From the IMG/VR virus record IMGVR_UViG_3300005286_000486, positions 1-35,331 of that record: a stretch of DNA of 35,331 bases, one strand, 5' to 3'. This stretch comes from a virus. Lineage: Duplodnaviria > Caudoviricetes. Both the position numbers and the translations under genes were made by a program. This document shows, in pieces, positions 1 to 35,331 of this stretch; the first letter of the stretch is position 1, and every line of letters begins with the position of its first letter. Under the pieces are notes generated by a model, which saw only the letters and a program-made list of their open reading frames with translations, was not told where the DNA came from and searched no databases.

Positions 1-291
1 CTGCAGCTCGGCGATCTGCCGGTTTCTTTCCCGAATGATTTTGAATGCCTCGTCGTTCAGGAGGAGCAGGGCGCGCAGCCAGTCGAGCGCGTTGCACAGG
101 ATCTCCTCGTCGTCGCTCGGGCATCCGCGCGCGATCGTGGCGATCGGCGTGAACTGGCCCGTCAGCTCGTCACGCGCGACGACCTGCGGGCGCTTGACGT
201 TCTGGTCGAACATGCGCGCCCATTCGGGCGAGGCCAGCCCAACGGTCACCCGGGCGCGCTCGAAGTGCTTCTTTGCCTCGTCGAGGTTCAT
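1..291 (-). CDS. Hypothetical phage early protein, runs off the left edge (MNLDEAKKHFERARVTVGLASPEWARMFDQ...)
   Basis: Read manually, not in the ORF track. GGAGG RBS; ATG at 291 overlaps the TGA (288-290) of the upstream gene; frame stays open to position 1. Confidence 0.75.
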   Translation of the reverse strand, partial: MNLDEAKKHFERARVTVGLASPEWARMFDQNVKRPQVVARDELTGQFTPIATIARGCPSDDEEILCNALDWLRALLLLNDEAFKIIRERNRQIAELQ

Positions 292-506
292 GGAGCCTCC
301 AGAAAACAATCGACGGCTCCGCGCATGCTGGTCACAGCGTCGTTATGGCCCTCGCGATAGGCGGGCGGCTTTGCTGAGAAGGTTTCGTCCTTCGCCGCCT
401 GGTCCTCGGTGAGAATCCAGTGCCGGCCGCACCAGTCGGCGAACTCCTCCAGCTTCCTGCGCAGGAGGTCCGCGACTTCCACTTCGAGGTTCACGCGGTC
501 AGTCAC
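288..506 (-). CDS. Hypothetical phage protein (72 aa, start re-called at GTG 506)
   Basis: GTGA overlap with the stop of 503..802 and a GAGG RBS; coupled at both ends. Confidence 0.7.
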   Translation of the reverse strand: MTDRVNLEVEVADLLRRKLEEFADWCGRHWILTEDQAAKDETFSAKPPAYREGHNDAVTSMRGAVDCFLEAP

Positions 507-802
507 TGGCGCACCTCGGACATGGAGGCGACGTGCATGCTGACGCGGGGGAGCGAGATGCGGGTGATGGCGAGGCCTCCCCATCTGCCGGCCGCCACCA
601 TGCGCCTGACGTAGATCTTACGCTCGTCGGCATCCGGGATCTGGCCGCCGGCGTCGAACGGCGCGGTGCGGCCGATCTCGCGCAGGCGCTGAACGATGCG
701 GAAGGTCGGCAGGTCGTAGAACTGCGCGATCTGGCGGATGCCATAGCCGCGATCGACAAGGCTCTCGATGTTGCCGGCGAGAATGGTGATCTGCTGGGTC
801 AC
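503..802 (-). CDS. Hypothetical phage protein, possible HTH
   Basis: Coupled by GTGA overlap to Gp37/Gp68; HTH-like segment GYGIRQIAQFYDLPTFRIVQRL. Confidence 0.7.
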   Translation of the reverse strand: MTQQITILAGNIESLVDRGYGIRQIAQFYDLPTFRIVQRLREIGRTAPFDAGGQIPDADERKIYVRRMVAAGRWGGLAITRISLPRVSMHVASMSEVRQ

Positions 803-1947
803 TGTGTAGTCTCCGGGAATGCGTTGTGTTCGATGCCGTCGAGGAGACGGCCGGCGCGGCGCTTGCCGACCTTCATCATCGTCATGGAGCGCTTGCCCTG
901 CTGGAATGCAGCCCGGTCGGTGATGCCGTGGCGCTGTGCGTCGTTATCCAGCACCGTCGTGTCGACGGTGCAGTGCCGGACGCCGTCTGGCATCCTGGCG
1001 GGCAGATAGAGGCTGTCGCAGAACTGGTCCGACATATGGTCTACCGGAAGCCACTCGCCCCACTGCTTGAACAGGAACGGCACGCCGGCCGACTCGCACT
1101 GGTCGCGCAGAGATCTTGCCCAGTCGGGATGCATGGGGCGGGCGCCGGGGCCGCTCTCGCCGCCGGCGACGACCCAGTCGAGGGTCGGCGCGGATTGCAT
1201 GTCGTGCTGCGTAAGCGCGCTATCGCAGACGACACTATCTCCTATGCGGCCGCCCGTGGGGATCATCGTCAGGTCCAGCGGCCCGAGCAACGGCTCGGCG
1301 CTGATCCATCGGATAGCGGCCGGGGTGTCGAGCAGGATCGGGATGCGATCGTCGGCGCGGCGCTGGTCCTCGACCGATACTCCGAGCCAGACATTGGGGA
1401 GCGGCCAGTTGCGCATTGTCACGTCATCGGGGAAATCGATGTCGCCTATTGATGCAACTGGCCACGATGCATTGATCGCCCTTGTCGCCGGCACTCGGTC
1501 CGGCGCACCTAAAAGATATCGGTCAATCATGAACCGGGCCAGCTTTCCGGCGCGTCCATTGAGGTATTCCCGCATCCGTTCCGGCCGCTTCGTCAGCACC
1601 TGAAACACGTGCTGCGGCGCCAGCGCCATGACGGCGAAGACCTGGTCCATCCACTCGTCCGGCACGCCTTCGGCGAACAGGTCGCCGTGGGCGCAGACGA
1701 AGATCCTGCGCGGGCGCTTCCATCTCAGCGGCTCCGACGGCCATTGCTCGTTGAAGCGAACCTTGCCGTTCCACACCGGACCGGCTTTCGTGTCGATCGT
1801 CAGCCCCGCGCGGCTCGGATGGTGCTTCAGCCGCGTGCCGGCGAGCCTCATCGCGTAGCAGTTGGTGCATCCGGGCGAGACGACGGAACAGCCGGTGACC
1901 GGGTTCCACGTGGCGTCGGTCCATTCGATCTTCGTGCCGTCAGCCAT
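799..1947 (-). CDS. Phage Gp37/Gp68 (DUF5131) family protein
   Basis: IEWTDATWNPVTGCSVVSPGCTNCYA, FQVLTKRPERM, NVWLGVSVEDQ, SAEPLLGP, WVVAGGESG and FLFKQWG motifs. Confidence 0.92.
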   Translation of the reverse strand: MADGTKIEWTDATWNPVTGCSVVSPGCTNCYAMRLAGTRLKHHPSRAGLTIDTKAGPVWNGKVRFNEQWPSEPLRWKRPRRIFVCAHGDLFAEGVPDEWMDQVFAVMALAPQHVFQVLTKRPERMREYLNGRAGKLARFMIDRYLLGAPDRVPATRAINASWPVASIGDIDFPDDVTMRNWPLPNVWLGVSVEDQRRADDRIPILLDTPAAIRWISAEPLLGPLDLTMIPTGGRIGDSVVCDSALTQHDMQSAPTLDWVVAGGESGPGARPMHPDWARSLRDQCESAGVPFLFKQWGEWLPVDHMSDQFCDSLYLPARMPDGVRHCTVDTTVLDNDAQRHGITDRAAFQQGKRSMTMMKVGKRRAGRLLDGIEHNAFPETTQ

Positions 1948-2116
1948 GGGTGTTTTCCTTCACTCTTTTGACCTTGTCGACCTTGACGCTGCGCAGGCGC
2001 TCGGCGATCTCGCGGGCTTCTTTGGCGTCGCGGGCGGTGACGTCCATCTTGTCGCCGTCGACGTAGTGGACGCGGAAGGGGATGAGGGGCTGCGGCGCGG
2101 TGATGGGATCAGGCAT
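1940..2116 (-). CDS. Small hypothetical protein, 58 aa (MPDPITAPQPLIPFRVHYVDGDKMDVTARDAKEAREIAERLRSVKVDKVKRVKENTHG)
   Basis: Read manually (below track cutoff); GGAGG RBS; overlaps both neighbours by 8 nt. Confidence 0.7.
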   Translation of the reverse strand: MPDPITAPQPLIPFRVHYVDGDKMDVTARDAKEAREIAERLRSVKVDKVKRVKENTHG

Positions 2117-2435
2117 GATCGCCTCCCCGGACCTGCAGCCATTGCCGGGCGGCGCGGGAGAGGTCGTGATCGGCCTCCGGATTGCCGCGCAGGTTGACGA
2201 GCGTCAGGACCAGCCTGCAGCACCAGGCGAGCGCGCGGCCGTTGCGCACGCCGCCGAGGCGTTCCAGCGGCACGCCCTTTTTGGCGTTGTGGGTGGCGCA
2301 TTCGATGTCGCCGAGCACGGTGTACGCGTGGTCGGACGCGTCGCCGAGCTGCTGCAGCGCGAAGGTGTCCGGCTCGCGCGGTTTTTGCGCGGGCTGGCGG
2401 GCTGGAAAGGGGATGATGGCGCAGAGGTGGGTCAT
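2109..2435 (-). CDS. Hypothetical phage protein (108 aa, MTHLCAIIPFP...)
   Basis: ATGA overlap at 2432-2435 with GAGG RBS; C-terminal part of track ORF 2109..2738. Confidence 0.65.
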   Translation of the reverse strand: MTHLCAIIPFPARQPAQKPREPDTFALQQLGDASDHAYTVLGDIECATHNAKKGVPLERLGGVRNGRALAWCCRLVLTLVNLRGNPEADHDLSRAARQWLQVRGGDHA

Positions 2436-2929
2436 GGCCGGACCTCGAACCGGGACGGCTCCGGAATGGCGGAGCCCGGCGGCAGGGGATTGCCATCGCC
2501 ATCGGTGAAACCTTCGAGTTCCGGACCGCAGCAATAGGCGTGCAGCTGGCTGCCATTGTTGTAGTCTGGATAGTATGGGTCGCCGTCGTAAAGCGGCTCG
2601 CCGCAGGCCAAGCACTCGCAAGCCTGCTTCTCGGACAGACGCTCGACGCGCTCCATTTCTGCGGCGATCAGGGCGGCGGCGCGCTTGAGATCGTGGTAAT
2701 AGCCCTTGGGCTTCCACCATGACGGGTCGAATGGCCACGCTTCGGGCGGTGACGTAATGTCTTGCCCGTCAGCCCGGGAAATGGCGGAGGCGAGATAACC
2801 TTCCGCCGCCGCCGCAAGTTCGCCGTATTCATGCTGGTCGTCGTGGGCTTCCGTCCAGCCTTCCTCGCCGACCTGGCGCTTCCGCTCCTCGGCGATCGCG
2901 TTCATCGCCTTGCCGTATTCGCTGAGCAT
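2432..2929 (-). CDS. Conserved phage hypothetical (ERxRQ..EGW...HDD.H..GELA..A..Y / WP...WWKP family) with Cys-rich tail
   Basis: Motif pattern common in temperate-phage early regions; GAGGAG RBS before ATG 2929; C-terminal CLAC...HAYCC. Confidence 0.8.
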   Translation of the reverse strand: MLSEYGKAMNAIAEERKRQVGEEGWTEAHDDQHEYGELAAAAEGYLASAISRADGQDITSPPEAWPFDPSWWKPKGYYHDLKRAAALIAAEMERVERLSEKQACECLACGEPLYDGDPYYPDYNNGSQLHAYCCGPELEGFTDGDGNPLPPGSAIPEPSRFEVRP

Positions 2930-2940
2930 GACGGTTCTCC

Positions 2941-3108
2941 TCAAACTTGGGTGATCTTGGTTTCGGGTTGGAGGCCGCCGGCCTCGTCGGCGGACATCAC
3001 GGCGATGTGCCAGCCGAGGAAGAGGGCCAGCGCCGCCGAAAGCAGGTAGGACAGGGCGGCGTTTATGGCGCGCTGGCGCTCGACGATGAGATCGATCAGG
3101 TCTTTCAT
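2941..3108 (-). CDS. Small single-TM protein, 55 aa (MKDLIDLIVERQRAINAALSYLLSAALALFLGWHIAVMSADEAGGLQPETKITQV)
   Basis: Read manually; GAGG RBS; hydrophobic stretch of about 20 aa; fills the operon gap. Confidence 0.65.
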   Translation of the reverse strand: MKDLIDLIVERQRAINAALSYLLSAALALFLGWHIAVMSADEAGGLQPETKITQV

Positions 3109-3171
3109 GGGTTTGCCTCGTGATCCGTTCGGGAAGCCGCACCCATCGGTGCGGCCGATCCAAGCGGATCG

Positions 3172-3363
3172 TCAGAGCGCGCGGGTGCTGGCGGCGGCGT
3201 AGCGGATCGACGCGGCCTCAATGACGGCGGGCGTGATCTCGGCACGAGCCACGCCCAGGCGGCGGGCGGCGAGTTCCTCGGTGCAGCCCTCGCCGCCGTT
3301 CTCCATCACAAGATTGGCGAGCTGGCGGGCAAGGCTGGTCTGGCGTGGGGTCAGGTCTGTCAT
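3172..3363 (-). CDS. Hypothetical protein, 63 aa, possible HTH
   Basis: AAAGGA RBS; operon-consistent orientation. Confidence 0.7.
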   Translation of the reverse strand: MTDLTPRQTSLARQLANLVMENGGEGCTEELAARRLGVARAEITPAVIEAASIRYAAASTRAL

Positions 3364-3396
3364 GGTCTATGGTCCTTTGTCTGGAGAGGGGAAAGG

Positions 3397-3418
3397 GACC
3401 CGCGCTTTCGCGCGGATC
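3397..3418 (-). promoter_or_regulatory. GC stem / GAAA-loop hairpin immediately after the Mtd-like stop; candidate DGR target-recognition hairpin
   Basis: Minus strand GATCCGCGC-GAAA-GCGCGGGTC; same position and loop as the BPP-1 mtd hairpin (recalled). Confidence 0.7.
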
Positions 3419-4310
3419 AGGCAGGAGTCAGGTGGTCGCAGGCGCCGCGGGCACCCAGGCTGTCGTTCGAGAGGCCCGGCCAGTCATCGAGGTACGCGCA
3501 CCGGGACCCGGCATCCGAGCCGCTGAGCCAGGAGCCGCCGAAGAGGGACGGACGCCGGAAATCCGGATCGCCGTCCGTGCCCCAGATCCACATGTTGCCG
3601 GTCGCCTGCATCAGGCCGATCCGGCTGGTGCGGGCGGGATCGAGAGCGGTGCGGACCGGATCCTCGTCAACGGACGACTTTTCCGTCACGCCGAAGGTGG
3701 CGACGCGGAATTCGTCGTAGGTCATCATGCGCTTGCCGTGGGCGGCGAGAATGTCGGTCGCTGACTTGAAATCCAGTAGCCGCAGCGAGCGACCATCGGC
3801 AATCTCTTCGCCAAAACGGCTGGTGCCGTGGTGCTGGTGACCGGTGTTCGTCAGGTAGATGTCGCACCAGAACGGCGCGACCGGGCTGTTGCCGTAGATC
3901 AGAACCATGCCGCGCGGATCCGCGCAGGCGGGGCGGAAGCCGATATCCCAGATCGAGAAGGGGTTGATGGCAGGAATGTCGTCGCCGCCGGCACGGGCCT
4001 CGGCATTGCCGCCGGGGGCGAAGTGGAAGCCGGCGAGATAGCCGGCGTCAAGCGGGTTGGTGTCGTCGGCGCGGACCAGCGACGGCTTTCCGCTGCGCGA
4101 GACCGCGACGGCATAATCGGTGCCCGCGACCAGGTTGCCGGTGTCGAGCGCCGTGTCGGTGCTGAACGTGACCGTATCGTCGTCGTTCTCGACGACGGTT
4201 CCGCGACGGATGACGATCTGCTCGCGGCCGATGGCCTTCAGGACGGGAAGGGTCGGCTCGGGCCGCCAGATGCGCGGCGCCTTGATCAGGGGGTCGGCGG
4301 TGTCGGTCAT
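3417..4310 (-). CDS. mtd: Major tropism determinant (Mtd)-like C-type-lectin-fold protein with C-terminal DGR variable region; lacks the Mtd N-terminal domain (297 aa)
   Basis: Collinear BPP-1 Mtd motifs: LVAGTDYAV, GFHFAPGGNA, INPFSIWDIGFRPACADPRGM, FWCDIYL, HGKR..YDEF...FG, GLMQATGNMWIWG, LFGGSW...GSR, GARGACDHL. AAGGAG RBS before ATG 4310. Confidence 0.9.
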   Translation of the reverse strand: MTDTADPLIKAPRIWRPEPTLPVLKAIGREQIVIRRGTVVENDDDTVTFSTDTALDTGNLVAGTDYAVAVSRSGKPSLVRADDTNPLDAGYLAGFHFAPGGNAEARAGGDDIPAINPFSIWDIGFRPACADPRGMVLIYGNSPVAPFWCDIYLTNTGHQHHGTSRFGEEIADGRSLRLLDFKSATDILAAHGKRMMTYDEFRVATFGVTEKSSVDEDPVRTALDPARTSRIGLMQATGNMWIWGTDGDPDFRRPSLFGGSWLSGSDAGSRCAYLDDWPGLSNDSLGARGACDHLTPA

Positions 4311-4492
4311 GAAGTTACGCTCCTTCAGCAGAGAGAGGGAAAGGGTTGTGGATGCCGGTGGAAAAGGACGATGCGATTGACGCGCGCGGGTGATCCTGAT
4401 GGGATGCAACCGTGAATAAGCGGCGCCGAGTCGTGTCCAACCACAACACGGCGCCTGTCATCCCCACGCGAACACACCACATGGAGACGATT

Positions 4493-4666
4493 ATGAAAGA
4501 CAAGGCTGTCGGTTTGGGCTCGGCAGGGCCGCGCCAGCCGGTTCTGGAGCAGCGCAGCCTCGGGCCGCGCCAGCCAATGATGACCACGGAGCCGCGTCCC
4601 GGAAGCGGGCCCGGACCGAGACAACCCGTCCCGCGCCCCGCGGCTCCGCCGCCGCCAAAGAAGTGA
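4493..4666 (+). CDS. Pro-rich 57-aa peptide with three GPRQP repeats, ending PPPPKK
   Basis: GGAG RBS 6 nt before ATG 4493; the repeat is kept at protein level although the third copy uses different codons. Confidence 0.7.
   Translation: MKDKAVGLGSAGPRQPVLEQRSLGPRQPMMTTEPRPGSGPGPRQPVPRPAAPPPPKK
4526..4627 (+). repeat. GPRQP-coding direct repeats (GGGCCGCGCCAGCC at 4526 and 4562; GGACCGAGACAACCC at 4613)
   Basis: Seen directly in sequence. Confidence 0.85.
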
Positions 4667-4674
4667 GGAAGTCC

Positions 4675-5217
4675 ATGGACAATGACCGCGAGAACATTCG
4701 TTTCAACGCCCTGCGCAACGCGCTCTACCACACAGGTCGACGCCTGACGTTCGAGCGCTGGAACAGGTGGTGCAATTTCGCGGTCATTCTCCTTGGCGCA
4801 GCGGCGATGGCCGATTTCGCCAAGGGCGCGGGCTTCGGCGACCATCAGTATGTCCTCGGCGGACTGGTGGCGGCGGTCGGCGCCGCGCAGCTGGTGTTCG
4901 ATTTCGCCGGCCGGGCGCGGGACCATCAGGCCCTGCAGCGGGATTATTATCACCTGCTGGCCGACATCGAGGAGGCGGCCGCGCCGGATGAAAGCCTCGT
5001 TTCCCTGTGGCGCGGACGCATGATCCGCATCGCCGGCGATGAGCCGCCGACCTACCGGGCGCTGGACGCCAAGGCCTACAACGACGCGATCGGCGCGACC
5101 GAGATATTTCCCCTCACCGAACGGCTGCACATCCCGTGGCATCATCGCCTGTTCGGGGCATTCTGGGCCTTCGAGGGATACGACTACCGAAAGATCGGCG
5201 AACTGCCGGCGCGGTGA
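4675..5217 (+). CDS. SLATT-like two-TM membrane protein (180 aa), moron
   Basis: Amphipathic helix, two TM segments (FAVILLGAAAMA; VLGGLVAAVGAAQLVF), then the A..H......Y..L helix typical of SLATT domains; GAGGA RBS. Confidence 0.72.
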   Translation: MDNDRENIRFNALRNALYHTGRRLTFERWNRWCNFAVILLGAAAMADFAKGAGFGDHQYVLGGLVAAVGAAQLVFDFAGRARDHQALQRDYYHLLADIEEAAAPDESLVSLWRGRMIRIAGDEPPTYRALDAKAYNDAIGATEIFPLTERLHIPWHHRLFGAFWAFEGYDYRKIGELPAR

Positions 5218-5249
5218 CGTCCGTCTCGCAATCCTTTCCATCTTCCAGT

Positions 5250-5350
5250 CTCCTCATCATCCCGACCGCGCCGCCGCCGGAGGGGGACAGGGGGATTGTC
5301 CGGCGGCGGCTGTCGGTCCTCCCGCCGTGGGTTGGGGGGCGGCGGGATGA
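5250..5350 (-). ncRNA. Structured pL leader with two C-rich-loop hairpins
   Basis: Stems 5320-5327/5340-5347 and 5270-5281/5299-5310 (extended by 5264-5268/5314-5318); alternative pairing 5257-5264/5343-5350. Confidence 0.5.
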
Positions 5351-5356
5351 GAAGAA

Positions 5357-5397
5357 AGGATATGCGCTTATGCATAAATGTCAATGCGTATGCGCAT
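5357..5397 (-). promoter_or_regulatory. pL promoter (TTGACA-16-TATCCT) with two operators
   Basis: -35 at 5384-5379, -10 at 5362-5357; ATGC-N6-GCAT palindromes at 5362-5375 and 5384-5397. Confidence 0.75.
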
Positions 5398-5415
5398 AGA
5401 AAAATGCGGACGCAG

Positions 5416-5439
5416 AAAAGCCCGCCGGGCGCGGCGGGC
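5416..5439 (-). terminator. Intrinsic terminator of cI
   Basis: Minus strand GCCCGCCG-CGCC-CGGCGGGC-TTTT, about 20 nt after the cI stop. Confidence 0.75.
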
Positions 5440-5459
5440 CGAGCTGGACTAAATGCGGG

Positions 5460-6134
5460 CTAAATGGTGAAGCGACCGATATATCTTCCGACGATATGGA
5501 TCTCGTCGATCGTGAGTTCGCGTTCTCGATGATGCGGATTGTCAGATGATATTCGCACCGTGATCGTTTCGTCGGACGGCTTCGATGTCACCTCAAGCCG
5601 TTTGAGAATCACTCCGCCGAACTCGTCGGCCACGGCATAAATGCCGGGCGGAGAGGGCACCCGGTGTCTTGTGTCGATGAAAACAACGTCGCCATCGCGA
5701 ATGGTCGGCGTCATCGAGTCGCCTTGCGTCCGAAACGCAGCGACGTGCCTGCTGGCGACGCCGAGGGTACTGAGCATCCAGTCAGGTATTCGCCAATGGT
5801 CGCGAACGACCTCCTTGGCGAAGGTGATCCCATTTGCGGAAGTCGCTTCGACGACCGCGAACCCGCCACCGCCCAGACCCGCGACCAGGTCGATTTCCGG
5901 AATGGATTTTAGGTCCGAGAGCGGCGCCTGGTGCACGTGGTCGGAGCCTATGACGCCGCGCTCCGCCGCAAGCTCGAACAGCGCGCCCATTGTGGAGAAT
6001 CCGGGTTCGGCGCCTTTCAGCCAGCGAGCGACTGTGGACTGATTGACGCCAAACTCGGCGGCAAGACTCTCTTGAGTGTAGCCCGCGTTGAGAAGGCCTC
6101 TTACGACCTCCGAGACTTCAGGTATCTTGCTCAT
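5460..6134 (-). CDS. cI: CI-like repressor (XRE HTH + S24 autopeptidase)
   Basis: HTH TQESLAAEFGVNQSTVARW; AG cleavage region VAGLGGG; catalytic GDSMTP Ser and ILKRL Lys. Confidence 0.95.
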   Translation of the reverse strand: MSKIPEVSEVVRGLLNAGYTQESLAAEFGVNQSTVARWLKGAEPGFSTMGALFELAAERGVIGSDHVHQAPLSDLKSIPEIDLVAGLGGGGFAVVEATSANGITFAKEVVRDHWRIPDWMLSTLGVASRHVAAFRTQGDSMTPTIRDGDVVFIDTRHRVPSPPGIYAVADEFGGVILKRLEVTSKPSDETITVRISSDNPHHRERELTIDEIHIVGRYIGRFTI

Positions 6135-6169
6135 GGTGACTGGTTATCCAGCGAAGGCGCGCGAGTAAA

Positions 6170-6230
6170 ATGCGTGGACGCATTTGCGAGGGTTGCGTTT
6201 TTAGCCTAATGCGCATATGCTTATGCGCAT
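6170..6230 (+). promoter_or_regulatory. pR promoter (TTGCGT-17-TATGCT) with OR operators
   Basis: -35 6193-6198, -10 6216-6221; ATGCGTGGACGCAT 6170-6183 and ATGCTTATGCGCAT 6217-6230 match the pL operators. Confidence 0.75.
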
Positions 6231-6447
6231 GAACGCTGTCACCCACATCCGCAAGAACATACTCGGCGCCACTCAAGGCGAGATTGCCGCGATCGTTGGC
6301 GTCGGGCAGACGACCGTCTCGCGCTGGGAACGGGGTGAATTGAGCCCGGACCTTGATCAGATGCGGAGGCTGCGTAGCGAATTGCTGCGACGCGGGGTCG
6401 AGTGGGATGACGCGTGGTTTTTCGATGTCCCGGAGGCCGCCGAATGA
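6229..6447 (+). CDS. cro: Cro-like HTH regulator, probably leaderless
   Basis: HTH TQGEIAAIVGVGQTTVSRWE; divergent from cI; ATG 7 nt after the -10 box with no RBS. Confidence 0.88.
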   Translation: MNAVTHIRKNILGATQGEIAAIVGVGQTTVSRWERGELSPDLDQMRRLRSELLRRGVEWDDAWFFDVPEAAE

Positions 6448-6599
6448 GCCGCCTCGTTCAACCCCGTGAAAGGACAGTGCCATGCGCACGGCAAAAGACG
6501 GCCGACCTCTTCTCTTTGACAAGGCGTGGCAAGTCGAGCGGCTACTGCAGCTTGTTTCTCCGCCGTTGCCGCTCGATGCGGAAAAATCCGGGCAATCGC

Positions 6600-6890
6600 C
6601 TACTTCGGAAAGTTGAGATTGGCGCTGGCGGCCCGTACGAAGTAATCGGCGACGGGGCCGGCTCCTGCCCTCATTGCGTCGGGAACCCATTCCAATTCGG
6701 GAACCGCGTCGTTGTCCGCGGTCAGTGCCGCCAGCGACCTGGTAATCTCGAATTGCAGGTAATCGGGCTTCGGCGACACCGCGATCAGGGCCGCAATCGC
6801 CGCCTGCATGATTTTCAGCTGTCCCAGCGTGGCGGCCTCGGCTCGAGCACGAAGCTCTTCTTCGGTCATATTCTCGTAATCCAACGTCAT
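6600..6890 (-). CDS. Counter-oriented hypothetical protein (96 aa, MTLDYENMTEEELRARAE...), moron in the pR operon
   Basis: AAGGAG RBS before ATG 6890; natural helical protein composition. Confidence 0.75.
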   Translation of the reverse strand: MTLDYENMTEEELRARAEAATLGQLKIMQAAIAALIAVSPKPDYLQFEITRSLAALTADNDAVPELEWVPDAMRAGAGPVADYFVRAASANLNFPK

Positions 6891-6949
6891 GGCACTTTCT
6901 CCTTGTGGTGTTTGGCGACTCACAACCGAGCAGGATGCCATGGCGAAGT

Positions 6950-7260
6950 CCAGCGGGGCGGGTTTCCCGTCCCGCTGGTATCCACCTTTTCTGCCCCGCC
7001 CCTAAGCTTCGCGACTGCGCGCTCGCTGGCGGGGACCCTGGTTTCCTCCCGCCACCCCCGAAGGAAGAGTTGCAACACCTCTTTGTCGGGGAAGGTCCAG
7101 CCGGTCGTCCGCCCGTCCGCCGCATGTGGCGGGCGACCGCTGGGCGGCGGAGGCCCACCTGTTCCCCTGCGCGGTATCTCCTCCCAGTCGCCGCGCCAAC
7201 TGCAGCCGGAACGCGCCGGCCCTCGGGTAGAGCGTAGCGGACCGTTCCGGATGCTTTTCT
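6950..7260 (+). ncRNA. Array of about six consecutive hairpins in the cro-cII interval; the last is terminator-like
   Basis: Inverted repeats at 6950-6978, 7027-7054, 7056-7091, 7097-7143, 7169-7196 (loop contains CTCCTCCC) and 7206-7250, followed by TTTT. Confidence 0.45.
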
Positions 7261-7434
7261 CTTCGTCGGCTCGGACGGCCTGTCGGCCCCTACGGGCACC
7301 AAAGTCCACATTCCGTTTCGTCCAGGCATGCGGGCCTCCTTGAGTTGATGGGCCGACGCTAGGCGAAGACCTGGCGGCAAACACTGAATCCTTTCCGATT
7401 TTTCTTTCCTTGACCGAATTTCAGGGGTGTTTTC

Positions 7435-7896
7435 GTGCGCACGATCTCAGACGAGGAAATCCGGTCCCTCAAGGGAGCGACAGATGCGGCATACCGCCTG
7501 GGCGGCGGTGTTACCAGCTTCGAGCTCCTGACGCGCTGCAAGGTCTCGACGCTGTCGAAGTACGCGTCGCTCAACTCCGAAAACGAAACCTTCCTGATCC
7601 CGGTCGACGTGGCGATCGAGGCGGACCGCTGGGCGAAGAGCCCGGTGATCGTCTCGGCCATGGCGCGGGCGCTCGGCTACCGGCTGGTGCCGGCGGACGC
7701 CGACGAGGCGACGCCGGCCGCGCTGACCGAGCGCGACGCCCACGACCTGCTGAACGACGCGATGGACGTGACGCGCGAAACGCTGATCGCGATGGAGGAC
7801 GGCAAGACCGACGCGCTGGAGCGCAAGCGGATCCGCACCGAACTGATGGAACTGGTGCGCACCGCGCAGCTGATGCTGCTGAAGGTGAGGGAATGA
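7435..7896 (+). CDS. CII-like phage regulatory protein
   Basis: Position after cro; STLSKYAS...[10 protein letters not shown]...[17 protein letters not shown] and MEDGK.D..ERK.I pattern of the phage CII/CP76-like family. Confidence 0.75.
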
Positions 7897-8081
7897 GCAT
7901 GATGCCCGCCGCCCGCCACGACCAGACCGCGCGCCGGGAGCTGACGATCAGGCAAAGGCTGTCCTGGCGCATTCTCGAGCTTTTCCATGTCGAGGGCCGC
8001 AGCACCTTTGCGATCGCGGACGAGCTGTTTTTGACGGAAGCCGAGGTGTGCTCCGTGCTGAACGAGATGGAGCGGCGGTGA
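7893..8081 (+). CDS. Small HTH-like hypothetical protein (62 aa)
   Basis: ATGA coupling; [22 protein letters not shown]. Confidence 0.7.
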
Positions 8082-8416
8082 TGGTGGAAGAGTTCGATCC
8101 GATGGCTGTCTACGGTGGCGGCGCCGCCGCGAGCGAGCGGAAGAAGCGTGAGCCGGCGCAAGAGCAGCCGACACCGAACGTTGCGGCCGACCAGCTGCGC
8201 GCCTTCGTCGAGCGTATCGAGCACCTGGAGGAGGAGAAGAAGGAAATCGCCGACTTCATCAAGGATGTCTACGGGGAGGCGAAAGCCCTGGGCTTCGACA
8301 CCAAGACACTGAAGAAGGTGGTGAAGATCCGGAAGATGGGCGAGGCGAAGTGGCGCGAGGAAGAGACGATCCTCGACACCTATCTTGTCGCGCTCGGCAT
8401 GATCGGCGAGGGCTGA
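8081..8416 (+). CDS. gapR: GapR-like (DUF2312) nucleoid-associated protein
   Basis: [42 protein letters not shown]...[11 protein letters not shown] is the DUF2312 signature. Confidence 0.93.
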
Positions 8417-8417
8417 A

Positions 8418-9614
8418 ATGGAGGCCAGCCACCTGCCGCCTTTCCAGGTCATGCCGCCACCCAGCGCGGAGGACCGTTCCGCGCTGGAGGAGAGCATCAT
8501 CCGGCATGGCGTCCTGACCCCGGTCGAGTACGACGAGCAGGGCAACATCCTTGACGGCCACACCCGCGTCGAGATCTGCAAAAGCCTCGGGCTCGTCGAC
8601 TGGCCGCGCTTCGTGCGCAAGGGCCTGACGGACGCCGAGAAACGGACCTTTGCCCGCGAGGTCAACGTGGCCCGGCGCCACCTGACGGCGGCGCAAAAGC
8701 GGGAACTTGTCGAAGGGCAGCTGCGCGACACGCCGTCCATCTCCTCGCGCGCGATCGCCGCCATGCTCGGCGTCGACCACAAGACAGTGACCGCTGCACG
8801 CAAGCGGCTGGAGGATGGTGGGGAAATTCCCCACCATGACGAGCTGACGGGCAAGGATGGCGTGAGCCAGCCGGCGGCGAAGCCGATCAGGACCATGTTC
8901 CTGCCGGACAAGGCGAACGTCAAGGAGCTGAAGACGGTCGCCAAGGCTATCCGCGACCAGGAGCGCCAGACATCGCGTCTGGTGCGGGCGGATATCATCA
9001 ACGCCATTGCCGATCGCGGGACGCGGACGGCGGGCGAGATGCCGCGAGCAGCCTTTCCGATCATCTATGCCGATCCGCCCTGGGAGCAGGAAGCCTGGAG
9101 CGACGAGACCGGGCAGGACAAGGGGCTGAAATATCCGCCCATGCCGCTCGACGAGATCAAGGCTCTGTGCGCCGGGGAGAAAAGCCCGGCCACGCGGGAC
9201 GCGCTTCTGTTTCTGTGGGTGACGGCGAACCGGCTGGACGACGGCATCGATGTCTTGCGCTCCTGGGGCTTCGACTACGTCACCTGCCTTGTCTGGGACA
9301 AGGAAACGATCGGCATGGGGCGCTGGGTGCGCGACCGGCACGAAGTGTTGCTGATCGGCAAGCGCGGCGATTTTCCCGCGCCGTTGCCCGGCACGCAAAC
9401 TCCCTCGGTGCATGCTGAGCGCAAGGGCGCGCATAGCCGCAAGCCGGTCTGGTTCGCGGAAATGATCGAGCGGCTTTATCCCGACATGCGCAAGCTGGAG
9501 CTTTTCCAGCGCGCGGCCAGCCTGGCGGAAGGCGATATCCGCCGGAACGGAATGTGGGATTTCTGGGGGTTCGAGGCTGGAAGCGATGCGACGGGAGACG
9601 GTCATGAAGCCTGA
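8418..9614 (+). CDS. ParB-like N-terminal domain fused to MT-A70-family N6-adenine methyltransferase
   Basis: LEESIIRHGVLTPV...ILDGHTR (ParB-like), N..RRHLT plus HTH; IYADPPW, LFLWVT, HSRKP and LELF (MT-A70). Confidence 0.9.
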   Translation: MEASHLPPFQVMPPPSAEDRSALEESIIRHGVLTPVEYDEQGNILDGHTRVEICKSLGLVDWPRFVRKGLTDAEKRTFAREVNVARRHLTAAQKRELVEGQLRDTPSISSRAIAAMLGVDHKTVTAARKRLEDGGEIPHHDELTGKDGVSQPAAKPIRTMFLPDKANVKELKTVAKAIRDQERQTSRLVRADIINAIADRGTRTAGEMPRAAFPIIYADPPWEQEAWSDETGQDKGLKYPPMPLDEIKALCAGEKSPATRDALLFLWVTANRLDDGIDVLRSWGFDYVTCLVWDKETIGMGRWVRDRHEVLLIGKRGDFPAPLPGTQTPSVHAERKGAHSRKPVWFAEMIERLYPDMRKLELFQRAASLAEGDIRRNGMWDFWGFEAGSDATGDGHEA

Positions 9615-9900
9615 TCTCTCGTCCGAAGTCCTGCAGGCCTATCTCGAAGCGCAGATCTTCTTTGCCGGGGATCTGATGGCGGCATTTCCCCCGAAGCTCA
9701 GGGCGAAGGATGTGGCGCGGCGAAACGCCGAACTCAGCGAGCGGGCTGCAATCGCCAAACGCGCGGGCCTGTCACGAAAGATCGTCGATCTGGCGCGGAA
9801 GAATAGGCCGATCCTGCCGGAGCATCAGCGGCGGCTGTGGCTGGCGCTGCACGTCGATCCGGAAGCGATCTTTGCCGAATACGGGGAGGGGCTGGAATGA
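9604..9900 (+). CDS. Hypothetical protein (98 aa), possible HTH
   Basis: GGAG RBS; coupled to neighbours; IAKRAGLSRKIV. Confidence 0.7.
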   Translation: MKPDLSSEVLQAYLEAQIFFAGDLMAAFPPKLRAKDVARRNAELSERAAIAKRAGLSRKIVDLARKNRPILPEHQRRLWLALHVDPEAIFAEYGEGLE

Positions 9901-10184
9901 GACCCGGCGTCGATCGCGCGAAGCTCGCTTACCACGTCGCTGCCTTCCTCGACCGCGAGGGGCTTTCCTACCGGGATGCTGCGGTTCGGTTTCCGGGTCT
10001 GAACACGGCGATGCTCAGCCGGGTGAAACGGGGTGCGGTTCTGGCCGAGGGGAGCTTGCTCGCGGTCTGCGCGGCGATGGGCGTGAACCCACTCGACTAT
10101 CTCGTGTTCGTCGATCCTCGCCAGCAAAATCAAACTGTTACAGCAATTGATAAATGTGAAACGGAGGGCCATCCCTATGGCTGA
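9897..10184 (+). CDS. XRE-like HTH protein (95 aa)
   Basis: ATGA coupling; GLSYRDAA...LNTAMLSRVKRG...LLAVCAAMGVNPLDYL. Confidence 0.75.
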   Translation: MRPGVDRAKLAYHVAAFLDREGLSYRDAAVRFPGLNTAMLSRVKRGAVLAEGSLLAVCAAMGVNPLDYLVFVDPRQQNQTVTAIDKCETEGHPYG

Positions 10185-11304
10185 TGCATTCTCTGTGGTG
10201 ACCACTGCGGGGGACCTGACCCGCGTCCTGAGATCCGTCCAGCCGGGCGTTAAGCGTCGATACCGCACGAGCATTCCCGTGCTGACGATGGCCAAGTTTT
10301 CCGGAGGCCGCATAACGGTCACGGATCTCGATCTACAATTGTCCGCCGCGCTTCCCTCGCTGGAATTTCAGGGTGATGCGCTCGCGCCGTTCTGGACGCT
10401 ACTGCGGCTCGCCTCGGCCTTCGATGCGGACACGGAGATCAGGCTTTCCGGCGAGGAGAACCACGTCGTGTCGCTGCGCGCCGGTGGATCGAGCTATCGG
10501 CTCGCCGGCCTCGCTGTCTCGGAGTTTCCGGAGATGGCAATTCCTGCCGACATGGAAGAGATCAAGGCGGACGGCGGGGCGTTGCGCACCGCGCTGCGCT
10601 TCTGCCAGCCCTACGCCTCGCAGGAAGAGACACGATACTACCTGAACGGCGTCTGCCTGTTCGGCACGTCGATCGTCGCGACGGACGGACACCGCATGGC
10701 CATGGTGGACGACGTGCTGGAGGCCGCGCCTTCCGAGAAATTTATCATTCCCAACCGGGCGGTGAAGGCGTTGCTGACCATGGCCGATCCGCAGGTGTCG
10801 GTCGGAAAGCTGAGGCTCGTCGCCAAGTCCGCCGGCATGGAGCTGAAAGCCAAGCTGATCGACGGGACGTATCCGGACGTCATGCGCGTGGTGCCGCAGG
10901 ATGCGAACATGGAAACGTCGTTCGACCGGATGACGGCACTGCGGCTGCTGAAACGGCTGTCGGCGATCTCGAGCCGATCATTTCACGGCGCGGCGATCGC
11001 CGCAAAGAGCGGAAAGCTTGCCGTCGCGGCGCAGGGTGTCGATGACGGATTCGGATTGGAGGTTATGGATTGCGGCGGAACAGGATTCCAGCGTGCTTTC
11101 AACATCAACTACCTAACGCAAGTGTTGTCGTCGCTTGACGGTGACATCGTCCGTTTTCGCAATAACGGAGACCGAGGCGCTCCGATCATCGCCCAGGCCG
11201 ATGGCGGGATGCGACGCATCGTCCTGATGCCGATGAGATGCGAGGAGAAGACACTCGCGGCGGCCGCTGAAGCCATCGGGACGGACGAAAGGGCGGCGGC
11301 ATGA
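10177..11304 (+). CDS. dnaN: DNA polymerase III beta sliding clamp homologue
   Basis: IPVL, TDLDL, EETRYYLNGV, VATDGHRMA, KLIDGTYPD..RVVP, FN..YL and VLMPMR; 375 aa; GGAGG RBS. Confidence 0.92.
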   Translation: MADAFSVVTTAGDLTRVLRSVQPGVKRRYRTSIPVLTMAKFSGGRITVTDLDLQLSAALPSLEFQGDALAPFWTLLRLASAFDADTEIRLSGEENHVVSLRAGGSSYRLAGLAVSEFPEMAIPADMEEIKADGGALRTALRFCQPYASQEETRYYLNGVCLFGTSIVATDGHRMAMVDDVLEAAPSEKFIIPNRAVKALLTMADPQVSVGKLRLVAKSAGMELKAKLIDGTYPDVMRVVPQDANMETSFDRMTALRLLKRLSAISSRSFHGAAIAAKSGKLAVAAQGVDDGFGLEVMDCGGTGFQRAFNINYLTQVLSSLDGDIVRFRNNGDRGAPIIAQADGGMRRIVLMPMRCEEKTLAAAAEAIGTDERAAA

Positions 11305-11663
11305 CGGCTGATCTTCTTCCCATCATCGAGCAGATGCTCGACCTGACGGATGACCGGGAGCGGGCGGACTGGCTGAAACGGCTGCCGGCGATGACGATCG
11401 CGCGGGAGCGGCGGGCGATCACCGACCATTTCGAGGGTTTAGGCTGGCCGGAGGCCGGGGCCTATGCCGGCGCGGTGACCGCCGCGCTGGACAGCGTGCG
11501 CATGGGCGACGGGCAGCTGCGGCCGGCGGTTCGCCGCGCGCTGGACGTGGCCACGCGGGCGCTGGATGACAGCGTGGCGGCACGGCGCGGGCGGCGGGTG
11601 ACGATTTCCGGCTGCCGCGCGGTGACGGTGGACCCGCCGCGCGGGTTTCGGATGGAGGGGTAG
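11301..11663 (+). CDS. Hypothetical phage protein
   Basis: ATGA coupling to dnaN; operon-consistent. Confidence 0.7.
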   Translation: MTADLLPIIEQMLDLTDDRERADWLKRLPAMTIARERRAITDHFEGLGWPEAGAYAGAVTAALDSVRMGDGQLRPAVRRALDVATRALDDSVAARRGRRVTISGCRAVTVDPPRGFRMEG

Positions 11664-11666
11664 GGG

Positions 11667-13649
11667 ATGAACGCGAATTTCTCGCTCGACAACCGGATGA
11701 CGGTCGTTCTCTTCGCCGGGATGGGCGGCGGGTGCGACGGGCTGGAGCAGGCGGGCTTTCCGGTGCATCTGGCGATCAACCACGACCCGGTCGCCGTCGC
11801 CGTGCACAAGGCCCGGCATCCGCACACGCGGCACGAGCGCTGCGACGTTTTCGAGGTCTGCCCGAAAGAGGCGACGAGGGGGCGCGGCGTGCGCGTGCTG
11901 CACGCTTCGCCCGACTGCACCCACTTTTCCGTCGCCAAGGGCGGCAAGCCGGTCTCGCGCCGGCGGCGCTCGCTCGCCTGGGTGATCTGCCGCTGGGCGG
12001 GGCAGGTGGGGCCGGAGACGATCACTCTGGAGAACGTGCCGGAAATCCAGACATGGGGGCCGCTGGTCGCCAAGCGCTGCGCGAGGACCGGCCGCGTGAT
12101 GCGGCTGGACGGAACGGTGGCGGCCAAGGGCGAGCGAGTGCCGGTGCAGGAACAATGGCTCGTCCCCGATCCGCGCCACAAGGGCCGGATATGGAAAGCC
12201 TGGCTGAAGCACATGCGCCGGCTGGGCTACAATTTCGAGGGGCGCGTGCTGGTCTGCGCCGACTATGGCATCCCGACGATCCGCAAGCGGTTCTTCGGCA
12301 TTGCGCAGGCCGGCGGCGCGCCGATCGCCTGGCCGGAACGGACGCACGCGCCGCGCAAGGACGCCAAGCGGCTGGGGCTCAAGCCATGGGTCGGGGCGCA
12401 CACGATCATCGATTTCTCGCTGCCGGTGAAATCCATTTTCGGGCGGAAGAAGGACCTGGCGGAGGCGACGTTGAGGCGCACGGCTCGAGGCGTCATGCGC
12501 TATGTCGTTGAGGCGGCGAAACCGTTCATCGTGCCGATCACGCACAGCGGGGCGGATCGCGTGCATTCTGTCGACGACCCGTTGCGGACACTGACGACGG
12601 CGCACCGGGGCGAGATGGCGGTTGCGGTGCCCCATGTGGCCGTCATGCGCAATAGTGGAAAGCCCTATACCGCGGCAGATGAGCCTCTGCAGACGCTGAC
12701 GGCCGGAGGCGCGAACCCGGCTTTGGTTACCGCAGCCATGTCGCCCATGGTCATGGGCGTCGGCGGACGGGCGGCACAGACCGAGATTCGCGACCTCCGG
12801 GAGCCGATGGGCGCGGGGACGACGAAAGAGGACCGTGTCGTCATGGCGGCCAGCATGATCCGGACCGATCAGGCCAGCGCCGCCGGCCGGAACGGGGTTC
12901 ATGACCTTCTGGAGCCGGTGAACACCCAGCACACCGCGCCCTCCATGGCGTTAATGGCCGCGACGATATCACCTTTCATCGCTGATGTGGCTCACGGCGA
13001 GGGGCAGGGCCGCGGTGTTTCGGAATGGTCCATAGACGAACCGCTACGGGCTCTTCCGGCCAGCGGCGGAAAGTCGATGGTTGCCGCGTTTCTCGCGCAG
13101 CACTCCGCCGGCACTCATCCGGGGCAGCCTGCCCGCGATCTGGAGGAACCGCTTTCGACCGTCACGTCGACCGGTTCGCAGCAGGGCGTCGTCGCCGCCT
13201 CGATGCTGAACCTGCGCGGCACGGACAAGGCCGGACGGGACGTCCGCGATCCGCTCGCAGCGGTGAACGCCGGCGGAAACCATGCCGGGCTGATCCTCGG
13301 CTTCCTGCAGCACTATTACGGCACGGGCGGGCAGGACCAGTCGCTGGCCGATCCTCTCGGCGCGCTGACGGCCAAGGCGCGTCATGGGCTTGTGACGGTG
13401 AAGGTGGGCAAGGAGACCTACGTCATCACCGATATCGGCATGCGCATGCTGGAGCCGGAGGAGGGCGCGGCGGCGCACGGCTTCGCCAAGGGCGCTCTGC
13501 CCGACACGATCACCATCGACGGAAAGACGCGCAAGCTCACCAAGACCGAGAAATACCACCTGGTCGGCAACAGCGTGCCGCCGAGGATGGTGCGGCTGCT
13601 GGCCGAATGCAACGTGCGCCGCGAGCTGGCGATGGAGGCGGCAGAATGA
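11667..13649 (+). CDS. C5-cytosine DNA methyltransferase with expanded, repeat-containing variable region
   Basis: Motif I LFAGMGG, IV SPDCTHFS, VI LENV, VIII TIRKR, X GNSV; about 8 copies of (D/E)P(L/M/V)x(T/A). Confidence 0.93.
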   Translation: MNANFSLDNRMTVVLFAGMGGGCDGLEQAGFPVHLAINHDPVAVAVHKARHPHTRHERCDVFEVCPKEATRGRGVRVLHASPDCTHFSVAKGGKPVSRRRRSLAWVICRWAGQVGPETITLENVPEIQTWGPLVAKRCARTGRVMRLDGTVAAKGERVPVQEQWLVPDPRHKGRIWKAWLKHMRRLGYNFEGRVLVCADYGIPTIRKRFFGIAQAGGAPIAWPERTHAPRKDAKRLGLKPWVGAHTIIDFSLPVKSIFGRKKDLAEATLRRTARGVMRYVVEAAKPFIVPITHSGADRVHSVDDPLRTLTTAHRGEMAVAVPHVAVMRNSGKPYTAADEPLQTLTAGGANPALVTAAMSPMVMGVGGRAAQTEIRDLREPMGAGTTKEDRVVMAASMIRTDQASAAGRNGVHDLLEPVNTQHTAPSMALMAATISPFIADVAHGEGQGRGVSEWSIDEPLRALPASGGKSMVAAFLAQHSAGTHPGQPARDLEEPLSTVTSTGSQQGVVAASMLNLRGTDKAGRDVRDPLAAVNAGGNHAGLILGFLQHYYGTGGQDQSLADPLGALTAKARHGLVTVKVGKETYVITDIGMRMLEPEEGAAAHGFAKGALPDTITIDGKTRKLTKTEKYHLVGNSVPPRMVRLLAECNVRRELAMEAAE

Positions 13650-15052
13650 ACGACGAGCCACGCCTATCGATTATTCCCGGCTGGGTGACCACGCATCCGG
13701 GCATCAAGGGGCTGAAGGATCTTCAGGTGCTGTGCATCCTCGGCCAGAACGCCAACCGGCGGCACGGCTGGACGCGGCGCAGCCAGGTGAAGATCGCCGA
13801 GCAGCTCGGCTGCGCGCGTTCTACGGTGCAGGCCTCGATCAACCGGCTGGTGGAGATCGGCGCCGTGGAGCGGCGCGAGGTGGTGAGCGACAGCGGGCGC
13901 GACAGTGCGCACTGGTATCGCGTGATCTACGATGCGGCACCACCATCCGGCTATGATTTCGATGCATACCGGGCCGACGAGGATGAGGAATTCGGTCCTA
14001 TCGGGGATGCCGACGCGGACGCACCCCCTGCCGGTGTACCGGCACCCCCTGCCGGTGTACCGGCACCCCCTGCCGGTCCAGAACCGGCACCCCCTGCCGG
14101 TCCAGGACCGGCACCTATGTTAAATACCTCTTGCTTAACTCCTCCTGTAGAACGGGAGAGAGAGAGCGCGAGCGCGCAGGATCTGGAAGAAAGTCCCAAG
14201 GAACTGGCGCGGCGGTTCAAGGCGCTGGAGATCGGGCTGCACGGCAATCCGTGGCCGAATGTGCTGAAGTCGTCGAGCGACTGGGGCCTGCGGCAGTTCA
14301 TCGCTCTGTCCCCGGATGAGAGGCGGCTGGCCGAGGAGCGGCGCGACGCCTATCTCGCCGCCTGTCCCAAAGTGGCGTCGGGTCCGCGAAAGGGTGAACC
14401 TGACGCTGTGCCGCTCGGCGTCTATCTGCGTGACCGGAAATTTATCGACGTGGCCGCGATCGCGCCGCGGCTGGTCCGGCGTGAAACGGCGGCAGCACCC
14501 GTCAATGTCGCTCCGTTCGGTCCGATCTGGGCGGGACTGCGGATGATGTCGCTGCTCGACGGACCTATGGACGTCGATGTTCCGGACGACCTGCGCGCCT
14601 CGGTGCTGTCGACGTTCGAGGCGTTGAGGCGGACCAGCCCGGACAGGGCGCGCAACTTCCTTGCCCGCAAAGGGATCGGACTGGACGAACAGGGTCAGCC
14701 GGTGTTTCCCGACGATTTCGAGCAAGCCGAGCGCCTACGGCGCGTGACCGAGAGTGGCTATCCGGAGGCCAACCGCCTGCACGACCAGGCGAAGCAGCGG
14801 GCCAACAGCTTCGCGCCGCCGGTCCACGGAGCGCTGTCGCCGCTGATGGAGGCCGTTCCTGTCGGCTCGGCCGTCTACGAGGATTGGCGCGAGGAACATG
14901 TTCGAAGGGGCTGGCCGCTCTGGCCTGATCCGGGTGGCATGCGGGTGGTCTACTTCCCGAAGGGCGGGCCGGAAGGGCTTGAAGATTTCGAGAGAGCCGC
15001 ACGGGCGGTCATGGCGGATGCGAGGAGCGGAGCGGACGATGATGCAGCATAG
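13646..15052 (+). CDS. Phage replication initiator (N-terminal winged HTH)
   Basis: ATGA coupling; SQVKIAEQLGCARSTVQASINRLVEIG; internal iterons as in lambda O-type genes. Confidence 0.85.
   Translation: MNDEPRLSIIPGWVTTHPGIKGLKDLQVLCILGQNANRRHGWTRRSQVKIAEQLGCARSTVQASINRLVEIGAVERREVVSDSGRDSAHWYRVIYDAAPPSGYDFDAYRADEDEEFGPIGDADADAPPAGVPAPPAGVPAPPAGPEPAPPAGPGPAPMLNTSCLTPPVERERESASAQDLEESPKELARRFKALEIGLHGNPWPNVLKSSSDWGLRQFIALSPDERRLAEERRDAYLAACPKVASGPRKGEPDAVPLGVYLRDRKFIDVAAIAPRLVRRETAAAPVNVAPFGPIWAGLRMMSLLDGPMDVDVPDDLRASVLSTFEALRRTSPDRARNFLARKGIGLDEQGQPVFPDDFEQAERLRRVTESGYPEANRLHDQAKQRANSFAPPVHGALSPLMEAVPVGSAVYEDWREEHVRRGWPLWPDPGGMRVVYFPKGGPEGLEDFERAARAVMADARSGADDDAA
14021..14140 (+). repeat. 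Replication-origin iterons (4 x GCACCCCCTGCCGGT at 21/21/24-bp spacing) plus AT-rich tract
   Basis: Copies at 14021, 14042, 14063 and 14087, partial at 14111; followed by TATGTTAAATACCTCTTGCTTAACT. Confidence 0.85.
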
Positions 15053-15677
15053 GGGTTTGACCGGACGGCTGATCGGTGCGGGTCGTCCTTCCGGGTTCGA
15101 GGAAACGGAACGCCGAATCAGGATGGAACGGATCGCGTCGGGGGTGGCTGTGACGCACGCCGATTCGCCGTGGTTTGCTCTCCGCTGCTGGACGGGTCGC
15201 GAAACGGCTGTGGATAACAATCTCAAGGAACTGGGCGTGACGGCGCTCGTGCCCATGCGGAAAGGGCCGGATCTGCGTCGGCGTGGACGTGTGATAGAAG
15301 GCCGGATGATGCCGGTCATCCACGGCTATGTGCTCGTCCAGATGGACGCAAGCCCGGTTCTGCTCGATGCTCTCAAGGCTGTCGAGCATGTGATCGAAGT
15401 GCTTGGGGGATGCCTGAACCCGAAGCGATTGAGCGCTGCGGAAGTCAACGATTTCAGGGCGATGGCGGAACGCGGCGTCTACGACTGGGAGCGTGATCGA
15501 GGCGTTGTCTTCGTTAAAGATGAGAAGGTGAGGATAGTTGACGGATTGTTCGGCGGCTTGATCGGTGTGGTGGTCAGCGCACGCAATGATCGCAGGGGTG
15601 ACGCGGTGGTCAGCATCGACGTGATGGGCAGGGAGACGCCGGTGACGTTGCCTCTTGCAATGCTCGAAAAAATCTGA
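15039..15677 (+). CDS. NusG-family (NGN + KOW) transcription antiterminator, late regulator
   Basis: WFALRCWTGRE...PVIHGYVLV (NGN); EKVRIVDGLFGGLIGVV...VSIDVMGRETPV (KOW); occupies the Q position. Confidence 0.9.
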   Translation: MMQHRGLTGRLIGAGRPSGFEETERRIRMERIASGVAVTHADSPWFALRCWTGRETAVDNNLKELGVTALVPMRKGPDLRRRGRVIEGRMMPVIHGYVLVQMDASPVLLDALKAVEHVIEVLGGCLNPKRLSAAEVNDFRAMAERGVYDWERDRGVVFVKDEKVRIVDGLFGGLIGVVVSARNDRRGDAVVSIDVMGRETPVTLPLAMLEKI

Positions 15678-15694
15678 GAGTCGTTCTGACCATT

Positions 15695-15840
15695 GGACGA
15701 GCTGATGATCCTGAAGTGAGCCTCTGAGAACGCACGAGAGTGCGGGGCGGAAAGCCCGAGGTCGGTACACCGGTCAGCCCCAGCCCTGAAAGAGCCGAAT
15801 ACGGCGCCACCGATTCAGGGCCAGTGCGCAAGCTATGACT
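15695..15840 (+). ncRNA. Candidate structured late-leader RNA
   Basis: CGCAC-GAGA-GTGCG and GGGC-GGAAA-GCCC enclosed by GCCTC/GAGGT and GCTGA/TCAGC; GCCCTGAA/TTCAGGGC enclosing GCCG-AATA-CGGC. Confidence 0.55.
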
Positions 15841-15862
15841 TCCTGACAGACGAGACGATGCG

Positions 15863-15892
15863 AAGGCGACCCGATGCGGTCGCCTTGTTCGT
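15863..15892 (+). terminator. Terminator-like hairpin before the late operon (tR'-like)
   Basis: AAGGCGACC-CGATGC-GGTCGCCTT followed by GTTCGT; weak U tract. Confidence 0.55.
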
Positions 15893-15901
15893 ACAAGGGG
15901 T

Positions 15902-16270
15902 ATGGGACGGCTAAAGACGATCAAGCCTAGGCTCGGCTCATTGCCACCTCGCATCGGACATGCTGCAGGTGATGAAGCTGCCAGACTGCGGGAGCGCGAC
16001 AAGTCGGTCGCCTGGCGCGCCTGGTACAAGACAGAGCGATGGCAACGGCTACGGCGCGAGATCCTCAAGCGGGATGGGTTCACCTGTCAGCAGACCGGCG
16101 TGCTCTGCATCGGCAAGCACCCCGCTCCGAACAGTCCAGTGGTCGACCACATCAAGCCGCATCACGGTGACGAGCGGTTGTTCTGGGATCCCAACAACCT
16201 GCAGTGCGTGAGCAAAGCCTACCACGACAGCGAGAAGCAGAAGCAGGAGCGGGCGCAGGCCCGATGGTGA
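15902..16270 (+). CDS. Terminase-associated HNH endonuclease
   Basis: WYKTERWQRLR..ILKRD.FTC, VVDHIKPH.GD..LFWDPNNLQ...H; upstream of terS. Confidence 0.9.
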   Translation: MGRLKTIKPRLGSLPPRIGHAAGDEAARLRERDKSVAWRAWYKTERWQRLRREILKRDGFTCQQTGVLCIGKHPAPNSPVVDHIKPHHGDERLFWDPNNLQCVSKAYHDSEKQKQERAQARW

Positions 16271-16320
16271 TCTGTGGCTGAGGTTGATATGTTCAACGTC
16301 GCGAAACGCTGGAGCGAGTT

Positions 16321-16533
16321 ATGAAGGTCTGCGAACTGATCGAGGTATTGCGCCGACTGGATCCTGATCTGCCAGTCGTCACCCCCAATGGTGAGATGAG
16401 TGGCGAGTGGCTGGAGCTTGACGCCACAGATATCGAAGAAAAAGCTATCCGCCCCGCCGAGCACGCCGATGATATTTACGTAAAAGCAGGCGAGAGCTGG
16501 CCAGGCAGTCTCAAGGCCGTTGTCATCGGCTGA
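16321..16533 (+). CDS. Small hypothetical protein
   Basis: GGAG RBS; MKV.ELIE.L...DPDLPV pattern common in phage small ORFs. Confidence 0.7.
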   Translation: MKVCELIEVLRRLDPDLPVVTPNGEMSGEWLELDATDIEEKAIRPAEHADDIYVKAGESWPGSLKAVVIG

Positions 16534-16585
16534 ACCACCGCCGGTCGGGAGTGACCTGGGTGACCATTGGTGTGACCGTTCCTCC

Positions 16586-16663
16586 GGAATGGGGGGGCAG
16601 GTCGAAAGTGTGTAAGGCCCCTTCTTTCCGGACCCGCGCCCCCCTCACGCACGGATTTTTTTC
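16586..16663 (+). other. Probable cos/packaging region
   Basis: Between HNH and terS; G7 run, GTCGAAAGT, GACCCGCGCCCCCCTC and T7 run, as typical of HK97-like cos neighbourhoods. Cut site cannot be determined. Confidence 0.5.
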
Positions 16664-16665
16664 TG

Positions 16666-17142
16666 ATGAGCGAGAATTTCGACCTGTTTGGTCAGCCCAT
16701 TCCTGACTGGAAGGGCAAGCGCGGACGGCCGCCATATGAGCCGGACGAGAAAGACCGCAATAAAGTCAAGCTCTTGCTGGCTCTGGGATGGAGCATCGAA
16801 CGGATCGGTAATGCGATCGGTCGTTCGGGAGCCACGGTGAAGCGGTATTTTAGATCTGAGCTGAAGGATCGCGATGCTATGCGCGACCGGCTCGATGCTC
16901 GTCGCTTTGAGCTGATGATGGAGCAGGCTAACGCCGGGAAGGTTGCCGCGCTCAAGGAGCTTGAGAAGATGATCGAGCGCTCGGATGCGATGCGGATCGA
17001 CCAACGGCTACGACAGACTGCAGCGCCAGTGACCGAGAAACAGGAAAAGATCGGCAAGAAGGAAGCTGCCCGCGCAGCGGCGAAGGAGGCTGGCAAGAAT
17101 AGCTCGTGGGGCAATGACCTGCTGCCCGGAGTTGCGCATTAA
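16666..17142 (+). CDS. terS: Terminase small subunit
   Basis: RGRPPYEP + HTH (GWSIERIGNAIGRSGATVKRYF); TAATG coupling to terL. Confidence 0.8.
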   Translation: MSENFDLFGQPIPDWKGKRGRPPYEPDEKDRNKVKLLLALGWSIERIGNAIGRSGATVKRYFRSELKDRDAMRDRLDARRFELMMEQANAGKVAALKELEKMIERSDAMRIDQRLRQTAAPVTEKQEKIGKKEAARAAAKEAGKNSSWGNDLLPGVAH

Positions 17143-18839
17143 TGGACACTGCCCGGGTACCGGCCTCGACCTGGTCGACGGCTGTTCCAGACTGGAAGGA
17201 AAGGCTGCGGACGGGCGCGAGCCTGGTGCCGGATCTGCCGCTCTTCGACGCTGTAGCCGAGAAAGCGCTCCGGATATTCAAGCGCCTGCGGGTGCCGGAT
17301 ATCATCGGCAATCCCACTTACGGCGAGGTCTGCGGTCAGTGGGTTTTTGATTTCGTCAGGGTGATATTCGGGTCATACGATCCCGAAACCAAGCGGAGGG
17401 CGCTGCGGGAATTCTTCCTGCTTGTCCCGAAGAAGAACGGCAAGTCTTCGATCGCTGCCGCAATCATCGTGACTGCAGCTATTCTCAACGAGAGACCCGA
17501 GGCCGAGCTTCTCCTAATCGCGCCGACGAAGGAGATTGCGAACATCTCATTCAAGCAGGCGGCGGGCATCATCCGACTGGATGAGGAACTGTCAAAGCTG
17601 TTCCATATCCGGGATCACCTGAAGACGATCACGCACTTCAACACGCTGGCAGTGATCATCATCAAGGCCGCCGCGGCGGACGTGATCACCGGCTCGAAGG
17701 CGACCTACATCCTGATCGACGAGACTCACGTCTTCTCGACCATGGCGAAGGCGGCAGACATCTTCGTCGAGATCCGCGGCTCCCTCGCCGCAAGGCCGGA
17801 TGGCTTCCTGTTGCAGATCACGACACAGTCGAAGACGCCACCGTCCGGCGTGTTCAAGGCGGAGCTTCAGAAGGCGCGAGACGTTCGCGACGGATTGTTC
17901 AGTTTTCCCATGCTGGCGGTCCTCTATGAGTTGCCGCCAGAAGACGCAATCGACGGCGGCTGGATGCGTCCTGATACTTGGGGGCTGGTCAATCCGAACC
18001 TCAACCGCTCGGTGAACGCGGACTATCTGGCCGGCGAGATCGCAACGGCGCAGAGGGAAGGGCCAGAGAAACTGGCGCTCATCGCGTCCCAGCACTTCAA
18101 TGTCGAGATCGGTCTCGGGCTTCATGCCGATAGATGGCCTGGTGCGTTGTACTGGGAGGCTGCGGCAGGCGAAGCCGTAACCTTCGAGACGATCATCGAA
18201 GAATGCGATGTCTGCGTAGTCGGGGTTGATGGCGGAGGCCTAGACGACTTGATGTCGATTGCGATCATCGGGCGCCACCGGGAGACGCTCGACTGGATGC
18301 ATTGGGCGCGGGCGTGGGCGCATGACGACGTGTTTGAACGCCGGAAGGAAATCGCACCAAGGCTGCGCGACTTCGAACGTGACGGAGATCTGATCGTCTG
18401 CGAGGAGACCGACCAGGATGTGCGGGAAATCGCAGACATATGCGAGCAGCTATTCACTCTTGGTCTTTTGCCGGAGAGGGCCGGGATAGGGCTGGACGCA
18501 TATGGCGTGGCGACGCTCCTCGATGTCCTGGACGAACGCGGCATGGCCGGAGACCTGCTTCAGGCAGTCGGGCAAGGATGGAAGCTTCAGTCGGCCATCA
18601 CGACGCTGCCGCGAAAGCTGAAGGACAGGACCCTTGTCCATAGCGGACAGCCGTTGATGGCCTGGGCGGTCGGCAACGCCAAGACCGAACTACGGGGATC
18701 AAACTACATCGTGACGAAACAGGCGGCGGGCGCGTCAAAGATCGATCCCCTCATGGCGACGTTCAACGCTGCGATGTTGATGTTCCTGAATCCGAAACCG
18801 AAGAAACCGCGCGAATACCAGATGCTGGTGTTCGGCTGA
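17142..18839 (+). CDS. terL: Terminase large subunit
   Basis: Walker A PKKNGKS, Walker B ILIDE, coupling motif ITT, nuclease GVDGGGLDDL and KIDPLMA. Confidence 0.96.
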   Translation: MDTARVPASTWSTAVPDWKERLRTGASLVPDLPLFDAVAEKALRIFKRLRVPDIIGNPTYGEVCGQWVFDFVRVIFGSYDPETKRRALREFFLLVPKKNGKSSIAAAIIVTAAILNERPEAELLLIAPTKEIANISFKQAAGIIRLDEELSKLFHIRDHLKTITHFNTLAVIIIKAAAADVITGSKATYILIDETHVFSTMAKAADIFVEIRGSLAARPDGFLLQITTQSKTPPSGVFKAELQKARDVRDGLFSFPMLAVLYELPPEDAIDGGWMRPDTWGLVNPNLNRSVNADYLAGEIATAQREGPEKLALIASQHFNVEIGLGLHADRWPGALYWEAAAGEAVTFETIIEECDVCVVGVDGGGLDDLMSIAIIGRHRETLDWMHWARAWAHDDVFERRKEIAPRLRDFERDGDLIVCEETDQDVREIADICEQLFTLGLLPERAGIGLDAYGVATLLDVLDERGMAGDLLQAVGQGWKLQSAITTLPRKLKDRTLVHSGQPLMAWAVGNAKTELRGSNYIVTKQAAGASKIDPLMATFNAAMLMFLNPKPKKPREYQMLVFG

Positions 18840-18873
18840 TCCATCCTCAACCGATGAACCATTGGAGGTCGTC

Positions 18874-20892
18874 ATGACAGTGACGCGCCGCGCATATTCG
18901 TCTCTTACGATCAAGGCGGTCGACGAGGAGAAGCGCATCATCCGCGGTATAGCGACCACTCCGGCGCCCGACCGCGTGGGTGACATCGTCGAGCCACTCG
19001 GCGTGAAGTTCACGAACCCGATGCCGTTCCTCTGGCAGCACGATCACAGGCAGCCGATCGGTACCGTAAAGTTCGATACACCGACCAAGGATGGCATCAC
19101 TTTCGAGGCGGAAATTCCGACCATCGCCGAACCCGGGAAGCTGAAGGACCGCATCGACGAAGCTTGGCAGTCGATCAAGATCGGACTTGTCCGCGCCGTG
19201 TCGATCGGCTTCCGCGCCATCGAATACAGCTTCCTCGATGATGGCGGCATCCGCTTCGTCGAGAGCGAGGTCTATGAGCTTTCCGCCGTCACGATCCCGG
19301 CCCAGCCGGATGCCGTCATGACAAGCATCAAGAACATGGACGAGAAGGGCCTGGCCCTCGTCAAGAAATTCGACACGAACGCTCCTGCCGCGACCGGCAC
19401 CATCGTGCGTCCTGCCGATACGTCTCCCGGCGCCACGGGAAAACGCATGCACTCTGTCAGTCTCAACATGAAGGAAAACCCAGCCATGAAAACCATTGCT
19501 GAACAGATCGCGGCGCTGGAAGCCTCCCGACAGGCGAAGTCCGCACGCATGGCGGAAGTCATGCAGAAGTCGATCGATGAAGGCCGTTCGACCGATCAGG
19601 CCGAACAGGAAGAGTTTGATACGCTTTCCGCTGAGGTCGAAGCTATCGACGGCGACCTGAAGCGTCTCCGCACCATGGAGAAGATGCAGGTCGCGACCGC
19701 GAAGCCTGTCGCCGGCCAGAAGTCGGAGGAAGGCACCCAGAGCCGCCAGGGCCTCGCTCCTGTCACGGTGAAGGCGCCGAAGGCCGACAAGGGCATCGAG
19801 TTCGCCCGCCTCGCCAAGGTCAAGGCGCTCGCGTTCCTCAGCCAGGGCGAACATCGTCAGACCGATATCGCCAAGCAGCTCTATGGCGAGAACTCGGTCG
19901 TCTATGGCATCGTCAGCAAGGCGACTGTCGTAGCCGGCTCTTCGGTCTCGGGCAACTGGGCTGAAGATCTCGTCGGTGACGAAACCTCTGTCTACGCGGA
20001 CTTTGCCGAGTATCTCCGCCCAATGACCATCCTCGGCAAGTTCGGCGCCAACGGCATCCCCGGTCTTCGCCGCGTGCCGTTCCGGACCCCGCTGATCGGT
20101 CAGACTGGCGGCGGCCAGGCCTACTGGGTTGGTGAAGGCAAGCCGAAGCCCCTCACGGCATTCGACTTCAGCCGCACCACTCTGGATGAACTGAAGGTGG
20201 CGACTATCACGGTCGTGACCGAAGAACTCATCCGGAAGTCCAGCCCTTCGGCCGATGCGATCCTTCGTGATGCCCTGGCGGCTGCGGTCGCTGAGCGCAT
20301 CGACGAGGATTTCATCAACCCGGCCAAGTCGGCATCTGCCGGCGTCTCCCCGGCGTCGATCACCAACGGTGTCTCGGCCATCACGTCCAGCGGTCCGACT
20401 GCCGATGACATCCGCGCCGATGTCCGGTCGGCAATGGCGACGTTTATCGCAGCCAACAACCCCCCGACCTCTGGTGTCTGGATCATGTCCGCTTCGACGG
20501 CTCTCGCCCTCTCGTTGATGGTGAACCCGCTCGGACAGGCGGAATTTCCGGGACTGACCATGAACGGCGGAACCTTCGCCGGTCTGCCGGTTATCGTCTC
20601 GGAATATGTCCCGGCAGACAGCGGCGGCGGCATGGTTGTTCTGGCGAACGCATCCGACATCTACTTCGCAGATGAAGGCGGCGTCCAGGTCGATGTCTCC
20701 CGTGAGGCATCGCTCCAGATGCTGGACAACCCGACCAATGCCTCGGTCGATGGTACGGCAACATCGATGGTCTCCATGTGGCAGACCAACAGCGTGGCCT
20801 TCCGCGCCGAGCGCATCCTGAACTGGGCAAAGCGCCGCGCCTCGGCCGTCGCCGTCCTGCAGGACGTCAATTGGGGCGTCACCGGCTCCTAA
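18874..20892 (+). CDS. Fused HK97-type prohead protease / scaffold / major capsid protein
   Basis: LWQHD..PIG, VSIGF, YELSAVTIPA (protease); coiled coil; AYWVGEGKPKP, TEELIRKS, WQTNSVAFRAER (HK97 fold); GGAGG RBS before ATG 18874. Confidence 0.94.
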   Translation: MTVTRRAYSSLTIKAVDEEKRIIRGIATTPAPDRVGDIVEPLGVKFTNPMPFLWQHDHRQPIGTVKFDTPTKDGITFEAEIPTIAEPGKLKDRIDEAWQSIKIGLVRAVSIGFRAIEYSFLDDGGIRFVESEVYELSAVTIPAQPDAVMTSIKNMDEKGLALVKKFDTNAPAATGTIVRPADTSPGATGKRMHSVSLNMKENPAMKTIAEQIAALEASRQAKSARMAEVMQKSIDEGRSTDQAEQEEFDTLSAEVEAIDGDLKRLRTMEKMQVATAKPVAGQKSEEGTQSRQGLAPVTVKAPKADKGIEFARLAKVKALAFLSQGEHRQTDIAKQLYGENSVVYGIVSKATVVAGSSVSGNWAEDLVGDETSVYADFAEYLRPMTILGKFGANGIPGLRRVPFRTPLIGQTGGGQAYWVGEGKPKPLTAFDFSRTTLDELKVATITVVTEELIRKSSPSADAILRDALAAAVAERIDEDFINPAKSASAGVSPASITNGVSAITSSGPTADDIRADVRSAMATFIAANNPPTSGVWIMSASTALALSLMVNPLGQAEFPGLTMNGGTFAGLPVIVSEYVPADSGGGMVVLANASDIYFADEGGVQVDVSREASLQMLDNPTNASVDGTATSMVSMWQTNSVAFRAERILNWAKRRASAVAVLQDVNWGVTGS

Positions 20893-20910
20893 AGCCTCTC
20901 TCCGGCGAAA

Positions 20911-20940
20911 TGAAGGGTCGCGGGTAACTGCGGCCTTTCA
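20911..20940 (+). terminator. Post-capsid hairpin (terminator or mRNA stabiliser)
   Basis: TGAAGGGTCGCGG-GTAA-CTGCGGCCTTTCA; 13 pairs including G-U, GNRA loop. Confidence 0.6.
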
Positions 20941-20961
20941 CCAACTCAAGAGGGCCAAGCC

Positions 20962-21246
20962 ATGAAGAAGAACTCCACCTACATGACGCGGGCGCTGCAG
21001 GCGTCAGATCGCCGCTACGCTAAGGTTCTGGGAAAGCTCGGTCATACGGCCCCTCTGCTTCCGACGATCGGCAAGCGTGATCCGCTCGACCACGACGGCA
21101 ACGGCAAGAAGGGCGGTAGCCCGAAGGCGGAAGCATCAGACGAACTCACCGCCCTCCGCTCCGAGTATCAGGAGAAGGTCGGCAAGAGGCCTTTCCATGG
21201 CTGGGATGCGGAAACGCTGAAGGCCAAGATCGCGGACGCGGGTTGA
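20962..21246 (+). CDS. Small head-associated hypothetical protein
   Basis: GAGGGG RBS; DPLDHDGNGKKGGS motif and C-terminal LR.EY....GKRPF.GWDAETL..KI helix-loop-helix. Confidence 0.75.
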   Translation: MKKNSTYMTRALQASDRRYAKVLGKLGHTAPLLPTIGKRDPLDHDGNGKKGGSPKAEASDELTALRSEYQEKVGKRPFHGWDAETLKAKIADAG

Positions 21247-21250
21247 ATCG

Positions 21251-22591
21251 ATGCGCCTTTTCGGCCTGGAAATCACGCGCAACCGCGCGAAAGCACTGTC
21301 CCCGGTCCGCGAACGCGGCTGGCATCGCATCCTGGAAAGCTTCTCCGGCGCGTGGCAGCGGAACGTCGAAGTCAGCTATGACTCCGTTCTGTCGAACCAT
21401 GCCGACTTCGCCTGCCGGACGCTCATCGCCTCGGACATCGCCAAGCTGCGGGTGAAGCTGGTCCAAAGGGACAGCGACGGGATCTGGAGTGAGGTTTCAA
21501 ACCCTGCCTACTCGCCCGTTCTGCGAAAGCCGAACCGCTACCAGAACCGCATCCAGTTCTTCGAGGGATGGGTTCTGTCGAAGCTGCAACGGGGCAACAC
21601 CTACGTGCTGAAGCAGCGCGACGGTCGCGGGGTGGTGACAGCGCTCTACGTGCTCGACCCAACACTGGTTACGCCTCTCGTGACGGAGAGCGGCGACGTT
21701 TACTACGAGCTTCGGGCGGATCATCTCGCCGGACTGAAGGAACGCGTTGTCGTTCCTGCGCGGGAGATCATTCACGACCGGTTCAACTGCATGTTCCACC
21801 CGCTAGTCGGCGTTTCACCCATCTTCGCGGGCGGCCTCGCAGCAATGCATGGTCTCGCGATCATGAACGACAGCACCGTGTTCTTCCAGAACGGTGCTCA
21901 GCCCGGCGGTGTTCTCACGGCTCCCGGCGCAATCGGCGAAGATACGGCGAAGAGGCTGAAGGAATCCTGGGACTCGAATTTTTCCGGCAGGAACGCGGGT
22001 AAGGTGGCCGTTCTGGGCGACGGCCTCAAATACGAGGCGATGAAGTCCAAGGCTACCGATGCTCAGCTGATCGAGCAGCTCAAGTGGTCTGCCGAGGTGG
22101 TTTGCTCCACCTACCATGTCCCGCCCTACAAGATCGGCGTGGGGCAGATGCCGACGTTCAACAACATCCAGAGCCTGAATATCGAGTATTACTCGCAGTG
22201 CCTTCAGGGGCTGATCGAGGCGATTGAGCTCTGCCTTGATGAAGGGCTCGCTATGGCTGAGGGGATCGGGACGGAGTTCGACCTTGACGGCCTGCTCCGG
22301 ATGGATTCCGTCACGCAGATGGACGTCCTTGAGAAGTCGAAGGGCAAGATGACGGTCAACGAGCAGCGCAAGCGGCTTGACCTGAAGCCGGTCGCTGGTG
22401 GCGATACGGTCTATCTCCAGGAGCAGGATCACAGCCTCGAATGGCTCTCTCGCCGTGACGCGCAGCCGATCGAGGCGCCGACCGTTCCGGAGCCGCCATC
22501 GTCCGAAGATGATGACGCCCGTCAGCAGGCGGAAGAGCGAGCCTTCCTCGCCGAGGCCGCGCTGGCATTTCAGAAAGGCCTTGCCGCATGA
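21251..22591 (+). CDS. HK97-family portal protein
   Basis: IASDIAKL, GNTYV, EIIHDR..GVSPI, FFQNGAQPGGVL, YHVPPYKIG, TVNEQR...L.PV.GGD. Confidence 0.95.
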   Translation: MRLFGLEITRNRAKALSPVRERGWHRILESFSGAWQRNVEVSYDSVLSNHADFACRTLIASDIAKLRVKLVQRDSDGIWSEVSNPAYSPVLRKPNRYQNRIQFFEGWVLSKLQRGNTYVLKQRDGRGVVTALYVLDPTLVTPLVTESGDVYYELRADHLAGLKERVVVPAREIIHDRFNCMFHPLVGVSPIFAGGLAAMHGLAIMNDSTVFFQNGAQPGGVLTAPGAIGEDTAKRLKESWDSNFSGRNAGKVAVLGDGLKYEAMKSKATDAQLIEQLKWSAEVVCSTYHVPPYKIGVGQMPTFNNIQSLNIEYYSQCLQGLIEAIELCLDEGLAMAEGIGTEFDLDGLLRMDSVTQMDVLEKSKGKMTVNEQRKRLDLKPVAGGDTVYLQEQDHSLEWLSRRDAQPIEAPTVPEPPSSEDDDARQQAEERAFLAEAALAFQKGLAA

Positions 22592-23442
22592 TTGACGCAA
22601 AAGCATTCGGTCAAGAACTCGCGGGCATGGTGAAGGCCCAGCTGTCGCCCATTCTGGCTCGCCTTGATGCGCTGGAGAAGCGGATCGACGCCATTCCGGC
22701 CCCCGTTGATCTGTCTGCGGACCTGGCGGCACTTAAGGCGGCGGTCGAAGCCATCCCAACAGTTGAGCTGCCTGTGGTCGAAGCGCCGGCACTTCCGGAC
22801 ATTGCTGCGATGGTGGATGAGGCCGTGAAGGACGCTATCGCCGCCATTCCGCGTCCACAGGACGGCAGGAGCGTGACTGTCGATGACGTTGCTCCTCTCA
22901 TTGCATCCGAGGTCGAGAGGCGCGTCAGCGAGATTCCTCCGGCAAAAGACGGGAAGGACGGCGTTGACGGCAAGGATGGCGTTGGCATGGCCGGTGCCTT
23001 CATCGATCGCGACGGAAGCCTCGCAATCACGCTCAGCAATGGCGAGGTGAAGAACCTCGGGCCGGTCGTGGGCAAAGATGGAGAGCCTGGTGATCCCGGT
23101 TCGGATGGCGTCGGCTTCGACGACATGGAAGTGGCCTATGACGGTGAAAAGACCATCACGCTGAAGTTCACCAGGGGCGAGCGGGTGAAGGAGTTTTCCT
23201 TCATCATGCCAGTCATCATCGACCGCGGCGTCTATCGCGAGGGGAACGAGTACAAGGCCGGCGACGCTGTGACGTGGGGCGGTAGCCTCTGGATAGCCCA
23301 GAAGGACACCTCCGCGAAGCCTGAAACCGGCGACGACTGGCGCCTCTCGGTAAAGCGCGGCCGCGACGGCAAGGATGGGACGGTCAAGGAAGCCAAGCCT
23401 GTGCAACCGGTTCGCGTCGGTGTTCCTGCGAGGGCAAGCTGA
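22588..23442 (+). CDS. Head-associated protein with GKDG/collagen-like repeats and a C-terminal aromatic beta module
   Basis: Coupled to portal; GKDGVDGKDG, GKDGEPGDPG; YKAGDAVTWGGSLWIA..DT..KP....W.L.VKRGRDG. Confidence 0.75.
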   Translation: MIDAKAFGQELAGMVKAQLSPILARLDALEKRIDAIPAPVDLSADLAALKAAVEAIPTVELPVVEAPALPDIAAMVDEAVKDAIAAIPRPQDGRSVTVDDVAPLIASEVERRVSEIPPAKDGKDGVDGKDGVGMAGAFIDRDGSLAITLSNGEVKNLGPVVGKDGEPGDPGSDGVGFDDMEVAYDGEKTITLKFTRGERVKEFSFIMPVIIDRGVYREGNEYKAGDAVTWGGSLWIAQKDTSAKPETGDDWRLSVKRGRDGKDGTVKEAKPVQPVRVGVPARAS

Positions 23443-23768
23443 TGACTTTTGCCACTCTCGAAGAGACGAAGCAGGCCCTGCGCATCTATCACGATGACGA
23501 TGACAGCACACTCAACCTGCTCATCGGGGCGGCGACCGGCGCCGTGGCGAACTATCTCAAGTCCGCGGCTGATCCATACCTCGATAGCGGAGGTTCGGTC
23601 CCGAGCGGAGTGGATGTGCCGCCGGTTATCAAGACGGCGACCATCATGCTCGTTGGCTACCTCTACAAGAACCCGGACCAGGATCCGGACAAGGACTTTG
23701 AGCGGGGCTATCTCCCGGCTCCAGTAACGACGCTCCTCTATCCTTTGCGGGATCCGGCTCTGGCATGA
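23442..23768 (+). CDS. Head-tail connector/adaptor (HK97 gp6-like)
   Basis: TLEETKQALRI.HDDDD..L..LI.AA...V.NYL; IKTATIMLVGYLY.NPD; LLYPLR. Confidence 0.9.
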   Translation: MTFATLEETKQALRIYHDDDDSTLNLLIGAATGAVANYLKSAADPYLDSGGSVPSGVDVPPVIKTATIMLVGYLYKNPDQDPDKDFERGYLPAPVTTLLYPLRDPALA

Positions 23769-24406
23769 CTTCACAAGCTGTTTATCGGGACATTCCGGAT
23801 TGGTGGCCGGCGTGGAGCGGCGAGACGTGCGTGATCGTCGCCGGCGGACCATCGGCAAAGGACCATGATTTCGGGCTGCTCCGAAAGAGCGGTGTGAAGG
23901 TCATCGCCATCAACAATGCTCACGAGCTCGTTCCGTGGGCTGACATGCTCTTCGCGTGCGATTTGGCGTGGTGGAAACGTTACGGACCGGAGCTTCAGTT
24001 CAAGGGCCTCCGTCTCTCGACAGACAAGCACTCGTGCAGGGCCGGATGGGGCGTGCAGCAGGTCAACCTCGACCGGCCGAGCGATAGGCTGAACCTGACC
24101 CGCTACAACACGGTGGGATGGGGCGGGAACAGCGGCTTTCAGGCGCTGAACCTGGCTATCCAGTTCGGCTGCCACAAGATCATTCTGATCGGCTACGACA
24201 TGACGACCGTTCACGGATTGCACTGGCATGGCCGGCACCCGAACGGGATGAACAACCCGACCGAACAGAACGTGAAGCGCTGGCGTCGGGCGGTGGATGA
24301 TGCGGCAGATGATATCGAACGTTTGGGCATCGATGTTGTCAACTGCAGCCCTCTCTCGGCTCTGACGCGCTACCCGATTATGACGCTGGAAGAGGCGTTG
24401 GCGTGA
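23765..24406 (+). CDS. Maf/DUF115 (sialyltransferase/MptE-like fold) putative glycosyltransferase
   Basis: CVIVAGGPS, VIAINNA, GGNSGFQALNLAIQFGCHKIILIGYDM, VVNCS. Confidence 0.7.
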   Translation: MTSQAVYRDIPDWWPAWSGETCVIVAGGPSAKDHDFGLLRKSGVKVIAINNAHELVPWADMLFACDLAWWKRYGPELQFKGLRLSTDKHSCRAGWGVQQVNLDRPSDRLNLTRYNTVGWGGNSGFQALNLAIQFGCHKIILIGYDMTTVHGLHWHGRHPNGMNNPTEQNVKRWRRAVDDAADDIERLGIDVVNCSPLSALTRYPIMTLEEALA

Positions 24407-25020
24407 AGGTTTTCTCTGTCCTTCGCTCGGGTGGCGAATACAAGCCGGAGCACGTCGTCCGGCTCCAGCGGCAGGTGAAAGAGCATCTGAAGGATGCTGA
24501 CTTCTGGTGCCTGTCAGATGTCGAAATTCCCGGCGTCCAGACACTGCCGCTCAAGTTCGACTGGCCGGGCTGGTGGTCGAAGATGGAGATTTTCCGCCCG
24601 TCTATTCAGGGCTGGCTTCTCTATCTCGATCTCGATACTTCGGTGATCGGAGATCTGAGCGAAATCGCCTCGCTTGAGGGACTGACGATCATGCGGGACG
24701 CCTATCGCCACGATGGCCTTCAGTCATCGATCATGCTCCTGCCGGAGCACCTTCGGCATCAGGTCTGGCATCACTGGATCGACAGGCCTGATCACTGGAT
24801 GCAGATCTACCGCAAAGGCGGCGACCAGGCGTTCCTCGAGCGGTTCTGGCTCGATCGGGCGAACCGGTTCCAGGACGAGCTTCCGGGACAGGTCGTGTCC
24901 TACAAGGTCAACGTCCGCAAGGCGACCAGCAGACGAGAGTTCGGTGACGGGAATATCCCGGAAGGCGCGCGCGTGGTGTGCTTCCACGGTCTTCCGCGCC
25001 CATGGCACATAGGTTGGTGA
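24403..25020 (+). CDS. GT-A fold glycosyltransferase (GT8-like)
   Basis: WWSKMEIF, DxD motif YLDLD, SSIM, GGDQAFL, VVCFHG.PRPW. Confidence 0.8.
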   Translation: MKVFSVLRSGGEYKPEHVVRLQRQVKEHLKDADFWCLSDVEIPGVQTLPLKFDWPGWWSKMEIFRPSIQGWLLYLDLDTSVIGDLSEIASLEGLTIMRDAYRHDGLQSSIMLLPEHLRHQVWHHWIDRPDHWMQIYRKGGDQAFLERFWLDRANRFQDELPGQVVSYKVNVRKATSRREFGDGNIPEGARVVCFHGLPRPWHIGW

Positions 25021-25583
25021 TGACGACAATCGAGCAACGTGGTTCCGCCATAATCCGGCGCCTGCCGGCGAATGCGACAATGGCAGAGGTCGGGGTACTT
25101 CTCGGCGCCCTGTCCGAATATATCCTGCGTCAGCGCAAGGATGTCTCGGTGCTGATGATCGACAACTGGCAGACCACTGACAACCAGCCCGAGAGCTACA
25201 AGGCAACGGGTGACGACCATGCGCTGCACGCCGATGCGAAGCGCGTTCAGGCGCACCGCCAGCAGGCAGAGAACCGGGCGAGGCATTTTCCCGGCCGCGC
25301 CAAGATCATGGCGATGTCATCGGTTGAGGCGGCCGCCAAGGTACCTGATGCGTCGCTGGATCTGGTGTTCCTGGATGCCGACCACTCCTATGAGGGTGTC
25401 AAAGCTGATCTGGCCGCATGGCTCCCGAAGGTGAAGCCTGGCGGTTGGATCGGCGGGCATGACTACGACAATCCCGATCGGCGGTTCCGGTTCGGCGTTG
25501 CTCGGGCTGTCGACGAATGGGCGGCTGACACTGGCCGCGACATAGATCTCGACGAAAACTTTACCTGGTTCGCGAGGGTGTGA
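25020..25583 (+). CDS. Class I SAM-dependent methyltransferase (Methyltransf_24-like)
   Basis: AEVGV..G, IDNW, LDLVFLDADHSYEGVKADL..W.PKVKPGGWIGGHDY. Confidence 0.88.
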   Translation: MTTIEQRGSAIIRRLPANATMAEVGVLLGALSEYILRQRKDVSVLMIDNWQTTDNQPESYKATGDDHALHADAKRVQAHRQQAENRARHFPGRAKIMAMSSVEAAAKVPDASLDLVFLDADHSYEGVKADLAAWLPKVKPGGWIGGHDYDNPDRRFRFGVARAVDEWAADTGRDIDLDENFTWFARV

Positions 25584-25927
25584 TGACAATACCGGTTCCT
25601 AATGTGCTCGTGACGATTGACGCGAAGGGTAAGGCCTCCGTGGAAGTCGCCGGCGTAAAGATGGCAGGAGTTCTTCGCGTCTCGTCAGAGTTCGGGATGG
25701 AAGCTGGAAGCGTTGTTATCGAGGTGCATCCTCGATTTGTTCGTTATGAGCAGCGCGTCTCCTCAATCGCTGATGCTCAGGAGCAGTTGCGTCGTCGCCT
25801 TGCCGATCTTGATCGGCTTTCTCTCCAGGGCCGGCAGGAGATGGACGCTCTTACCCGTGAGAACGACGATCTGAAGCGTCAGCTCGCGCAGAGGCCGAGA
25901 GTTCGGGTCAAAGCGGGGCGTTCCTGA
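25580..25927 (+). CDS. Hypothetical protein (beta N-terminus + coiled coil)
   Basis: GTGATG coupling; fills the gap up to the head-closure gene. Confidence 0.65.
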   Translation: MMTIPVPNVLVTIDAKGKASVEVAGVKMAGVLRVSSEFGMEAGSVVIEVHPRFVRYEQRVSSIADAQEQLRRRLADLDRLSLQGRQEMDALTRENDDLKRQLAQRPRVRVKAGRS

Positions 25928-25928
25928 A

Positions 25929-26273
25929 ATGGCAAAGCGCGGAGCGGGACAGCTCTTCGAGAAGGTTGCCTTCGACGAGCGGGCGAACTCGTCGGATGGC
26001 TACGGAAACGAGCAGGGCGACTTCGCGGAGGTGTTCCAGTGCCGTGCGGGGTTCACCTACCTGCGCGGCTCGGAGGCCGTCATAGCGTCACGGCTGGAAG
26101 GCCGGCAGCCGATCGTTGTTCGGATCCGCGCGAGCAGCGACGCGCGCGAGATCACTCCTGACTGGCAGATGCGGGATCTGCGTACCGGTGAGGTCTATGC
26201 CGTCCAGTCCATCGCCCCGACCGAAGATCGCATGTTTCTTGACGTTCTTGTAGTGAGCGGGGTGGCTGCCTGA
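25929..26273 (+). CDS. Head closure / head-tail joining protein (SPP1 gp16-like)
   Basis: AGQL.EKVAF, DGYGN, LRGSE.V.A.RL.G.QP..VRIR, ITPDW...D...G..Y.V. Confidence 0.88.
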   Translation: MAKRGAGQLFEKVAFDERANSSDGYGNEQGDFAEVFQCRAGFTYLRGSEAVIASRLEGRQPIVVRIRASSDAREITPDWQMRDLRTGEVYAVQSIAPTEDRMFLDVLVVSGVAA

Positions 26274-26455
26274 TGCCTTGGGTTCGCTTTACCAAAGACA
26301 TGACATGGAAACCGCGCTCCATGGTTTCGATCGTATTCCGTGCCGGCATGGTCAAGAACGTCACGACGGCATGCGCTGAGGAAGCGTACCGGCGGGAGAG
26401 GGCGGTTCCGGCCACCAACCCGAAGCGCAAGCAGACCCATGGCGATCAAGGCTAA
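26273..26455 (+). CDS. Small neck-region hypothetical protein
   Basis: TGATG coupling; MPWVRF...W.P pattern; located between neck genes. Confidence 0.65.
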   Translation: MPWVRFTKDMTWKPRSMVSIVFRAGMVKNVTTACAEEAYRRERAVPATNPKRKQTHGDQG

Positions 26456-26864
26456 AATTCTCGGCCGGGAGAAGGTTATGCGCCTTCTCAATGACGTTGT
26501 GCCAGAGGCCGAGAAAGAGTTGGCGAAGGCCCAAATGGAAGGCGCGCAGCAGGTTGCGAACAAGATCAAGCCTCGCGCTCCCGGGCCGCGTACCGGCGCC
26601 TACCAAGCGAGCATCCAAGCCGACCGGCTGGCGAACCGACCGAAGGAACGAGCCCTCGGCCGTGGAGCCTCCAACTCCAACACGAAAGACCCGAACGCAA
26701 CCGGCGTTTTCGCTGACTTCATCTGGCGGTTTCTGGAGTTCGGGACAGTCAAGATGGCGAAGCGTCCGCATATCTTCCCGACGTGGCGAGCCGAGCGAAA
26801 GCGTGTCCGTGCCCGTATGGCGGCCGCCGTCCGCAAGGCCGTGAAGAAGGCAAAGAGCAAGTAA
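26439..26864 (+). CDS. HK97 gp10-like tail completion protein
   Basis: AP..TGAYQASI, WRFLEFGTVKMAKRPHIFP. Confidence 0.88.
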   Translation: MAIKAKILGREKVMRLLNDVVPEAEKELAKAQMEGAQQVANKIKPRAPGPRTGAYQASIQADRLANRPKERALGRGASNSNTKDPNATGVFADFIWRFLEFGTVKMAKRPHIFPTWRAERKRVRARMAAAVRKAVKKAKSK

Positions 26865-26865
26865 C

Positions 26866-27270
26866 ATGACATCACCCAGCCTTGAGCTTCAGGGGGCGAT
26901 CGTCACCCGCCTGAAGGCGACCAATGCCGTCACGTCGCTGGTCGGTGCGCGCGTCTATGACCGTGTTCCGGATGACCCGACGTTTCCGTACGTCACCATT
27001 GGCGAGGGTGATGAACTCTCGGAGGACGCCGATTGCATCACAGGCTTCGATATCTCGCTCGATATAGATGTCTGGTCCCGCGCCGTGGGCTTCCCCGAGG
27101 CAAAAAGCATCAGCGACGCCATCCGTTCCGCTCTGACTTCTACGGAACTGACCATCACCCAAAACGCGCTGGTCTACTTCCAGCATAGGCAAACGCGGTT
27201 CCTCCGGGACCCCGACGGGCTGACCCAGCACGCGGTTCTCACCTTCGAAGCCTTCGCAGAACAACCCTAA
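26866..27270 (+). CDS. Tail terminator (DUF3168)
   Basis: LQGAIV.RL, RVYDRVP...FPYVTIG, DVWSR..GF.EAK, RDPDGLT.H. Confidence 0.9.
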   Translation: MTSPSLELQGAIVTRLKATNAVTSLVGARVYDRVPDDPTFPYVTIGEGDELSEDADCITGFDISLDIDVWSRAVGFPEAKSISDAIRSALTSTELTITQNALVYFQHRQTRFLRDPDGLTQHAVLTFEAFAEQP

Positions 27271-27293
27271 CGCCATTCACAGGAGACATCGAA

Positions 27294-27734
27294 ATGGCTC
27301 AGGCTACGACTATCAAATCTGGCAAGATCAAGGTGATGCTCGGTGACGGTGCATCCCCCGAAACCTTTGCCGCGCCGTGCGGCTTCACCGACCGTTCCAT
27401 CACCTTTTCAAAGGGGCTGGAAGAGGTGCGCGTACCGGACTGCGACGACCCGGACAAGGTTGACTGGCTTGGCCGCGACGCCACCTCGCTTTCCATGTCG
27501 ATCAGCGGCGAAGGCGTTCTCGCGTCGGAGAGCGTCGACACCTGGCTCGAGGCTTGGGAGTCTGTCGACTCCGTGAGCGCCCGTATCGAGATCGAGTTTA
27601 CCAACCGTACCATCGTCTGGGTCGGCCGGATGCACGTCGAGAGCCTCGAAGTCGGCGCATCGAACGGACAGCGGGCGACGATGAACGTCTCGATGCAGTC
27701 CGATGGCGAGATGGTCAGGACGGAGGAAACCTGA
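27294..27734 (+). CDS. Major tail (tube) protein
   Basis: GDGASPETFAAPCG, PDCDDPD...W, SISGEGV, SDGE; AGGAG RBS. Confidence 0.9.
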   Translation: MAQATTIKSGKIKVMLGDGASPETFAAPCGFTDRSITFSKGLEEVRVPDCDDPDKVDWLGRDATSLSMSISGEGVLASESVDTWLEAWESVDSVSARIEIEFTNRTIVWVGRMHVESLEVGASNGQRATMNVSMQSDGEMVRTEET

Positions 27735-28144
27735 TGAGCAGAGACGGCTCCTGCGAGGTCGTCTTCAACGGCCAAAGAACGCAGTTCAAGCTCGCCTGGC
27801 GCGAGCTGATGAAAATCCAGGAGGCCTGCGACGCCGGGCCTTACGTGGTGCTCGACCGGCTCGTGTCGGGCAGGTGGCGGCTTCAGGATATTTCCGAGGT
27901 CATCAAGTGGGGCCTGATCGGTGGCGGCATGTCGCAGGCCGAGGCCCTGAAACTGGTCGAGAGCGAGGTCGAGGGGCGCCCACCGCTGGAAAACCTCGTG
28001 ATCGCACAGACCGTCCTTGGCGCCGGCGTGGTCGGTGCTCCGGAGGAAGATGTCGGAAAAAAATCCGAGGCGGCAAGTCAGGAGGGGAGCAGCCTCTCCC
28101 AAACGGAAAGCTCCGATTTGCCGCCATCATCGGAAACGGCATAG
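27734..28144 (+). CDS. Tail assembly chaperone G (GTA-gp10-like)
   Basis: L..IQEACDAGP, VIKWGLIGGGM; lies between tail tube and tape measure. Confidence 0.88.
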   Translation: MSRDGSCEVVFNGQRTQFKLAWRELMKIQEACDAGPYVVLDRLVSGRWRLQDISEVIKWGLIGGGMSQAEALKLVESEVEGRPPLENLVIAQTVLGAGVVGAPEEDVGKKSEAASQEGSSLSQTESSDLPPSSETA

Positions 28145-28296
28145 CTATGGGGATGTCGCCTGCCGAGACGCTGGCGTGTTCTGTCTTCGAATACCTCGCC
28201 GCTCTGGATGGCTTCATCGCAGCCAACGATCCGGACGCAGACAAGAAGCTGACCGATTCCGAGAAGGACGATCTCTGGGCATGGTTGAACGGGTGA
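28055..28296 (+). CDS. Tail assembly chaperone GT extension reached by programmed -1 frameshift
   Basis: GGA AAA AAA slippery site at 28055-28063; -1 frame open to 28296 (GMSPAE....SVFEY.A.LDG). Confidence 0.8.
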
Positions 28297-28300
28297 TCTG

Positions 28301-30259
28301 ATGGCGACTGACAATGAACAGCTGGTGCTCAGCATCAGCGCCGATGTGCGCCAGATCCAGCGCCAGTTGAAAAGCCTCGTCGGGCAGACCGAGCGCGACA
28401 CGAAGGCGATCGAGCAAGCGTTCGGCGGCATCGACAAGGCCGCGTCTGGTGCCTTCAACGGTGTGGCCGCGAATAGCAATAACGCATTCAAGGTTGGTGC
28501 CAACGGCGCTCGGCAGTTTGAGCGGGCAATGAACTCGTCTCGGCTGCAGACTGCCAACCTCGCAGCCCAGCTCAACGACATCGGCGTGCAGCTGGCCGGT
28601 GGTCAGTCGCCGTTCCTGATCGCCCTGCAGCAGGGTGCGCAGATAAACCAGGTGCTGGGACAGGGCGGCGCTCGTGCTGCCGTTGGCGCGCTTGCCGGCG
28701 CCTTCACGTCGCTCATCAATCCGGTGTCGTTGGCGACCATCGCGATCATTTCGCTGGGCGGCACGGCAGTCCAGTATTTTACGAGCCTTCTGTCGGAAGG
28801 CGAGAAAACTGAAGAGACGCTGAAACGACAGGCTGAGCTCATCCGTGGCTTGGCGAAGGAGTGGGGGGATACGATTCCAGCCATCCGCGAATACGCGGAC
28901 GAGTTGGAGAGGGCTCAGAAGCTGGCGAACCTGCGTGAAGGCGCGGAAATCATCAATGCCGATACACTGGAAGCGACGCGAGCCTCTATCGCAGAGGTAG
29001 GTGTCGCGGTCGCTGATGTCGTCAGTCAACTGCAGGCGGCGGGTGAGGAAACCGAAATCATCACCGGTCTCCAGAGTGCTTTCAACGATTTCTCTGAAGC
29101 CGCCGAGCAGGGGAGCCTTACCGTCGAGGATGTTGAGCGGGTTCAGGATGCGCTTGCGGCGGCAATTGCAAGCACCGGGATACCTGCACTGGCCGACTTT
29201 AAGGCAATGTTCGATCAGCTTGCTGCCTCCGCGCTCAATGCGGCCGGAAGTGTTCAGCAGTTGAATGCTGCCACCGGCGCAGCCACGACCGGCCTATATC
29301 CATCGCGAGGTGCTTATCGCGGCGTCGAGCGAACCTCGGACGGCAACATCCAGAACGGCGGATATATGACGCCAGAGCAGGGGCCGGTGCCACGGTCCAG
29401 GCCGTTGATTGAACTAGAGGGGTTGCCGAAGGCACGCGGAGGAGGAGGACGTTCCAAGGCAATCAGCGAGGCGCAGCGCGAGCGCGAAGCGGTGGCGAAG
29501 CTCATCGAGCAGCTTGAGTTCGAGCACTCGCTGATTGGCATGACCGACCAGGAGCGCGAGGTCGCGAATGCTCTGCGCCGCGCCGGCGCCGCGGCGACGG
29601 ACGAACAGCGCGCCAAGATCGAGCAACTGGTCGAGGCGACCTATGCCGAGCGAGAGGCCCTGAAAGCCAATCAGGAAGCGATGCGCGAGCTGCAGGCGAT
29701 CGGCAAAGAAGTCCTGGGCGGGATCGTGTCCGATCTGAGGGCAGGCAAGAGCGGTGCCGACATCCTCGCCAATGCTCTCGACCGGGTGATCGACAAGCTC
29801 GCCAGTTCCGCGATCGATAGCCTGTTCTCCGGATTTGGTACCGGCGGCAGGGGCGGTCTGCTCGGCGGCTTCCTGATCCCCGGCATCCTGCATAGTGGTG
29901 GTGTTGCTGGCAGGGATGGTTACGGGCACGGCCGTTCGGTGTCGCCGGGGGTGTTCACCGGTGCTCGTCGTTATCACTCAGGCGGCGTTGCTGGCCTCCA
30001 GCCTGGCGAGGTTCCGGCGATCCTGCAGCGCGGAGAGGTGGTCTTGCCTCGCGGCACAAAGATGGGCAAGCAGTGGGTTCACGTAACAGTCGGGGTGTCT
30101 GCCGACAACAATGGCAACCTCCTGCCGTTCGTCGAGAACGTTTCCGACGGCGCGGTGCAGAAGGCCGCGCCGGGGATTTTGCGGGTCGCGAACAGTCAGG
30201 TCGTGCCGACGATGGCGCGTCATCGAGACGCCAAGGGAGGTGCGGAATGGCGGATATAA
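28301..30259 (+). CDS. Tape measure protein (652 aa)
   Basis: NLAAQLNDIGVQLAGGQSPFLIALQQGAQI (lambda-type TMP domain); Ala-rich helical body; HSGG...EVPAILQRGE.V C-terminus. Confidence 0.93.
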   Translation: MATDNEQLVLSISADVRQIQRQLKSLVGQTERDTKAIEQAFGGIDKAASGAFNGVAANSNNAFKVGANGARQFERAMNSSRLQTANLAAQLNDIGVQLAGGQSPFLIALQQGAQINQVLGQGGARAAVGALAGAFTSLINPVSLATIAIISLGGTAVQYFTSLLSEGEKTEETLKRQAELIRGLAKEWGDTIPAIREYADELERAQKLANLREGAEIINADTLEATRASIAEVGVAVADVVSQLQAAGEETEIITGLQSAFNDFSEAAEQGSLTVEDVERVQDALAAAIASTGIPALADFKAMFDQLAASALNAAGSVQQLNAATGAATTGLYPSRGAYRGVERTSDGNIQNGGYMTPEQGPVPRSRPLIELEGLPKARGGGGRSKAISEAQREREAVAKLIEQLEFEHSLIGMTDQEREVANALRRAGAAATDEQRAKIEQLVEATYAEREALKANQEAMRELQAIGKEVLGGIVSDLRAGKSGADILANALDRVIDKLASSAIDSLFSGFGTGGRGGLLGGFLIPGILHSGGVAGRDGYGHGRSVSPGVFTGARRYHSGGVAGLQPGEVPAILQRGEVVLPRGTKMGKQWVHVTVGVSADNNGNLLPFVENVSDGAVQKAAPGILRVANSQVVPTMARHRDAKGGAEWRI

Positions 30260-30954
30260 TCGAGTGGCCGTTCTGCATCCTCACGCCACAGGCGGTGTCC
30301 GCCAACGTCGTGCCGTTCACCAGGTCAGGCGGATACACGCTTGGCGGAATTGAGCCATCGACGAGAACGGATCTCGGATATTGGGCCGTAGACTACGGCA
30401 ACGTCGTGATGCGCAACAATCGGCGGGAGCAGTGGAAGGTTTGGCAGGCGCTGCGGCAGAAGCTTGGCGGCAAGTCCGGCCTTGTTGCTGTTCATGTTCA
30501 GTCCGGCCTGTCCGCGCCGTATATCTCAGGCAGATATGAGGCCGCGGGCGAAACGCTGCACGATGACGACACCCCATTCGATGACGACACGCCTTACGTG
30601 CAGAACGCCATTTCGGTGGTATCGGACGGGGTGACGGCAGTCGGCGCGACGCAAATCAAACTGCGCATCATCAACGCGGCACACGACCTCGTCGGGGTCC
30701 GTTTTTCTTACGACCACGCGCTCTATGAGACGGGGCCGGCAATCTCGATCGATGGCGACATCTGGACCGTGCCGATCTGGCCATCCGTGCGGGCGCTCAT
30801 CCCGCACAATGCCGACCTGGAGTTCGATCATCCGACCTGCCTCTGTCACCTTGCGGATGACCGCGGCATGGACGTGATGCAGGACGGGATCACCAAGCAT
30901 TCGCTGCCATCGGTCAGCTTCGTCGAGGCCACCGACTACTGGGCCTCTCTCTAG
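30247..30954 (+). CDS. Putative distal tail protein
   Basis: First gene after TMP; start re-called at MADIIEWP (30247). Confidence 0.7.
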   Translation: MADIIEWPFCILTPQAVSANVVPFTRSGGYTLGGIEPSTRTDLGYWAVDYGNVVMRNNRREQWKVWQALRQKLGGKSGLVAVHVQSGLSAPYISGRYEAAGETLHDDDTPFDDDTPYVQNAISVVSDGVTAVGATQIKLRIINAAHDLVGVRFSYDHALYETGPAISIDGDIWTVPIWPSVRALIPHNADLEFDHPTCLCHLADDRGMDVMQDGITKHSLPSVSFVEATDYWASL

Positions 30955-30977
30955 GTCAACCCAGATCAGGATCAGTC

Positions 30978-31550
30978 ATGGCTATGAAGTCACTTCGCAT
31001 CCTCTGCGATGCGATACTGCCTGACGTCACACTCCGGCTATGGGACGGGTCGGGTGGCAAGTTCATTGACGACGACGGCAATGAATATATCCCGGCCCAG
31101 TTTACCGAAGATGCGCTCCAGCAGATAGAGGCAGCGATCAACGGGGAGGCGTTCACGCTGTCCCTGTCACTGGTGTCTGTCGCATCGTCCGTGGCCGACG
31201 ATATCTGGCAGTACGACGAGACGACCAGCGTTCAAGGCTCGCCGTTCATCGTCAAGCTGCAGGTGCTGGATGAGTACGAGATGCCGGACGGTGAGCCGAC
31301 CGTCGTGTTCACTGGCGAGATCGACAATCTCGACGTAGTCGATGAGGCTTCTGACACCGGCATCACGTCTCGCATCAACGTCGAGATCACCAACCGCTTC
31401 ACGCTCCGCACGCTGACAAACGGCGCCGTACTCTCGGACGTCGACCAACGCGCGCGAGCGAAGATCCTCAACCCATCGGCACCCGACGACAAGTTCTGCA
31501 TTCGTGTGCCCTTGATGCGTGACCAGAAAATCCGATGGCCCAACTGGTAA
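30978..31550 (+). CDS. Putative tail tip/hub protein
   Basis: RLWDG.G...D..G..Y, VFTGEID, SDVDQR...PDDKFC...WP; position in tail module. Confidence 0.7.
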   Translation: MAMKSLRILCDAILPDVTLRLWDGSGGKFIDDDGNEYIPAQFTEDALQQIEAAINGEAFTLSLSLVSVASSVADDIWQYDETTSVQGSPFIVKLQVLDEYEMPDGEPTVVFTGEIDNLDVVDEASDTGITSRINVEITNRFTLRTLTNGAVLSDVDQRARAKILNPSAPDDKFCIRVPLMRDQKIRWPNW

Positions 31551-31963
31551 CGGGTGCCGACGCGCTCGACGCCTTCCTCGCTCACTATGGCCCATTGCCA
31601 TGGTCGCCCGGATACAAGGTCGATTGCTGTCTCGCGCTCGCCGAATGGGCCATGTGGCTGGGGCATCCCGACCCGGCGTCTCACCTGCGTGGCACCTATG
31701 ACAGCGATGACGGATTCCGGGCCATTATCGCGGCTCATCAGGGCGTGTCGCCGCTGGTCGCGGGGTGTGTCGCCCAAATAGGCGGCGAGCCTGTGGAGCG
31801 CCCGTTGCGTGGCGATCTCGGGGTCATCGGAAGTTCAACCAACATACACAGACAGTTCGGTGCTCTCCACGACGGAGGCGGTTGGCTCGTGTGCACCGCG
31901 CGCGGCTTCGAACGAGTCTGTGCTCGAACACTTCGAATCTGGAGGATTGCATGCCGCAGCTAA
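31535..31963 (+). CDS. Tail assembly protein, NlpC/P60-like (DUF6950-type)
   Basis: PW..G..DCC..LAEW...GHPDPA..LRGTY, RGDLGV. Confidence 0.75.
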   Translation: MAQLVTGADALDAFLAHYGPLPWSPGYKVDCCLALAEWAMWLGHPDPASHLRGTYDSDDGFRAIIAAHQGVSPLVAGCVAQIGGEPVERPLRGDLGVIGSSTNIHRQFGALHDGGGWLVCTARGFERVCARTLRIWRIACRS

Positions 31964-32982
31964 TTGCCGGCCCTATCTTCTCCTTTCTGATCTCATCGAC
32001 TGCAATCGCGACGACGCTCGCCGGACCACTGGCAACGGCGCTCGGTTACGCGATTTTTGCGGGAGGCGCGTATCTTGCGAGTTCATTGCTGGCGCCAGAT
32101 CAGCCGAAGGTCCCGAAGCCGGAGGATGGCTCCTATAACCTCAAGCAGCCAATCCCATCGCTGCCGTACGTTCTGGGGCGGGTGAAAAAGGGCGGTGACT
32201 ATGTTTTCCTCGAGGAGACAGGCGGCACGGCATACCACATTCTCGTGTGGGCCGGTCATCGCATCGAGGGCTACGTCCGGCACTACCTGCACGACGAAAG
32301 AACGACGCTCGACAGCGACGGCTACGTCTCCAGCCCATCCCACTACACTGTAGGCACAGTCAAGCACGTGCGCATCCTGCAGCGCCTCGGCGCCAATGCG
32401 AGCACGGCCTATTCGCAGGTGTCGTCGGCCTTCCCTTCGAGTTTGGGGGAGTGCAGTACCGGGGTGATGGTTTGGCGAGCGTCTTGATGATGGTCAAGAC
32501 GGCCAGCCAAGAAAAACCACACGAAGGTCTTTCCCAACAACATGCCGGAGCATTCAGCTGTCGGCGATGGTGCGTGGCTTTATGACCCACGGAAGGATTC
32601 GACGCAGCCGGGCGGCTCCGGCTCGCATCGCTGGAATAACCCGAACACCTGGGAGTTTTCTCGCAACCTCGCCCTGATGCGCCTGTGGCACCTGTGCCAC
32701 CCCGTCGGCGGCAAGCTCTCCTATGCCGACATGTACATGCCGGACTGGATGCACGCCGCCGATGTCTGCGACGAGATCGTTGTCAATCGCAGCGGAGCGA
32801 ACGAGCGGCGGTATTGGGGCGGCTTCTGGTTTCGGGCGAACAACAACCCGGTTGAGGTGGCGCGCGTCATGGATGAAGCCGCCGAACTGGTGGTCTACGA
32901 GCGACCGGACGGCAAGATTGGTGTTCATGCCGGCGAGTTTGTCACGCCGGATATCACACTTAGACGTGGACGCATTGTCTAA
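31951..32982 (+). pseudogene. Central tail fibre / tip protein, split over three frames and truncated
   Basis: Frame 1 MPQLIAGP...AFPS; shift near 32440-32455 to YRGDGLASVLM; shift near 32515-32525 to KVFPNNMPEHSAV..LYDPRKDS; tail-like sequence ends near 32962. Confidence 0.75.
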
Positions 32983-33109
32983 CCCGAATGCGTAGCAAAA
33001 ATGTCCCGCCGTCGCATGACGGATGGATAGCGGCGCAGCTCTTCTTGACATCGATCGATATCGACCCGTAGACCAGAGCGATTGGTCTATCGGGGAGATA
33101 TAAGGGGCG

Positions 33110-34147
33110 ATGAACATATTCAGTCGGTTGTATAACAAGGCATTTCCAGCGCAGGCGAAATTCAGAGCATCGGTCCCCGAGATCATGACTTCCCTGAAGA
33201 AGATCCAGGATTACGGGTATCGAAACCGGAAGCTGATCGAAAACACTCTAGCCCTGATCGAGCGCCAGACCGTTTTCACCAACTACCTTTCTGCGGTCTC
33301 GATCATAAAGAACGAAGCGTCGTACATGCCGGAATGGCTCGAATACCACATCCTGATGGGTATCGAGAAATTCTACATCTACGACAACGATTCAACCGAC
33401 AATATCCGTGAAGTGCTGGAGCCATACATCGCCGCTGGCATTGTCGATTACATGCCGTGGTCGGGGAAGGCCCAGCAGGTCAACGTCTGCAACCATTGCC
33501 TCTCGAAATGCAAGCTGGACACCCGTTGGCTGCTGCATTTCGATATCGATGAGTTCATCGTTACGCAAACCGATGAGAACATCCCGGCCTATCTGAGGCG
33601 GATGGAGGAGCACCCGGCGATCCTGCTGACGTGGCTGGCGCATGGCACATCAGGGCACAAGACGCGCGTTCCCGGCCTCGTGATGGAGCGCTTCAAGGAT
33701 CACGTCGATTACGATCTTGCTAACTGGGTAGGGGCTCCCGGCGGCTGGACGAACTCGCAGGTGAAGCAGATCGTCAATCCTCGCCTTGTCGATCGGTTCG
33801 TTTCGCCCCACATGCAGCCGCTGCTCGGCTCTGCCGTGACGGTCAACAGCAAGGGGGAGGCGGTCCACGCCTTCAACCATGAGCCGGAAGGCCGAACGCT
33901 GGCGAACATTCACATCAACCACTACCCCCTGAAATCCGAGGAGGAGTTCTGGAACAAGCGGGGGAAGGGGCGCGGGACGAAGGTCATCGAAGACGAGAAG
34001 CAGCAAAAATACTACGACGACTATTTCAAGCGCCACAACCATAACGATGTGAAGAACGACCCGAGGATGGACAAGTTCATCCCGTTGGTGAAGCAGGCGA
34101 TAAAGGCCCGCTACAACGGGGCCGTCCCGGAAAACGTCGGGGTTTAG
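33110..34147 (+). CDS. Glycosyltransferase, GT92/GT2-like (moron)
   Basis: YLSAVSIIKNEASYMPEWLEYH..GIEKFYIYDNDSTD, WLLHFDIDEF, K.IVNP, INHY..KS.EEF..K..RG. Confidence 0.88.
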   Translation: MNIFSRLYNKAFPAQAKFRASVPEIMTSLKKIQDYGYRNRKLIENTLALIERQTVFTNYLSAVSIIKNEASYMPEWLEYHILMGIEKFYIYDNDSTDNIREVLEPYIAAGIVDYMPWSGKAQQVNVCNHCLSKCKLDTRWLLHFDIDEFIVTQTDENIPAYLRRMEEHPAILLTWLAHGTSGHKTRVPGLVMERFKDHVDYDLANWVGAPGGWTNSQVKQIVNPRLVDRFVSPHMQPLLGSAVTVNSKGEAVHAFNHEPEGRTLANIHINHYPLKSEEEFWNKRGKGRGTKVIEDEKQQKYYDDYFKRHNHNDVKNDPRMDKFIPLVKQAIKARYNGAVPENVGV

Positions 34148-34172
34148 GCGGGGATCTTCCCGCCATTTTTTT
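34147..34172 (+). terminator. Intrinsic terminator of the GT moron
   Basis: GGCGGGG-ATCT-TCCCGCC-ATTTTTTT. Confidence 0.8.
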
Positions 34173-34269
34173 GAAGCTCTACCATGGCGGCGAGGCATAT
34201 CGCCAAGGCAGGTGTCGCGGCCTGACAGTGAGGACCTTCCTCCAGCGCCGCGACCGAATGACCTTCGCC

Positions 34270-34427
34270 CCATTTACGGCTCCGGCTATATCGGGGATGA
34301 GGTGAAGCATATCATCACCACTGATCCCGCCGTGGCCGGCGCTATCGAGGCCGGTATCTCCGCGTTGATCGCCTCCGTTCCCGTTATGTGGTGGCGGCTG
34401 GCGAAACGTCTGGGGCTTCCGACGTGA
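34270..34427 (+). pseudogene. C-terminal part of a small holin-like membrane protein
   Basis: DPAVAGAIEAGISALIASVPVMWWRLAKRLGLPT resembles the end of small alphaproteobacterial phage holins; no credible N-terminal TM or start. Confidence 0.5.
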
Positions 34428-34822
34428 TCGCGCTCATCCTCAACGCACTGACTGGCGGCCTTCTCAAGGCGTGGGAGTCCAAGCTCAAGGCCGACAGCGA
34501 CGAAAAGAAGCTGATCGCCGACGCCGCCATTGCCGACATCAACCGCCAGATCGAGGCGCGCCGCGAGGCCACGGAAATCCGCAAGGCGACGGCCGGCTTC
34601 TGGGAAATGCGGGTGGCAACGGCTCTGGCGGCTTGGCCCCTCACGCTGCACCTGGCGCTCGTCACGCTCGATACCATGCTGACCAGTGTCCATTGGGGTA
34701 TCCCGCGCCTCCCGGCTCCCATGGACGAATGGCAGGCGGCCATCATCCTTTCGCTGTTCGGGCTTCAAGGTGTGACGGGCAGCGTCAGCGCAATCGCATC
34801 AGCCATCCGAGGCAGGAAGTAG
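34424..34822 (+). CDS. Lysis-region membrane protein (holin-like)
   Basis: GTGA coupling; N-terminal amphipathic helix, coiled coil, two TM segments, LPAPMDEW..IILSLFG. Confidence 0.7.
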   Translation: MIALILNALTGGLLKAWESKLKADSDEKKLIADAAIADINRQIEARREATEIRKATAGFWEMRVATALAAWPLTLHLALVTLDTMLTSVHWGIPRLPAPMDEWQAAIILSLFGLQGVTGSVSAIASAIRGRK

Positions 34823-34832
34823 GGGGAGCTCC

Positions 34833-35153
34833 ATGCCGGACAAATACAATAGCCTCACCGACCTGTTCAACGCTTGGGTGGGTGGCGCGGGAACCACCAT
34901 GATTGGGGCGCTTCTCGGTCGCGCCATGTGGCACGGCAACGAGGCGAGGAAGGGACGCCGGCGCTTCTTCGGCCCGGAACTGATCTGGGAACTGCCGATC
35001 GCAGTCGGGATGGCCTTGATAGGCGAGGGCGCGGCGGCATGGCTGAATATCGGCCAACCCGCATCCACCGGCCTTATCGCGGCGCTTGCCTATCTGGGTC
35101 CGAGAGGGGCGGAAGTGCTGTTCCTCAAGTGGTTCGGGAAGAAGGTTGGGTGA
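34833..35153 (+). CDS. LydA-like phage holin
   Basis: GGAG RBS; GR.MWH..E...GRR.F...L.WELP.A.GM..I and AYLGPRG; three hydrophobic segments. Confidence 0.8.
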   Translation: MPDKYNSLTDLFNAWVGGAGTTMIGALLGRAMWHGNEARKGRRRFFGPELIWELPIAVGMALIGEGAAAWLNIGQPASTGLIAALAYLGPRGAEVLFLKWFGKKVG

Positions 35154-35331
35154 TCGCCGTGCCGTGTTCCTTAAACTCCGGCCGCAGATATTCGCTCGTT
35201 GCAAGCAATGCCGTGAAGGCAAAGAGCGCCCCACACGCCCCGCCATTCAAGATCAGAAGTGCCTTGAAGCCACGCGTTGCCGCATCGATAGATGCGGCCT
35301 CAAGCGCCAAGAAGCGTTCGGTCTGGTCCAT
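35125..35331 (-). CDS. Membrane protein fragment, convergent on the holin; probably truncated
   Basis: One TM with LLILNGGA..ALF.F motif; the last codons are antisense to the holin 3' end. Confidence 0.45.
   Translation of the reverse strand: MDQTERFLALEAASIDAATRGFKALLILNGGACGALFAFTALLATSEYLRPEFKEHGTAITQPSSRTT

Follow-up and report, generated by a model that had tools for sequence, protein, structure and literature searches.

The gene on the minus strand at positions 3417–4310 of the 35,331-nt viral stretch analysed here (the window) is a genuine DGR target: it carries a variable repeat (VR) and a DGR hairpin, and it varies at adenine sites between near-identical strains. It encodes a short Mtd-like protein and is placed in the early arm of a lambdoid prophage, and we propose, at a probability of roughly 0.55, that its product is an early, intracellular hypervariable binder. 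If this is true, targeted hypermutation extends from host range to intracellular phage–host conflict. What is new in this window is a lineage-variable Mtd copy without a cassette, to which are added counter-examples of Mtd targets that sit in virion modules and likewise have no beta-prism.

The plus strand across 3417–4310 is interrupted by stops, and the open reading frame is read on the minus strand from 4310 to 3417, giving a 297-aa protein with a beta-sandwich and a C-type lectin domain (phmmer, Pfam and fold model). Residues 27–294 align with residues 70–378 of Mtd from Bordetella phage BPP-1 (phmmer E 2.4e-44; PDB 1yu3) at about 35% identity and end in GARGACDHL, bearing out the first-pass annotation, which had described a 297-aa Mtd homologue extending to a final GARGxCDHL. 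The second domain of Mtd (PF21916) is recognized by Pfam at residues 24–122, with 30.8 bits versus a cut-off of 24.6. The N-terminal domain is missing, as had also been claimed: PF18454 (Mtd_N), which occupies residues 5–41 of BPP-1 Mtd, was absent in a Pfam scan of the 297-aa protein, and the target is 43 residues shorter than BPP-1 Mtd on the N-terminal side of the conserved G37 column. A fold model from a 113-row alignment (pLDDT 94), which supersedes one from a 33-row alignment (pLDDT 57), matches 1yu0 with a TM of 0.85 in Foldseek, so that the comparison with the Mtd structure suggested in the first-pass annotation came out positive, and the C-terminal CLec domain with the Mtd fold is present. 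The predicted homotrimer scored 0.24, the mark being 0.42, and is given no weight here. An alternative in-frame TTG start at 4409 would yield a 330-aa protein, but the ATG at 4310 is favoured because of an AAGGAG ribosome-binding site (4320–4325, minus strand) and the starts of homologues. The peak 15-residue hydropathy within the first 45 residues is 0.88.

The VR lies at approximately 3430–3550 (minus strand) and is recognized by comparison with related TRs and near-identical strains. With the majority of 21 distinct TRs of relatives taken as reference in place of the strain's own cognate TR, the changes fall on 12 of the 23 positions that are adenine in the TR and on 15 of the other 98. At the stop codon there is a GC-rich hairpin with a GAAA loop (3397–3418, minus strand; z −3.6), the DGR target-recognition element, which is likewise present in relatives and fits the GRNA loop consensus given for DGR target hairpins in the available part of PMC3240598. 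Near-identical target genes occur in contigs from two other studies (X4 and X5), at a depth of 3–4, which limits the weight of the comparison; the runs listed for this sequence include no RNA data set. X5 shows 0 differences over 3813–4350 (three contigs) versus 18 over 3318–3778 (one contig), and X4 shows 0 over 3939–4346 versus 7 over 3388–3576 (the contig that holds the VR). Among the VR differences listed by site, seven of nine coincide with a TR adenine, against a background of 23 such sites in 121 positions (P 2e-4), and the remaining two are silent third positions. X5 contains a second match of 119 nt with 12 differences, which we consider TR-like because its loose end bears a motif shared by 19 of 44 avd–RT spacers of relatives, and the downstream junction of the window is common to X4 and X5. 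The VR, the hairpin and the adenine-site variation together uphold the earlier assignment of the gene as a DGR target.

The window has a lambdoid gene order of CI, Cro, CII, methyltransferases, replication, a NusG-like antiterminator, terminase and head, with tail genes from 27294. A CI-type repressor (5460–6134, minus strand; phrog_4, E 9e-33) and a Cro-like regulator (6217–6447, plus strand) are accompanied by a predicted leftward pL with a sigma-70 consensus motif, TTGACA-16-TATCCT (5357–5384, minus strand). Leftward from this predicted promoter, the first gene in the same orientation is the target, which lies about 1.05 kb below in the left arm and is very probably transcribed from this site. 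The first-pass annotation had called it the first gene after pL, which is correct for co-oriented genes, but an antisense 180-aa gene (4675–5217, plus strand) lies in between, and this counts against the early-binder reading. The antisense gene has homologues in eight loci and, as a lead only, a SLATT-like two-TM fold; homologues occupy the equivalent position in L013, L029, L065, L075 and L079, and PADLOC gave no match for either this gene or the target. Four ATGCG-N5-GCAT palindromes, a pattern chosen post hoc, all flank CI, two of these putative operators overlapping pL (5362–5375 and 5384–5397, spanning 5362–5397) and two lying further on (6170–6183 and 6217–6230), and from them we infer that CI may repress pL, as described earlier; however, the motif is not enriched window-wide, its count being reached in 14 and 16 of 100 shuffles. 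The remoteness from tail genes noted earlier is confirmed, with the major tail gene 23 kb and the head–tail adaptor 19 kb from the target.

Early location is not peculiar to this copy. Among the best 119 of 735 homologues, 115 are no longer than 330 aa and the named members are mostly Rhizobiales. Three scans, with 12 long or virion loci left out, gave 91 short-form loci, 75 of them non-redundant. Gene calling and PHROG labels place an early marker no more than 4 kb away in 69 of the 75, the sites being either the interval between CI and integrase or that from cro/cII to the replication genes; six have no labelled marker, and in three a terminase gene or one labelled neck/minor-tail lies within 4 kb, where the late region begins. 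None of the annotated loci lies inside a tail module, and tail-class best matches were found for 2 of 90 further neighbours, both past the integrase. This scoring of homologue neighbourhoods as early or tail, proposed with the first-pass annotation, supports the view that the clade as a whole favours early sites and that the placement here is no accident. Both avd and RT are in the locus in 65 of the 75 and at least two targets in 40. Of the ten loci poor in cassette genes, four are truncated by a contig end no more than 100 bases away, another two contain distal targets, partial cassettes remain in two, and avd and RT are absent within 10 kb in the last two. An order-wide search matched 3 of 401 genomes, one of them the centre and another a long form, so the element is rare among representative genomes. 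Among the 14 records matched in another search, no isolated phage has the short form.

Several gene families recur around these elements. The right early arm of the window encodes a beta-clamp, a GapR-like protein and two DNA methyltransferases (10177–11304, 8081–8416, 8418–9614 and 11667–13649), families that also flank many related DGRs. A DUF5131 (Gp37/Gp68) gene at 799–1947 (minus strand) matches the PADLOC candidate models PDC-M41B and PDC-M30B, and such genes are frequent neighbours of short-form DGRs.

The relatives show the signature of DGR action. In 63 TR/VR pairs there are 780 mismatches at TR adenines versus 18 elsewhere, a count that includes redundant loci and some long forms and is made with a segment score favouring A-only matches; the RTs of relatives are 51–57% identical to bRT. 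Outside the VR, dN/dS values of 0.09–0.34 (13 pairs of relatives) indicate purifying selection on the scaffold. At AAC/AAT codons the resulting residues depart from expectation (Cys 6 versus 34 expected, Ile 5 versus 35), which mutational context could explain. Four of the best 119 homologues carry N-terminal fusions, to MazG-like, PF04447 (dATP/dGTP pyrophosphohydrolase) and nucleoside deoxyribosyltransferase domains, and one longer homologue is fused at its N-terminus to a weak ParB-like domain; independent fusions of the target to these four kinds of domain are those at L059:9533–10861, L061:9638–10846, P0021 and P0121. The enzyme domains favour a cytoplasmic product, although fusions of this kind are few (4 of 119) and loss of stop codons could account for them.

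The absence of the N-terminal domain is a poorer guide to location than it appears. Three Mtd targets within virion modules have N-termini as short as that of the target here: one lies between portal and capsid genes (L043), one after tail genes (L056) and one after the baseplate (phage YPCBV-1). Moreover, PF18454 was found only in BPP-1 among the nine long or virion-module forms scanned, the other eight being without it. The loss is thus not diagnostic of a non-virion role, the rule that a protein without the beta-prism is not on the virion is rejected, and the intracellular case is carried by position and fusions. The first-pass inference of a cytoplasmic product that is not an adhesin is accordingly favoured by the enzyme fusions of relatives, but weakened in that the missing N-domain does not by itself show it. 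A tree built by a quick method puts 11 long or virion rows and 117 short rows on opposite sides of a single long branch (support 100); being unrooted, it does not show which form descends from which. The short target of L030 has a long-type VR and adjoins the long clade, making it a possible evolutionary intermediate. No long, tail-type Mtd was found in the 17 records with a completeness of 90% or more, and a tail Mtd accompanies the short early target in 2 of 43 whole records (G023 and G042), both incomplete, with the tail-module Mtd genes cut by the contig end at or before the VR (L116:9932–11218 and L117:2–2017).

Searches of the 35-kb window for repeats, TR, RT and Avd were all negative. 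The window corresponds to an entire provirus record with a completeness of 58%, and its contig ends 3.4 kb downstream of the target. Extension of this left end by exact pattern gave 0 matches in viral contigs and, in metagenomes, a single contig (L104) that gains just 2 bases. Run X2, which may be the source sample, likewise had no second contig aligning to the VR at 80% identity; since contigs show presence and not absence, this does not prove loss of the TR. Directly downstream of the target, a spacer and ribosome-binding site (3364–3396, minus strand) resemble the spacer between targets 1 and 2 in eight relatives compared by eye, and are followed by an unrelated 63-aa ORF of no known family (3172–3363, minus strand) at the point corresponding to the start of target 2 in relatives with two targets. 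The protein also clusters with proteins that are mostly target 1 of a cassette with two (quick unrooted tree, support 98), and together these features suggest a rearrangement. Cassettes at various stages of decay occur among relatives, the TR being lost in L012, avd and most of the RT in L023, and RT and TR in L103, which retains two targets. However, non-adjacent DGR targets within prophages have already been described (PMC5758913), and in three relatives (G003, G035 and G046) distal targets lie 12–13.5 kb from the TR with adenine/other differences of 15/0, 12/0 and 5/0. A single TR serves targets 12–13.5 kb apart in L005/L007, L095/L109 and L052/L108, on opposite strands in two cases. With such distal targets in relatives and the contig end so near, the avd–TR–RT unit of this copy may equally well have been lost or lie beyond the contig end, the odds being about even.

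The prophage itself is in decay and looks defective. At 31951–32982 an interruption and a truncation affect the tail-tip gene (profile positions 13–172 and 202–349 of 873), no intact endolysin was called in the region 31951–34427, and because the tail-tip gene is broken this copy of the target may be a passenger. A family-92 glycosyltransferase gene follows the broken tail-tip gene (31951–34427). Sialyltransferase-like, glycosyltransferase and methyltransferase genes lie among the head–tail connector genes (23765–25583) and possibly serve glycosylation of the virion or the host surface.

We propose that induction of the prophage would express from pL a soluble Mtd-type binder, that mutagenic retrohoming from a TR of the same prophage would rewrite about a dozen of its surface residues, and that selection would retain variants binding a host protein that differs between hosts. 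The product is probably located away from the virion, and a defence or regulatory protein as its ligand, like the phage 'antibody' against host defence raised in the first-pass annotation, is a tentative suggestion. The product could instead be docked later on the tail or capsid through a separate adaptor and act as an accessory receptor binder of the virion. In lambdoid phages the structural genes are expressed late, which argues against such an adhesin, as do the position of short-form loci outside tail modules, the N-terminal enzyme fusions and the failure to find a conserved co-occurring adaptor gene among the neighbour clusters. In its favour are the fold and VR shared with Mtd and the three prism-less virion-module targets, each of which follows a small gene that is a candidate adaptor. 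In their accessible parts, published surveys assign targets of this kind to the tail proteins, and the free Mtd trimer binds weakly, with a micromolar Kd, the avidity of 12 trimers on the virion being needed (PMC2408619). A soluble binder would lack this avidity, which is a weakness of the intracellular reading and a point for the adhesin. On balance a virion adhesin seems rather unlikely, though it is the most likely of the rivals.

Early genes that block receptors are known in other phages, and the target, a lectin-fold surface binder without an export signal as judged by hydropathy, adjoins a membrane-type moron. It might be a soluble decoy that hides receptors or obstructs competing phages, either after release from lysed cells or from the inner side of the envelope. 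This seems improbable: nothing points to export of the target, co-diversification of the phage's own tail adhesin is not seen in the 17 complete records, and the enzyme fusions fit it poorly. More improbable still is a useless cassette hitch-hiking in the early arm, with this copy a relic in a decaying prophage. The absence of TR, Avd and RT from the window, the broken tail-tip gene and the degraded cassettes of L012, L023 and L103 would suit such a relic. Opposed to it are the purifying selection on the scaffold, the intact frame and hairpin, the retention of at least two targets in 40 of 75 loci and the skewed residues at AAC/AAT codons, although mutational context could cause that skew. Even with a functional clade, this one copy may be a relic. 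Beyond the single gene, it is a speculative possibility that the Mtd diversifier of the tail tip has been taken over by temperate phages of alphaproteobacteria for use inside the cell, as an adaptive 'antibody' made early. Its DGR-randomised lectin domains, in some cases joined to nucleotide-degrading enzymes, would attach to immune or regulatory proteins of the host and neutralise them, and cassette-less copies such as this one would be varied from a distant template.

Phage DGRs have been read almost wholly as host-range switches in tail proteins (PMC8144416, section 9; PMC5758913). In the available text of the latter (Wu et al. 2018), the category 'a' targets, those with an Mtd domain, are all treated as Mtd-sized tail proteins, and neither truncation nor early location is noted. 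One of the 11 'Mtd homolog' rows of its Table S1 (row 220) is an 894-nt alphaproteobacterial target from Bradyrhizobium sp. YR681 with structural phage homologues nearby given as none, and from this table entry the target probably belongs to the short-form clade. An early-operon Mtd layout is likewise not described in the accessible portions of Roux et al., Benler et al., Belalov et al. (PMC10053308) and PMC10907252; the literature search turned up no account of early-operon Mtd DGRs, and subscription literature and the supplements of PMC8144416 may list such targets. In multicellular bacteria, certain cytoplasmic DGR targets have been suggested to act as sensors of antigens (PMC10907252), and these, like the protein proposed here, have a CLec domain, are predicted to be cytoplasmic and belong to conflict systems. 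They differ in that their DGRs are cellular ones of clade 5 and stand on the side of the host, with NACHT-type fusions, and, as presented there, these targets are neither Mtd homologues nor phage-borne. The closest known system is the DGR of Bordetella phage BPP-1 (mtd–avd–TR–brt; PDB 1YU0–1YU4 and 2IOU), with which the target shares its fold, C-terminal VR and GRNA hairpin, and whose gene order is kept by relatives of the target. The beta-prism of Mtd is presumed to attach the protein to the fibre (PMC10743442). The target is without this Mtd_N domain and, contrary to the Mtd family, is encoded outside the virion module, and for these two reasons we class it as an Mtd-derived DGR target and not as a tail protein. 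Unlike BPP-1 Mtd, it also has shorter internal inserts, an early-arm site and no cassette in the window, and its clade, unlike BPP-1, often has two targets and includes some fusions to enzymes.
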